A stretch of DNA of 64,000 bases from a virus. Lineage: Duplodnaviria; Caudoviricetes. The translations under genes and the position numbers were made by a program. Location of the stretch: the IMG/VR virus record IMGVR_UViG_3300037424_000485, positions 64,001-128,000 of that record; one strand, given 5' to 3'. The notes under the pieces were generated by a model. That model had not been told where the DNA came from and did no database searches. It worked only from the letters and a program-made list of their open reading frames with translations. Position 1 is the first letter of the stretch, and every line of letters begins with the position of its first letter. Positions 1-64,000 of the stretch are shown here, piece by piece.

Positions 1-43
1 GTGTTGGGTGTAAAAATAAATTACAAGATAAGGATGATGAGAT

Positions 44-433
44 ATGAAAGATAATATATGTGTTGTGTGTAAAAAAGAGGTTGAGGCTCATGAATTATGG
101 AAAGCAAGAGAAGGATGCACAGAAAAATGTAGATTGATATTTCATAAAAAAAGAGAACAATCTTTTAAAATAAAAAACTATAAGAAAATTATTAAAGCAT
201 ATTTTAAAAATATTAAGAATAAATTTATTGAATTTACTAAAGCTTTTACAATAAAACCAATACCATATCGTGATTATATTCCATCAGAAGTGTCAGATTT
301 ATCAAAAAGAGTTTCTTCTAGAAAATGGAGTAATTTATGTGGTATTACTAAAACAGGATCTATAGGTAGTGGAAATATAGAGATAGATGGAAAAATAATA
401 AAAACCAGAGGACATGTCTGGTATGAGGGATAA
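44..433 (+). CDS. hypothetical protein with N-terminal Cys cluster (possible Zn finger)
   Basis: 129-aa ORF with CVVC...GCTEKC; AGGA-like RBS upstream. Confidence 0.55.
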   Translation: MKDNICVVCKKEVEAHELWKAREGCTEKCRLIFHKKREQSFKIKNYKKIIKAYFKNIKNKFIEFTKAFTIKPIPYRDYIPSEVSDLSKRVSSRKWSNLCGITKTGSIGSGNIEIDGKIIKTRGHVWYEG

Positions 434-438
434 TTTTT

Positions 439-446
439 TATAAATA
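439..446 (+). promoter_or_regulatory. T4-type late promoter-like TATAAATA
   Basis: Exact TATAAATA upstream of the GIY-YIG gene; the same motif precedes other endonuclease genes (5445, 15057 minus, 21102, 43257 minus, 58070). Confidence 0.45.
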
Positions 447-460
447 CTATATAGCACGAC

Positions 461-1297
461 ATGTTAGATAAGGAGGTTGATATGTTTGTATATATGGTAA
501 CAAATATAGTAAATGGTAAAAGATATATTGGTAAGACCGTCAGAGAAAAAGTAAAAATTAGAAAAAGAGAGCACTATACCGCCGCTAGAAGAGGTGTTAA
601 TACATTATTCTGTAAGGCAATTAGAAAGTATGGTGAATATAATTTCAAATGGGATGTGTTATTTACTGGTACTTTACATTCAGAACTTCTTAAAAAAGAA
701 ATTGAATATATAAAAGAATATAATACATATTGTGATATAGGTCATGGCTATAATATGACACAAGGTGGTGAAGGGTGTATATGTCCTACAAAAAGAACCA
801 GAGATAAAATGAAACAAAACCAAATAGGGGATAAAAATTCTTTTTATGGTCACAAGCATAGTAAAAAGTCAATAATGACGATGGGTCATCCTAAAGGAAA
901 ACATCCATTTAAAGGAATGAAACATACTACAGAAACAAAAACTAAAATAAGCAACACTTTAAAGGGTAGGATAGTTCCAGAAGATGTTAAAACTAAAATA
1001 AGCAACACTTTAAAGGGCAGGGTATTTTCAGAAGACACTATACAAAAATTTAGAGATGCTAATAGAGGGGAAAACAACCCAATGTTTGGTCATGAATATA
1101 CAAAAGAAGAATTAGAGAGTAGAAGTAAAAAAAAGTACATGGTGACTCATATCAATGGTACAAAAGAAATTGTAAAAGTTTTGTCATTATGGTGTAAAGA
1201 AAATAACATTAATTATGGTTATTTTTGTAATAGATATAAGAATAATGGTAAATTCTATAAGGGGTCATATAAATTGGATGGTATAAAAGATGAGTAA
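461..1297 (+). CDS. GIY-YIG homing endonuclease with NUMOD3-type repeats
   Basis: FVYMVTNIVNGKRYIGKT motif, GYNMTQGGEG, and KTKISNTLKG repeated at a 51-nt period. Confidence 0.9.
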   Translation: MLDKEVDMFVYMVTNIVNGKRYIGKTVREKVKIRKREHYTAARRGVNTLFCKAIRKYGEYNFKWDVLFTGTLHSELLKKEIEYIKEYNTYCDIGHGYNMTQGGEGCICPTKRTRDKMKQNQIGDKNSFYGHKHSKKSIMTMGHPKGKHPFKGMKHTTETKTKISNTLKGRIVPEDVKTKISNTLKGRVFSEDTIQKFRDANRGENNPMFGHEYTKEELESRSKKKYMVTHINGTKEIVKVLSLWCKENNINYGYFCNRYKNNGKFYKGSYKLDGIKDE

Positions 1298-1823
1298 AAG
1301 TTCAAAAGGAGGTGCCTACGAGCGTGAAATAAGTCGCCTATTAACAAAATGGTTAACTGGTACTGAAAAACCATATGTATATTACAGAACACCATCAAGT
1401 GGTGCAATGCTTACTATTCATGGTGATATGAATATGTCAGGTGATATTATAGCAGTTAGACCAGAAGGTGAGTGGTTTACGACATTATATAGTGTTGAAT
1501 TAAAAAATGGGTATCCTAACACATCATTAGATTTGTTCTTCAAATATAATAAGGCCGACCATATTAAAGCATTCTGGGAGCAATGTGTTCGTGATGCTGA
1601 TATGTCCGATAAACGTCCAATGTTGATTTATAAGAAGAAAGGACTATCAACACAGTGGTTAGGGGTAGATAGTGATATATATAAAGATATCCTAAAAGAT
1701 ATTAGATGTATATCAATGACTTGGGGTAAAGAAGATAATTTACCACAATTATATCTATATGAAATGAAAGAATTTTTTGAACGAGTAACCCCATCAATAA
1801 TGAGGGATTTATTATGCATTTAA
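1290..1823 (+). CDS. Holliday junction resolvase-like PD-(D/E)xK nuclease
   Basis: SKGGAYEREI...RTPSSGA...GDII...SVELKNG pattern typical of phage Hjc-like resolvases. Confidence 0.7.
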   Translation: MSKSSKGGAYEREISRLLTKWLTGTEKPYVYYRTPSSGAMLTIHGDMNMSGDIIAVRPEGEWFTTLYSVELKNGYPNTSLDLFFKYNKADHIKAFWEQCVRDADMSDKRPMLIYKKKGLSTQWLGVDSDIYKDILKDIRCISMTWGKEDNLPQLYLYEMKEFFERVTPSIMRDLLCI

Positions 1824-2227
1824 CCCTTGATTTAGAAGAATTAAACATATTTGTGATGTTATATATAAAGTCTATCATTACAAATGAGCTTGATTATAAA
1901 AAAGGTATTTTTAAAAGTATTAAAGAGTCTGGAAATTCGGAGGCCATTCTATTATATGAAGATAGAGAGTTGAATATAAAGAATGGAAAATGGGATAGCT
2001 CAAGAGATATTATATTTAATGATCAAATTCACACACTACTACCAAGCATTAATATTAAATCTTTAAATGAGTTCGATGATTTTATAGGTATTATAAATGA
2101 TAGAAATCTATCAACTTGGTTGTTACAGAGATTTTACAGACAAAGCCCAAAAATGAGACTATATATAAAAAGATTTATTGATAAAATAGAAGGTAGTAAT
2201 GATACCACGATAAGGATTATTTTATGA
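1814..2227 (+). CDS. hypothetical protein
   Basis: 137-aa ORF overlapping its neighbours in operon fashion. Confidence 0.55.
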   Translation: MHLTLDLEELNIFVMLYIKSIITNELDYKKGIFKSIKESGNSEAILLYEDRELNIKNGKWDSSRDIIFNDQIHTLLPSINIKSLNEFDDFIGIINDRNLSTWLLQRFYRQSPKMRLYIKRFIDKIEGSNDTTIRIIL

Positions 2228-2661
2228 GCAAAATTACTATCGATAGAGATGAATTTGTTTATTTGGTTATGTCTTTTTTACTGGATAATATTCTTCATGA
2301 AGATGAGATGATAATCGATAATGAAGATTGGAAATTCATTATGGAGAAGATCAAATTGGGAGGTCTTAAAGCACATTTGATGCAAGCTTATGTACGTATG
2401 GACACTGAAAGAAGAGTAGACTATAAAAGAATAAAAAAAGTATTCTATGAAGAGAGCAAAACACAATATGTTATAGGTATAAATGGAACACCAGATCTAA
2501 AAGAAGATACTTTATACAAATATAAAATGAAGGATATGATAAGAGAGGTGGTTAGACTTATCATGAAGGAAAAAGAAAAGACTGGATTTACCGTAAGTAG
2601 TGAAAAAGTGGATAGAATGGTGGAAGAAGTAGTTAAAAAACAACAACAATTTGAGGAATAA
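2224..2661 (+). CDS. hypothetical protein
   Basis: 145-aa ORF, 4-nt overlap with the upstream gene. Confidence 0.6.
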   Translation: MSKITIDRDEFVYLVMSFLLDNILHEDEMIIDNEDWKFIMEKIKLGGLKAHLMQAYVRMDTERRVDYKRIKKVFYEESKTQYVIGINGTPDLKEDTLYKYKMKDMIREVVRLIMKEKEKTGFTVSSEKVDRMVEEVVKKQQQFEE

Positions 2662-2663
2662 AA

Positions 2664-2996
2664 ATGGCAGGAGAATTTACACAAGGTAGAAGTCATGAGA
2701 CTATTGCGGCATTGGATAAAGAGCAAGCAGTAGACGCACCAGTAGATAACAAATTTGAAACTGATGTTCCAGAAGTTAAAGCAGATGCACAGGTTAAAGT
2801 AGGGACTGAGGTATATCCGGTTTTTGATGTAGACTCAGAGGCTTTTAATCAGAACATGATGCATGGCAGAAAAAGAATCAGGTTTAAGACTGGAACACCA
2901 GCAGCTGAGTATATGAGAGCTAGTAGGTACAATAGACCTTTCTATATTAGAAATACAGATGCCAGAGGTCAGAAGTTCACTCGTAGAATAAAATGA
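2664..2996 (+). CDS. hypothetical protein
   Basis: 110-aa ORF with GAGGA RBS. Confidence 0.6.
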   Translation: MAGEFTQGRSHETIAALDKEQAVDAPVDNKFETDVPEVKADAQVKVGTEVYPVFDVDSEAFNQNMMHGRKRIRFKTGTPAAEYMRASRYNRPFYIRNTDARGQKFTRRIK

Positions 2997-3038
2997 TCAC
3001 AAATTATAGTTAGGCATTCATTGTCTAAAATATAATAT

Positions 3039-3941
3039 ATGTCAAGAAAAATAACTACCTATGACCAGCTAGATAGTTTTCATATTACCAGAAATGGCAA
3101 TATATCAACAAAAGATGGTATAATTATAGAATTTGAAGATAATTGTAGTGTATGTGGTGAGTTATATTATAGGAGACAAAAAAGAGATAGTCTAATATGC
3201 TCTTTAGATTGTAAAAAGAATATAGAAGATAAAGAAATGATAAATTTATTATCTATTGATGGTTATAAAGTATTGGGCCTATATTCTAAAAACAAGAGAA
3301 GATATGCAAAAATGATATGTCCTTTTGGACATATCAATAACATTATGGCTTTTAATTTTAAAAATGGTCATAGATGTAAAAAATGTGCATATACTGGTAA
3401 TAAAAATAGCCATTGGAAAGGCGGTGTGGTTACTCGTAACATTCCATTATATAATACATATTATAAACAGTTGGATACATATGAAGAAGTTAGAAGATCA
3501 TCAATAGATGAAAACATATTAGAAGTAAGATGTACATATTGTAATAAATGGTATATACCAAAAAGAACATCTGTTAGAAGTAGGATACAATCTATTATTG
3601 GACAGACTACAGGAGAGAATAGATTTTATTGTTCTAATGGATGTAAAGGTAGCTGTGAAATATTTAATCAACAAACACAAATAAAAGGTCATAAACCCAA
3701 TAAATACACAAGAGAAGTTCAACCGCAACTAAGAAAGATAGTATTAGAGCGTGATAATTGGAAATGTCAGAAGTGTAGTGATATCAATATCCAATTACAC
3801 TGCCATCATATTGACCCTGTTGTAAACAACCCTATTGAAAGTGCAGATATTGATAACTGTATTACATTATGTAAAAAATGTCATAAGAAGGTTCACAAAC
3901 AAGTAGGTTGCGGGTATAATGATTTAAAATGTGGGCGATAG
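3039..3941 (+). CDS. HNH homing endonuclease (window family, subtype A)
   Basis: EVRCTYCNKWYIP...REVQPQLRKIVLERDNWKCQKC...HCHHID...DNCITLCKKCHKKVH. Confidence 0.85.
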   Translation: MSRKITTYDQLDSFHITRNGNISTKDGIIIEFEDNCSVCGELYYRRQKRDSLICSLDCKKNIEDKEMINLLSIDGYKVLGLYSKNKRRYAKMICPFGHINNIMAFNFKNGHRCKKCAYTGNKNSHWKGGVVTRNIPLYNTYYKQLDTYEEVRRSSIDENILEVRCTYCNKWYIPKRTSVRSRIQSIIGQTTGENRFYCSNGCKGSCEIFNQQTQIKGHKPNKYTREVQPQLRKIVLERDNWKCQKCSDINIQLHCHHIDPVVNNPIESADIDNCITLCKKCHKKVHKQVGCGYNDLKCGR

Positions 3942-3971
3942 TGTTAAATTTTAAGACAAAAGGATATAAAT

Positions 3972-4481
3972 ATGTATTTAGAACTAAGTGCAAGACAAAC
4001 AGGCAAGACCACAAGACTCATAGAACATGTTATAGAACGGCTTCAAAATGATGCACGTAAATATGTTGCTATCATAGGTATGGGCTATAGTCACACTGAT
4101 GCTATAAAGAAAAGATTCTCTCATGCCCTTCCATGGCATGAGTTTAAACATATTAGATTCTCTTCATCATATATGGGTCTGGTGCCAGAGTTATATGATA
4201 CTGTTTATTTTGATGAATTTTGTTCTCATATAAGTATTCCTATCATACCTAATGGTTATTACTCATCAACCCCCACTAGTTTAGATAATTCATTTCTTAG
4301 AGAGTTGATAAATTACAACAACGGTCATTATGAGACATACAAAAATCATAAGATCGAAGAAGATTGGATTAATAATATTGGGGATGTAAATATGGATATT
4401 GGATTTACTCTAAAAACATTCTATGATAATTTTCCCCCACCTAACAGAAGCGTAGTACCAGAAGAATTATTCCAAATGTAA
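3972..4481 (+). CDS. P-loop protein (terminase ATPase-like N-terminus) with PEELF tail
   Basis: ARQTGKTT Walker A-like and VYFDEF Walker B-like motifs; ends VVPEELFQM. Confidence 0.55.
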   Translation: MYLELSARQTGKTTRLIEHVIERLQNDARKYVAIIGMGYSHTDAIKKRFSHALPWHEFKHIRFSSSYMGLVPELYDTVYFDEFCSHISIPIIPNGYYSSTPTSLDNSFLRELINYNNGHYETYKNHKIEEDWINNIGDVNMDIGFTLKTFYDNFPPPNRSVVPEELFQM

Positions 4482-4490
4482 AGGAGAAGC

Positions 4491-5432
4491 ATGGATTCTG
4501 TATTAATTGTATGTAATGGTGCAAAACACTATGGCTTATCATCCACCATCGATCATGAAAATAGCCTTTTTGCCGATGGCGAGGTTAATGTTCGTATAAA
4601 AGACTCAGTAAGAAATAAAAAAATTACCATACTACAGGGGTTTGAGTTACCTAACACCCACTTGATGGAACTTATCATAACAATAGATGCTGCTAAAAGA
4701 AGTGGTGCTCAAGAAGTAAATGTCATAATACCCATGTTCCCTTATGCAAGACAGGATCGAGTATCGAATAGTGGATGTCCTATATCAGGCCGTGTAGTAT
4801 GTGATATGCTCAATGCTGTCAATCCTGATAGGGTTGTATGCTTTGACCTTCATGCAGATCAGATACAGGGATTTATGGGTAATAAATGTCAATTTGACCA
4901 TATACCACTCACATCATTCTTATCATACCATCTAAAACGACACATACCAAATATAGAAACTTTCTCATTTTGTGCTCCTGATGCGGGTGCGATAAAAAGG
5001 ACATCAAAGCTGAAAGATATGTGTGGGGCCGTTGATATGTGTTTTATGAATAAAATTAGAACAAGAGCAAATGTTGTTGATTCCATACAGATCATTGGTG
5101 ATGTTGAGGGTAAGAATATAATACTTGTTGATGACATAATAGATACTGGAAATACAATTTTATCAGCAATAAAAGTGTTGAGAGATAATGGTGCTAATAA
5201 TGTAAAGACTGTGTTCAGTCATGGTATATTCTCATCACCTGCATATTCTAATCTAAATGGTGAGGATATATATGTTACAGATACAATGTGTATTAAAGAT
5301 AAAGACAAAAATGAACAATTCAAACCAAAAAATCTAAATATACTACCTATAAAGAATTTTCTATTAGAACTTATATCATGTATTAATGAAAAAAAACAAC
5401 TAGGAACTTTATTTAAAAATTGGTCAGAATAA
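4491..5432 (+). CDS. prs: ribose-phosphate pyrophosphokinase
   Basis: FADGEVNVRI, PMFPYARQDR, DLHADQIQGF, APDAGA, LVDDIIDTGNT motifs. Confidence 0.95.
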   Translation: MDSVLIVCNGAKHYGLSSTIDHENSLFADGEVNVRIKDSVRNKKITILQGFELPNTHLMELIITIDAAKRSGAQEVNVIIPMFPYARQDRVSNSGCPISGRVVCDMLNAVNPDRVVCFDLHADQIQGFMGNKCQFDHIPLTSFLSYHLKRHIPNIETFSFCAPDAGAIKRTSKLKDMCGAVDMCFMNKIRTRANVVDSIQIIGDVEGKNIILVDDIIDTGNTILSAIKVLRDNGANNVKTVFSHGIFSSPAYSNLNGEDIYVTDTMCIKDKDKNEQFKPKNLNILPIKNFLLELISCINEKKQLGTLFKNWSE

Positions 5433-5560
5433 TGAAAAATTTCTTATAAATAAGTATAGAGAGACTATAAGGTTGCTCCTTTAGATGATTGTTAATCATA
5501 CTAGGATAAGAACCTTTAATCTTATCCTATCTCTTTCAAATACCTATCAAGAGGTATATA

Positions 5561-6666
5561 ATGACGGTAATAACAACAGAAGAATTTATTAAAAGATCCA
5601 AAGAAGTGCATGGCGATAGATATGATTATAGTGTATCTACATATAATGGGTTTAGAAAACATGTGAATATTGTATGTTCTATACATGGTATATTTAAACA
5701 AACCCCTGTTAAACATTACAGTGGTAATGGTTGTCATAAATGTGGACAAATCTCTTCTAATAAAAAAACACCAAAACAACAGAAGATTTCATAAAACAAG
5801 CATCCGTTAAACACAATAATAAATATAACTACATGTTGGTCGATTATATTAAATCATACAATAATATAAAAATAATATGCCCTGTTCATGGTATATTTGA
5901 ACAAACACCTAGAAGACATCTTAACGGTGGGTGCTTGAAATGTGGTATAGATATAAGAACAAAAACAACGGATATATTTATAAAAGAATCTATTATTATA
6001 CATGGTGATAGGTATGATTACTCATTAGTTGAATATATAACAGCTCATATTAAAGTTAAAATTATATGTTTGGTTCATGGTGTATTTGAACAGACACCCA
6101 AACTACATCTTAGATCGTCTGGGTGTCCTATGTGTTTGGGTATATTTATTGAAAGATATAATATTAACAATATACCTATATATCAAACCTATGTTCAACA
6201 ATTAGAATTATATGAAGATATTAGAAGATCATCTTATGATAAAAATATCCTTGAGATAAGATGCACTTATTGCAACAAATGGTATATCCCAAAATTAAGT
6301 CATGTCCAGACACGATTAAAAGCTATATATGGAAAAATAAAAGGAGAAAGCAGATTTTATTGTTCCGATGGATGTAAATCTAACTGTGATTTGTATGCAC
6401 AGAGTAAATATCCCAAAGGACATAAAATAAATAAACACTCAAGAGAAGTACAGCCACAACTAAGAAAATTAGTATTAGAAAGAGATAATTGGACATGCCA
6501 AAAATGTAGCAGTGATAAAGATTTACACTGTCATCACTACGAAGGCATAGAAATAAATCCTGTTGAGAGTGCTGATATAGACAATTGTATTACTCTTTGT
6601 AAAAAATGTCACAATGCTGTTCATAAACAAGATGATTGTAACATGAGAAGGAATAAATGTAAATAA
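5561..6666 (+). pseudogene. frameshifted HNH endonuclease with repeated Cys/His N-terminal modules (subtype A)
   Basis: ORFs 5561-5794 and 5833-6666 share the module CxxHGxFxQTPxxH...GC; adding one A to the A7 run near 5762-5768 joins them. Confidence 0.75.
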
Positions 6667-6669
6667 TGA

Positions 6670-6789
6670 CAACAATACAAAACAAAAAGTATAGTTGTGC
6701 TTCCACTGACGAATTTTATTAGTGATATTATATTATGTATAGATAACCAGAGACAATTTGGTAAAATGTTCAAGAATTGGTCTGAGTAG
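6670..6789 (+). pseudogene. displaced homologous copy of the prs 3' end
   Basis: Translates QQYKTKSIVVLPLTNFISDIILCIDNQRQFGKMFKNWSE*, ungapped 18/39 identical to the Prs C-terminus; no start codon for the segment. Confidence 0.9.
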
Positions 6790-6792
6790 AGG

Positions 6793-6821
6793 TTTACATA
6801 TCTACTACATACATGTATAGT
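6793..6821 (+). promoter_or_regulatory. sigma70-like promoter
   Basis: TTTACA-17 nt-TATAGT upstream of rnh. Confidence 0.55.
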
Positions 6822-6828
6822 GTAACAT

Positions 6829-7716
6829 ATGAAAACAACAATATATATAGATGCAAACAACCTAGCAATCAGATGTGCCTTTAGTCAGGATGTATATCAA
6901 GTTGGTTTAAATGATGATTATTATATAGATTGGGAGCATTGGAGCTATCTGGTATTCTCTAATATCTATAAAGCTCTCAATCATGTTACCAATTGTAATG
7001 AGATAATCTTGGCTGTAGATGCAAAGGTGTCATGGCGTAAAGATGTATGGTCTAGATATAAAGAGTCAAGGTCTAACAAAAGAGCCACAGGAAAACCTTT
7101 TGATTGGCCCTTATTCTTCGAAAAATATGCAGAACTACAAGAAGAATTTAAAAAACACTTTCCATTTAAAATATTAGCTATAGATAAGTGTGAAGCTGAT
7201 GATATTATTGGAGTTCTTGTTTTAAACAACCCCGAAAAATCACAAATTATATCTTCAGATAAAGATTTCATACAATTATATATTCCAGATAGGGTAAGTA
7301 TATACAGTCCTATGACAAGGACGAATCTGTTACATCCAAATACAGAAATGTTTCTTGTAGAGCAGAGTCTTATAGGACAGAGCAAAGATGACATATTCAA
7401 TATAATCACACCATTAGACCATCCTATAGGTAAAAGAAAACCAGGATATGGGGAAAAAGCTTTAGATAAAACCATAGCTTATGGATGGAAGAGATGGCTG
7501 AAGGATAAAAAACTAGAAGAGAGGTATGAATTTAACCGCAATCTTATGGATTTCAGGCGTATTCCAGAGCCTATTAAAGAAAATATTATCACGGCGCGTG
7601 AGAAATACGAAACACCGCATCCAGAAAATATTTACAAATTTTTTAAAGAGCATCATTGGCCTGAGTATCTTGAAAATTTAACAAATGTTGAAAATAGATT
7701 ATATGAGCTGTATTGA
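6829..7716 (+). CDS. rnh: T4 RNase H-like 5'-3' exonuclease/flap endonuclease
   Basis: IYIDANNL, LAVDAKVSWRK...YKESR, CEADDIIG, IISSDKDFIQL, LIGQSKDDI motifs. Confidence 0.85.
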   Translation: MKTTIYIDANNLAIRCAFSQDVYQVGLNDDYYIDWEHWSYLVFSNIYKALNHVTNCNEIILAVDAKVSWRKDVWSRYKESRSNKRATGKPFDWPLFFEKYAELQEEFKKHFPFKILAIDKCEADDIIGVLVLNNPEKSQIISSDKDFIQLYIPDRVSIYSPMTRTNLLHPNTEMFLVEQSLIGQSKDDIFNIITPLDHPIGKRKPGYGEKALDKTIAYGWKRWLKDKKLEERYEFNRNLMDFRRIPEPIKENIITAREKYETPHPENIYKFFKEHHWPEYLENLTNVENRLYELY

Positions 7717-8612
7717 TGAAAATAACCTGGGATAATATAGATAAATTTTATATTACACCATCTGGAAATTTTAGATATAATAATGTAACATACGAATTAA
7801 AGAATGAGTGTGAATATTGTGGCGATCCATATTTTACAGCAAAAAGATTAGGTAATAATAAATGCTGTTCTAGATCTTGTATATCAAAAATAAATAGCAT
7901 GGGTGAAAAAAATACATTTTATGGTAAAACACATTCAAAAGAATCTTTAGAAAAAATGTCAGGTATTAATCATCACATGTATGGGAAGAAACACACAGAA
8001 GAAACACTAGAAAAGATATCAAAGAGTAGTATAGAATGGCATAGCAATAATAAACACCCTATGCTTGGAAGATATGGTTTAAAAAATCCTAATTGGAAGA
8101 ACGGATATCATAGTAATAATATACCATCGTATAATGTATATTCACATCAGTTAGAGCCATTTGAGAAAACAAGAAGATGTGCTGATGATGAAAATATATT
8201 AGAGGTAAGATGTACATATTGTAATAAATGGTATATTCCTAATAGAGTAAGTGTTAGTAATAGGATACTATCTATCACAGGATATCATACCGGGGAGAAT
8301 AGATTTTATTGTTCTGATGAATGTAAAGGAAGTTGTGATATTTTTAGACAAAGAATAAATCCAAAAGGATATAAGACTAATAATTATAAAAGAGAAGTAC
8401 AGGCACAACTAAGAAAATTAGTTTTAGAAAGAGACAACTGGACATGTCAGAAGTGTAATAATATAGAAAATTTACACTGTCATCACTTTGAGGGTATCGA
8501 AATAAACCCAATTGAAAGTGCTGATATAGACAATTGTATTACATTATGTAAAAAGTGTCATAAAGAAGTACATAAACAAGATGGCTGTAATATGAAAAAG
8601 AAAAGATGTTAA
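7713..8612 (+). CDS. HNH homing endonuclease with NUMOD3 motifs (subtype A)
   Basis: YGKTHSKES / YGKKHTEET motifs plus the family C-terminal HNH module. Confidence 0.85.
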   Translation: MMKITWDNIDKFYITPSGNFRYNNVTYELKNECEYCGDPYFTAKRLGNNKCCSRSCISKINSMGEKNTFYGKTHSKESLEKMSGINHHMYGKKHTEETLEKISKSSIEWHSNNKHPMLGRYGLKNPNWKNGYHSNNIPSYNVYSHQLEPFEKTRRCADDENILEVRCTYCNKWYIPNRVSVSNRILSITGYHTGENRFYCSDECKGSCDIFRQRINPKGYKTNNYKREVQAQLRKLVLERDNWTCQKCNNIENLHCHHFEGIEINPIESADIDNCITLCKKCHKEVHKQDGCNMKKKRC

Positions 8613-8626
8613 ATAGGAGATAATAA

Positions 8627-9415
8627 GTGAGTGATGAAAATGTAGAGATATTAGTGATTGCAGATCCACATGATCAACCGGGAACAGATCAGTCAAGGTT
8701 TGAGATAGCCGGAAGATTCGCATTAGAGAGACAACCAGAATATATTGTATGTTTGGGTGATTTTGCAGAGATGGGAAGTTTGAGTAAGTATGATGTTGGT
8801 AGAGTATCAGCAGAGGGTAAAAGATACTGTGATGACATTGCATCAGCTCATAAAGCATTGGCATTATTTAATAAACCAATTGAAAAATATAATAATACAC
8901 ATATTCAATGGAAGAAAAAAACTTACAAACCAAAGATGATTATGTGTGCTGGCAATCATGATTATGCAAGAATAATCAGAGCAGCAGCGGCATCACCTTC
9001 TCTATACGGAACTTTAAAGGTAGAAGACCTAAAATATGCTGAATATGGGTGGGATGTTAAGAAATTTCTAGAACCTGCTATCGTAGAAGGTATCGCATTC
9101 TCACACTACTTTACTTCTGGTGTTATGGGACTGCCAATAGGCGGTGTAAACCATGCCAGATCTCTTTTAATCAAGAAATTCTCATCATGTGTAGTTGGTC
9201 ATTCACATCTACGTGGATTTGCTGAAGAATATACAGTAGATGGTCGTAAGATTATGGGTCTTGTAGCTGGATGTTATTTTGACTATGAGATGGAATGGAC
9301 AACAGAAAATGATAGATATTGGCGTGGGTTGGTATACCTCCATGATGTACAAAATGGCATGTCAGAACCTGAGTTTCTTAACCTAGATACATACCTTAAA
9401 CCAAAATTTGGGTGA
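8627..9415 (+). CDS. calcineurin-like metallophosphoesterase
   Basis: IADPH, CLGDFAEM, GNHD, AFSHYF, VGHSH motifs. Confidence 0.85.
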   Translation: MSDENVEILVIADPHDQPGTDQSRFEIAGRFALERQPEYIVCLGDFAEMGSLSKYDVGRVSAEGKRYCDDIASAHKALALFNKPIEKYNNTHIQWKKKTYKPKMIMCAGNHDYARIIRAAAASPSLYGTLKVEDLKYAEYGWDVKKFLEPAIVEGIAFSHYFTSGVMGLPIGGVNHARSLLIKKFSSCVVGHSHLRGFAEEYTVDGRKIMGLVAGCYFDYEMEWTTENDRYWRGLVYLHDVQNGMSEPEFLNLDTYLKPKFG

Positions 9416-9418
9416 TAA

Positions 9419-9853
9419 ATGAAAATAAGAATTAAATATCATAATAAAGATCTTACCCGTATTCAAGATATAAATATCGGTGATTGGCACGATCTAAGAG
9501 TAGCAGAAGATGTTATAATGACCAAGGGTGAATTTGTTATAGTGAGCCTTGGTGTGTCTATGGAACTGCCATCTGGTTATGAGGCCCATGTTGTTCCTCG
9601 TAGCAGCTTGTTTAAGAAATATGGTGTGATCCAGGCTAACCATATGGGTGTGATAGATCAATCATATATGGGTGATGATGATATATGGATGTTCCCTGCT
9701 ATTGCAATGAGGGATGTGTTCATACCATTTAATGAGCGTATTTGTCAGTTTAGATTAGTAGAAAAACAGCCAGTTCTAGAATTTGAAGAAGTTGAGACAT
9801 TAGGCAATACTAATCGTGGCGGCCTTGGTGAGGGAACTAGGCATATAAAATGA
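9419..9853 (+). CDS. dut: trimeric dUTPase
   Basis: [32 protein letters not shown] motifs. Confidence 0.85.
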
Positions 9854-10011
9854 TTACATTGAAAGATAGATTGGGTAGTAATATGTGGGGGTAGATATGA
9901 GGTTGTAGCTCATGTAGTGGATAATCATAGAAATATGGTGATGTTCCGTTGTACAAAAAATAAAGACAGATCATATCAACTAAGATATGGACAAATATAA
10001 GGATATTAAAA

Positions 10012-12411
10012 TTGATAGAGACAGCGATAAGTAAAAATATTTGGAATTTGAAATACCGATATAACGGAGAGGAAGAGATAGATTTTTATAATAGACCAGT
10101 AAGAGGGCTATTTGACGGTCTTACTACCAAAGAAGAAATACAACCTTATTTTAGTATTTTAGATATGAATACTAGAGAAGATATGTATAGTGATTTAAGC
10201 AACGTATTTATAGGACATTATGGTATGCTGGCTGGTAGACCTATGTATTCTTTAGGTACAGGAAGAACAAAACAAACTTTATCAAATTGCTTTGTTTTAA
10301 ATTTTAAAAGTGATTCTATGGAAGCTATCATGGACACTGCTAAAAATTCGGCTATGACCATGAAAGCTGGCGGTGGTGTTGGATATAGTTTTAGCATTTT
10401 AAGACCTAAAAAATATATTATTAACTCTAGCGGTGCTAGATCAACTGGTGTACTATCATTTATGAATATATTCAACACCACCTGTGCTACAATTGAGGCT
10501 GGTGGTAATCGTAGGGGTGCTCAAATAGCCGTTCTGGGTGTGTGGCATCCAGATGTCATGGAGTTTATCACATGTAAGCGTAAAGGTGATGGTCTACCAG
10601 ATGAGTATAAACCCTATAAGAATTTCAATTTAAGCGTTTATATTTCTGATTTATTTATGAATGCTGTTAGAGATGACACCATGTGGGATTTGAAATTTCC
10701 AGACACCACACATCCAAAGTATGATGATGAGTGGGATGGGAATATTAACTTATGGGAAGATAAAGGATATACTGTAATTGTTCATGATACTATAAAGGCT
10801 AGAGATTTATGGGATAAAATCATGAAGTCTAGTTATGATTTCGCGGAGCCTGGAATTCTATTTGAAGATACTATCAATAAAAACAATACATTGTGGATGG
10901 AAGAATATATACTCGCATGTAATCCATGTTCAGAACAGGCCCTACCAGCAGATGGTTCATGTAATTTAGGATCTCTTAACCTTACACAATATGTACAAAA
11001 TATATTTACTAACAACGCTCATATTGATTTTGATTTATTAAAGCATATCACTACAAAAATGATTATAATGCTTGATAGGATGCTTGATGTTAATTATTAT
11101 CCATTAGAAAGACAAGCAATTAGTGCTGCATCAAAAAGACAGATAGGATTGGGTGTTACTGGTCTTGGAGATATGCTTGCAATGATGACTATAAAATATT
11201 CATCACCAGCGGGTAGAGAACTAGTTGCTGATATTATGGTTGCAATTAGAGATGCAGCATATAGAGCTAGTATAGAACTAGCAAGGCAATTAGGGCCTTT
11301 TCCATTATGGGACACATTCACACCAGAAAAAAAGAAACAATTTATAGAGGGTGGTTTTATAAAGACTCTTCCAGAAGATATAAAACAAGATATTCTTAAA
11401 TATGGAATACGCAACAGCCGACTTCTATCAATCGCCCCTACTGGAACTATATCTCTCATTATGAATAATGTTTCGAGCGGTATAGAGCCTATCTTTTTGT
11501 TAGAGTATGATAGAAAAGTAAAAACCACCAGTGAAGAAACAATCTCAGAGTCTATTGAGACATATTCATGGTTAAAATATAAGCAGTTTACAGAGCTTAA
11601 CAATCCAGAAAAACCGGACTTCTTTGAAACAACAGATGATTTAAATGTAGATGATCATTTGAATATGCTTGCTGTTATTCAGAGGCATATATGTACATCA
11701 GCATCAAAAACCATTAATATTCCAGTAGATTATGAGTATGATAGATATAAAGAAGTATTTACAAAAGCACATTCTCTTGGTATAAAGGGATGTACAGCAT
11801 ATAGACCCAATGATATTATCGGATCTGTACTGTCAAAAAAAGGTGGAAATGGGCCGTGCTCAGAAAGGCCAGAAGAAATTGCATTTATGTGTGCTCCAAA
11901 AAGACCATTAGATCTTGATTGTGAGATACACCACTGCAATATCAAAGGAAAGCCTTGGTTGGTTATAGTAGGTATGTATAAAGAAATACCATATGAAATC
12001 TTTGCTGGTGAAGCAGATGATTTATATATTCCAAAAACGTGTAAAGAAGGGGTTATCTCTAAGAGGAAAAAGGGGTCATATTCCCTTAGTGTAAAAATTA
12101 GAAATAGTGAAATTGAGTATAAAGACATTGCCCATACATTGATGACCACTGAGCAGAGGGCTATGACTAGACTGGTTAGCCTATCTCTAAGACATGGTGT
12201 TCCTCATGAGTTTGTTGTTAAGCAGCTTAGTAAGTCTAGCGGTGATATCACAGACTTCTGTGCAGTTATTACCAGAGTCCTGAAGAGCTATATTAAGCAA
12301 TACAAATATGATAAAGATGTAAAATGTCCTGAGTGTGAGGATGGTATGCTAATTAGAAAAGAAGGATGTATGTCTTGTGATAAACAGTGTGGTTACTCGA
12401 AATGCGGTTAG
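10012..12411 (+). CDS. nrdJ: class II (B12-dependent) ribonucleotide reductase
   Basis: LSNCFV, GGGVG, NPCSEQ, CNLGSLNL, SIAPTGTIS, GCTAYR and a C-terminal Zn ribbon CPEC...C...C; no intein or intron visible. Confidence 0.9.
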   Translation: MIETAISKNIWNLKYRYNGEEEIDFYNRPVRGLFDGLTTKEEIQPYFSILDMNTREDMYSDLSNVFIGHYGMLAGRPMYSLGTGRTKQTLSNCFVLNFKSDSMEAIMDTAKNSAMTMKAGGGVGYSFSILRPKKYIINSSGARSTGVLSFMNIFNTTCATIEAGGNRRGAQIAVLGVWHPDVMEFITCKRKGDGLPDEYKPYKNFNLSVYISDLFMNAVRDDTMWDLKFPDTTHPKYDDEWDGNINLWEDKGYTVIVHDTIKARDLWDKIMKSSYDFAEPGILFEDTINKNNTLWMEEYILACNPCSEQALPADGSCNLGSLNLTQYVQNIFTNNAHIDFDLLKHITTKMIIMLDRMLDVNYYPLERQAISAASKRQIGLGVTGLGDMLAMMTIKYSSPAGRELVADIMVAIRDAAYRASIELARQLGPFPLWDTFTPEKKKQFIEGGFIKTLPEDIKQDILKYGIRNSRLLSIAPTGTISLIMNNVSSGIEPIFLLEYDRKVKTTSEETISESIETYSWLKYKQFTELNNPEKPDFFETTDDLNVDDHLNMLAVIQRHICTSASKTINIPVDYEYDRYKEVFTKAHSLGIKGCTAYRPNDIIGSVLSKKGGNGPCSERPEEIAFMCAPKRPLDLDCEIHHCNIKGKPWLVIVGMYKEIPYEIFAGEADDLYIPKTCKEGVISKRKKGSYSLSVKIRNSEIEYKDIAHTLMTTEQRAMTRLVSLSLRHGVPHEFVVKQLSKSSGDITDFCAVITRVLKSYIKQYKYDKDVKCPECEDGMLIRKEGCMSCDKQCGYSKCG

Positions 12412-12435
12412 GATTTTAATCTAAGATAATATATT

Positions 12436-12470
12436 AAAGGTCAGGTTATAAATTTCTTGACCTTTTTTAT
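12436..12470 (+). terminator. intrinsic terminator after nrdJ
   Basis: AAAGGTCAGG...CTTGACCTTT stem followed by a T-rich tract; also overlaps TTGACC-16 nt-TATAAT. Confidence 0.7.
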
Positions 12471-12617
12471 TTTTATGGTATAATATCCTAATTGAGTTAG
12501 AATAAATTTTAATTATGATATTATGGGATTTTTGCATCAGGAGTAATTAATAGTAAGAAGATGTCTTAACGGATAATTATTTGTTTTGGGTCTTTTATAT
12601 ATGGAGAAATTATAATC

Positions 12618-12791
12618 ATGAAACGTATGATTATGACAGCACATGGTGTGAAGAGATTTGAAATTACCAATTTACTTCATATACCAAGGAAAGGGGAGAT
12701 TGTATACTATAGTGATAGCAAATTCATTGTTATTGATGTAGTGTATGATTATGATGAAAGTACAATTTATATTTACTGTAGGTTATTATGA
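12618..12791 (+). CDS. small hypothetical protein (below ORF-track cutoff)
   Basis: 57-aa ORF MKRMIMTAHG...YCRLL with GGAGA RBS; overlaps the next ATG. Confidence 0.55.
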   Translation: MKRMIMTAHGVKRFEITNLLHIPRKGEIVYYSDSKFIVIDVVYDYDESTIYIYCRLL

Positions 12792-13171
12792 TTGCTCTGA
12801 TAGTTTATAATGTAATAATGAGTATCATTTCTATTGTGGCTCTTTATTTCAACTTTTTTCCAGTTTTTATAGTATATGCCACGTATTCTATTGTAGTTGG
12901 TATTAGTGGATTTATTGTGGTATTGAGTGGAAATTTTGATGCATTCGCTAAAAGGACAGCCGATGTAGTATATAATAATGGCAAGATGACAGATTTTCTT
13001 GATAACTTTTTTTGGGCCATAACAGTATTTCTTCCTCTTGTTACGCAGCATTATTTTATATTTGTAAGTTGGTTAATACTGTTTTTGTTACAAGCCAGCC
13101 AGAAGGATAAAATAAATAAATATGTAGAAAATTTAAAATCAAAAGGCATTCAGCCTAATGATAATCTATAA
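12788..13171 (+). CDS. hypothetical membrane protein
   Basis: Several hydrophobic stretches. Confidence 0.6.
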   Translation: MIALIVYNVIMSIISIVALYFNFFPVFIVYATYSIVVGISGFIVVLSGNFDAFAKRTADVVYNNGKMTDFLDNFFWAITVFLPLVTQHYFIFVSWLILFLLQASQKDKINKYVENLKSKGIQPNDNL

Positions 13172-13206
13172 TTATGTTATAGATAGTATATAAATATGGT
13201 TGATCT

Positions 13207-13479
13207 ATGGGTAATTATATGTCTGGCAGTGATATAGCCAGAGAGTTAGGTATTACAAGACAAGGGGTTTCTCAGACGCTAAAATCAGGTATGAGAAAAT
13301 TGTATAAGGAGATTATACGAACAAAAATTGCAGAATCCCCATTTGATGCAATATGCGCTATGATGTGTTGTTTTGGACTTCATAGAGCACAACATGATGA
13401 TATAGTTGATTTTCTATATCTATTACCAAATGATGTAAGAAGGGAGCTACAAAATGATACAAAATACAGAAAACTCTAA
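13207..13479 (+). CDS. HTH DNA-binding protein
   Basis: MSGSDIARELGITRQGVSQTLK helix-turn-helix. Confidence 0.7.
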   Translation: MGNYMSGSDIARELGITRQGVSQTLKSGMRKLYKEIIRTKIAESPFDAICAMMCCFGLHRAQHDDIVDFLYLLPNDVRRELQNDTKYRKL

Positions 13480-13511
13480 TCCTACGTGCTACTCATGCAC
13501 TGCATTTGTGA

Positions 13512-13826
13512 TTGACGGTGACAAAGCATATTGTGATGATGATAATTTTGATAACGAGTATGTTCAAAAAGCTAAGACTTTCGAGCCCGCTATGTTTGAG
13601 TGTGTCGGATATGAACGATGTCCAGATTAATTATACATCAGCTGGCGAACCTCTAAAATGCTTTCATTGTAAAAGTCTCAATATACAATCTAAAAGTGTT
13701 GTTATTGAGTCAGGTTATATAAGTGAGAGAGAGTATTTTTGCGGGGATTGTAAATCATATCTGGCTTATTGGGCTTATGGTTATTTTGATCCAATGTATA
13801 GTATAGAAAGGACTGTAAGGATATAA
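13512..13826 (+). CDS. hypothetical Zn-ribbon protein (true start probably further downstream)
   Basis: CFHC...CGDC. Confidence 0.45.
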   Translation: MTVTKHIVMMIILITSMFKKLRLSSPLCLSVSDMNDVQINYTSAGEPLKCFHCKSLNIQSKSVVIESGYISEREYFCGDCKSYLAYWAYGYFDPMYSIERTVRI

Positions 13827-13874
13827 TTAAATTTTAGTTAGCATTGAAACAGTATCATAATTGATGGGAGAATT

Positions 13875-14138
13875 ATGAAATTACAAATTGGTCATGAATA
13901 TTTGCTTGAACCAAAGGAGTGGGAAGGACATAAATACCATATGAAAGTAGTAGAATTTAGTTCTACTGGTAGAGTTTCATTTCTTTGGAGAGAAATAACA
14001 TGCGATACAAAATATGTAGATTATGTAGATAATGTAGATAATGTGCAGTATTACTCATCAACACTAAATAAATGGATTGAGGAAGGTTCAATGTTGCCTT
14101 TATCAATATTACCAGAAGAATTATTTAAAATGGAATAA
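13875..14138 (+). CDS. hypothetical protein with PEELF tail
   Basis: GGGAG RBS; ends ILPEELFKME. Confidence 0.6.
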   Translation: MKLQIGHEYLLEPKEWEGHKYHMKVVEFSSTGRVSFLWREITCDTKYVDYVDNVDNVQYYSSTLNKWIEEGSMLPLSILPEELFKME

Positions 14139-14231
14139 ATGATTGATTTTAATAAAGTAATTGACTTATGTAACCAGTATGGTGAGAATGTATCCATTAA
14201 ATCTGGCGGTAGCGGTATTATCATGCGTTAA
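14139..14231 (+). pseudogene. probable displaced primase 5' end (30 codons)
   Basis: MIDFNKVIDLCNQYGENVSIKSGGSGIIMR* ends where the HNH gene ends; same length class as the pre-CxxC segment of the primase at 15080. Confidence 0.5.
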
Positions 14232-14971
14232 CACTTCTTTCTTCTCATATCACAATCTTTGTGTAGTTTATTATGACACTTATTACATAGAGTGATACAA
14301 TTATCCATATCAGCACTCTCAGTGGGGTTTATTTCAATACCTTCATAGTGATGACAATGCAATTGAACATCTATTTTTCCACATGTTTGACATTTCCAAT
14401 CATCTCTCTCCAACACCAACTTTCTTAGTTCTGGTTGTACTTCTCTGGATGTATTGGTTTTGAACCCTTTGGGGTATTTACTTCTATTATAGGTTCCACA
14501 GGATTTCTTACAGTTGGTTGAACAATAAAGAGATTTTTCTCCTTTTGTAATTCCACTGATGGATCTTATTCTATGTCCTATATTACTATTAGTAGGTTTA
14601 TGATACCTTCCACAATACTTACATTTAACTTCAAGTGATACACCATCATCAGCTAATCTTGGTTCTTCTTCAATGGTTAGTTGATGTGTATATGTTTTAT
14701 ATAGTGCAAAAGAATTCATATATTCTTTGTGGTATTGTATACAATATTCTTTATTGGAATTATAATATTCTTTATGTTTTTGTTTAAAATATTCTTTATT
14801 GGAATTGTTATATTGTTTAAAATATTCTTTATTATCAATACGATATTGTTTGTTACATAAAATACATGTGGATTGATGTCCATCTTTTCTTGAGTTTTGT
14901 TTGTTGAACTCATTAATTGATTTGATTTCTTTACATTTGGGACATTTTTTGGTATAAATAGTTGTAGTCAT
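14228..14971 (-). CDS. HNH homing endonuclease (subtype B), antisense to the operon
   Basis: QLTIEEEPRLADDGVSLEVKCKYCG plus the family HNH module. Confidence 0.85.
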   Translation of the reverse strand: MTTTIYTKKCPKCKEIKSINEFNKQNSRKDGHQSTCILCNKQYRIDNKEYFKQYNNSNKEYFKQKHKEYYNSNKEYCIQYHKEYMNSFALYKTYTHQLTIEEEPRLADDGVSLEVKCKYCGRYHKPTNSNIGHRIRSISGITKGEKSLYCSTNCKKSCGTYNRSKYPKGFKTNTSREVQPELRKLVLERDDWKCQTCGKIDVQLHCHHYEGIEINPTESADMDNCITLCNKCHNKLHKDCDMRRKKC

Positions 14972-15079
14972 GGTGTTTACTCCTTTAAAGTAAATAGTTT
15001 GATTGGGACTTATTAACTATAATCAGTAGTTAATAAGTCTGTTTTGTTTCTATATGTATTTATATAAAATAAGGTAAAA

Positions 15080-16096
15080 ATGTTAACAGAATATGAAGTT
15101 TCTTCTATGTTGTCTAAATTAGGTGTTGATTTTATTAATACCAATGGATATTTTAAATGTAAATGTCCTGTATGTGGAGACAGCAAAAAAAGTAGAAATA
15201 TACGAAGATTGAAGATATCCCAATATCACGATACATGGATGTGTTATTGTTGGAATGGTGGTTGTGATGTACAAGGAATTAATATATTCTCTTTGTATTC
15301 TGATATTACTGGTATTTCATATCTCCAAGCAAAGAAGGAATTGATTGAACCTGTCTATGATAGTAGAATCGTTAAGAAAAAGATGTCCAGTAGTAAAGAG
15401 ACATTGCAAGCAGATGATACAAAGACAGTAGAAATTCTTGACCTTGATATAGATAAAGACTGTTTGAAGGTGTCTTCCATTCCTAATTCTAGAATTGAAG
15501 AACGTTTCCATAAAGCACTGTTATCATTTATCAAAGAGCGTAAAATACCTATAGAGTGTTTTGTAGCTATTAGCGGTAGATATCAAGGTAGAATAATAAT
15601 TCCTATTTATATCAAAGGAAAACTTGTTTATTTTCAAGGACGCGCCATATCTGATAGTATAGAGAATAAATATCTAAATCCATATGTCGAGAAAGGACAT
15701 ATTATTCTCAATATAGATAAGTTCAATGTGGATATGTCTATTATAGTTACAGAAGGATCTATAGATGCGTATATGGTAGATTATAACCAGGGTACTACAT
15801 CATTAGGAGCTGTAATATCAGATGACTTATTAGAGATATTATTAGACCATACTGATAAAGATGTTATTGTGGCGTTTGATAACCCAGATATAGATAAGTC
15901 TGGATACACCACAATAATGAAGATGATAAAAGATTCTAAATATGGGAAGAGAGTTAAATATTTTCTCATGCCATATAAAGATATTAAAGACCTAAATGAT
16001 CTAAAAGTCAAGAAAGGTATTGAAAATATATATCAATTTGTTCTTGATCATTCTCACTCACATTTTTATATCTCCACCATATATAAATTATCTTAA
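15080..16096 (+). CDS. DNA primase (T4 gp61-like)
   Basis: CPVCGDS Zn finger, CYCWNGGC, FQGR, TOPRIM VTEGSIDA and FDNPDID. Confidence 0.9.
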   Translation: MLTEYEVSSMLSKLGVDFINTNGYFKCKCPVCGDSKKSRNIRRLKISQYHDTWMCYCWNGGCDVQGINIFSLYSDITGISYLQAKKELIEPVYDSRIVKKKMSSSKETLQADDTKTVEILDLDIDKDCLKVSSIPNSRIEERFHKALLSFIKERKIPIECFVAISGRYQGRIIIPIYIKGKLVYFQGRAISDSIENKYLNPYVEKGHIILNIDKFNVDMSIIVTEGSIDAYMVDYNQGTTSLGAVISDDLLEILLDHTDKDVIVAFDNPDIDKSGYTTIMKMIKDSKYGKRVKYFLMPYKDIKDLNDLKVKKGIENIYQFVLDHSHSHFYISTIYKLS

Positions 16097-16159
16097 AATA
16101 TATTAATTTTCTTTTAATTTTCTATATAAATACATTTAGAATTTTATAAGGAGATTAGT

Positions 16160-16630
16160 ATGAAAATTACTATAGTTGGGTTGGATGTAGTTTGTGTCAC
16201 CGATACAGACTACATTAATAATAAGTCATATAAACATAAGATACATTTGGTTAAGTTGGACTTTTCAGATCCAACATCTGCTAAGATGGAATGGGTTATA
16301 AAAACTTTTAAAGACACTAATAGATTTATTGTTAGTGATAATATTTCTTTTTATAATAGCTATTTAAAACATACAAATAAAAAATATTATGTATTAAATA
16401 CAGAGATAAATAAACTGGTAAGCTTTTATAAGAAAAATAATAAAGTTCTTTTAGACACTACAAAACTATCAGAGTTTGAAAGGATTTTTGTTTTTAATGT
16501 CATTCTTGATGATATATTATCATGTACAGAAGTAATGGTCATAAGTAAAGACGATTATAATTACTATACTAATAAATTAAATAAATGGAGTGGTAATTTA
16601 ATTATATTGGAATACGGAGAGTCTTTATAA
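16160..16630 (+). CDS. hypothetical protein
   Basis: 156-aa ORF with AAGGAG RBS. Confidence 0.55.
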   Translation: MKITIVGLDVVCVTDTDYINNKSYKHKIHLVKLDFSDPTSAKMEWVIKTFKDTNRFIVSDNISFYNSYLKHTNKKYYVLNTEINKLVSFYKKNNKVLLDTTKLSEFERIFVFNVILDDILSCTEVMVISKDDYNYYTNKLNKWSGNLIILEYGESL

Positions 16631-16631
16631 T

Positions 16632-17459
16632 ATGAGTAATATCCTTGCCGTTGGCCCCTTTATAGGATCTTTTGAACAAGAGATAATGAGCTTTATGCCA
16701 TATGCTAGGTATCTATCACAGATTATGGAATATGATGATATATTCATATCTAGTCACTCAAATAGAAGATTCTTATATGATTGGATTGATGATAGAAATT
16801 ATATCTCAATAAATGAAAAATGGACTAGAGATGATTGTAAACAAAACGGATATGTTCATGATGACGTAATATCAAGTCAGTTTATACAAACATCAAAAGA
16901 TTTTAAACAAAAAATAAAAACCGATATAAAATATAAAGGATATCCTATAGAGCTGTATAGTCTGCCATATATAAAAACTGCTCCTATATACTCTACAATT
17001 CAGAAAAAATTCTATCCTATCCGTGTACCACGTACAGATATAAAAGAAAAGGATAAGGATTATGTAGTATTCATAGCAGATGAATCCATTAGCGAAGAAA
17101 CTAGTAACAACATTTACAATCTATTGATTAATGAGTATAATGTCTTAGTGATAGGAGATTGTAAGACACATTTAGCAGAAAAAAATGTTATAATGAAAAG
17201 ATCTGATTATGTAGAACGAGTTTATGAGCTAATATATGGATATATACATGGTGCTAAATTTGTTATAACCCCATGCTCTTATTGGACTATTATATGTAAT
17301 ATACAAAATATTCCTGTATTTAGTTGGGGGGAGAGTCCTGGCATCTATAAATCTGAAGGTACTTTTGGATTTGATAATAAAAATATGATCATATATAATG
17401 ATGACAACAATGCCAAATCACTAGTAGGATCTATAGGATATTTTCAAAAGAAACTTTAA
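16632..17459 (+). CDS. hypothetical protein, possibly GT-B-like
   Basis: GPFIGSFEQE N-terminus and AKFVITPCSYW...NIPVFSWG C-terminus loosely resemble glycosyltransferase folds; product call is weak. Confidence 0.45.
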   Translation: MSNILAVGPFIGSFEQEIMSFMPYARYLSQIMEYDDIFISSHSNRRFLYDWIDDRNYISINEKWTRDDCKQNGYVHDDVISSQFIQTSKDFKQKIKTDIKYKGYPIELYSLPYIKTAPIYSTIQKKFYPIRVPRTDIKEKDKDYVVFIADESISEETSNNIYNLLINEYNVLVIGDCKTHLAEKNVIMKRSDYVERVYELIYGYIHGAKFVITPCSYWTIICNIQNIPVFSWGESPGIYKSEGTFGFDNKNMIIYNDDNNAKSLVGSIGYFQKKL

Positions 17460-17485
17460 TTATAAAAAAACAAGGAGTTGTAAAC

Positions 17486-17680
17486 GTGCCAATTTTTGAA
17501 TTTAAATGTATGTTATGTGACGATATATCAGAAGAAATAACAAGCGATAGAGAGAAGGTAGATTCTGTATGTCCAAAGTGTGGTGCTCTGAGTAATAAAA
17601 TAATGAGCGTGGTGGGATGGGATATAAAAGGTGGTGGCGTTTATCGTACTTGCCCCCCTGCAACCATACCCAAGAAATAA
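17486..17680 (+). CDS. FmdB-like Zn-ribbon protein
   Basis: MPIFEFKCMLC...CPKCG. Confidence 0.75.
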   Translation: MPIFEFKCMLCDDISEEITSDREKVDSVCPKCGALSNKIMSVVGWDIKGGGVYRTCPPATIPKK

Positions 17681-18629
17681 TATAATGTCTAAATTAACAA
17701 CAGACGATTTTGTAAATAGATCTAAATTTTGTCATGATAATTATTATAATTATCTATTAACAGAATATAAGTCTATATTTTTAAAAGTAAAAATTACATG
17801 CCCTATACATGGTATATTTGAACAAACACCTCATGATCATCTTAAAGGGCATGGATGTAAGAAATGTGGCATTACTAGAGGTATACAGAAAAGAATATTA
17901 ACAATAAGTGAGTTTATACAAAAAGCAGAAAATATTCATGATAAATATGACTATTCACATGTTGACTATTATAATTCAAGAACCAAAGTAAAAATTACAT
18001 GCCCTATACATGGTATATTTGAACAAACACCTCATGAGCATCTTAATGGACATGGATGTCCTGAGTGTGGTGTATTAAAAAATACCTATGGACAGAGATT
18101 AACAACATTAGATTTCATAGAAAAAGCTAAATTTATTCATGGTGACAAATACAACTACTCCTTGGTTAATTATATATCCACTCATATAAAAGTAAAAATT
18201 ATATGTCCTATCCATAGTGTATTTGAACAACAACCCAATGGGCATTTAAATGGATATGGATGTCGTGAATGTTATAAATCATTGTCTATATCAAAACCAG
18301 AAAAAGAAGTATTTGAGTACGTTAAAACACTAACTATTGAAGATGTTATAAATAATGATAGAACACAAATTATCAACCCCAAAACAGGACATTATTTAGA
18401 ATTAGATATATGGATACCTTCTTTGAATAAAGCTATAGAATTTAATGGTAGATATTGGCACTCATTAGAAGGGGTTGATTATAGAGATCATCAAAAAAAT
18501 ATTCAATGTAAGGATAAAGGAATAGAGCTATTAGTAATTGAAGAGCAAGACTGGCTTAATGATAAATATTTATGCGAGGCTGTTATAAAGTTATTTATAA
18601 CAGCCTCGCATAACCAGCGTGGCCAGTGA
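17631..18629 (+). CDS. homing-type PD-(D/E)xK endonuclease with three repeated Cys/His modules
   Basis: KVKITCPIHGIFEQTPHxHLxGHGC repeats; C-terminal SKPEKEV...LELDIWIP...AIEFNGRYWH. Confidence 0.8.
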   Translation: MVAFIVLAPLQPYPRNNIMSKLTTDDFVNRSKFCHDNYYNYLLTEYKSIFLKVKITCPIHGIFEQTPHDHLKGHGCKKCGITRGIQKRILTISEFIQKAENIHDKYDYSHVDYYNSRTKVKITCPIHGIFEQTPHEHLNGHGCPECGVLKNTYGQRLTTLDFIEKAKFIHGDKYNYSLVNYISTHIKVKIICPIHSVFEQQPNGHLNGYGCRECYKSLSISKPEKEVFEYVKTLTIEDVINNDRTQIINPKTGHYLELDIWIPSLNKAIEFNGRYWHSLEGVDYRDHQKNIQCKDKGIELLVIEEQDWLNDKYLCEAVIKLFITASHNQRGQ

Positions 18630-18689
18630 AGTTAATTCCCGATAGGGCCGCAGGCGTTTACCACGTCTGCGTTTATGCGATTGTTATAA
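18595..18689 (-). repeat. attC-like site A (95 bp)
   Basis: Minus strand TTATAAC-AATC-GCATAAAC...GGTTATGC-GAGGCT-GTTATAA; complementary AAC/GTT cores and inner arms; GC-rich centre. Confidence 0.65.
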
Positions 18690-18709
18690 CCTAACTGTGA
18701 GGTGGATAT

Positions 18710-18895
18710 ATGAAGAAACATATTAGTTTTAGCCATGTACAAAAGGCAAATTTTATTAATTTAATGGAAGATCACGGATACCACCTGCCGATTAAAAATG
18801 ATGAGCGGGATGATAAAATGTTCAGCGATTTATTATTCTTTATGGCTAGGTCTTTAGATGGCGACCAGGCTGATAAATTCAATTCAGAGTTATAA
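18710..18895 (+). CDS. small hypothetical protein next to attC-like site A
   Basis: GAGGTGG RBS 20 nt after the GTT core. Confidence 0.55.
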   Translation: MKKHISFSHVQKANFINLMEDHGYHLPIKNDERDDKMFSDLLFFMARSLDGDQADKFNSEL

Positions 18896-19247
18896 CAGCA
18901 ACCATACCCAAGAAAAAATGTATAGAAAAGGAGATATAATGAGTGAAAATGTAGAAGTGGAGATTCCACGTGTTATGCAGAATGAAGAAGAGCGTAAAAT
19001 TAACACACTAATCTTTACAAGATTGGACGAAGATGATAATTCGTGGGGTGATAATATAGTTTATCGTGCTAGAAAGGATGGCATTGAGGTATTTGTTGGT
19101 AGAGAGAAACAATCATATAAATGGATTGTTCATGTCACAACCCAGCTAAACTATAAAAAACCATGCGATACATCATTAGAAGAAGCTTTTAATCTAGCAG
19201 AAATTATGTTTAACGAATTAGATGATACGCTTAACAAATTAGTATAA
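18858..19247 (+). CDS. hypothetical protein (likely start 18939)
   Basis: AAGGAG RBS before MSENVEV. Confidence 0.55.
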   Translation: MATRLINSIQSYNSNHTQEKMYRKGDIMSENVEVEIPRVMQNEEERKINTLIFTRLDEDDNSWGDNIVYRARKDGIEVFVGREKQSYKWIVHVTTQLNYKKPCDTSLEEAFNLAEIMFNELDDTLNKLV

Positions 19248-19269
19248 ATAATAGAATAGGAGATAAATT

Positions 19270-19479
19270 GTGAACCAACCAAAAATTAATAAAGAAGCAC
19301 TTACAGCAGCATCAGACGTTACATGTGAAAAATGCACCGGACAGTTCTTTGATCAAGCAGTGGCTTTGAAAAAGATATCGGCGTTAGATCCAAATAACCC
19401 AACAGGGCAAGCACAGCTAATACCTATGGGTATCTTTGTGTGTCGCAACTGTAATACACCAATACTAAGTATAGACTGA
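19270..19479 (+). CDS. small Zn-binding hypothetical protein
   Basis: CEKC...CRNC; GTG start with GGAG RBS. Confidence 0.65.
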   Translation: MNQPKINKEALTAASDVTCEKCTGQFFDQAVALKKISALDPNNPTGQAQLIPMGIFVCRNCNTPILSID

Positions 19480-19481
19480 TA

Positions 19482-20342
19482 ATGATATCAGATGTAAAGA
19501 AGTGTTCTAAGTGTAAAGAAATTAAAAACATTTCTGAATTTTATAAATGTATTTCTAATAAAGATGGTTATAGATATCAATGTATAATATGTACCAAACA
19601 GAGTTATATTTACAATAAAGATAGTATCAGTAAAAGAGCTAAAGAATACTATAAAAATAATAAAGATATTATTATTGAAAAATCTAAGAAATATTATAAA
19701 AATAATAAAATTTCTGTTAGTAAAACAGCTAAGACACGTAGGAAAAATAATAGTGTTATTATAAAAAAACAAAAGAGGCTGTATTATAGTACCAATAAAG
19801 ATATTATTAATAAAAAATCAAAAATATATAGGACATCATTTGCATCATATGAAACATATGCACATCAGCTAACAGTAGAAGAAGAACCTAGATTAGCCGA
19901 TGATGGTATGTCGCTTGAAGCAAGATGTAAATATTGTGGTAAGTATTTTAAGCCTACTAATACACAAGTACAAGGAAGAACTAAAGCTTTGAATGTAGAA
20001 AATAGAGGAGAGTTACACCTTTACTGTTCTGATGATTGTAGATCTAATTGTGATATTTATGGTCAACATATAAATCCTAAAGGATATAAAATAAATAAAT
20101 ACTCAAGAGAAGTACAACCAGCTTTAAGAAAGCTTGTATTAGAAAGAGACAATTGGATATGTCAGAAGTGTGACTCATCAAAAGAACTACACTGTCATCA
20201 CTTTGAAGGCATAGAAATCAACCCAATTGAAAGTGCTGATATTGATAATTGTGTTACATTATGTAAAAAGTGTCATAAAGAAGTTCATAAACAAGATTAT
20301 TGTAACATGAAAAGGGAAAAATGCATTAGTGTGATAAAATAG
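19482..20342 (+). CDS. HNH homing endonuclease (subtype B)
   Basis: KKCSKCKEIK N-terminus, YYKNNK repeats, family HNH module. Confidence 0.85.
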   Translation: MISDVKKCSKCKEIKNISEFYKCISNKDGYRYQCIICTKQSYIYNKDSISKRAKEYYKNNKDIIIEKSKKYYKNNKISVSKTAKTRRKNNSVIIKKQKRLYYSTNKDIINKKSKIYRTSFASYETYAHQLTVEEEPRLADDGMSLEARCKYCGKYFKPTNTQVQGRTKALNVENRGELHLYCSDDCRSNCDIYGQHINPKGYKINKYSREVQPALRKLVLERDNWICQKCDSSKELHCHHFEGIEINPIESADIDNCVTLCKKCHKEVHKQDYCNMKREKCISVIK

Positions 20343-20352
20343 AGGTTTTATA

Positions 20353-20835
20353 ATGACAAAGAAAAAGAAGTTAGAAGAGGCAACTGTTACCGGGGGATAT
20401 GATGCATTTGGTAATGGCATAGTTGGGGATGATGATTTCCCTAGCGGTAATATTATATTTGGTCATAAATATAATAAAGAAAGTGTGCCTAATAGATTAA
20501 CTGGTGCATATCCTAACTTATTTGTCGATGAAACTGATTGGAAATGGGATATATTTATTGGAACTAAGGGTATGCAGGATAAAGCAAATTACTCAAATAC
20601 CCTCGACTCTTTTAACAAACCAAATAGTCCTATTAAAGATGATATTTGGAAGCGTGTAAAATTAACCAATCGGGATCATAAATGGGTTCCTGAAAAAGAA
20701 GCACTTAGAGAGCCTGAACAGAAAGGTAATGAGTTAAGGAAGGACAACGAGAATGTCCCTAAGAATCCTGCAACTGGTGAAGATGATGATAAAATCATCA
20801 AAAAAATGAACAAGCATTTACAACAGGAGAAATAA
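20353..20835 (+). CDS. hypothetical protein
   Basis: 160-aa ORF with GAGG RBS. Confidence 0.6.
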   Translation: MTKKKKLEEATVTGGYDAFGNGIVGDDDFPSGNIIFGHKYNKESVPNRLTGAYPNLFVDETDWKWDIFIGTKGMQDKANYSNTLDSFNKPNSPIKDDIWKRVKLTNRDHKWVPEKEALREPEQKGNELRKDNENVPKNPATGEDDDKIIKKMNKHLQQEK

Positions 20836-20838
20836 ACT

Positions 20839-21093
20839 GTGCCATTATATAGCATGAAATGTAATAACTGCGATAAAGAAGAAGATGATGTGTTGAAAAA
20901 ATATGAAGAAGCCTATAATTGCCCTGAATGTGGTAGTCCCATGGTTCATATCACAAATTGCACTCATTATAAATTGGTCTATAATAATCAGCGGGATTGT
21001 TGTGACTGGACAGGACAAAGCTCTCAATATTGGAACGACTATAAAGCGGCAAAGGCAAGAGGGGAGAATGTAAAGCCGCAAGGTTCTGATTGA
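20839..21093 (+). CDS. FmdB-like Zn-ribbon protein
   Basis: MPLYSMKCNNC...CPECG. Confidence 0.7.
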   Translation: MPLYSMKCNNCDKEEDDVLKKYEEAYNCPECGSPMVHITNCTHYKLVYNNQRDCCDWTGQSSQYWNDYKAAKARGENVKPQGSD

Positions 21094-21208
21094 TATTATT
21101 ATATAAATAAGAATAGAAGGTTAGAATATTAGCAGCAACTACTATTCAACAGGTGGAGTGATACCTGATGTCCCTTCTCATATCTATTTATATAAGGAGT
21201 GAAATCAA

Positions 21209-22573
21209 ATGTCAAGAAAAAGAATAACAATAGAAAAAATTAGAAATTTTATGTTGTCTTATGGATATGTTCTAAAAAGTAAAGAATATAAATATAATGT
21301 TAAATTAGAAATTCAATGTCCTAATGATCATATCTTTAAAACCAATTGGAGCAATTTTCAACAGGGTAGGAGATGCAGAAAATGTTCAAATAGCAGAACT
21401 TCTAAAAGATTAACTTTATCATATGAAACCATTAAAGATTATATAGAATCATTTGAATATAAACTCATATCTGATGAATATCTTGATGCACATAGCAAAT
21501 TAACTATTGAATGTACTGAAGGGCATAATTATAAAGTAAAGTGGAACAACTTTCAACAAGGTGGAAGATGTCCTGAATGTAGAAAAAATAATAGAAGTTT
21601 AAGTCATAAACATATAAAAAATAAACATGATTCATTAGTAATGTTGGAATATATAATAAATTATTTACAACAATTTGATTATAAGTTTATTTATGGCGAA
21701 TATAAAAATAGTAAAAGTAAACTAAAAATACAATGCGATAAAAGTCATATTTATGAAACTACATGGGATAATATAAAATATGGTAATAGATGTATAGTAT
21801 GTTATCATGATTCATTAAGAATGTCATTAGATTACATTAAAGATTATTTACAACAATTTGATTATAAGTTTATTTCTGGTGAATATAAAAATAGTAAAAG
21901 TAAGTTACTGGTTCAATGCGGTAAAAGTCATATTTATGAAACTACATGGCAAAGTATACAATCTGGACGTAGATGTACCAAATGCCCTATAAAAAGAAGT
22001 GATGAAACACGTAAAAAATTAAGTGAATCACATAAAGGAAGATTTATTGGCAAAGACAGTCCATGTTGGAAAGGCGGTGGTTTGACATCATCCTTTAATA
22101 CATATTCAGATAAATTATTTTTTGAAGAAGTAAGGTGTGTAGAAAACGATATACTAGAGGTAAGATGTACTTATTGTAATAAATGGCATAGACCTACACG
22201 ATTAAATGCTTGTAATAGAATAAATGGAGTTAAAGGATCTGTATCAGGTGAGAATAGATTTTATTGCTCAAATGGATGTAAGAAATCATGTGAAATATAT
22301 GGCCAGAGAAAATACCCTAAAGGCCATAGAGCAAATAAATATACCAGAGAAGTACAACCTGCTTTAAGAAAGCTTGTATTAGAGCGCGACAATTGGATAT
22401 GTCAAAAATGTAATAGTGATAATAATCTACACTGTCATCACTATGAAGGTGTGGAGATTAACCCTATTGAAAGTGCAGATGTTGACAATTGTGTTGCATT
22501 ATGTAAAAAATGTCATAAAGCAGTACATAAGCAAAATAATTGTGACATGAAAAGGAGGAAATGTGAATCATAA
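21209..22573 (+). CDS. HNH homing endonuclease with four repeated N-terminal modules (subtype A)
   Basis: Repeated KLxIQCxKxHxYxTxWxxxxxGxRC; NUMOD3-like RSDETRKKLSESHKG; family HNH module. Confidence 0.85.
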   Translation: MSRKRITIEKIRNFMLSYGYVLKSKEYKYNVKLEIQCPNDHIFKTNWSNFQQGRRCRKCSNSRTSKRLTLSYETIKDYIESFEYKLISDEYLDAHSKLTIECTEGHNYKVKWNNFQQGGRCPECRKNNRSLSHKHIKNKHDSLVMLEYIINYLQQFDYKFIYGEYKNSKSKLKIQCDKSHIYETTWDNIKYGNRCIVCYHDSLRMSLDYIKDYLQQFDYKFISGEYKNSKSKLLVQCGKSHIYETTWQSIQSGRRCTKCPIKRSDETRKKLSESHKGRFIGKDSPCWKGGGLTSSFNTYSDKLFFEEVRCVENDILEVRCTYCNKWHRPTRLNACNRINGVKGSVSGENRFYCSNGCKKSCEIYGQRKYPKGHRANKYTREVQPALRKLVLERDNWICQKCNSDNNLHCHHYEGVEINPIESADVDNCVALCKKCHKAVHKQNNCDMKRRKCES

Positions 22574-22744
22574 GCGCGGAAGGTGTAAAAACCGTAGAGC
22601 TGGCTGTCTTCTATGTAAACCACACAAAGCAAACGGCACAAGGCTGAAAGATAAACTTCCTTATGGAGATTACAAAAAGGATGTGTTTACAAAAGAAGAT
22701 GTAGATGATATTATAGAATAATAACATAATATGTAGGAGATTAG

Positions 22745-23926
22745 ATGGTGAATAAAGATAAAAATGTGCTATTACTTGGATATTCTGGTTATATAGGTAC
22801 AGCATTAACACAGAGATTATTACTTGAAGAATATAATGTAATAGGTGTTGATAATTTTAGCAGAAGATTAAATGTAGAAAAGTGTGATTCTGTTTCCGCT
22901 ATAAACACACCAGATGAAAAAGAAAAAGTTGTATTATTTAAAGGACTTGGTAATTTTGAAAGTCATGTTTTTGATATAAGTAAAGATTATAATAGTTTAG
23001 AGTATCTTTTTAAACATAATAAAATAGATCATATTATAAATCTTGCCCATAATCCATCTGCTCCTTATAGTATGAAAAACCAAGAGCAGTCTGATGAAGT
23101 ATTAAGAAATAATATTTGTGGAACTAATAATATATTATGGTGCATGAAAAAATATGCTACTAATGCTAGTAAAATATCTGCCGGGAGTACGGGAGAATTT
23201 GATCATCAGATTGGAATACCTATAGACGAAAATTCCATCTCTATAGAGGTCGATGGATTGACATCTAAAAATTTTATGTTTCCTAGACACCCAAACTCCC
23301 TATACCATTTAAGTAAAATATCATCTACATATATGATGAACTATATTTCTAAGATATGGAATCTTAGCTGTACTGATGTTATGCAAGCAGTTGTGTTTGG
23401 ATCATATACAGATGATATAGATATAACAGGCATAAACACCAGAATAGATTCAGATGAGTCGCAAGGAACAGTTATACATAGATTTATTGTCCAGGCATGT
23501 ATAGGAGAACCACTTACTATATATGGAGAGGGTCTTCATCAGAGGGGATTTTTATCTTTAAATGACTCCATACAGGCATTTATGATAGGTATAAAAAACC
23601 CCGCTAAAAAAGGGGAATATCTTACATGGAACCAGCTTAGTTCGTGGTCTTCTATTAATGATATATCTGATATGGTGGTAAAAGCTGGTAATAATATGGG
23701 TCTTGATGTACAGAAAAGACACATAACATCTCCTAGACCTGAACATACAGGAACACACTACTACAACTATATTACTAAAAAACTTGCCGATCTTGGGTAT
23801 AGACCCACAAGAACAATAGAACAAGAAATAGAATATACAATGAAAAAGGTATTATCTACGATAGAAAATGATAAAACAATAATACCCATTCTGAGAAAGA
23901 ACGTCATGCCTAAGATTATATTTTAA
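22745..23926 (+). CDS. sqdB: UDP-sulfoquinovose synthase-like extended SDR
   Basis: GVDNFSRR, PSAPYSM, NNICGT, SLYHLSK, GTVIHRFIVQA..GEPLTIYGEG..RGFL, NPAKKGE...NQ match SqdB/SQD1/Agl3 family motifs as I recall them. Confidence 0.75.
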   Translation: MVNKDKNVLLLGYSGYIGTALTQRLLLEEYNVIGVDNFSRRLNVEKCDSVSAINTPDEKEKVVLFKGLGNFESHVFDISKDYNSLEYLFKHNKIDHIINLAHNPSAPYSMKNQEQSDEVLRNNICGTNNILWCMKKYATNASKISAGSTGEFDHQIGIPIDENSISIEVDGLTSKNFMFPRHPNSLYHLSKISSTYMMNYISKIWNLSCTDVMQAVVFGSYTDDIDITGINTRIDSDESQGTVIHRFIVQACIGEPLTIYGEGLHQRGFLSLNDSIQAFMIGIKNPAKKGEYLTWNQLSSWSSINDISDMVVKAGNNMGLDVQKRHITSPRPEHTGTHYYNYITKKLADLGYRPTRTIEQEIEYTMKKVLSTIENDKTIIPILRKNVMPKIIF

Positions 23927-24183
23927 TGGATAATTATAATATATTAAATACATTACAGCCACGACAAATAGAATGGCTGTATTGGCTATCACAAGGTGAA
24001 AATCAATATAGTGCGGCTAGTAAAATGGGTGTGTCTCATAGCTCTGATTCTATATCACTAAGGCAGAAGAGTATTAGATTGAAACTAAACTTATCCCGAA
24101 ATTATAGTCTTAAAATTATAGCCATAAATAATAAAAAATGGCTAATAGATAATGTAAAAATAAAAAAATGTGATGTGGTATGA
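23926..24183 (+). CDS. LuxR-like HTH protein
   Basis: LQPRQIEWLYWLSQGENQYSAASKMGVS. Confidence 0.5.
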   Translation: MDNYNILNTLQPRQIEWLYWLSQGENQYSAASKMGVSHSSDSISLRQKSIRLKLNLSRNYSLKIIAINNKKWLIDNVKIKKCDVV

Positions 24184-25025
24184 GAGTAAAAATAAATGAT
24201 GGTATAAGCCTACATAAATTTCAAAAAAAGTCTTCCCAATATATCCAGCTAAAACCTCTAGTTAAATATGATACTGAGAAGAAGCCATATTTTACCGTTG
24301 TTATGTTATCGTGGAATAGATGGGAGAATTTAATTTTAGTGCTTCAAGATCTTCTTAAACATAAGATACCAATGAATTTATGTTTAACTATTCAAGAATG
24401 TAATATCATACCAGCAGAGAAGAAAAAAGAGATTGAGAAGCTTATTGTTCAGTTTCATGCAGCTGATGTAGAATGGCATTCAATCAATAGGGGTACTGGT
24501 GCTCCAAGGGGAGAGGCTATAGATCGTGCTTTAAAGCAGTTTGACTCTCCTTATATATTAACCACCGATGATGATATGTTCTTCCCTAAATATTCATTCC
24601 AAGCCCTTGCCAGTATGCTAGAAGACAAGCCTGAATATGGGGTAGTATCTTTATGGTGTGATCCAAGCTATAGTAAAATAGTTTTAGAAGAAAAACCAAA
24701 ACCTCGATTGAAAGTTCTCGGTTTTAATCAGGGGTTTCACGATGTAACGTGTCTTGGATCTGCCACAGCTATGTGGAGAAGAGAGATATTTGATAAATGT
24801 AAGTACGATCAAAATTATGTGATTGGATGGGCAGATTTTGATTTGACGCTCCAAATTCATTATGCTGGATGGAAATTAGGAGTTTTATGTCTTAATTATT
24901 TAAAACCACTAAATGATAAGGGTAAGAACACACCATCATACAATAAAGTTAGGCACAACATAATACCTGCTAACCAGGGAAAAAAGTATTTTAAAAACAA
25001 ATGGGGTTTTACATGGGGAAGATGA
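24180..25025 (+). CDS. glycosyltransferase family 2
   Basis: TVVMLSWNR, NRGTGAPR, TTDDD, GWADFDL. Confidence 0.8.
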   Translation: MRVKINDGISLHKFQKKSSQYIQLKPLVKYDTEKKPYFTVVMLSWNRWENLILVLQDLLKHKIPMNLCLTIQECNIIPAEKKKEIEKLIVQFHAADVEWHSINRGTGAPRGEAIDRALKQFDSPYILTTDDDMFFPKYSFQALASMLEDKPEYGVVSLWCDPSYSKIVLEEKPKPRLKVLGFNQGFHDVTCLGSATAMWRREIFDKCKYDQNYVIGWADFDLTLQIHYAGWKLGVLCLNYLKPLNDKGKNTPSYNKVRHNIIPANQGKKYFKNKWGFTWGR

Positions 25026-25990
25026 GAATAATTTTTTATACGCCTAAGATTAATAAAATAGGTGGTAGTATTAGAACATTGTTATCCTATATGGATACAA
25101 TTAAAGAATTGGGATGGGATGTAAAAATGTGGACTAGGGTTAATGAGAAATTAAGCCACTTCAGAGATTTACAATCCCAACTATATTTTAATGGATATAA
25201 AAACATAAATGGGTATGATTTTATTATCAACGGCCCCCTTCCCAATGAAGAGAAGGATGTAATGTTTTTTAGAGGCAATGTACAACCATCCTTTAGTGAT
25301 CGCAAATCTATTAACTGGTGTATATCAGATGGGGATGTAAAAGATCATCCATCTATCATTGAGAGATGGACTAATTCTAATACCACTGCCAGTAAGTACG
25401 AGTTGGATATGAATGTTGTTATACCACCACATGACTACTCATTATTTAGAGCACATGGTGGCAATCCACAGGCAAATAGACGAATAGAGTTTGTTCATAT
25501 TGCAAGAATAAATGGGGCGAAAGAAAAAGGCATTGATGTTTTTGTTGATACTGTTCATAGGTTAAAAAAAGCAAGACAGAGCCTTTTGATTGCTATATGT
25601 AATATGAATGATCAAGCCAGTGTTAAATATCTAAGAAGTTTGGATATTCCTATTGTTATAAATCAAGACAGAAAGCAGATGGCCAGCATCTTGAATAATT
25701 CAAAATATCTTTTATTTCCATCTCGTATAGAGAGCTGTTCATTGTCTATCTATGAGGCCATGAATGCTGGATGTGTACCAATTGTTAGAAGTGTAGGTGC
25801 AGCTAGAGAGCAAATGGGGGATCTTGGATATACATTTCAGGATGATAAACATATTGCTTATGCCATAAGAAAGGCATGGGCTGATACTCAAGATTTACAA
25901 GAATATATGGCACAGGGCGAGTTGTTTGATAAGAAAAACAATATAATAACTCTAAAAGATAGGTTGATTAATATAGAAAACAATCTATGA
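25001..25990 (+). CDS. GT-B (GT4-like) glycosyltransferase
   Basis: EKGID...LFPSRIESCSLSIYEAMNAGCVPIV. Confidence 0.8.
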   Translation: MGFYMGKMRIIFYTPKINKIGGSIRTLLSYMDTIKELGWDVKMWTRVNEKLSHFRDLQSQLYFNGYKNINGYDFIINGPLPNEEKDVMFFRGNVQPSFSDRKSINWCISDGDVKDHPSIIERWTNSNTTASKYELDMNVVIPPHDYSLFRAHGGNPQANRRIEFVHIARINGAKEKGIDVFVDTVHRLKKARQSLLIAICNMNDQASVKYLRSLDIPIVINQDRKQMASILNNSKYLLFPSRIESCSLSIYEAMNAGCVPIVRSVGAAREQMGDLGYTFQDDKHIAYAIRKAWADTQDLQEYMAQGELFDKKNNIITLKDRLINIENNL

Positions 25991-26952
25991 GAGTATTATT
26001 TGTAACTGTTAATAGAGGTCATAGGGTTGCGTTCAATCTGTTTACGCCACTACAGAAAGAATTAGCAACCTTGTGTGATATGGATATCTATGAAAAACAA
26101 GTAGGTATTCATGGCAGGAAATATCAACAAGAATTTTTTAAAAACCCTAATAGTTACATAAAAGAGCTGGACATAAGCAATATAAACAACAATTATGATG
26201 TAGTTATTACTGATGCTTTGTTTGCTTTTATGGGGGAAGATTGGAATTTAGTAACTATTCCTAAGTTTACACTCATAGAAGACCAACATAATCAATGTAT
26301 GAACATTGTGAGGACAGCGAATTCAATTTTTCATAAATTTGATTATTTTATAGTGAGATATAGGGATGCTTTTTACGATAACCATCCTACTATCAATAGA
26401 GATAGGATAATTTGGTCGCCACATGCAGTAGATGTGACATTTTTTAAAGACTATCAAGAGCCTAGAAGTATATATTCATTAACAACTGGTAGTATAGCCG
26501 GATCTATATATCCTTTAAGAGAAAAAGTATATAATGAAATGAAATCTAGTGGACATTACCAAAGAATTGATCGACCAGTAGAAGGCATGGCTGATAATAA
26601 ATGGCCTATAGGACGTGACTATGCTAAATTGCTTAGTTCTTCACTTATATCGTTTGCTTGTAATAGTATTTATAAATATCCCGTGATGAAAATATTTGAA
26701 ATACCTGCATGTAGATCAGTATTATGTTGCGACTATACAGATGAGATGAATGATTTGGGGTTTGTACCAGATATAAACATGCTAGAAATAAGTATGGATA
26801 TGGATATACAAAAATTTATTACATTACAACTAAAAGACAAACAGCGGTTAGAGAATATTGCAACTAGAGGTCTTGAGTTAATTCAAGAAAGACATACAGT
26901 CCAGATACGGGCAAAACAACTATATGATTTAATTAGGAAAATATATGAATAA
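25987..26952 (+). CDS. glycosyltransferase (CgeB-like GT-B)
   Basis: SPHAVD...YAKLLSSS...MKIFEIPAC...IATRGLELIQERHT. Confidence 0.7.
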   Translation: MRVLFVTVNRGHRVAFNLFTPLQKELATLCDMDIYEKQVGIHGRKYQQEFFKNPNSYIKELDISNINNNYDVVITDALFAFMGEDWNLVTIPKFTLIEDQHNQCMNIVRTANSIFHKFDYFIVRYRDAFYDNHPTINRDRIIWSPHAVDVTFFKDYQEPRSIYSLTTGSIAGSIYPLREKVYNEMKSSGHYQRIDRPVEGMADNKWPIGRDYAKLLSSSLISFACNSIYKYPVMKIFEIPACRSVLCCDYTDEMNDLGFVPDINMLEISMDMDIQKFITLQLKDKQRLENIATRGLELIQERHTVQIRAKQLYDLIRKIYE

Positions 26953-27526
26953 CCTCTCAGAACTCTACTCTAAACAATATGTTAACAATATTGTAAGCAA
27001 GGAATGGAGATATCAAGATTCGGATAAGAAAATACAATTGCTCTATAACCACTTTAAGCCTACCTCTGTGATGGATATAGGTGCTGCTAATGGTGTACAT
27101 ACCAATAGTTGGAGAAAGCTCGGATGCACCACATATGGTGTCGAGGGAACGGTTCATTTTGAACAGTACCTAAAAACCAATGTCGATGAATATATTATTC
27201 AAGACATAAGACAGCCTTTTTATGTTGGGAAAAAGTTTGACCTTGTTATTTCAGTTGAAGTATTAGAGCATATAGAAAAAGAATATATCGATATTACTAT
27301 TAATAATATCTGTGCTCATGGAGATGTATTGTTTATTACAGCAAATCCTAGCGAGGGAGGGCATTCTCATGTTAACCCACAGCCTAAGGAATACTGGATA
27401 GATCTATTCACATCCAGAGGTTATACATATGAAGAAGAAGAGACTAAAATATTTTCTGATATCTATAGAAAAGAGATAGGTACTGGATGGTATTCTGAAT
27501 ATTCGATGATTTTCAGGAATAAATGA
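26945..27526 (+). CDS. class I SAM-dependent methyltransferase
   Basis: VMDIGAANG, FDLVISVEVLEHI, GHSHVN.QPKEYW. Confidence 0.8.
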   Translation: MNNLSELYSKQYVNNIVSKEWRYQDSDKKIQLLYNHFKPTSVMDIGAANGVHTNSWRKLGCTTYGVEGTVHFEQYLKTNVDEYIIQDIRQPFYVGKKFDLVISVEVLEHIEKEYIDITINNICAHGDVLFITANPSEGGHSHVNPQPKEYWIDLFTSRGYTYEEEETKIFSDIYRKEIGTGWYSEYSMIFRNK

Positions 27527-28368
27527 AAATAAATATTATAATGTGTGGTAAGAGTAAAACATTTATAGAATTAATAAAGGCTTTTACATTATCTATCTCT
27601 GAATTAGGCCACACTGTCAATAAGATATATACATACTTTCCAAAGAATAATATAGTTCCCTTAATAGATAATAAGGGTATAGATGTTAATGTATATATAG
27701 GCGTAATAAAAAATAGAAACGTTCTTGATAATAATGTATTTAATGTTTTTTTTAATACAGAACAACAGGAATATTCATCATCACCTAAAATATGGAAAGA
27801 AAAGACATCACAGTTTGATCTAGTTCTTGATATGTTTATCAATAGACCATTATATGGGGCATCTGCTGTATATTGCCCTATAGGATGGTCATCAGCATTT
27901 GAGTCTATGTCTAAAATCCGTCCTGCAAAAACAATGAATGTTGTCCATATAGGGCCTTTGATTGGTGGTAAAAATAATGACAAGATCTACTATCATAACA
28001 ATTATAAAAATATTATAACTGTTAAAGGTGGGTTTGGCGCGGTGAGAGATGATATTATATTAAGATCAAAGATACATTTGATTCTAAGTAGGGGTGAATT
28101 CTATGAGCTACCCCAATTAAGGGCTTTATTTTCTATGTGTAATAAAGTTTTTACTTTGGTAAACACCCATAGTAGTTATGGTATATATGAGCCAGATAAG
28201 CATTTTGTAGTTTTTGATGATTTAGATGTTGTTTCTAGCTATTGGTTGAATAAAAATAAAAGAAGAGAAGAATTTGCTGTAGAATGCTATAGAGATATAA
28301 AGAAAAATCATCCATTTACAATGTATCTAGAAAAAGCAGTAAAAGGTACAACACTACAAGGAGTATAA
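27523..28368 (+). CDS. putative glycosyltransferase-like protein
   Basis: Position in the cluster; FNTEQ...RDDIILRSKIHL...ELPQLR. Confidence 0.5.
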   Translation: MKINIIMCGKSKTFIELIKAFTLSISELGHTVNKIYTYFPKNNIVPLIDNKGIDVNVYIGVIKNRNVLDNNVFNVFFNTEQQEYSSSPKIWKEKTSQFDLVLDMFINRPLYGASAVYCPIGWSSAFESMSKIRPAKTMNVVHIGPLIGGKNNDKIYYHNNYKNIITVKGGFGAVRDDIILRSKIHLILSRGEFYELPQLRALFSMCNKVFTLVNTHSSYGIYEPDKHFVVFDDLDVVSSYWLNKNKRREEFAVECYRDIKKNHPFTMYLEKAVKGTTLQGV

Positions 28369-28973
28369 TGTCTAATATAAAATTATCAGTTTTAGTATGC
28401 ACACTACCATCCAGGCTACACCAACTACCTAGCATTATTAAAGAGTTGGATAAACAAGCTACTGGAAAGCCAGTAGAAATTCTATATCTAGGGGATAATG
28501 GGCTAATGGATGTTGGTGTTAAGAGAAATACATTAGTTAATATGGCACAGGGAGATTATGTGGTTCATGTCGATGATGATGACAGAATAACATCTGATTA
28601 TATTGATTATATCTTAGCAGGTATTGGAGATAGAACTGTAGATAGCGTGGTGTTTGATGTAGAGATTACAATAAATGGTAAAGATCCTAAAAAGGTTAAG
28701 TACGGGAAAGACCTTGTTAACTGCAAGCAACCATATGGATATGATAGAATGACAAACCATATAATGTGCGTTAAAAGGAGTATAGCTGTAAAACATCCAT
28801 TTATGGTCACAGGAAGGGCGAAGGATGGTAAATGGGGTAGAGTTATGGCAACAGTCCTTAAAAGTGAAGCACGTATTGATAAAGTTCTTTATTACTATGA
28901 TTTCTATGGCGATAGGTCAGAAGTAAGAGCGCGTTATAAAAAATTTCCAGATCTATATCCAAAAGAGAGATAA
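28368..28973 (+). CDS. glycosyltransferase family 2
   Basis: LSVLVCTL, VGVKRNTL, HVDDDD. Confidence 0.8.
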   Translation: MSNIKLSVLVCTLPSRLHQLPSIIKELDKQATGKPVEILYLGDNGLMDVGVKRNTLVNMAQGDYVVHVDDDDRITSDYIDYILAGIGDRTVDSVVFDVEITINGKDPKKVKYGKDLVNCKQPYGYDRMTNHIMCVKRSIAVKHPFMVTGRAKDGKWGRVMATVLKSEARIDKVLYYYDFYGDRSEVRARYKKFPDLYPKER

Positions 28974-29582
28974 ATGAACAGAGCACAGATTATAAACAAA
29001 ATAATTAAAAAAAGAAAATATGTAGATTACTTAGAAATAGGTATAAAAAAAGGTAAATGTTTTAAAGAAGTTAAGTGTCTGAATATGACAGGAATAGAAC
29101 CAAATCCTGTATGGAAAGATGAAAGACTTGTTTATATGACATCTGATGATTTTTTCAGACAAAACAACAACAGGTATGATATAGTCTTTATAGATGGTCT
29201 TCATTATCATCAACAGGTGTTGAAAGATATAGAAAATTCTCTTAAATGCTTGAATGATGGTGGTGTGGTGGTGTTACACGATTGCAACCCAATTGATAAG
29301 GCACACCAGGCAGTTCCTATAGAGAGAGCTAAAGGAACTTGGAATGGCGATTGCTGGAAAGCTTTTGTATTAACAAGTCAAAAATACCCATACCATATGT
29401 TTGTTGTGAACACAGATCATGGGGTAGGTGTGATAGATACCAAACATGAAATAGAATTGTTGGATAATTATAAACTAACAATTGATGAGCTTCATTATAA
29501 AGAACTGGATAAAAATAGAAAAGAGTGGTTAAATCTCAAGGAAGAATTATATATAGATGAGTGGTTAAATGGGAGAATTTAA
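28974..29582 (+). CDS. class I SAM methyltransferase (Methyltransf_24-like)
   Basis: [23 protein letters not shown]. Confidence 0.8.
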
Positions 29583-30120
29583 AACTACAAGAGAGACACA
29601 TCCTAAATTTGCAAATTGTGTAGGTAGACATACCTATGGCCCCATACAAAAAGTTGGTAGAGGGAAAATACAAATAGGTAATTTCTGTTCACTTGCCGGT
29701 GGTATACAATTTATAACATGGGGTCATAAGACAGACTGGATAACTACATATCCTTTATCTGTATTAGATTATTGGAATGGTGGGTCTAAGATTATAGAGG
29801 GACATCCTGTTATATATAATACTATAGTGGTTGGTCATGATGTTTGGATAGGACAGAGTGCTATTATAATGGGCGGCGTGACGATTGAAAGTGGGGCTAT
29901 TATAGCAGCCGGTGCCGTTGTGACAAAAGATGTAGAGGCATATTCTATTGTTGGCGGAAACCCTGCTAAATTAATTAAAAAAAGATTCTCTGATGAAGAT
30001 ATCGAGTATTTACTTAGATTAAAATGGTGGGATAAAACAGATAAAGAGATTAAAAGATTAGTGCCATATCTTTGCACTGATAATGTTAGTAGGTTAAGAA
30101 AAATATTAGAGGCTAAATGA
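29569..30120 (+). CDS. hexapeptide-repeat O-acetyltransferase (CatB/Vat-like fold)
   Basis: [42 protein letters not shown]. Confidence 0.85.
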
Positions 30121-30911
30121 GAATAATAATAACGGGGAGTTCTGGATATATAGGAAATAACCTATGTAAGGCATTGAGAAGTTTGAATCATGATGTTATG
30201 GGCATAGATAAAATAACTGGTGATAATATTAATTCTATTGGAGTTAAAGAACTCATTGTAAAATTCAAACCAGATTGGATTGTTCATCTTGCTGCTCTCC
30301 CATCGATATTAGCATGTGAAGAACATAAAGAACAAGCTACATATGATAACGTAAAAACTACAGAAGTCATTTCTGAAGCTGCTTCAGAAATTGGATGTCC
30401 TGTTATGTTTTCTTCTTCACAAGCTGCTAAGAATCCAGAATCTAGTCATTATGCGTGGTGTAAACATGAATCAGAGACTTTGCTAAACGAAATGAATTCT
30501 GGATATGTTTTGAGATTTTCTAACATATATGGCGGTGATAACTATGCTGAGAAAAAAAGTTCAGTAATGGCCCAATTTGTAAAGGCATATAGAGAAGGAA
30601 AAGCACTAGTTGCTAATGGAAATGGATCTCAAGGTAGAGACTTTTTACATCTAAATGATCTATTAAATGTTATGATAGATTTAATGGATGTACCCCCATC
30701 AACTATGCATACTTTAGATGTAGGTACAGGAATAGCAACATCAATATTAGATATTATTAAAATGTTTAATTGTCCTTATATACTAAACACTAATAGTTCA
30801 AGCGTAGGGATAGAGTCCAACTTTGCTGATGTCATAATGATGAAATTATTAATAGGTTATGCGCCCAAACCACGGATGAGAGAATGGGTAAAGGAGATAA
30901 CTAATGGTTAG
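30117..30911 (+). CDS. NAD-dependent epimerase/dehydratase
   Basis: [31 protein letters not shown]. Confidence 0.85.
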
Positions 30912-31521
30912 ATATATAGGTGACTTATCAAAGCAAGATGTTAAAGTTCTTGTTGAATTTAGCACACGATCCAAAAACATACTAGAATTTGGTGTTGGTG
31001 GGTCTACTCAGGTTATGGCACAATCCACAAAAGGAAACATAACCAGTGTTGATACGTCTATTGAATGGATTAATCTTACTAAAGATAATCTAAATATATT
31101 AGGTATTACTAAAGATGTGTCTTTTGTGATATATGACGATTGGAAAAGAAGAAATTATAATACCAAATATGACATGATATTTAATGATGGTATATCCAAT
31201 CTTAGACAGGAGTTTATGGAACTGACATGGGATCTACTAAAGGTCGGTGGACATATGATATTTCATGATACACGTGTAAATGTTCATAAAGATACAATCA
31301 TTGATTTATATATTAAAAAGTGGTCAGAGATAGAACATATTTTGGTAAACACTGACGATAGTAATATGACTGTTATTAAAAAGAAACGCCACACACCCTA
31401 TGTTAATTGGAATAAAAAAGAGGGTAGAGAAGCATGGATGCGCGGCACTGGTAATAGACCAGATGATTTCTTAAAGAGGGTTAGTACCGTTATGTTTAAT
31501 TCCATTGAGTGTGACGAATAG
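30904..31521 (+). CDS. putative methyltransferase
   Basis: ILEFGVGGST, YDMIFNDG, GGHMIFHD. Confidence 0.7.
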   Translation: MVRYIGDLSKQDVKVLVEFSTRSKNILEFGVGGSTQVMAQSTKGNITSVDTSIEWINLTKDNLNILGITKDVSFVIYDDWKRRNYNTKYDMIFNDGISNLRQEFMELTWDLLKVGGHMIFHDTRVNVHKDTIIDLYIKKWSEIEHILVNTDDSNMTVIKKKRHTPYVNWNKKEGREAWMRGTGNRPDDFLKRVSTVMFNSIECDE

Positions 31522-31702
31522 CACTAAGAACAGATACTTCATGAGATATACCACCATCAAATATTACTTCTCTCATAAAATCCATAGCTTCTATTTCAGA
31601 CTGGGCAATAACCTGTTTTTGAAAACAGCCGCCATGTACGAGATTTAGTATATTTACGCTCCACACCCACTCACCATCTGCCTCATTGGTCATATCTTTC
31701 AT
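31496..31702 (-). CDS. small hypothetical protein
   Basis: Downstream of TTGACT-17 nt-TATATT (31769-31741, minus). Confidence 0.45.
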   Translation of the reverse strand: MKDMTNEADGEWVWSVNILNLVHGGCFQKQVIAQSEIEAMDFMREVIFDGGISHEVSVLSAIRHTQWN

Positions 31703-31772
31703 TAGATATCCTTTTAGCTTTACGTTAATCTTATAGAGATAATATACGAGGATATCAATAATAAGTCAACAT

Positions 31773-32327
31773 TTATTTTAGATATTTGTTGATGGATGAA
31801 TCTATACTATGATAATCAAACTCAGGAGGGTATGTTATATCGCTTAACGCATTAACATCATTAACAATTTTAAAATGTTTTGTGTTATAATTAACATTTT
31901 CCGATACACTTTTACCACTAGATAGATCTATAAAGTCTATTGATTTTCCTTTTGATTTCATACTACCTAAATCATATATAAGAACAGGGGCATATTTGTC
32001 ATGCACTGTTTTTGATATGGTATTAGCCCACATCCATAACACATCATTCATTTTTGGAGTTAGTTTATCAACCTGTACAGTCCATTGATTGGAACGCTCT
32101 CTAATCCTAGCCCATCCACGTTTTATAATGCGTATCATAATCTCGTTACGTGCCTCTCCTTCCCAATTCATTTTCTCATCACGAGCATCATAATCTCTTT
32201 GAATACTCTCTGCTGTTTCACCGAATTTTTTAGGATTTTCTATCACTACTTGTATATGTGTCTTTGAACCTAAATCTAAAACTTCTCCTTTAGGTGACAC
32301 CCAATAACCTTTAAACACTACAACCAC
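31773..32327 (-). CDS. hypothetical protein
   Basis: 184-aa ORF, GTG start. Confidence 0.6.
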   Translation of the reverse strand: MVVVFKGYWVSPKGEVLDLGSKTHIQVVIENPKKFGETAESIQRDYDARDEKMNWEGEARNEIMIRIIKRGWARIRERSNQWTVQVDKLTPKMNDVLWMWANTISKTVHDKYAPVLIYDLGSMKSKGKSIDFIDLSSGKSVSENVNYNTKHFKIVNDVNALSDITYPPEFDYHSIDSSINKYLK

Positions 32328-32328
32328 C

Positions 32329-32925
32329 TCAAACTATATCTACTATGTCTTGCCATCTTTTCTCTGACAAGATATGCAACCCCCATCTACCATTTATAGT
32401 AGTTGGTTGCTGGATTATTTCTATTTCTTCAAATGTAAACTTGCGTCCTTTAACCCTAGAAAAAAATTGTTTACCCTTACCTCCTTTAAATCCACCAAGA
32501 GATTCTTTTTTGCCAAAATTAGGCCATGCATTAGGGCGTTTTGATGTGCCTAGTAAATATGGACTGCTCCCAGGAGGTATTATTAAAACAGAATCTTGAT
32601 CAAATAGATGGCCTAGTTTACTAAGATTTTTTTCTAGGGTATCGATTGTTCCTTTTCTATCAGTTACAATAAAACTGTTTTCACTAACTTCATGTTCTGA
32701 TTCACTGCCAAAGTCTTCTATATAGGTTCCTTTTACACTAACAACGTCATATCCTAATGTCAAAAGTTTGGATATTAAGATTTTATTTCTTGCTTTATTC
32801 TCTTTAGATGAGAATTCACCTCTAAACGCAGTTATAGCACCAGAAGGAAATTCTTCAAATTTTCTATACAATCTAGACAATGATTTCTCATTTATTATAT
32901 TATCATTAAGATAGTCTCTTAGCAT
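32329..32925 (-). CDS. hypothetical phage protein
   Basis: 198-aa ORF, NEKSLSR...ITAFRG...GTYIE...SFIV...FDQDSVL. Confidence 0.65.
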   Translation of the reverse strand: MLRDYLNDNIINEKSLSRLYRKFEEFPSGAITAFRGEFSSKENKARNKILISKLLTLGYDVVSVKGTYIEDFGSESEHEVSENSFIVTDRKGTIDTLEKNLSKLGHLFDQDSVLIIPPGSSPYLLGTSKRPNAWPNFGKKESLGGFKGGKGKQFFSRVKGRKFTFEEIEIIQQPTTINGRWGLHILSEKRWQDIVDIV

Positions 32926-32945
32926 TTATCATTTTTCCATATAAT

Positions 32946-33209
32946 TTAATTCCATGCATTATACTTGTTAATATCCAACCCTGCTTCATCAAAGATGTTA
33001 TCCATTATCTCTTCAAGAAAGTCATCCTTACCAACAAAGCTAATCTCTATTCTCTTCCCCTTTACACTATCTGTACAGTTATGACATAAAACAATCATTC
33101 CAACTACTTCATTATGGTCATTTTTCTGTTCTACGGTAAGTAGATCTTCTTTAGCTCTGCATTTTGCACAATAATATTGAATTGTGGTTTTATTATCACG
33201 GCGATTCAA
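32946..33209 (-). CDS. hypothetical Zn-binding protein
   Basis: CAKC...CHNC. Confidence 0.5.
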   Translation of the reverse strand: MNRRDNKTTIQYYCAKCRAKEDLLTVEQKNDHNEVVGMIVLCHNCTDSVKGKRIEISFVGKDDFLEEIMDNIFDEAGLDINKYNAWN

Positions 33210-33409
33210 AATAAAATATCTCCATATATTGCTATTGGTAGCAATAACCTTTTATTCAATACTATTTATATATTGTCTCCTATAAAAACTGCATTTAAAA
33301 TATTTATAGCATATATAGTCATGATACACCCAAGCTGGTGACTAGATCCACATTTAGGGTATATACCACAACCCTATTATCATAAGTATATTGGTTAATA
33401 TACCCACAA

Positions 33410-33724
33410 TTAGTTAGTATCCATATATTTTCTATGTACACGATATCCTATTTGAGGGCATTGCATTGGCGTACTCCCCAATGTAGAATCATACTCAAAC
33501 ATCTGAGTCACTGTAAATGATCTCTGTGCTGATTTTTCATTATGAATATTAACAACAGTAATCATAAATTTAAGACCTTCTTTACAGAATACTTCAGATA
33601 CAAATTCATCCTTACCAAGCATAACGGTACTAGCCATGGCAGTACCAGTCAACATACACAATATACATAAAATAATAGTCCACAAACACAATACACCTAA
33701 AATAATAGCTATATTTTTAAACAT
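33410..33724 (-). CDS. putative exported protein, paralog of 37457-37699
   Basis: Hydrophobic N-terminus ending AMA; C.EG..FMIT...Q...P..C shared. Confidence 0.55.
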   Translation of the reverse strand: MFKNIAIILGVLCLWTIILCILCMLTGTAMASTVMLGKDEFVSEVFCKEGLKFMITVVNIHNEKSAQRSFTVTQMFEYDSTLGSTPMQCPQIGYRVHRKYMDTN

Positions 33725-34460
33725 TTTTATTTCTCCCTCTTTTAGTTCCAGGGGTTTTCTTAAAGCTCATATCATTAAACCCCCTTTTATGAATCATAAC
33801 TTCATTGCTGATATCTACTGTTTTTGGAGACTGTCCACCAAGAACACCACTGATATACCCTGAAAGCTCTTGAAATGCCGTAAATGTATCTACAACCTTA
33901 TAGAATTGAAAGTCTTCTAGAATTTCATTCCATACTAGTTTCTTATCTAGAATATTAAGAACAAAGGTAGGGATACGCTCTAAGTGGAATAGATCTTCAC
34001 ATTCTTTATCTTTGCCTTTTACATAAGCAAAGAATCCATTCATTTTTTCCTCTGTGAGGTTATTCCATCCACCAGTTTCTTGATATATCTTAATGATTTT
34101 TTTTAGTTTATGAGTAGTAAGGAAATCAATTATATCTGCTGGATCATATACATAAGAAACAAATTTTTCTGTTTTGTGATAAATTGTATGCTCATACTCT
34201 AATTTAACACATGGATACAGTCTCCCACTAAATCCAATTATATACATTTTCCAGTGGAAATCCCCATTACCCCTACCATCACCAAGGAAAGGGAATCTAT
34301 TTTTATTATATGAGATATCGGTATAAAACACACTATTGAAATCAAAATCAATATCTTTGATATCAGCTTCTTCTCTTTTTCTAATATAAACGCAGTTTGG
34401 ATCAATACCAAATGCCCTTACACTATCATAATAATCACGTGTTTTTCCGATAATTCTCAT
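33717..34460 (-). CDS. hypothetical phage protein
   Basis: 247-aa ORF MRIIGKTRDYYD...FQEL..YI.GVL...RGFNDMSFK. Confidence 0.7.
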   Translation of the reverse strand: MRIIGKTRDYYDSVRAFGIDPNCVYIRKREEADIKDIDFDFNSVFYTDISYNKNRFPFLGDGRGNGDFHWKMYIIGFSGRLYPCVKLEYEHTIYHKTEKFVSYVYDPADIIDFLTTHKLKKIIKIYQETGGWNNLTEEKMNGFFAYVKGKDKECEDLFHLERIPTFVLNILDKKLVWNEILEDFQFYKVVDTFTAFQELSGYISGVLGGQSPKTVDISNEVMIHKRGFNDMSFKKTPGTKRGRNKNV

Positions 34461-34463
34461 GAT

Positions 34464-34667
34464 TTATACATCCTGTCTTGTATACTCTCTATTTTCTTCA
34501 TCCAACATATATAGATAGATTCTATCACCATCCTTGTCGAATACATCAATATATTCTGCTCCATCCATAAGAACATCCTCAAGGTCAAAGTAGATCTTTC
34601 GAGGGGCTGTATCTGTAGAATCTTCATTTACAACAAAAAACATGCCTTCTTTTTCCATCGTTGCCAT
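34464..34667 (-). CDS. small acidic hypothetical protein
   Basis: AAGGAG RBS. Confidence 0.55.
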   Translation of the reverse strand: MATMEKEGMFFVVNEDSTDTAPRKIYFDLEDVLMDGAEYIDVFDKDGDRIYLYMLDEENREYTRQDV

Positions 34668-34685
34668 CTTTATCTCCTTATTGTT

Positions 34686-34772
34686 TTATAAAATAAAAAA
34701 TTCTTCTGGTATTAAATTTTTTGGTGCGCCCCAATCTTGTTTATTTAATATAATAGACGTTGATATATACAT
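34686..34772 (-). CDS. 28-aa mini ORF ending LIPEEFFYL
   Basis: Own translation: MYISTSIILNKQDWGAPKNLIPEEFFYL*. Confidence 0.35.
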   Translation of the reverse strand: MYISTSIILNKQDWGAPKNLIPEEFFIL

Positions 34773-34803
34773 AATACAACTATTATAGGATATATGTAAA
34801 GAA

Positions 34804-35139
34804 TTATTTTACAATCTTAATAAACTCTAAATCAAAGTCATCTATAAATCCTGTTTCCCAATCAGGTACACAGTTCACAAACTGCAATTGGTAGATAGCA
34901 CCATCCTCTATGTTGTTAATCATAGGTGCTTTTTGGCTATATACATCTTCTTGTAGGGTTTCATCAAAAGCACCGCATTTATCACATCCTCTACAGGACA
35001 TACGTTTTAAAGGAACCATTGTTTCTTTATAGGTATATGTGCCATTTTCACTCATATAACATGAAACATGTCCTCTATATACTCTACCCTTACAAGGTTG
35101 TATATCCTCCTGTAAGAACCCATGAAGATCTATGTTCAT
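34804..35139 (-). CDS. hypothetical protein
   Basis: 111-aa ORF, CRGCDKC. Confidence 0.6.
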   Translation of the reverse strand: MNIDLHGFLQEDIQPCKGRVYRGHVSCYMSENGTYTYKETMVPLKRMSCRGCDKCGAFDETLQEDVYSQKAPMINNIEDGAIYQLQFVNCVPDWETGFIDDFDLEFIKIVK

Positions 35140-35141
35140 AA

Positions 35142-36488
35142 CTATCCTTTATTGTAAATATTTGTACTACCACCACTTCTTTTAGAGTCTTCTATCCATA
35201 AATCCATTTCAGAAACATCATACAATTTTAGAGATCTGTCATCAAGATACAATCTATTGATAATACCACTATGTCCAAATCTACTTTTACATATTTTATA
35301 AGCAACTTCACTTTCATATACCATGGCATCTTCATCAGATCCTAATATAGCTACAAAATCTGCTGTTGCTCCAAGGCCGGAACTTTCAGATATACTATTC
35401 ATATCAACTTCTTCTAGTGTTAGAAAAGATCCTGATCTGTTTAGCTGAGATACAGAAACAACAGGAATATTAAACTCAAAACCTATTGCTCTTAGTTCTT
35501 CTGATATTTTCTTAACATCTCCATACATTGAATCTTTTGAACCATATTCAGGTTTCATTAGATTAACATAGTCACAATATAATATTTCAGGGGCTTTTCC
35601 TCTCATGGCTAACTCTCTTAGCCATATTCTAAAATTAGCCGTTGATGCTGTACCAGTAGGAAATTCTTTAATATATAAATCTCCTCTCCCTTCCTGTTTT
35701 TTTAAAGTTTTTAATGCAGAATATAAATCTCTCTTCATCTGATTATTGGTATACATTCTGTTAATATCCAACATAGAATATATAGAATCGAATCTTTGGG
35801 CAAATGCTTTTTCTGACATCTCAAGAGTGCATATTCCAACGTTATGACCGTGCATAACCTGCCTGGTTATGATGTTGGCCATTATATTCGATTTTCCAGA
35901 ATGTATCTTCCCAATAAAAGCTGAAAATGTATAGGGGGGAAACCCACCATTTAAATATTCATCTAGTTGGGGTAGATATGTTGGAATTCTAATATCGGTA
36001 GCAGAAAATGTGTCTTTAAGGCGTTCAAATAATTTGCCCCAATAATCAAGCCCTAAATTTATTTTAATATCTTTACATAGAGCTGCCTCTACTAAAGACT
36101 TGATTTCATTGACATTACCACCACTATCGATAATATCAGCCGAATCCATAATAGCGCGTTTTATTGCCCTGTCTTTTAGATATATATTAGTATTCTCTAA
36201 TAGCCATGTATAATTACGAGAAGTGTCATAATCTATAGAATCCATTTCAGTAAAAAAATTTTTACAATCCTCACGAACACTTGAAGATACAGATTGTATT
36301 ACTATGTCTCGTTGAGGGACTTCTTTAAATTCTAGAAGGTGTTCACTAATAGATTTAAAAATTTCAGAATGTGTGGCATCTTCAAAGTATTCTGGTATGA
36401 AAACTGTTGTTATAGTTGTTAAATATTGCCTATCTTCTAGTGCAGTTTTGAACATGCATGATATTAAATAATTTGGATCTATTGTCAT
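35142..36488 (-). CDS. replicative helicase (DnaB/T4 gp41-like)
   Basis: GKIHSGKS Walker A, TLEMSE, LYIKEFPTG, CDYVNLM, VSQLNR, KSRFG. Confidence 0.9.
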   Translation of the reverse strand: MTIDPNYLISCMFKTALEDRQYLTTITTVFIPEYFEDATHSEIFKSISEHLLEFKEVPQRDIVIQSVSSSVREDCKNFFTEMDSIDYDTSRNYTWLLENTNIYLKDRAIKRAIMDSADIIDSGGNVNEIKSLVEAALCKDIKINLGLDYWGKLFERLKDTFSATDIRIPTYLPQLDEYLNGGFPPYTFSAFIGKIHSGKSNIMANIITRQVMHGHNVGICTLEMSEKAFAQRFDSIYSMLDINRMYTNNQMKRDLYSALKTLKKQEGRGDLYIKEFPTGTASTANFRIWLRELAMRGKAPEILYCDYVNLMKPEYGSKDSMYGDVKKISEELRAIGFEFNIPVVSVSQLNRSGSFLTLEEVDMNSISESSGLGATADFVAILGSDEDAMVYESEVAYKICKSRFGHSGIINRLYLDDRSLKLYDVSEMDLWIEDSKRSGGSTNIYNKG

Positions 36489-36530
36489 TAAAACTCCTTA
36501 TGTTTATCTACCAATAATAACATAGGGAAT

Positions 36531-36779
36531 TTATATTGTAAATAACACCTCTGGTACTATATTGCATTTAATTTCTTTTCCTACCCTATGATCATATACA
36601 TCTTTACTTATAAAACCCTCCAAGCTCCCACACTTTTCACAGCGATAGTTATAATTATCGGTATCTATATCACAATCTAACAATAGCCGATGAGTGCATT
36701 TAAAGCATGATATAATAATTTTAGCTCGGTGTATTTCTATCAATATATCAACAACGTCACAACTCCGACTATTTAACAT
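36531..36779 (-). CDS. Zn-ribbon hypothetical protein with PEELF-like tail
   Basis: CFKC...CEKC; ends IVPEVLFTI. Confidence 0.55.
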   Translation of the reverse strand: MLNSRSCDVVDILIEIHRAKIIISCFKCTHRLLLDCDIDTDNYNYRCEKCGSLEGFISKDVYDHRVGKEIKCNIVPEVLFTI

Positions 36780-37233
36780 ATATTTCCACTCCCTCTATAA
36801 TTCTCTTAATACCTGATATATATTTTTTCTCTAATCTTATATGAGTTTTTTCATCGAGAAGATCCATTCTTTCTCTAAGCATGTTATGCTCTATATCTGC
36901 TTTCTTGACCCTCATGGCCGATATGTTCCCAGAGTCAACAATTTCATTTATCCATATAAGATATGGTCTATGATCATCTACATCTCTGGTAACAAGTTTA
37001 AGGATATCAATAACCTCTTCTGTATATCCCATATCATGAAGATTATCATAAGTATATGAAGTATCCTCGACAATATCATGTAAAAGTGCTGCATGTTTCT
37101 CTGTATCTGTTGCATCGACACCAAGAAGACTATAAACAGCAAAAGGATGTAGCCAATAAGGTACTCCGACTTTATCAAACACACCAGCATGTGCTTCTTT
37201 TATAAAATCTATCGTTTTTTCTATACTTCTCAT
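36769..37233 (-). CDS. stand-alone HD hydrolase, RelA/SpoT-hydrolase (Mesh1-like) type
   Basis: HAG..D..GVPYWLHP, AALLHDIVEDT, VKKADIEHN. Confidence 0.75.
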   Translation of the reverse strand: MRSIEKTIDFIKEAHAGVFDKVGVPYWLHPFAVYSLLGVDATDTEKHAALLHDIVEDTSYTYDNLHDMGYTEEVIDILKLVTRDVDDHRPYLIWINEIVDSGNISAMRVKKADIEHNMLRERMDLLDEKTHIRLEKKYISGIKRIIEGVEIYVK

Positions 37234-37457
37234 AATATGAACATATCCTCTGGTATAATATCATAAATAACTACGAATTCTTTATATACCCCATGTCCTT
37301 TTTTATCCCATAAAATACATTTACCATTATTACACATTTCTATTTTATGGACAGTAAATATTCTCCCCGCTCTCCACCCATACCCACATCTATGTCTAGG
37401 GACACCACGCACCTTAACACATATTACTATACTACCAGCTTGTATATTATTTATCAT
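37230..37457 (-). CDS. small hypothetical protein with PEELF-like tail
   Basis: Ends IIPEDMFIL. Confidence 0.55.
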   Translation of the reverse strand: MINNIQAGSIVICVKVRGVPRHRCGYGWRAGRIFTVHKIEMCNNGKCILWDKKGHGVYKEFVVIYDIIPEDMFIL

Positions 37458-37699
37458 TATTTACATTTCAATGGCTTGCCATTTCCCCTTTCAAATGAAG
37501 TAGATAATACTTGAACAGTTGATACAGAGACAGATCCATGTATCATCGTTTCGGCAATAGTTATCATAAACAGTCTACCGTCTTCACACACCAACATGGT
37601 TTCAACATTATGACCTTTGTTGGTAATGTACGTCTTGGCAGAAGCCGTGCCACATACCAAAAATACAGACATAAATACAACACATATAATCTTTTTCAT
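37457..37699 (-). CDS. putative exported protein, paralog of 33410-33724
   Basis: Signal-like MKKIICVVFMSVFLVCGTASA. Confidence 0.6.
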   Translation of the reverse strand: MKKIICVVFMSVFLVCGTASAKTYITNKGHNVETMLVCEDGRLFMITIAETMIHGSVSVSTVQVLSTSFERGNGKPLKCK

Positions 37700-37734
37700 A
37701 CCAATCTCCTTGTTAAGTTTTTACACTATATCAT

Positions 37735-37805
37735 AATATACCATATAGAATGTAGATGTCAAGAAAATTTATTACATTGACATAAAGCAAAATGTAGGAT
37801 ATAGT
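37735..37805. promoter_or_regulatory. back-to-back divergent sigma70-like promoters
   Basis: Minus: TTGACA(37762-57)-16 nt-TATATT. Plus: TTGACA(37777-82)-17 nt-TATAGT. Sits at the strand switch. Confidence 0.7.
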
Positions 37806-37852
37806 GAAGAAAATTGTATTATCAAATATAAAACATCAAAAAGGGGTAGAAT

Positions 37853-38131
37853 ATGAACAAATCAGAACTTGTAAAGAAAGTGAGTGATGAGCTGCTTGTT
37901 GATAGCTTAGAGGTGAGGGAAGTAATTGATATAATTTTCGATATGATATCAGATAGTCTTGGTGATGGGGATAATGTCACCATCACTGGCTTTGGATCTT
38001 TCAATCTCGTTCGCAGAGCAGCACGAACAGCACGTAATCCAAAAACAGGAGAAGAGCTTAATGTTCCAGAAAAAACAGTTGTGTCTTTTATTTCTTCAGG
38101 AAAGCTAAAGGGGAGAGTAAATAATGGATAA
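37853..38131 (+). CDS. HU/IHF family DNA-binding protein
   Basis: MNKSELV...VTITGFGSF....RAARTARNPKTGE...P...V.F. Confidence 0.95.
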   Translation: MNKSELVKKVSDELLVDSLEVREVIDIIFDMISDSLGDGDNVTITGFGSFNLVRRAARTARNPKTGEELNVPEKTVVSFISSGKLKGRVNNG

Positions 38132-38738
38132 AGGTAAAAAATGGGAGTTTGCTTACGAACCAACCACTGTTGATGAAATGATACTACATCCTGATGTAAG
38201 GATAAGGCTCATAAAGGCCCTAAAAGAAATTCCAAATATTATGTTGATAGGAAGTCCTGGTATTGGAAAGGGAACATGGGTTAATATTCTACGGAAACAG
38301 ACTGGCTTTAATTGTCGTAAGCTGAATGGATCTGATGAAAGGGGTATAGATGTCTTTAGAGAAAAAATAAAACCATTTTGTTCTGTACCACCCTTAGAAG
38401 GTAGGTATAATATTATGTATTTAAATGAGTGTCTTGAAGAACATGAAAAGGTGAGAATTGGTGATGTTAATAAATGGGAATCTATTGAACTTAGAGATTT
38501 GAAAAATGATACTGAATATCCTATAGTATCCTTTAATATGAAAACAGGTCAATTAGAAAATGATACTTGTACAATAATCACTGATAAGATTGATGATATT
38601 TATGAATTGGAATTAGAAGATGGTCGAAAGATAAAGACAACAAAGAATCATCCTTTTCTTGTGAAAAATAATGATGGTGAAATCGTAGAAAAAGAATTAC
38701 AATATTTGAGTGAAAATGATGAAATAATCACATTGTGA
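38124..38738 (+). CDS. clamp loader ATPase (gp44-like) N-extein fused to split intein N-part
   Basis: GSPGIGKG Walker A, NGSDERGID, then YLNE|CLEEHEKV at 38430 with TTKNHPF block B, ending in a stop. Confidence 0.85.
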   Translation: MDKGKKWEFAYEPTTVDEMILHPDVRIRLIKALKEIPNIMLIGSPGIGKGTWVNILRKQTGFNCRKLNGSDERGIDVFREKIKPFCSVPPLEGRYNIMYLNECLEEHEKVRIGDVNKWESIELRDLKNDTEYPIVSFNMKTGQLENDTCTIITDKIDDIYELELEDGRKIKTTKNHPFLVKNNDGEIVEKELQYLSENDEIITL

Positions 38739-38804
38739 TTTATAGAATATAATATTTTCACATAAAACACACACTTTACATAAATACTGATAAAGAAATG
38801 TGTT

Positions 38805-39750
38805 ATGAACGAAAGAAAATTAAGAACTCTGAAACGTTACTATAACGAAAGACAGAAACTACTATATAATGAATGGAAAGATGATATATTGATTGATGGT
38901 ATGTATCATTGTCCAGTATGTGATTATACTACTGATAATATAAACGGTTTATGTTGTCATTTAGGTAACAAAGATATAATAAAAATCATATATCATGAGT
39001 ATTTTGGTGACAACACTAAATGTGAAATATGTAATGAAAATACAACATTTTTGAGTCTTTCTAAAGGTCATAGTAGATTTTGTTTGTCGTGTAGTTTAAA
39101 ACGCAATGGTAAAAGATTATCTTCTGATAAGGTTAAACAATTACGTGAATCGGGGTTGTTGAAATATAACACAGATGTTATAAAAAGAAAAAATACAAAT
39201 AAAATAATTGGGGATAAAAATAAAATCAATATGTTGAGATATGTTGAGATATTTTAGAGATAATCCTGAAAAGAAGAAAGAATTATCTGTAAAGGTATCA
39301 AAATCCATGAGGGATAAGATCAAGAATGGTGATTTCACCCCTAATATATCAAACTGCTATAATGGTATTGTTATAAAACATGGTGGTATATCATATAGAA
39401 GTGCATGGGAATTTTCATTTCATCAATTAAATCCACATTTGTTGTATGAAAATATCAGAATACCCTACATATCACCTAAAGATGGTAAATGTAGAAGTTA
39501 TATTGTTGATTTTGTTGATGTTAATAAAAAGATATTGTATGAAGTAAAACCATTTATTAGACAGATGGATGATGTTAATATATCAAAACATAAAAGTGCA
39601 TTGAAGTGGTGTGAAGATAATGACTATATATATGTTTATATATCTGAAATATACTTTCATGATAATCTCAATACGGAGATTATTGAAAATTGGGACAATA
39701 ATATTAAAAAAAGGTTAAAATATTTTGTTAATGAAGACAATAAAAATTAA
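38805..39750 (+). pseudogene. free-standing endonuclease (TnsA-N-like PD-(D/E)xK) split by a 10-nt tandem duplication
   Basis: ORFs 38805-39257 and 39241-39750; ATGTTGAGAT repeated at 39231 and 39241; YRSAWE...IPY...YIVDF...YEVKP. Confidence 0.7.
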
Positions 39751-40453
39751 AAGAATTACAAATATTGGTACTGGTAGGGTTATTAATCTAAATGTTAAAA
39801 GAAACCACACATTTGTTACTGAGAACGGGATACCAACACATAATTGTGATCATCTAACACCAGATACCCAAGCAGCATTGCGAGATTTCATTGAGACTGT
39901 GCATAATACAACAAGATTTGTTGTATGTGCAAACTATGGTGATAAAATAACACCAGAATTCAAGTCCAGATTTAGAGTGGTTGAGATGCTACCACCACCA
40001 GGAAAAGAGATATTCAAACATCTTGAGTATATCCTTAAATCTGAAGGTATTAGATATAAAAAAGAAACTCTTGTGGATTTGATTAAAAAATGCTACCCTG
40101 ATGTACGTCAAACCATTATATCATTACAGGAGAACGTTATCAATGGCGTACTTCCTGAATATCTTGTCATTACTACAATAAACGATGTATATGATGATAT
40201 TCTCAAAGCTATGCTAACTGGCAATCCAGATAATGTAAGAAAACTATTGCGTAGCCATCATATTGACTATACTGCATTATACAAATACATCTATGATAAA
40301 ATCATGGATAGTGCTGATGATGATTTATTCGCTAATGATGTGGGTGCTATATTGTTGGTTGGTGAGCATTCACATAAGGATAATACAAGCTGTATTAAAG
40401 AAATTAATTTTATGGAAATGTTTTTTAAAATGTTGTCTCAAGGAGTTATTTAA
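39725..40453 (+). CDS. split intein C-part (38 aa from ATG 39731) fused to clamp loader C-extein
   Basis: MKTIKIKRI...NHTFVTENGIPTHN|CDHLTPDTQAALR...RFVVCANY...SRF. Confidence 0.85.
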   Translation: MLMKTIKIKRITNIGTGRVINLNVKRNHTFVTENGIPTHNCDHLTPDTQAALRDFIETVHNTTRFVVCANYGDKITPEFKSRFRVVEMLPPPGKEIFKHLEYILKSEGIRYKKETLVDLIKKCYPDVRQTIISLQENVINGVLPEYLVITTINDVYDDILKAMLTGNPDNVRKLLRSHHIDYTALYKYIYDKIMDSADDDLFANDVGAILLVGEHSHKDNTSCIKEINFMEMFFKMLSQGVI

Positions 40454-40455
40454 TA

Positions 40456-40650
40456 ATGGATAAAACCCTAGAAGAAGAATATCACGAATTCATCGTAAGT
40501 CGTTGTACCAGCGTAATTAATTCTTGTGTTAATCTATCACAACTACGTTATGCTGGTACATATTGTGAGTTGTTTAGAAATGTATACTATACCGATATTT
40601 GGCCTGATATCTGGAACGTGTATAAAATAAAGTTCAATGAATTAAAGTAA
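40456..40650 (+). CDS. small hypothetical protein
   Basis: 64-aa ORF in the operon. Confidence 0.5.
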   Translation: MDKTLEEEYHEFIVSRCTSVINSCVNLSQLRYAGTYCELFRNVYYTDIWPDIWNVYKIKFNELK

Positions 40651-40662
40651 AGGTTAATTTTA

Positions 40663-41238
40663 ATGGATAATTATTATAGATATAAGTCTACATTAGATGA
40701 AAAAAATCTTATTAGTAGTATAGCATATGATATTAAACATGCTTTTAAAGATATGATTCTTAGGGCTATTAAAATTGGTTATATCCATACTGCCCATATG
40801 ACAACCCATGAATATAATTCCCTTATATATTATTTTGAGAAATGTCTAAGAAATGAAATTCAGCACATTATAGGTAGATCTTTCTATAGCCCATTGAGAT
40901 TTTCTATCAATCCTCCTAATCTTGAATATATCCATTCCATATCCATTAGATTAGAGATAGGAAATGATCCTCTTGTAATTGATACTGTATGGGAATATAA
41001 CAATATAGACCATATTCAAAGATATAACCGTGTGGATAGTTCAGACCATATAAATGCATCTGATCTATACAGTATATTATCTAATCCTGAAGCTAGAAGA
41101 ACTAGATATTATACACATCAGCATGTTGGGGTAGATGGTGAGATAAGATATTGTCCTTTTGAGTATAATATCGATAAACAAAAAAAAGAAAAACCTAAAG
41201 AAATCATTCCATCTAATTTATTTAGTATGGATGAATAA
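40663..41238 (+). CDS. hypothetical protein with PEELF-like tail
   Basis: Ends IIPSNLFSMDE. Confidence 0.5.
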   Translation: MDNYYRYKSTLDEKNLISSIAYDIKHAFKDMILRAIKIGYIHTAHMTTHEYNSLIYYFEKCLRNEIQHIIGRSFYSPLRFSINPPNLEYIHSISIRLEIGNDPLVIDTVWEYNNIDHIQRYNRVDSSDHINASDLYSILSNPEARRTRYYTHQHVGVDGEIRYCPFEYNIDKQKKEKPKEIIPSNLFSMDE

Positions 41239-41254
41239 TAGAAAAAGGAATTAG

Positions 41255-41992
41255 ATGTATATATTAACTGATGAAGAAAGAAAAAATCTGAAGGCTATTA
41301 TAGAACCATCAACCTCTATAATGACCAGATTTAGAGATAAAGCCCCCGGCTCTTATAAACATTGCCAAGCTGTATCTGCATTATGTGAAAATGTTGCCCT
41401 TGAGTTGGGTCTTGATGTAGATTTAATGTCTGCTGCTGGTATGCTCCATGATATTGGTAAGATAGTAAATCCAGGATATTTTACTGAGAATCAAGAGAAT
41501 GTCAATCCTCATGATGAATTAGATCCATTTGTATCATATCAGATTATAACAAGGCATATTAGCGATACTGTTTTAATGCTAACTCAAATGACAGATATTA
41601 CTCGTAAAGTTATCGAGATTGTATCAGAGCATCACGGAGATGCAATTTTAATGCCATTTTATCTAAAACAAAAGGAAAAAACTAAGAATGGTATATTAGA
41701 AGATAGGTTTAGATATAAAAGCAGAAAGCCAACAACTACTGAATCATCAGTGTTGATGATTGTCGATTGTATAGAGGCAACTGCCAAATCTATATATAAC
41801 TCTGGTAAGCAGATCAATGTTAAAGAGATGGTCGATTCTGCATTCATACGACTCGAAGATGATGAACAGCTTGACGAATTAAAGATAGGTATTAAAAGAA
41901 TTATCAAGCAAGTGATATACAAGGAAGTTGAGAGTATATACCATAAGAGAGTTTCTTATGAAGAATTAGAAAAGGAATCTCAAAATGTCTGA
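41255..41992 (+). CDS. stand-alone HDIG phosphodiesterase domain of the 7TM-HD/PgpH type
   Basis: APGSYKH, LHDIGK..NP.YF.ENQ..NPHDEL.P, EHHG, FRY...KP, LMIVDCIEA, DEQLDE, YHKR..Y. Confidence 0.8.
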   Translation: MYILTDEERKNLKAIIEPSTSIMTRFRDKAPGSYKHCQAVSALCENVALELGLDVDLMSAAGMLHDIGKIVNPGYFTENQENVNPHDELDPFVSYQIITRHISDTVLMLTQMTDITRKVIEIVSEHHGDAILMPFYLKQKEKTKNGILEDRFRYKSRKPTTTESSVLMIVDCIEATAKSIYNSGKQINVKEMVDSAFIRLEDDEQLDELKIGIKRIIKQVIYKEVESIYHKRVSYEELEKESQNV

Positions 41993-42320
41993 TTTATCTG
42001 ACTGTTTAAATGCAGTAAACGAAAAGACAGCATATACCTATAACAAAAAACATTGCAGCGGTTTTATGCTTGCAATGTGGTTATCTCATGATCCAGGGCT
42101 TATTGGTATTTGCAATAAAATAAACCCATATATATTCAATTTACCAGATGAGTTAATATATAAATATTTTAGAAAGAATGTTCCGAGTAAGAAGAGATAT
42201 TTAAAATGGACTAAAAAAATTGGTATTGGTATAGAAAAAGATTCAGAAATACAAGAGTTTATGGATAAATATGATGTATCTTCGAGAGAGGCCATGTTGT
42301 CTATAAGACGATTAAAGTAG
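41985..42320 (+). CDS. clamp loader small subunit (gp62-like)
   Basis: FML..WLS.D......N..N......Y.Y....VP.KKRYLKW.KK...Y.VS.REA pattern; lies near the gp44-like gene. Confidence 0.7.
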   Translation: MSDLSDCLNAVNEKTAYTYNKKHCSGFMLAMWLSHDPGLIGICNKINPYIFNLPDELIYKYFRKNVPSKKRYLKWTKKIGIGIEKDSEIQEFMDKYDVSSREAMLSIRRLK

Positions 42321-42322
42321 TT

Positions 42323-43177
42323 TTAATTGCATTTATTTCTTCTCATATCACAGCCTTTTTGCTTGTGTATTATATTGTGACATGCTTTGCATAATGTAAT
42401 ACAGTTATCAATATCAGCACTTTCAATAGGATTTATTTCTATCCCTTCAAAGTGGTGACAGTGTAATTGGGCATTGATATCACTACATTTTTGACACATC
42501 CAAATGTCTCTTTCTAATACTAATTTTCTTAATTGTGGTTGTACTTCTCTAGACGTGTTAGTTTTAAACCCTTTAGGATATACTTTTTGACCATATGTTC
42601 CACAAGATTTTTTGCAATTGTCAGAGCAATAAAGACTATTATCACTTGTATAATTTCCATTTATTGATAATATTCTACTAGATATGGACATATTAGTAGG
42701 CTTAAAATACTTACCACAATATTTGCATCTTACCTCAAGTGCTACGCCATCATCAGCCAATCTTGGCTCTTCTTCCATTGTTAGCTGATGAGCATATGTT
42801 TCGTATAATGCATGATATTTGTGATATTGTTTACACTTATTCTTTATATAATCAATATTATCAGTACGATATTGTTTACTTTTTTTCTTTATATAATCAA
42901 TATTATCGGTACGATATTGTTTCTTATATAAAGAAATGTCTTTTTTGTTGTCAATATAATATTGTTTTTGATATAACGAAACGTCTTTTTTGTTGTCAAT
43001 ATAATATTGTCTTGACTTCTCTATAATATCTTCTCTATTGTTAATATAGTGCTGTTTTCTACATTGTTTACAATTAAAGTTATGACCATCTTTTGCTGAT
43101 TTAGATATACCAAATTCATCAATAGATTTTATTTCATTACATTTAGTGCATTTTTTGGTATAAATATGGATAGACAT
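42323..43177 (-). CDS. HNH homing endonuclease (subtype B), antisense to the operon
   Basis: YYIDNKKD and YRTDNIDYIK tandem repeats plus the family HNH module. Confidence 0.85.
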   Translation of the reverse strand: MSIHIYTKKCTKCNEIKSIDEFGISKSAKDGHNFNCKQCRKQHYINNREDIIEKSRQYYIDNKKDVSLYQKQYYIDNKKDISLYKKQYRTDNIDYIKKKSKQYRTDNIDYIKNKCKQYHKYHALYETYAHQLTMEEEPRLADDGVALEVRCKYCGKYFKPTNMSISSRILSINGNYTSDNSLYCSDNCKKSCGTYGQKVYPKGFKTNTSREVQPQLRKLVLERDIWMCQKCSDINAQLHCHHFEGIEINPIESADIDNCITLCKACHNIIHKQKGCDMRRNKCN

Positions 43178-43200
43178 GATTTACTCCTTCAAAGTAGATT

Positions 43201-44076
43201 GTGGTTAGAAACCCATTAGCTATTAGCGTAGCAATGGGTTTTGTTATTTCTATTAGTATTTATATAAACTGGTTTACATTTCTGTTATTTTATAGTATTC
43301 TATATATAATATATAAAACAAGGAGAATTATATTGAACGTAAATATTGATAGCTTTAAAAATTTGTTGTTAAAGGGAACTCTTAATTATTCCTCATCGAA
43401 TATTGGCTTTACTGTAGATAAAGAAAGGATAAGAGTTGGTATGCGTGGAGATAATTATGTGGTTATCTTAAAAATGAATAATGATTTAATCCCAGATGTA
43501 AAAGGAGAAGCATCATTTTATTTTGACGAACCAAGTAACCAAATACGAACCCATTTAGATTTATTATCTGACTGTGAGAATGTAGAGATTGGTATTAAAG
43601 ACAATCATATTATTTTAAATGCGGATGGGCAAAAAAGTGTTATTCATTTCTGTTCTCCAAATTTAGTACCAACTTTTAGCGGTTCAGGCCCAAAAACAGA
43701 TGGCGTACATGTGTATGATGTAAAGATAAGTCATGAGTGGATGTATAATCTAGATAAAATTCAAAAAATAGCTAGTAAATTTAAGAAGATATATTTTGTT
43801 GTTAAGAATGGTAAAATATATATTGAAGCAACTGATAAAACAAACAGCTACTCTAATGGTCTGACATTCGAGCTAGGATCTACTGACCTATCAGATACAA
43901 TTATGTGTTTCGATTTTAAACCATTTTCCAATGCATTTAAGGTATTGGGGGATAGATATGAGGAATTCACCATGTCTGTTAATTATATAGAAAAACTGAA
44001 TGCAGGTATTATATCCTTTATTAATGAAGACGGAAGTGAAAAATATTTCATTTTAAGCAAAGATGATATAGATTAA
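43201..44076 (+). CDS. probable sliding clamp (gp45/PCNA-like); likely TTG start near 43334
   Basis: About 250-aa two-domain beta-rich protein next to the clamp loader genes; AGGAG RBS before LNVNIDSFK. Confidence 0.55.
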   Translation: MVRNPLAISVAMGFVISISIYINWFTFLLFYSILYIIYKTRRIILNVNIDSFKNLLLKGTLNYSSSNIGFTVDKERIRVGMRGDNYVVILKMNNDLIPDVKGEASFYFDEPSNQIRTHLDLLSDCENVEIGIKDNHIILNADGQKSVIHFCSPNLVPTFSGSGPKTDGVHVYDVKISHEWMYNLDKIQKIASKFKKIYFVVKNGKIYIEATDKTNSYSNGLTFELGSTDLSDTIMCFDFKPFSNAFKVLGDRYEEFTMSVNYIEKLNAGIISFINEDGSEKYFILSKDDID

Positions 44077-44085
44077 AAATAAATG

Positions 44086-44114
44086 TTGACATATTATATC
44101 ACATAGGGTATAGT
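44086..44114 (+). promoter_or_regulatory. strong sigma70-like promoter
   Basis: TTGACA-17 nt-TATAGT. Confidence 0.75.
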
Positions 44115-44218
44115 ATCTTTCATAATGAAGAGGATATGTTGTTAAAGTAAATAGGTTAGTCTCAATCCACGGATGATGATAGATCCAAAACTTTAACAAC
44201 ATAAACTCAAAAAAGGGG

Positions 44219-44247
44219 TTGACATTATAATTCATAAAGAGTATAGT
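44219..44247 (+). promoter_or_regulatory. strong sigma70-like promoter upstream of the Ubl gene
   Basis: TTGACA-17 nt-TATAGT. Confidence 0.75.
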
Positions 44248-44310
44248 GTCTATTAAATAGTAGAGGGATTAATATAGTCCCTAATTAAAGGTGTGTTAGA
44301 ATAATCTAAC

Positions 44311-44595
44311 ATGTTAATCAAAATTGTAAAAAGGAGATTTAAAATGGCTTGGAACACTGAAACTACCCATGTTGCAAATGTAACCACTATTACCGTAAAT
44401 GGCTCTCGTCAGTCACTTGATTCATCAGTGGGCGAATCTTTCGGTTCGACTGTTGTAGAAGCAGCAGTCGCCGCAAATATGGGCAAATTCCGCGTATTTC
44501 TTAATGGAGCGGAGATTGATCAGGCAGATGCACCCACCACTATTACAGCTGGCATGGCTATTGAGCTGAAGCCCTACGATGTAGCAGGGATGTAA
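44311..44595 (+). CDS. ubiquitin-like beta-grasp protein (probable start 44344, 83 aa)
   Basis: TITVNG...helix...FRVFLNG..I...ITAGMAIELKPYDVAG-M; ThiS/Ubl-like topology; AAGGAG RBS; E1 and JAB genes nearby. Confidence 0.7.
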   Translation: MLIKIVKRRFKMAWNTETTHVANVTTITVNGSRQSLDSSVGESFGSTVVEAAVAANMGKFRVFLNGAEIDQADAPTTITAGMAIELKPYDVAGM

Positions 44596-44859
44596 TGTCG
44601 TAAAATCAATGACTTATGTTGTTGAACATGAGGACATCCGATATACCATTTTTAGCAAGTTATAATACCAGAGATTTGTACAATCTCGTCCCATGAAAGG
44701 ATACTTTCAGGTTATCATATCTCCCTTGTTAGGTGTATCAAAAATGTCATTTTATTAGCTGTTGACTCTGTGCTGGTTGTCCTATCAATGTACAGATAGA
44801 TTAAGAGGGTAGAAGTAGGACTGATGACCCTTTTGTTAATTTAAAATGATGTCCTCTTT

Positions 44860-44900
44860 TAAGGGATATAGACCAAACGGTTTATATCCCTTATTTTTTT
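44860..44900 (+). terminator. intrinsic terminator
   Basis: TAAGGGATATAGACC-AAAC-GGTTTATATCCCTTA followed by T7. Confidence 0.85.
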
Positions 44901-44920
44901 GCCTTTTACAATAATAACTC

Positions 44921-44949
44921 TTGACAGATAATAATTTTTCTTATATATT
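44921..44949 (+). promoter_or_regulatory. sigma70-like promoter
   Basis: TTGACA-17 nt-TATATT. Confidence 0.7.
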
Positions 44950-45018
44950 AGGGGAAATGATTGTATTTTATTAATTATTAAAACTAAGGAAAAAATATGT
45001 GGACAACAGCAAGTAATA

Positions 45019-45414
45019 ATGGGAAAATCTCAAAAAAACATATGCCCTGAGTGTCATTGTGAGATTGGGGCTTTTCCTCTAACTTTTAAGGATGGAAGTC
45101 TGGGATGTGAAGAGTGTGTATTAGAGGATAATAAAAAGATAAAGTTTTCATGGTATCTAGACAATTATCCCTCTCTTGATATTGATGACTGCGAACGTCT
45201 TGATGAATATGGTGATATTACAAAACTAAAAAATAAATGGGTCACTATTATTTTTGGGGATTTTTTAAGTGCCTTGTGGTGTGCTGGATTTGATAATAAA
45301 CAAGATGTTGAAGATTTTCTTAAAGATTCCATCGAAGAAATCAATTCGGATTCAGATATAATCGTGTACCATTTTGGTAAGGTAGTTAATTGGAAATTTT
45401 CTATCGAAGATTGA
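45019..45414 (+). CDS. hypothetical protein with N-terminal Zn finger
   Basis: CPEC...CEEC. Confidence 0.55.
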   Translation: MGKSQKNICPECHCEIGAFPLTFKDGSLGCEECVLEDNKKIKFSWYLDNYPSLDIDDCERLDEYGDITKLKNKWVTIIFGDFLSALWCAGFDNKQDVEDFLKDSIEEINSDSDIIVYHFGKVVNWKFSIED

Positions 45415-45422
45415 AATAATCC

Positions 45423-45451
45423 TTGACTTTTAATAGTTATGGGATTAAGAT
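45423..45451 (+). promoter_or_regulatory. sigma70-like promoter
   Basis: TTGACT-17 nt-TAAGAT. Confidence 0.65.
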
Positions 45452-45498
45452 AGCCCAGATAGTATAAACAAATATTAATTCTAACTAAGGAAAATAAA

Positions 45499-46380
45499 AT
45501 GGTATCGTCAAAAACAGATGTTGAAAAACTACAAAAAGAGGTGTCTCTAGGAGTAGATGAAATCATCTCTGGTATCGATCTCACAGATATTCGTGCCTCT
45601 GGTATTATCATCACCGTAGGTGGAAAGCGCGTAAGGCTTGAGGTTGCTGAAGAGCAGATAGTTGAAGAAGATGCAATTCGTAAAGAACTGACTGAAAAAT
45701 TCAATGAGAAGCTTCAGTCAATTCGTAGCTTCGTTAATGAGAAGGCTATGAGTATTGAAAATGTACTCTCCACATATCGTAATGATTACGAAAAGAAAGA
45801 AAAAGCTCTTGATATTCGTCTTTCAGAGGCTAATATCATGCCAGACATTACACGCTCTCACTCATACAAGGGACTTTCTGTTGTTAAGGGTGGAGGGCCT
45901 ACTTATGCTGGTAGGGCTGATGTGTTTACATGGATCTATCGCACCACATATAAACCCACTAGGTGGAATGGCATTCCTCTAAATCAAAATTTTGCAAAGA
46001 AGATGATTACACCTATCATTATTGAACTTACAACTGAGAGAGATAAAATTCTTGCAATTCGTGTCAAAACATATATTGGAGATAGGGATTTTAGTCACTA
46101 TCACAACAATTGTTGGGGTGAATGGAAATATAGTGCAGAGATAGTAAAGACACCTGATGATATCCTACGTGTTTGTGAAACAGCATCTGCTGTACTTGAT
46201 AATATCAATGGAAGGTCTTTAGCTCAGAGTGCTCCGAATGGTTTGCCTAGAGCATCTACCGTTGAAAAAAATGTTATCAAAACAAATCCAGGGGCATCAA
46301 CTGTTGTATCGAGTAATAGAGCAGATGAAAGGGCCGGTCTTGATATGACTGTAGAACCTGATTCTGGATGGACAACTTGA
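45499..46380 (+). CDS. coiled-coil plus putative prokaryotic E2-like domain
   Basis: FSHYHNNCWG (H-x-H...C-x-G), then a helix and LDNIN; sits between Ubl and E1. Confidence 0.5.
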   Translation: MVSSKTDVEKLQKEVSLGVDEIISGIDLTDIRASGIIITVGGKRVRLEVAEEQIVEEDAIRKELTEKFNEKLQSIRSFVNEKAMSIENVLSTYRNDYEKKEKALDIRLSEANIMPDITRSHSYKGLSVVKGGGPTYAGRADVFTWIYRTTYKPTRWNGIPLNQNFAKKMITPIIIELTTERDKILAIRVKTYIGDRDFSHYHNNCWGEWKYSAEIVKTPDDILRVCETASAVLDNINGRSLAQSAPNGLPRASTVEKNVIKTNPGASTVVSSNRADERAGLDMTVEPDSGWTT

Positions 46381-46490
46381 TTAAAACATAAGGGGTCGAA
46401 ATATACCCCTTATAGTAAGGTATGGATATCTTGTCTAATAATAATAATATTTCTGAAAATAGTTGAGTTCTTTTATTCATTAAAAACTTC

Positions 46491-46518
46491 TTGACTATAC
46501 CTAAAAATATGGTATATT
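46491..46518 (+). promoter_or_regulatory. sigma70-like promoter (extended -10)
   Basis: TTGACT-16 nt (ending TGG)-TATATT. Confidence 0.6.
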
Positions 46519-46555
46519 GTCTTTATAGATTAAATATTAACAAAGAGAGGGATAT

Positions 46556-47167
46556 ATGTCACTAGGTGGAACGCTTTATAATCGTCAAGAAACATTAGGT
46601 CTAAATGTTGATCAATCCGTGGTTTGTATCGGCGCGGGTGGAATTGGATTCCATGTAACCAAAATGCTTGCAATGTCTGGTATTAAAAATCTGTTTGTGT
46701 TTGATACAGACATTTTTGAAGAGCATAATCTTAATCGTATCGACTGTCCTACTGATTGTATTGGTATGAACAAAGCTGATGCTATCAAGATGTTCGTTGA
46801 GCAGATGCGTCCAGATTGCTATATTAAAGCATTCCCATATCAATTCTCTCCATCTTTTGTTAATATGGCAGAAATTGATTGGATTGTTGACTGTACCGAT
46901 GTTTTTGAAGCACAATTGAAACATCAGGGATTTGCAGATCAATACAAAGTAAAGTACCAGAAAGCTGGATATGATGGAGAATCAATGTCCATCAATAGCA
47001 GAGTTGGCACATGGGATACAGGTAATACTCCTGATGGTTATCAAATAACCCCCTCATGGGTTGTTCCTACTATTATTATTGCGGCTTTGGCTGTTGGGAA
47101 AGTTCTGAAATATACAACTGGTGAGATGGGTTGTAATTTAAAAGACTTTTATACATTATCAGATTAA
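46556..47167 (+). CDS. ThiF/E1-like adenylating enzyme
   Basis: YNRQ, IGAGGIG, FDTDIFEEHNLNR, NKAD, VDCTD. Confidence 0.9.
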   Translation: MSLGGTLYNRQETLGLNVDQSVVCIGAGGIGFHVTKMLAMSGIKNLFVFDTDIFEEHNLNRIDCPTDCIGMNKADAIKMFVEQMRPDCYIKAFPYQFSPSFVNMAEIDWIVDCTDVFEAQLKHQGFADQYKVKYQKAGYDGESMSINSRVGTWDTGNTPDGYQITPSWVVPTIIIAALAVGKVLKYTTGEMGCNLKDFYTLSD

Positions 47168-47185
47168 TACAATAGAGGAATAACC

Positions 47186-47650
47186 ATGGTTAATATTACA
47201 TGCAAGAAAATACAGACATATGTAATCAGTGCTGATGAGATTTACAATCTCATCTTAGATAAATATGATGCTGTTGATGGTAAATTTGGACAATTGTTCC
47301 TATATAAAGAGACTGTATCTACAGTTATTGATAAACAAGATTTATTTGAATTTTCTATTGTTCTTAATGATAATGAAAAGGCGTTTAAATTACCACCATA
47401 TAACACTGGTGGTGAATGTATATCAGTAAATAAGGCGTGGGAAGTTCCAGCAACTCCTTTATCTCTGAACGAACCATGGACAGTTACACCTATTAAACAT
47501 GTACATCCTGAAAGTAAACCATTTATTGGTGACTCATGGACAACAGAAAAACCCAGCGATCTCCCCATTATAGACGATATTTATTCTGTTGTGGATAATG
47601 ATCTTCCTATCGTGGATGATGATTTTGAAGAGGCCGGTGGTTCACAATAA
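47186..47650 (+). CDS. hypothetical protein with acidic low-complexity tail
   Basis: GAGGA RBS; lies between E1 and JAB. Confidence 0.55.
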   Translation: MVNITCKKIQTYVISADEIYNLILDKYDAVDGKFGQLFLYKETVSTVIDKQDLFEFSIVLNDNEKAFKLPPYNTGGECISVNKAWEVPATPLSLNEPWTVTPIKHVHPESKPFIGDSWTTEKPSDLPIIDDIYSVVDNDLPIVDDDFEEAGGSQ

Positions 47651-47676
47651 GTTATACAATAATATCAATACTATAG

Positions 47677-49140
47677 GTGGACATGATGGGATTGCGAAGA
47701 CAGAAATATAAAGGGATGATAAAAAATAGAAATGTAAAAAGTATCTTGGATCAATTTAAAGAGAGGGATATCGATAAAGGACGAGATATGTATATCCACT
47801 CAGATTCATGTATTAAAAATGACTGTAATATCCCCCTAAATGTAAGAGGTGGTTTGCTTGGTAGAGTATTTACGCCTAGTGTGGTATATACCCCACCAGC
47901 TCCCGATTACTGGCAAGCACCAGAGCCAAAAGAGATTAAATATCATGCTCTAGCTCCACAACAACATGATGTTATTTTTACTCAATTGGTAAAAGCAAAA
48001 ATCGATACTCTGATGTCTGCATATCCTAACATTGAGTGGCTGGTATATCTGTCTGGAAAGAGAGAGGACAATACAACATATATTAACGATTTGATTGTTC
48101 CTGTTCAGAGTGTTACCAGTGTCCGTGTTGATAAAATTGAACTTGAGAATATGGGATCTCTTCCTATTGTTGGTGTTATGCACTCACATCATGGTATGGG
48201 AAACGGTTTCTCAGGTACTGATGATATGTTTATCAATGCAAACCATCTTCTGTCTTTGTGTATCTCACATGGTGGTATCAACGGTCAATTTCGATGGGGT
48301 ACTCCTGAAGGTGATCAGGTTATGATCAAAGCATCTGTAAAAATTGAATACAGCTTTGGTTTTGATGCTGAAGAATTTAAAAAGCATTGTAGTGAAAATA
48401 TCTCAGAAATTACATACGCTAATCACGGACGTAATTTTGGATATCTCACCAATACACGAAATGCATATTGTAACATTATGAATCCATCACTTGATGATTT
48501 GATGGAAGAATTATCTGATGGAGATACTGATGGAATCGGATTCATGCATCATGGATCTACAGATATTGCCAATATTCCTAACAATTTTATCATACCGCCT
48601 GATAATTGCCCTTCTTGTAATAGTGTAGATATTGTCGATAGCGGGGATGGATGGTTCTGTAGTGTATGTGGTGATGAAGGATATCATTTCGAGGAAGGTA
48701 GCATTGGATTCAATGATGTCCCTGTTGATGAGCATCGATATTTTGATAATATTTCAGAAAGACCCAAAGAAAGCGTCAAATCTAATACATATCCTCTTAA
48801 ATCAGAGGATTTTGAAGAGGCCGAGAGTTTAGGATATATCCAATGTGAGAGGTGTTTATCCCATTTCGATAAAATTGATGTGTATATGGGAAATCATCCA
48901 ACAGATCATATTGACGGAGATCCTGAGTGTTCTCTGTGTAAGGAGTGTTTCGTAATATTGAAATATCATCCTAAAGCATCAACAGTTCCATTTACCTGGA
49001 CTACATCAAAGGAAGTAGAGGTAATTACAGACGGTGTTCAATGTGCTAAGTGTGATTCAATTCATATTGTTGATAACATTGTTAGCACTCCAATAGGTAA
49101 TATCTGTAGAGGATGTTATAATCTTTGGTTAAGAAGGTAA
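47677..49140 (+). CDS. JAB/MPN+ metalloprotease with C-terminal Zn fingers
   Basis: IEWLVYL..., GVMHSHHGM...FSGTDD (E...HxH-x7-S-x2-D); CPSC/CSVC/CERC/CAKC tail. Confidence 0.85.
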   Translation: MDMMGLRRQKYKGMIKNRNVKSILDQFKERDIDKGRDMYIHSDSCIKNDCNIPLNVRGGLLGRVFTPSVVYTPPAPDYWQAPEPKEIKYHALAPQQHDVIFTQLVKAKIDTLMSAYPNIEWLVYLSGKREDNTTYINDLIVPVQSVTSVRVDKIELENMGSLPIVGVMHSHHGMGNGFSGTDDMFINANHLLSLCISHGGINGQFRWGTPEGDQVMIKASVKIEYSFGFDAEEFKKHCSENISEITYANHGRNFGYLTNTRNAYCNIMNPSLDDLMEELSDGDTDGIGFMHHGSTDIANIPNNFIIPPDNCPSCNSVDIVDSGDGWFCSVCGDEGYHFEEGSIGFNDVPVDEHRYFDNISERPKESVKSNTYPLKSEDFEEAESLGYIQCERCLSHFDKIDVYMGNHPTDHIDGDPECSLCKECFVILKYHPKASTVPFTWTTSKEVEVITDGVQCAKCDSIHIVDNIVSTPIGNICRGCYNLWLRR

Positions 49141-49179
49141 TAATGTTTTAAATATAGCAGAAAATGTGAGGAATTATTT

Positions 49180-49593
49180 ATGGTTTATAGGGATTCTGAA
49201 GGGGCCGAATGTAATTTGTTACAGATGGTGAAAAGAGAGCCAGAATGGGCGGCATCCAGGGTGATCGAAGGCGATCAGGCTATTAAAAGAGTGTCAGAAT
49301 TAGAGCACACGCTTAAAGAGATAACAACAGACCTACATGATGTGAGATCAGACCTACATGATGTGAGATCAGATCTACATGATGTGAGATCAGATCTATT
49401 ATTGTTTTGTTTATTCATTATCTTCAATGGAAAAGGAGGATTGATGAACATCATAAGAGTAGGTGGATTTATCGCTTGCTTTACAATTTTAATCTTAGGA
49501 GTTTATGACCACAATCTTGTAGAGGCATTAGGATGGGGAGCTGCTTCCCTTTATATGGGATGGGTAGTTGCGAAAGGGTTTCTTAAAGCATAA
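49180..49593 (+). CDS. hypothetical membrane protein with internal heptad repeats
   Basis: DLHDVRS x3 and hydrophobic C-terminus. Confidence 0.5.
   Translation: MVYRDSEGAECNLLQMVKREPEWAASRVIEGDQAIKRVSELEHTLKEITTDLHDVRSDLHDVRSDLHDVRSDLLLFCLFIIFNGKGGLMNIIRVGGFIACFTILILGVYDHNLVEALGWGAASLYMGWVVAKGFLKA
49330..49398 (+). repeat. 21-nt tandem repeat (about 3.3 copies)
   Basis: GA(C/T)CTACATGATGTGAGATCA directly repeated with no spacers. Confidence 0.95.

Positions 49594-64000: not shown

Follow-up and report, generated by a model that had tools for sequence, protein, structure and literature searches.

A displaced prs gene end beside a free-standing HNH endonuclease gene in an uncultured T4-like phage

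Two prs ends and the HNH cassette between them

The locus described here lies in a 64,000-nt window of a 204-kb genome record from an uncultured T4-like phage; all coordinates are those of the window, and all features are on the plus strand. A full-length, mosaic ribose-phosphate pyrophosphokinase gene (prs, 4491–5432; Pfam Pribosyltran_N, Pribosyltran and Pribosyl_synth) encodes a protein of 313 aa, equal in length to those of relatives that share 67–72% identity with it. Its last 39 codons and stop (5313–5432), here called tail A, correspond to Prs residues 275–313 (EQFKPKNLNILPIKNFLLELISCINEKKQLGTLFKNWSE). A second, start-less prs end of 39 codons (tail B, 6670–6789) is found 1.36 kb away; its codons (6670–6786) read QQYKTKSIVVLPLTNFISDIILCIDNQRQFGKMFKNWSE and are followed by a TAG stop (6787–6789). 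The original prediction that the HNH stop is followed by 39 start-less residues colinear with the end of Prs, 18 of them identical and with a shared FKNWSE-stop terminus, was confirmed by translation, alignment and tblastn. The two tails align without a gap and share 79 of 120 bases, stop codons included, so that 34% of their bases differ. Tail B was recovered when Prs was searched by tblastn against the whole 204-kb genome (E 6e-9), and a local flank scan matched the two tails at E 4e-13; their likeness is beyond chance. Tail B has no in-frame ATG, and its sole in-frame start, a GTG at 6697, is not preceded by a Shine-Dalgarno-like sequence. A target-site duplication was rejected on two counts, the excessive length of 117 nt and the 34% base difference between the copies.

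The HNH cassette proper begins past the prs stop, at its own T4 late-promoter consensus, TATAAATA (5445–5452), which starts 12 nt beyond tail A and opens the cassette leader. The motif recurs before other HNH copies, lying 87–116 nt upstream of the start codon in five of the eight copies in the window. The leader contains a terminator-like hairpin (5502–5529), and an RBS, AAGAGG, lies 3′ of it (5549–5554). The HNH gene (5561–6666) is read in two frames. The first (5561–5794) encodes DUF723-type zinc-finger repeat 1 and matches PHROG endonuclease families, while the second (5764–6666, open from 5764 with its first ATG at 5833) encodes DUF723 repeats 2–3, a zinc module and the HNH nuclease. The frames break at an A7 run (5762–5768), which has the same sequence in contigs from two runs; one added base would reunite them, and a frameshift in the nuclease gene is as expected late in the life cycle of a homing endonuclease. 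The nuclease motif matches Pfam PF01844 at 22.2 bits (cut-off 21.4) as well as several PHROG HNH families, and the three tandem DUF723-type repeats (PF05265, precomputed on homologues) form a separate DNA-binding module. The natural C-terminus of the family, CNMRRNKCK and a stop, is present. At the right junction (6664–6669), the HNH stop TAA (6664–6666) and a TGA (6667–6669) are adjoined by tail B without a spacer. Directly 3′ of the tail B stop is the conserved promoter (TTTACA-17-TATAGT, 6793–6821) of rnh, which encodes a T4 RNase H / 5′–3′ exonuclease (6829–7716; Pfam).

Paralogues of the HNH gene break up the assembly graph within it, which could suggest a chimera of two strains. Both junctions are nevertheless bridged. 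Two separate sediment runs, one of them possibly the source sample, each have a single contig that spans tail A, the spacer and the 5′ part of the HNH gene (3857–6027 and 4612–5901). In the same runs, single contigs also link the 3′ end of the HNH gene to tail B and rnh (6561–8234 and 6561–7931). The bridging contigs show zero differences and matching depth, and the layout of prs, HNH gene and tail B is not an assembly artefact. The companion explanation, that an intron or intein links the prs body to tail B, is opposed by the Rfam search, which returned no family at E up to 1 within 4300–7000 and hence no group I or II intron, and by the prs frame itself, which reaches a complete conserved C-terminus and stop ahead of the cassette; the HNH gene in turn has its own promoter, RBS and start. 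Artefact or splicing is therefore hardly credible as an account of the locus. No HNH-free haplotype of the same phage was found among the contigs of the two runs; since contigs lose rare variants, the presence of the HNH-bearing form alone is not evidence either way.

The 3′ third of prs and the prs–rnh junction

By three sequence measures, the working prs appears foreign over its final 113 codons. GC3 is 16/113 (0.14) in codons 201–313 vs. 55/200 (0.275) in codons 1–200 (p 0.007). The closest relative of the genome backbone, judged from rnh and the five genes upstream, is the phage L003, and identity to L003 falls from 83% over codons 1–200 to 53% over codons 201–313 (p 0.006), although L003 and a further relative, L007, are still 72% identical in the latter part. 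In maximum-likelihood trees of four taxa, where the recombinant lineage is inferred from distances, the 5′ part of prs groups the window phage with L003 against L004 and L007 (support 93/92), whereas the 3′ part groups it with L004 against L003 and L007 (97/94). The DNA site patterns concur with this conflict (chi-square p 0.0015), with the informative sites switching near position 5054, and AU tests are borderline (p 0.036–0.11). The 3′ third (5091–5432) is thus a putative donor-derived tract, and with about 113 codons rather than 39 it resembles co-converted flanking DNA. The original prediction of a foreign prs end acquired through HNH invasion fits the discordance of tail A and the native position of tail B (see below), but not its proposed extent of ~120 nt, or 39 codons. 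By composition and tree position, tail A is part of an AT-rich, phylogenetically discordant tract that continues into the HNH cassette: its GC3 of 0.077 falls in the lowest 1.9% of 39-codon windows in genes of the 64-kb window, and that of the HNH gene is 0.18, compared with a typical 0.28 for tail B.

HNH-free relatives (L003, L028, L004-6, L007 and L030) supply the comparison for the junction. Each has a Prs of 313 aa and a single prs end that abuts rnh, with no HNH gene between; after the prs stop come 0–17 nt, a conserved TTTACA-17-TAnnnT promoter and then rnh. The original prediction would have failed had HNH-free relatives carried both tails; the five examined carry one each. Two of them, L028 and L030, were contributed by the rnh search, which also yielded L029, a relative without prs. 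IMG/VR, scanned with both Prs and an alignment of it, yielded no further relatives, the metagenome scan returned relatives at ≤41% identity only, and in the cultured-phage collection Prs matched nothing above 35% while the HNH gene gave only short module DNA matches. The best external homologue of the HNH protein is 59% identical, and so provides no orthologue or donor context; no donor lineage for the prs 3′ tract or the cassette was found in these searches. In the first 50 codons of rnh, six informative sites unite the window phage with L003 and none supports either alternative grouping. The backbone character of rnh thus begins at its first codon, which puts the end of the foreign tract upstream of the gene.

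Tail B occupies the position of a native prs end, immediately before the rnh promoter, while the stop of tail A is followed by the cassette leader. Context and composition together favour tail B as the native end and tail A as the foreign one. A tail–insert–tail layout alone cannot separate two cyclic permutations, and the reverse polarity would have tail A native and an insert of cassette plus tail B placed just past the prs stop. This would require a cassette burdened with a functionless gene end, which itself presupposes an earlier gene-end replacement, and an insert whose edge falls precisely in the gap separating the tail B stop from the −35 hexamer. Moreover, the outliers in composition and phylogeny are tail A and the preceding 74 codons, not tail B. 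The reverse polarity is quite improbable.

The colinearity of two copies 1.36 kb apart could also reflect a tandem duplication of the prs end in situ, unrelated to homing, with divergence following and the HNH cassette arriving later between the copies. However, dN/dS between the tails is about 0.3, as among the tails of the relatives, so both evolved as working gene ends. A dead copy at 34% base difference should have decayed, as the polB remnant described below has at only 5–6% divergence, but tail B contains no internal stop or frameshift. Duplication would also leave the foreign character of codons 201–274 unexplained, and none of the five relatives has a second tail. This origin is very improbable.

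Comparisons restricted to the 39 codons bear on whether tail B might be foreign as well. L003 shares 23 of 39 residues with tail B and 19 of 39 with tail A, a difference that is not significant; the tails of L003 and L007 share 24. Residues invariant in the family (12/15 in tail A and 11/15 in tail B, by hand count) do not discriminate the native end. At the DNA level, tails A and B are joint-best matches of each other (77/117). They pair weakly in the protein tree (69/75), and in the DNA tree they group with L004 (90/93), with tail B placed apart from L003. This DNA grouping may be a composition effect, but it also fits an origin of both tails outside the backbone. One history of this kind starts from a donor that already had the complete composite, made up of the 3′ third of prs (tail A included), the cassette and tail B. 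Ordinary homologous homing with a crossover on each side would have transferred it, the right-hand one falling after tail B and ahead of the rnh start, and tail B would serve as a downstream homology arm like that of the yeast WHO elements. The joint-best match and the DNA tree, in which both tails fall on the L004 side and off the backbone relative, agree with such a history, as does the recurrence of the layout at polB, and a propagating unit of this kind is the exact prediction of the WHO model (PMC7282813). It sits less easily with the GC3 of tail B, which is backbone-like and unlike that of tail A and the HNH gene, and with the best protein match of tail B, which is L003 at about the L003–L007 level. 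Furthermore, the backbone-type start of rnh would leave about 40 nt for the right crossover. A composite donor is considered unlikely.

A probable gene-end replacement and its precedents

The locus is best read, and probably correctly on present sequence comparisons, as a homing-endonuclease-linked gene-end replacement like those of fungal mORF gene hybrids and yeast WHO elements. A free-standing cassette comprising the late promoter, leader, three DUF723 zinc-finger repeats and HNH nuclease would have entered the prs–rnh junction by repair of a double-strand break from a divergent donor phage, bringing along the 3′ portion of the donor prs. The left crossover would fall around codon 200, in the conserved central part of prs, and donor DNA would extend from that point to the end of the cassette, tail A included. 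On the right, the end of the cassette would have been joined straight to recipient codon 275, so that the last 39 codons of the recipient (tail B) kept their site ahead of the native rnh promoter but were no longer translated, and prs stayed whole without an intron or intein. The enzyme may have cut a sensitive prs allele near codons 273–275, with tail A presumably resistant to it. The right junction may have formed by illegitimate, one-sided repair or, alternatively, because the cut end paired, as in WHO elements, with a fragment that the donor already possessed. The displaced end likely marks the HNH cleavage site, predicted at prs codons ~273–275, which makes the nuclease target directly testable. 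The prs region would then be a natural record of a free-standing homing endonuclease entering a coding sequence, with the gene kept working by a foreign end. The same event would have produced a chimeric enzyme gene and moved coding sequence between phages that differ at about one-third of bases.

Fungal mitochondria provide the precedent cited in the original prediction, and it is a real one. In the mORF gene hybrids of Allomyces macrogynus atp6 and Glomus sp. atp6, atp9, cox2 and nad3 (Beaudet et al., 2013; PMC3630166), the gene body is followed by a foreign C-terminus, an endonuclease ORF and a stranded native C-terminus, as at prs. The ends are strongly diverged in both systems (63.5% DNA identity in Glomus atp6, 66% between the phage tails), and the native end retains its native context. 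The fungal enzymes, however, are of the LAGLIDADG or GIY-YIG type, often fused in frame to the host gene, and reside in organelle genomes, whereas at prs a T4-like phage carries a DUF723-HNH gene that has a late promoter, a leader and an RBS of its own. The fungal native end also clusters clearly with close relatives, while the phage tail-only trees do not place tail B with L003.

The proposed action also resembles that of the WHO elements, which sit at FBA1 in yeasts of the genera Torulaspora and Lachancea (Coughlan et al., 2020; PMC7282813; Osborne et al., 2026, preprint, doi 10.64898/2026.08.13.744650). Each integration swaps the 3′ part of the host gene for an allelic variant and pushes the old 3′ fragment downstream of the endonuclease gene, so that the host gene ends up chimeric: its two parts have conflicting phylogenies, and the 3′ part is the more divergent. 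The WHO proteins are LAGLIDADG enzymes of intein origin with zinc fingers, and they act in meiotic diploids. The elements occur in clusters of up to nine, and allele-specific cleavage has been demonstrated for them; the phage locus has one HNH element and no cluster. As a DUF723-HNH protein rather than an intein-derived WHO/HO-type LAGLIDADG enzyme, the phage nuclease falls outside the WHO family.

In T4-like phages, intronless homing by free-standing Seg and Mob endonucleases is established, as is one-sided illegitimate double-strand-break repair (Edgell et al., 2010; PMC2988022; mobE, PMC2790892), and homology-free junctions were documented experimentally in T4 in 1999 (reviewed in PMC2988022). 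The prs cassette resembles these systems in being a free-standing gene between conserved replication and nucleotide-metabolism genes, in its variable presence among relatives and in the apparent co-conversion of donor DNA in the flanking gene. The classical cases differ in being cleanly intergenic, with no displaced gene fragment, as 16 of the 18 HNH copies of this genome also seem to be. Repeat-bearing homing endonucleases with CapR/DUF723-type zinc-finger arrays (Barth et al., 2023; PMC10448857) share tandem DUF723-type DNA-binding repeats joined to a nuclease module, a location beside essential genes at the boundaries of genetic exchange, and frameshifted copies. That study centres on the T5orf172 nucleases of ICP1, and a term search of its text returned no mention of displaced gene ends. 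A full-text literature search of incomplete coverage likewise found no phage description of the gene-end-replacement layout.

Other HNH copies and the reach of the proposed mechanism

Of the 18 HNH copies of the genome, all covered by a flank-duplication scan, two have displaced gene ends, those at prs and polB. The polB case has the same polarity as that at prs, and its downstream copy has decayed at only 5–6% divergence: its frame is shifted, about 29 bases are deleted and a 106-aa ORF is inserted. The original prediction had counted three probable cases in the window and seen in them a suggestion of the mobility strategy of the HNH family. This generalization goes too far: two copies of 18 are involved, and about seven HNH copies on the related contigs L024–L027 have no displaced ends beside them. 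A bolder and less probable reading is that the DUF723-HNH cassettes of this T4-like phage group are able to travel as WHO-like units, each made up of a resistant replacement end, a nuclease gene and a displaced end serving as downstream homology arm. Homing into essential coding sequence such as prs and polB without an intron or intein would be a third phage homing mode, shuffling gene ends between distant lineages. If the layout were general in phages, it would account for some of the local phylogenetic discordance at gene ends beside nuclease genes. Start-less “orphan” gene ends next to HNH genes would then be footprints rather than noise, a warning to annotators, and gene-end-replacement homing, called rare and “unique” for the yeast WHO elements, would extend to bacterial viruses.

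Two further candidates for displaced ends were rejected. The primase “stub” (14139–14231) has no detectable similarity to the start of primase, and a zinc-ribbon match by the HNH gene at 19482 consists of two complete paralogous small genes.

Organisation of the prs locus

The window is part of a 204-kb IMG/VR viral contig, of which it covers bases 64001–128000, and the gene content identifies the source phage as T4-like. RNase H, family-B polymerase and RecA-like genes and TATAAATA late-type promoters lie within the window, and gp32, clamp-loader, sheath and baseplate genes are found on related contigs. The ribose-phosphate pyrophosphokinase gene prs (4491–5432, plus strand) encodes 313 aa with all three Prs Pfam domains. 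On the same strand follow an TATAAATA promoter (5445–5452, 12 bases past the prs stop), a leader hairpin (5502–5529), the ribosome-binding site AAGAGG (5549–5554) and an HNH gene (5561–6666), whose TAA stop (6664–6666) is followed by TGA. Next come a displaced prs end of 39 codons plus stop (tail B; 6670–6789), which is colinear with the final 39 prs codons (tail A), and the conserved promoter (6793–6821) of the T4-type RNase H gene rnh. The tails share 18/39 residues and 79/120 bases (stop codons counted), and both end in FKNWSE and a stop; the match of tail B to the prs end (E 6e-9 against the whole genome, E 4e-13 locally) is far beyond chance. No in-frame ATG occurs in tail B, and its sole in-frame start, GTG at 6697, lacks a preceding Shine-Dalgarno-like sequence. 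In each of two separate sediment runs, contigs span both junctions with zero differences and matching depth, so that the structure cannot be put down to chimeric assembly. The start-less prs end that the original prediction placed after the HNH stop is thus confirmed. An Rfam search of 4300–7000 returned zero family matches, group I and II introns included.

Close Prs relatives in the protein database form three clusters only (67–72% identity; contigs L003, L004/5/6 and L007). Two further relatives, L028 (a strain variant of L003) and L030, were reached via rnh. HNH-free relatives with both tails would have spoken against the original prediction; all of these contigs lack the HNH gene, have a single prs end and carry rnh directly after prs. 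The conserved promoter (TTTACA-17 nt-TAnnnT) lies 0–17 nt past the prs stop in every relative and is followed by rnh; in the window, it comes after the stop of tail B, not that of tail A.

In L028, rnh directly abuts a metallophosphatase gene, and the HNH gene at 7713–8612 of the window is therefore another insertion. It overlaps the rnh stop and is absent from L028, and no displaced gene end was seen at this locus. L028 also contains a ribonucleotide reductase gene (L028:3126–6482) with a LAGLIDADG intein, encoding 1118 aa vs. 799 aa in the window (10012–12411). With this intein, a nearby locus of the same phage group carries another kind of selfish element.

Provenance of the prs 3′-end

Layout alone leaves the foreign end undecided, because a tail-insert-tail arrangement can be read in either direction. 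GC at third codon positions (GC3) is 0.077 in tail A, among the 1.9% of 39-codon windows with the lowest values across the genes of the window, 0.28 (typical) in tail B and 0.18 in the HNH gene. The composition shift begins well upstream of tail A, with a prs GC3 of 55/200 in codons 1–200 vs. 16/113 in codons 201–313 (p 0.007). L003 is the closest relative for rnh, for five genes upstream of prs and for prs codons 1–200 (83% identity). Across codons 201–313, window-L003 identity drops to 53%, while that between L003 and L007 is still 72% (p 0.006), and in codons 201–273 unique changes are most numerous in the window sequence (11 vs. 3–4). Trees with outgroups recover {win,L003|L004,L007} for Prs residues 1–200 (support 93/92) and {win,L004|L003,L007} for residues 201–313 (97/94), where win is the window sequence. 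DNA site patterns switch near 5054 (chi-square p 0.0015), and AU tests of the 5′/3′ conflict are borderline only (p 0.036–0.11). As we read the tree distances, their ratios suggest that the odd lineage is the window and not a relative. In the first 50 codons of rnh, six informative sites group the window with L003 and none supports either other grouping; rnh is of backbone type from the start of the gene. On these comparisons, the discordant tract would extend from about prs codon 200 through tail A into the cassette of promoter, leader and HNH gene, and would be over by rnh. The proposal of a foreign prs end probably holds, but with a tract of about 113 codons instead of 39.

The tail B protein matches L003 best (23/39 residues), compared with 24/39 between L003 and L007 and 19/39 for tail A. 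Tail-only trees do not settle placement, with tails A and B grouping with L004 at the DNA level, and it is here that the case is weakest. The dN/dS between tails A and B is about 0.3, similar to that among the tails of the relatives, and each therefore evolved in its own lineage as the end of a working gene. The same value speaks strongly against in-situ duplication followed by decay.

Probable homing-linked replacement and its precedents

Replacement of the prs end linked to a homing endonuclease is the likely explanation. From the anatomy of the locus, a sensitive prs allele would have been cut near codons 273–275, and the left end would have invaded a divergent donor within the conserved middle of prs, so that the donor prs 3′ third, spacer and cassette were copied into the recipient. 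On the right, the broken end would then have been joined in the absence of homology; T4 intron homing provides a documented example of such one-sided, illegitimate double-strand-break repair (Parker et al. 1999, reviewed in PMC2988022). A less probable variant, which we consider unlikely, is that the cut end paired with a fragment already present downstream in the donor, as proposed for the yeast WHO element (PMC7282813). prs stays whole under either repair route. A prs gene severed at codon 274 would probably have lost its function, because the Pribosyl_synth domain match extends to Prs residue 309. Under the favoured replacement, the donor end would have arrived with the endonuclease, as originally suggested, but as a co-converted flank and not a fixed part of the element, since the cassette has its own promoter.

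The fungal precedent invoked for gene-end replacement is real: in atp6, atp9, cox2 and nad3 of Glomus sp. and atp6 of Allomyces, an inserted foreign C-terminus is followed by a mobile endonuclease ORF and the native C-terminus, the two atp6 ends sharing 63.5% identity (PMC3630166). Mechanistically, the nearest model is the WHO element: each integration swaps the 3′-end of FBA1, strands earlier 3′ fragments downstream and makes the phylogenies of the 5′ and 3′ parts of FBA1 conflict (PMC7282813). A 2026 preprint places WHO-type elements in a rare third class of homing elements and mentions no phage examples (doi 10.64898/2026.08.13.744650). A full-text literature search found no phage description of a prs-type layout.

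The HNH family and displaced ends elsewhere

The prs-linked nuclease comprises three DUF723-type zinc-finger repeats, a zinc module and an HNH motif. It belongs to a genome-wide family of 18 copies with a near-constant C-terminal half; the N-terminal DNA-binding modules vary among these paralogues of the 204-kb genome (NUMOD3, DUF723 repeats). Eight copies lie in the window (3039, 5561, 7713, 14228 on the minus strand, 19482, 21209, 42323 on the minus strand, and 58164), five of which share the TATAAATA promoter and hairpin leader. All HNH copies end in C(D/N)M(R/K)(R/K)xKC, which places the cassette end at the HNH stop codon. In the prs-linked gene, the reading frame breaks at an A7 run (5762–5768), identically in contigs of both runs. 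By our reading, one added base would connect repeat 1 to repeat 2 through a normal linker, and the frameshift reflects either mutational inactivation or a slippage site. An ORF at 17631–18629 combines three DUF723 repeats with a non-HNH C-terminal domain (Vsr/PD-(D/E)xK-like by eye); the DUF723 array appears common to different nuclease types.

A flank scan of all 18 copies detected displaced ends at prs and polB only. At polB, the HNH gene (58164–58895) lies antisense and stop-to-stop with the polB N-terminal gene (58896–60752, minus strand, 618 aa). Beyond it, a displaced copy of the polB end (57541–57606, 57972–58034 and 58028–58043, in the region 57541–59072) is 94–95% identical to the working end but carries three lesions, namely a frameshift, the loss of about 29 bases and a 106-aa ORF insertion (57604–57924). 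The final codons of this copy extend into the beginning of the next gene (57544). The polarity matches that of prs, in that the live copy is the one continuous with the body of the gene. Displaced ends are lacking at about seven HNH copies on related contigs, and the primase, cited as a further case, is without similarity support. The layout is therefore recurrent, yet not the rule for the family, whose description as having a common mobility strategy was overstated; the majority of copies occupy clean intergenic positions, like those of classical intronless homing.

The polB gene stops just past motif B (KILINSIYG...), and its C-terminal half (motif C) was not seen nearby on the minus strand downstream. 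The window polymerase may be split, as it is in some T4 relatives (gp43A/43B).

Among other small genes, unrelated small or medium ORFs share a similar (I/V)PEELF(Q/K)M(E) end at 4450–4481 and 14100–14138 (…VVPEELFQM and …ILPEELFKME, each before the stop). Two complete paralogous zinc-ribbon genes (CxxC...CPxCG; 17486–17680 and 20839–21093) border a stretch containing two nuclease genes.

Follow-up and report, generated by a model that had tools for sequence, protein, structure and literature searches.

Ubiquitin-like (Ubl) tagging machinery of the kind considered here has been characterised so far only in cells. The bacterial Bil system (BilABCD, types I and II; class 6d of Iyer et al. 2006) is an ISG15-like anti-phage Ubl conjugation pathway that tags the central tail fibre of the phage, blocking assembly (10.1101/2023.09.04.556158; PMC11601596), and its JAB peptidase removes a C-terminal tail from the Ubl, the native Ala98 of BilA being taken off to expose Gly97, with 2–9-aa overhangs present in 12 homologues (PMC10557695). 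In the Bub systems (6E/DUF6527, PMC11601596), E1, E2, Ubl and peptidase are encoded in one operon, a JAB enzyme processes the Ubl precursor, and the E1 is homodimeric, minimal and Cys-less, with an invariant tyrosine in its crossover loop. Cap2 of type II CBASS (Cap2/Cap3) is a single E2-E1 fusion that works without a free Ubl, conjugating the CD-NTase itself. Sulfur-carrier systems (ThiS/ThiF, MoaD/MoeB, CysO/Mec+ and QbsE/QbsD; archaeal SAMP/UbaA/JAMM1) combine a small ThiS-like beta-grasp protein with a small ThiF-type adenylating enzyme and a JAB peptidase for trimming. The sole phage-borne pairing of Ubl and JAB that we found described, tail assembly protein I (Ubl) and tail protein K (JAB plus NlpC/P60) of lambda and T1 (Iyer et al. 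2006), includes no E1 or E2 and belongs to a tail-assembly cluster in which the Ubl is fused to another domain.

The phage that carries the locus described here is T4-like, large and uncultured, and comes from sediment. In the 64,000-nt window analysed (positions 64,001 to 128,000 of IMG/VR record IMGVR_UViG_3300037424_000485), genes for a Ubl tag, an E2-like protein, an E1 and a JAB peptidase lie on the plus strand where the first-pass annotation had placed them (Table 1), and its identification of the four proteins held, given the tag model, the UBC-like structural matches, the E1 and JAB assignments and the co-occurrence of the genes. The cassette resembles Bil in consisting of four separate genes in one cluster with no E3, unlike Bub, which has fused proteins (Ubl-E2, JAB-E1 or E2-E1) and a BubE serine protease. 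Unlike type II CBASS it has no CD-NTase or effector, and unlike the lambda/T1 pair it sits in a replication block and includes an E1 and an E2-like protein. We regard it as probably a virus-owned, self-contained Ubl conjugation module that combines a minimal, Cys-less E1 with an E2-like protein of a new family. Of the six ORFs between 44311 and 49140, two were lineage-specific inserts, a point that the first-pass annotation had missed: the 131-aa protein had no family match and fell in no conserved gene cluster across the related loci, and the 154-aa protein had no family match and was missing from relatives.

Table 1. Genes and promoter- or terminator-like sites of the cassette and its upstream neighbour (positions in the window).
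Feature	Position	Strand	Basis and remarks
Sliding clamp (gp45-like)	43201..44076	+	PHROG 223 DNA polymerase processivity factor, E 3.6e-9; context only
Promoter-like TTGACA-17-TATAGT (11/12)	44086..44114	+	Consensus match only; before tag gene
Second promoter-like TTGACA-17-TATAGT (11/12)	44219..44247	+	Consensus match only; before tag gene
Ubl tag, 83 aa	44344..44595	+	AlphaFold fold, Foldseek, conserved C-terminal Gly
Terminator-like hairpin, 15-bp stem and T run	44860..44893	+	Pattern match only; 3' of tag gene
Promoter-like TTGACA-17-TATATT	44921..44949	+	Consensus match only; 5' of 131-aa ORF, then E2-like gene
131-aa protein with CxxC...CxxC	45019..45414	+	Lineage-specific insert, outside conserved core
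E2-like protein, 293 aa	45499..46380	+	Coiled-coil N-terminal part and UBC-like domain
Promoter-like TTGACT-16-TATATT with upstream TG	46491..46518	+	Consensus match only; before E1
Minimal E1/ThiF-type adenylating enzyme, 203 aa	46556..47167	+	PF00899
154-aa protein	47186..47650	+	Lineage-specific insert, not conserved
JAB/JAMM metallopeptidase	47677..49140	+	Prok-JAB PF14464; start codon provisional

Conserved synteny in other phages, which the first-pass annotation had suggested looking for, was found: of 54 related viral loci from IMG/VR, defined as those with an E1 31–57% identical to this E1, 47 kept the order tag, E2-like, E1, JAB on one strand, and the arrangement is therefore not due to chance. 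The same order occurred in three further metagenome contigs. A sliding-clamp gene cluster lay upstream of the cassette in 46 loci, usually with the cassette directly after the clamp gene. The cassette has long been established in a single deep clade of uncultured T4-like phages, positioned right after the clamp-loader and clamp genes. Divergence of the tag, the E2-like protein and the E1 was correlated across loci (rho 0.57–0.77), as common descent alone could yield. A cellular search of 185,579 species genomes returned just two occurrences of the cassette, each on a short MAG contig, and one of these contigs was identical to an IMG/VR viral contig; in contrast to Bil, a host-encoded defence, the cassette is virus-encoded and found almost only on viral contigs. 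Our literature search found no paper describing this virus-borne cassette.

These distribution data bear on what such a module would be for. With the same chemistry, it might act in inter-phage defence, tagging the structural proteins of co-infecting rivals in the manner of Bil, instead of proteins of the phage or its host, and causing superinfection exclusion, a role suggested by the target of Bil, the only characterised four-gene Ubl, E2, E1 and JAB systems, and by loci L050–L057, where the cassette as a whole is found in other genomic surroundings. We consider this role decidedly unlikely, because the cassette stays at one position within the replication genes throughout a deep clade, in which E1 identity falls to about 40%, a pattern that resembles a core lineage function and not a shuffled accessory defence gene, and because the proteins are not recognisably members of the Bil families.

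The 83-aa protein, which ends in D-V-A-G-M (G82 at 44587–44589, M83 at 44590–44592), had been read as beta-grasp-like, and its AlphaFold model (pLDDT 84; strand-strand-helix-strand-strand-strand order) and its Foldseek matches agreed on that fold. The top PDB match was ThiS 3cwi (29% identity, probability 0.99), ubiquitin, SUMO and NEDD8 came next, all of the 50 best matches were beta-grasp proteins, and a language-model feature search pointed to viral ThiS-like clusters. The tag matched no Pfam family at E ≤ 1, PF02597 (ThiS) included, and its family profile found no ThiS or MoaD among PDB sequences at E ≤ 10. The C terminus of 45 distinct homologues followed the pattern [YF][DE]x[AVP]G plus a tail of 0–6 aa: [AVP]-G stood at or near the end in 41, with a penultimate residue other than Gly, and four had Ala or Ser in place of the Gly. 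G82 was kept in at least 90% of 49 tag sequences. The conserved C-terminal Gly, sometimes with a short tail, is shared with Bil, whereas BilA consists of one or two ubiquitin-like domains and the present tag is ThiS-like. The ATG at 44344 is most likely the true start, because an AGGAG lies 7 nt upstream of it and the homologues begin with M-x-W-N; for the same reasons a start at 44311 was disfavoured.

The E1 matched PF00899 at 85.4 bits (cut-off 28.1; E 4e-24), and the residues invariant in 45 family members (GxGGxG, D50, N58/N60/R61 of NLNR, K73 and D112-C-T-D115) bore out the earlier description of a ThiF/E1 protein with intact adenylation motifs. Over positions of about 11–135 the family profile matched Uba1 (1e-15), MccB, UBA5, ThiF, MoeB, BubCD (3e-8) and Cap2 (1e-11); the E1 shares with Cap2 an adenylation domain of similar sequence and a JAB partner, and PADLOC E1-E2 models were matched at 3e-15. 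Among the 45 sequences, the only conserved cysteine was C113, within DCTD, and neither CxxC pairs nor zinc motifs were present. Thioester-forming E1s (Uba1, UBA5, BilD and Cap2) carry a conserved catalytic Cys that belongs to the crossover loop or to an insertion there, and this E1, as judged from its sequence, is without such a Cys, which the first-pass annotation had overlooked. An invariant tyrosine, Y162, lies in what should be the crossover loop. BilD is a large E1 of IAD-AAD-CYS architecture (PMC10557695); the present enzyme, by contrast, is single-domain and has neither the catalytic Cys nor the Zn site of BilD.

An E1 of small ThiF/MoeB size that matches ThiF models, and whose missing catalytic Cys would be expected in a reaction that does not require an E1 thioester, could also belong to a sulfur-carrier pathway, for which the nearest solved structure to the tag, ThiS, speaks as well. 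In such a pathway the E1 would adenylate the tag, a persulfide would convert it to a thiocarboxylate, the sulfur would go into a product that the phage requires (a thiolated nucleoside, a cofactor or a small molecule), and JAB would trim the carrier or free adducts, as Mec+ acts on CysO and QbsD on QbsE. We consider this reading very unlikely. The sulfur donors and acceptors linked to such systems are absent, no rhodanese, TtuA-type ATP_bind_3, ThiG or MoaE family having been found in the 204-kb record, although host enzymes could serve; the tag ends in A/V/P-Gly and not in the Gly-Gly typical of ThiS and MoaD; and the known sulfur-carrier pathways, which have no E2-like partner, offer no role for a conserved UBC-like protein with an invariant Cys. 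Weakly, the tag gene's own strong promoter-like sites and terminator also suit a stoichiometric modifier better.

The 293-aa protein appears to be E2-like, an assignment that draws on fold and context but on no sequence homology, with structural scores that are moderate. It comprises a helical or coiled-coil part (residues 1–111), a UBC-like domain at about 112–261 and a disordered tail with a near-invariant Trp; the 110-aa coiled-coil N-terminal part is an addition relative to Bil. Outside the coiled coil, every structural match was to an E2, UBC or RWD domain and spanned residues 112–261, the best Foldseek matches including the E2-E1 protein of the Cap2-CdnD complex and many E2s, and the nearest named Atlas shape cluster was Prok-E2_D. 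The model shows a short helix, a four-strand meander, a long loop with an invariant His and Cys, and a helix. The HYHNNCWG noticed earlier corresponds to residues 200–207 (46096–46119) between strand 183–191 and helix 219–232, and places Cys205 (46111–46113), the candidate catalytic Cys, in the modelled loop between strand 4 and the next helix. This helix begins 14 residues past Cys205, about the same spacing as in canonical E2s. The loop has the invariant form F-x-H-Y-H-x(2-10)-C-W-G, in which H-Y-H replaces the canonical H-P-N of E2s; the H-Y-H...C-W-G motif was present in 47 of 48 full-length copies from the loci, and among 67 sequences H200 was near-invariant and Y201, H202 and C205 were invariant. 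The Bil E2 likewise has a loop of variable length or sequence between its strand 4 and catalytic Cys, whereas BilB has C-E-H-H, with His after Cys, and here H-Y-H precedes the Cys. The invariant Cys also differs from the Bub E2s, which use Ser with His/Asp or Lys/His and form oxyester intermediates.

Neither UQ_con nor a Prok-E2 family was among the Pfam families listed for the 67 members, a PF14460 search of the genome gave no match at E ≤ 10, and the H-x-H...C pattern could just as well bind a metal. These observations, together with the moderate structural scores and an E1 without a Cys from which a thioester could be passed on, leave some room for the 293-aa protein being not a conjugating enzyme but a substrate, an adaptor or a metalloenzyme, with H200, H202 and C205 as a plausible triad of ligands. 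The tag would then be moved from the E1 adenylate independently of an E2, as in archaeal SAMP/UbaA or Thermus TtuB/TtuC; alternatively, the E1 would act on the tail of the 293-aa protein, as Cap2 does on CD-NTases, since this tail bears a conserved R-x-G-[ILV] element resembling the A-G end of the tag. We judge this unlikely: all non-coiled-coil structural matches are E2, UBC or RWD proteins over the whole domain, no fourth conserved metal ligand was present among the invariant columns, and the divergence of the 293-aa protein tracks that of the tag most closely (rho 0.77). Furthermore, an invariant His just before an invariant Cys after strand 4 fits the active-site signature of bacterial E2s (Iyer et al. 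2006, PMC1779556).

The JAB protein scored 24.9 bits in one run and 27.9 in another against Prok-JAB PF14464 (cut-off 25). Its full HxH-x7-S-x2-D site, as read originally, was corroborated by the invariance of E120, H169, H171, S179 and D182 in four orthologues. The core spans residues of about 100–220, and a C-terminal extension with several CxxC zinc-ribbon-like pairs varies widely among orthologues of 341–546 aa.

For a conjugation module built from these four proteins, we propose the following sequence of events. The ThiS-like tag would be synthesised in precursor form, one residue longer than the mature tag, and JAB would cut off Met83 to expose Gly82, a step that is plausible by analogy with the action of BilC on BilA. 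The minimal E1 probably forms a homodimer, as ThiF, UBA5 and BubCD do, and would use ATP to adenylate Gly82. With no conserved cysteine available on the E1, Cys205 of the E2-like protein would attack the acyl-adenylate directly, or the tag would pass through a non-cysteine E1 intermediate, for which Y162 in the expected crossover loop recalls the tyrosine of Bub E1. The E2-like protein would then move the tag to target lysines with no dedicated E3, perhaps recognising targets through its coiled-coil N-terminal part or the variable H-Y-H...C loop. The tagged protein could be one of the phage, of the host or of a rival phage; the first-pass annotation had put forward, as hypothetical roles early in infection, counter-defence, host takeover or interference with co-infecting phages. 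Since 22 of the 45 distinct tags already end at Gly, with no tail, and JAB is kept everywhere, trimming is not the only conserved job of JAB; it may also undo conjugates, which would explain its retention where the tag has no tail.

The first-pass annotation had placed the tag, E2-like and E1 genes each behind its own near-consensus sigma70 promoter. As consensus matches, such sites were present before the tag and E1 genes, whereas the third strong site precedes the 131-aa ORF and not the E2-like gene itself. Promoter-like sites numbered 40, compared with 26.5 ± 4.9 in shuffles.

Three metagenome contigs with E1 proteins 74%, 56% and 46% identical to that of the window carried, in this order, genes for a clamp loader, a clamp, a small protein, a ~300-aa protein, a ThiF protein and a JAB protease. 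A scan of IMG/VR with the single E1 protein returned nothing, and a scan with an E1 alignment returned 80 loci. Using HMMs of the four proteins, we found the tag, E2-like, E1 and JAB genes in this order on one strand in 47 of the 54 loci that contained a full-length family E1, confirming the conserved synteny in other phages that the first-pass annotation had proposed as a check. The other seven loci consisted of three cut at the contig end, three carrying E1 and JAB only, and one (L056) lacking only a tag match in the gene-cluster analysis. By gene clustering, the cassette directly follows the clamp-loader and clamp genes in most loci (~46); in the most divergent group (L050−L057), the cassette was found as a unit in another context, away from the clamp. 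The tag, the E2-like protein and the E1 covaried across the loci in their identity to those of the window (rho 0.57–0.77), a pattern that could arise from shared ancestry alone. Among 185,579 prokaryote species, each represented by one genome, the complete cassette was present on two short MAG contigs only. One is a 27,887-bp contig (L087, identical to L010) that occurs both as an IMG/VR virus and in the ‘Candidatus Izimaplasma bacterium HR2’ MAG, and the other (L088) is a 6.3-kb contig with the full cassette from the bin of a Thermoplasmata MAG. In both cases viral DNA was probably placed in a MAG because of its composition, and neither contig is reliable evidence of the host.

The window covers bases 64001–128000 of a linear IMG/VR virus record of 204,431 bp (completeness estimate 85%), and the GC content is ~32%. 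T4-like replication genes surround the cassette, with the clamp-loader subunits and sliding clamp directly upstream, and the region 44311–49140 contains six plus-strand ORFs, the four conserved genes and two lineage-specific inserts. The phage DNA polymerase shared only ~28% identity with the polymerases of T4-like cyanophages, none of 50,697 deposited phage genomes matched the region in nucleotide searches or the E1 or E2-like protein in protein searches, and the DNA of the window was found in sediment metagenome runs, which together indicated an uncultured, deep-branching T4-like phage from a clade with no cultured member among these genomes. No RNA run was listed with the region. Rfam gave nothing credible over 43900–49400, and the gap at 44596–45018 held no noteworthy small ORFs. 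The HNH gene, which separates the clamp gene from the clamp-loader region, encodes repeated Y-Y-I-D-N-K-K-D-like segments and looks like an insertion of a free-standing homing endonuclease. Directly past the JAB gene, a 137-aa ORF (49180–49593, plus strand) contains D-L-H-D-V-R-S as a threefold tandem repeat; its C-terminal half, which comes after the repeat, is hydrophobic and membrane-like.

Coordinates of the cassette genes, the inserts and the upstream neighbors in the window.
Feature	Position	Strand	Match or remark
HNH endonuclease	42323–43177	−	PHROG 144, E 9e-11
Sliding clamp	43201–44076	+	PHROG 223
Tag	44344–44595	+	
Insert, 131-aa protein with CxxC pairs	45019–45414	+	no family match; absent from relatives
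E2-like protein	45499–46380	+	293 aa
E1	46556–47167	+	203 aa
Insert, 154-aa protein	47186–47650	+	no family match; absent from relatives
JAB	47677–49140	+	487 aa

The most likely start of the tag is ATG 44344, for a length of 83 aa; this codon has an AGGAG 7 nt upstream, and the homologues start at an equivalent M-x-W-N. Its alignment-based AlphaFold model (49 sequences, pLDDT 84) showed the strand-strand-helix-strand-strand-strand order of a beta-grasp, and the best 50 Foldseek matches in the PDB were all beta-grasp modifiers, led by ThiS 3cwi (29% identity, probability 0.99) and followed by ubiquitin, SUMO and NEDD8, so that the beta-grasp fold suspected for this small protein was upheld by structure prediction. 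Because sequence profiles (Pfam and PDB sequences) did not detect ThiS, the tag family is new at the sequence level; a language-model feature search placed it among viral ThiS-like clusters. Across 45 distinct homologues the C-terminus follows the pattern [YF][DE]x[AVP]G, with 22 tags ending at the Gly, 19 carrying 1–6 extra residues (a single Met in the window) and four ending in Ala or Ser. A terminal Gly that is conserved while the tail after it varies and can be dispensed with marks the tag as a putative modifier activated at its C-terminus. The same pattern is known from Bil tags, where a single Ala is trimmed by the JAB enzyme (PMC10557695). Pattern matching also identified two strong promoter-like sites and a terminator-like hairpin belonging to the tag gene, an arrangement that would fit a modifier produced in larger amounts than its enzymes.

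The E1 is a clear member of the ThiF family (85 bits), and the GxGGxG loop, D50, N58/N60/R61, K73 and D112-C-T-D115 were invariant in 45 family members. The JAB protein reached the Prok-JAB threshold, and its E120 and H169-x-H171-x7-S179-x2-D182 were invariant in four orthologues. These results support the first-pass assignment of a ThiF/E1 with intact adenylation motifs and of a JAB protease with a complete HxH-x7-S-x2-D site. The E1 family profile matched the adenylation domains of Uba1, MccB, UBA5, ThiF, MoeB, Cap2 and BubCD. The protein is unusually short and lacks zinc CxxC pairs, and it has more than 300 metagenomic relatives of like size (~200 aa). Since the only Cys invariant among the 45 sequences sits in the DCTD motif, the E1 has no candidate catalytic cysteine. 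The E1s of Bub pathways also lack this cysteine and use a tyrosine of the crossover loop instead (PMC11601596). The presumed crossover-loop stretch of the phage E1 contains invariant W153, G161, Y162, P166 and S167, among which Y162 may be the counterpart of the Bub tyrosine. The C-terminal half of the JAB protein carries several CxxC pairs, and orthologues vary greatly in length (341–546 aa). The JAB gene is kept in every locus although half of the tags need no trimming, which argues that the enzyme acts on conjugates too.

The E2-like family comprises 95 representatives at 50% identity among 1.84 billion proteins, none with a Pfam domain or a name. Its model (67 sequences) had a pLDDT of 85.5, exceeding 90 in the core, and consisted of a helical, coiled-coil N-terminal part (residues 1–111) followed by a short helix, a four-strand meander with a small insert (126–191), a loop of 27 residues and a helix (219–232). 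In the loop, F198, H200, Y201, H202, C205, W206 and G207 are invariant or nearly so, and of 48 full-length copies in related loci, 47 carried F-x-H-Y-H-x(2-10)-C-W-G with its variable spacer. Cys205 lies 14 residues before the following helix in the model, about the spacing found in canonical E2s. A conserved His upstream of a conserved Cys is the signature of bacterial E2s (Iyer et al. 2006, PMC1779556). The weak Foldseek matches at the top of the list included Cap2 and many E2s, and among the named shape clusters of the ESM Atlas, Prok-E2_D was nearest. The E2 call, the weakest link of the first-pass annotation, was sustained in part, by the structural matches and the invariant Cys loop of the model, whereas the structural scores were moderate, H-Y-H stood where H-P-N is expected, and sequence profiles gave no support for E2 membership. 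We consider it likely that the protein has a UBC fold with a catalytic Cys; that it is instead a substrate, an adaptor or a metalloenzyme appears unlikely.

Searches of PDB sequences with the E2-like and tag profiles gave coiled-coil noise or nothing, and whole-model fold searches (PDB and AFDB clusters) were swamped by the N-terminal coiled coil, the AFDB search recovering a single uncharacterised family member (33% identity). An Atlas feature search with residues 112–270 gave tail-fibre-like noise, the Atlas's own model of the protein was poor, and a scan of genome contigs with the E2-like motifs found no relative. Prediction of a complex between E1 and the E2-like C-terminal domain scored 0.00, with the partner unfolded when run without an alignment, and weighs neither for nor against an interaction.

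Several features of the E2-like genes deserve separate mention. The disordered tail (46318–46380, residues ~274–293) contains a conserved R-x-G-[ILV], ~10–14 mostly acidic residues and a near-invariant Trp 2–6 residues from the end, the window copy reading ...R-A-G-L...G-W-T-T. The R-A-G-L resembles the V-A-G-M end of the tag and may serve as a docking peptide or be another substrate of JAB or E1. Two loci (L045:5231–6973 and L058:5231–6973) carry tandem E2-like paralogues of 329 and 248 aa before the E1, both with H-Y-H...C-W-G, the second without the C-terminal Trp tail. At L011:5954–6859 two ORFs (146 and 103 aa) take the place of a single gene, which could reflect an assembly error or a recent pseudogene; the gene is intact in the otherwise matching L009, L012 and L013.

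In gene content, the cassette resembles Bil in its four separate genes, the absence of an E3 and a JAB that would trim the tag, but it lacks the IAD-AAD-CYS architecture of BilD and the BilB motif. With Bub it shares a Cys-less minimal E1, but not the Ser-based E2 and gene fusions. The cassette is a member of neither system. A search of the open literature found no description of a phage-encoded set of Ubl, E2, E1 and JAB; the sole phage association of Ubl and JAB described there is the lambda/T1 tail-assembly TAPI and JAB, which is without E1 and E2 (Iyer et al. 2006). The literature also mentions E1-like genes of Asgard viruses. By its sequences and models, the cassette is predicted to be a ubiquitin-like conjugation system that is new in belonging to a virus and that combines a new E2-like family with a minimal Cys-less E1.

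The best-supported reading of the cassette is an autonomous Ubl conjugation cycle, for which the analysis provides modelled folds, catalytic motifs, a terminal Gly that is conserved and genes that are tightly co-inherited. In such a cycle, JAB would trim the tag, the E1 would adenylate it, and the Cys-less E1 would hand it on to Cys205 of the E2-like protein for transfer independent of an E3, with JAB presumably acting again in deconjugation. A sulfur-carrier pathway, as opposed to protein tagging, appears quite improbable: none of the sulfur donor or acceptor families sought (rhodanese, TtuA-type ATP_bind_3, ThiG and MoaE) occurs in the 204,431-bp record, the tag does not end in Gly-Gly, and a UBC-like partner is present. 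The conjugation cycle could be aimed at the phage's own proteins, host proteins or rival phages. One could also imagine, solely on the grounds that the cassette follows the clamp-loader and clamp genes directly in ~46 loci, that the tag is conjugated to the phage's sliding clamp or to another upstream-encoded component of the replisome or late transcription, the E1 passing the adenylate directly to the Cys of the new E2 family. If true, a prokaryotic virus would have its own counterpart of PCNA ubiquitination and SUMOylation; we give this reading very little credence, and the position of the cassette away from the clamp in L050−L057 suggests that the adjacency may reflect only shared expression timing.

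Prokaryotic Ubl conjugation characterised so far is either used by hosts against phages (Bil, type II CBASS) or encoded by operons of unknown role (Bub). According to our analysis, large T4-like phages appear to retain a complete kit at a fixed place beside the replication genes throughout a deep clade, which, if so, would mean that protein tagging in bacteria or archaea is also put to use by viruses. The kit includes an unannotated E2-like family, with a predicted H-Y-H...C-W-G active-site loop and a coiled-coil extension, seen here only on viral contigs and the two short MAG contigs. Its ~200-aa E1 is among the smallest E1s and has no catalytic cysteine yet a Cys-bearing partner, a combination that would be intermediate between the thioester mechanism of Bil and the oxyester mechanism of Bub. 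Because each protein is small and encoded separately, the system lends itself directly to tests in vitro.

Other arrangements were observed at further loci. In L023, L024 and L038 (about 4500–8400), family E1 and JAB occur with no tag or E2-like match despite 7 kb of upstream DNA, and three other conserved genes (~264–274 aa, an 85-aa CxxC protein and ~177 aa) precede the E1; this may be a variant system. A second, more distant group of viral contigs (L062−L085) has JAB followed by a larger E1 (~235–260 aa), the opposite order, and no tag or E2-like profile match. At L061, a distant locus with E1 and JAB only, a 124-aa ORF ~1 kb upstream (5596–5970) ends in ...V-N-G-E-S-V-S-H-E-V-V-G and may be a diverged tag missed by the profile. 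Cousin cassettes were also present in a few MAGs assigned to cellular organisms (L091, also L089, L092 and L093). The L091 cassette (6070–8588 of a 631-kb contig in an Omnitrophica MAG) encodes a 79-aa tag ending in K-A-G, a 200-aa protein with conserved-looking Cys and His, an E1 of 311 aa whose tail is Cys-rich and a JAB of 219 aa with an H-S-H-H...S-S-Q-D-D site.
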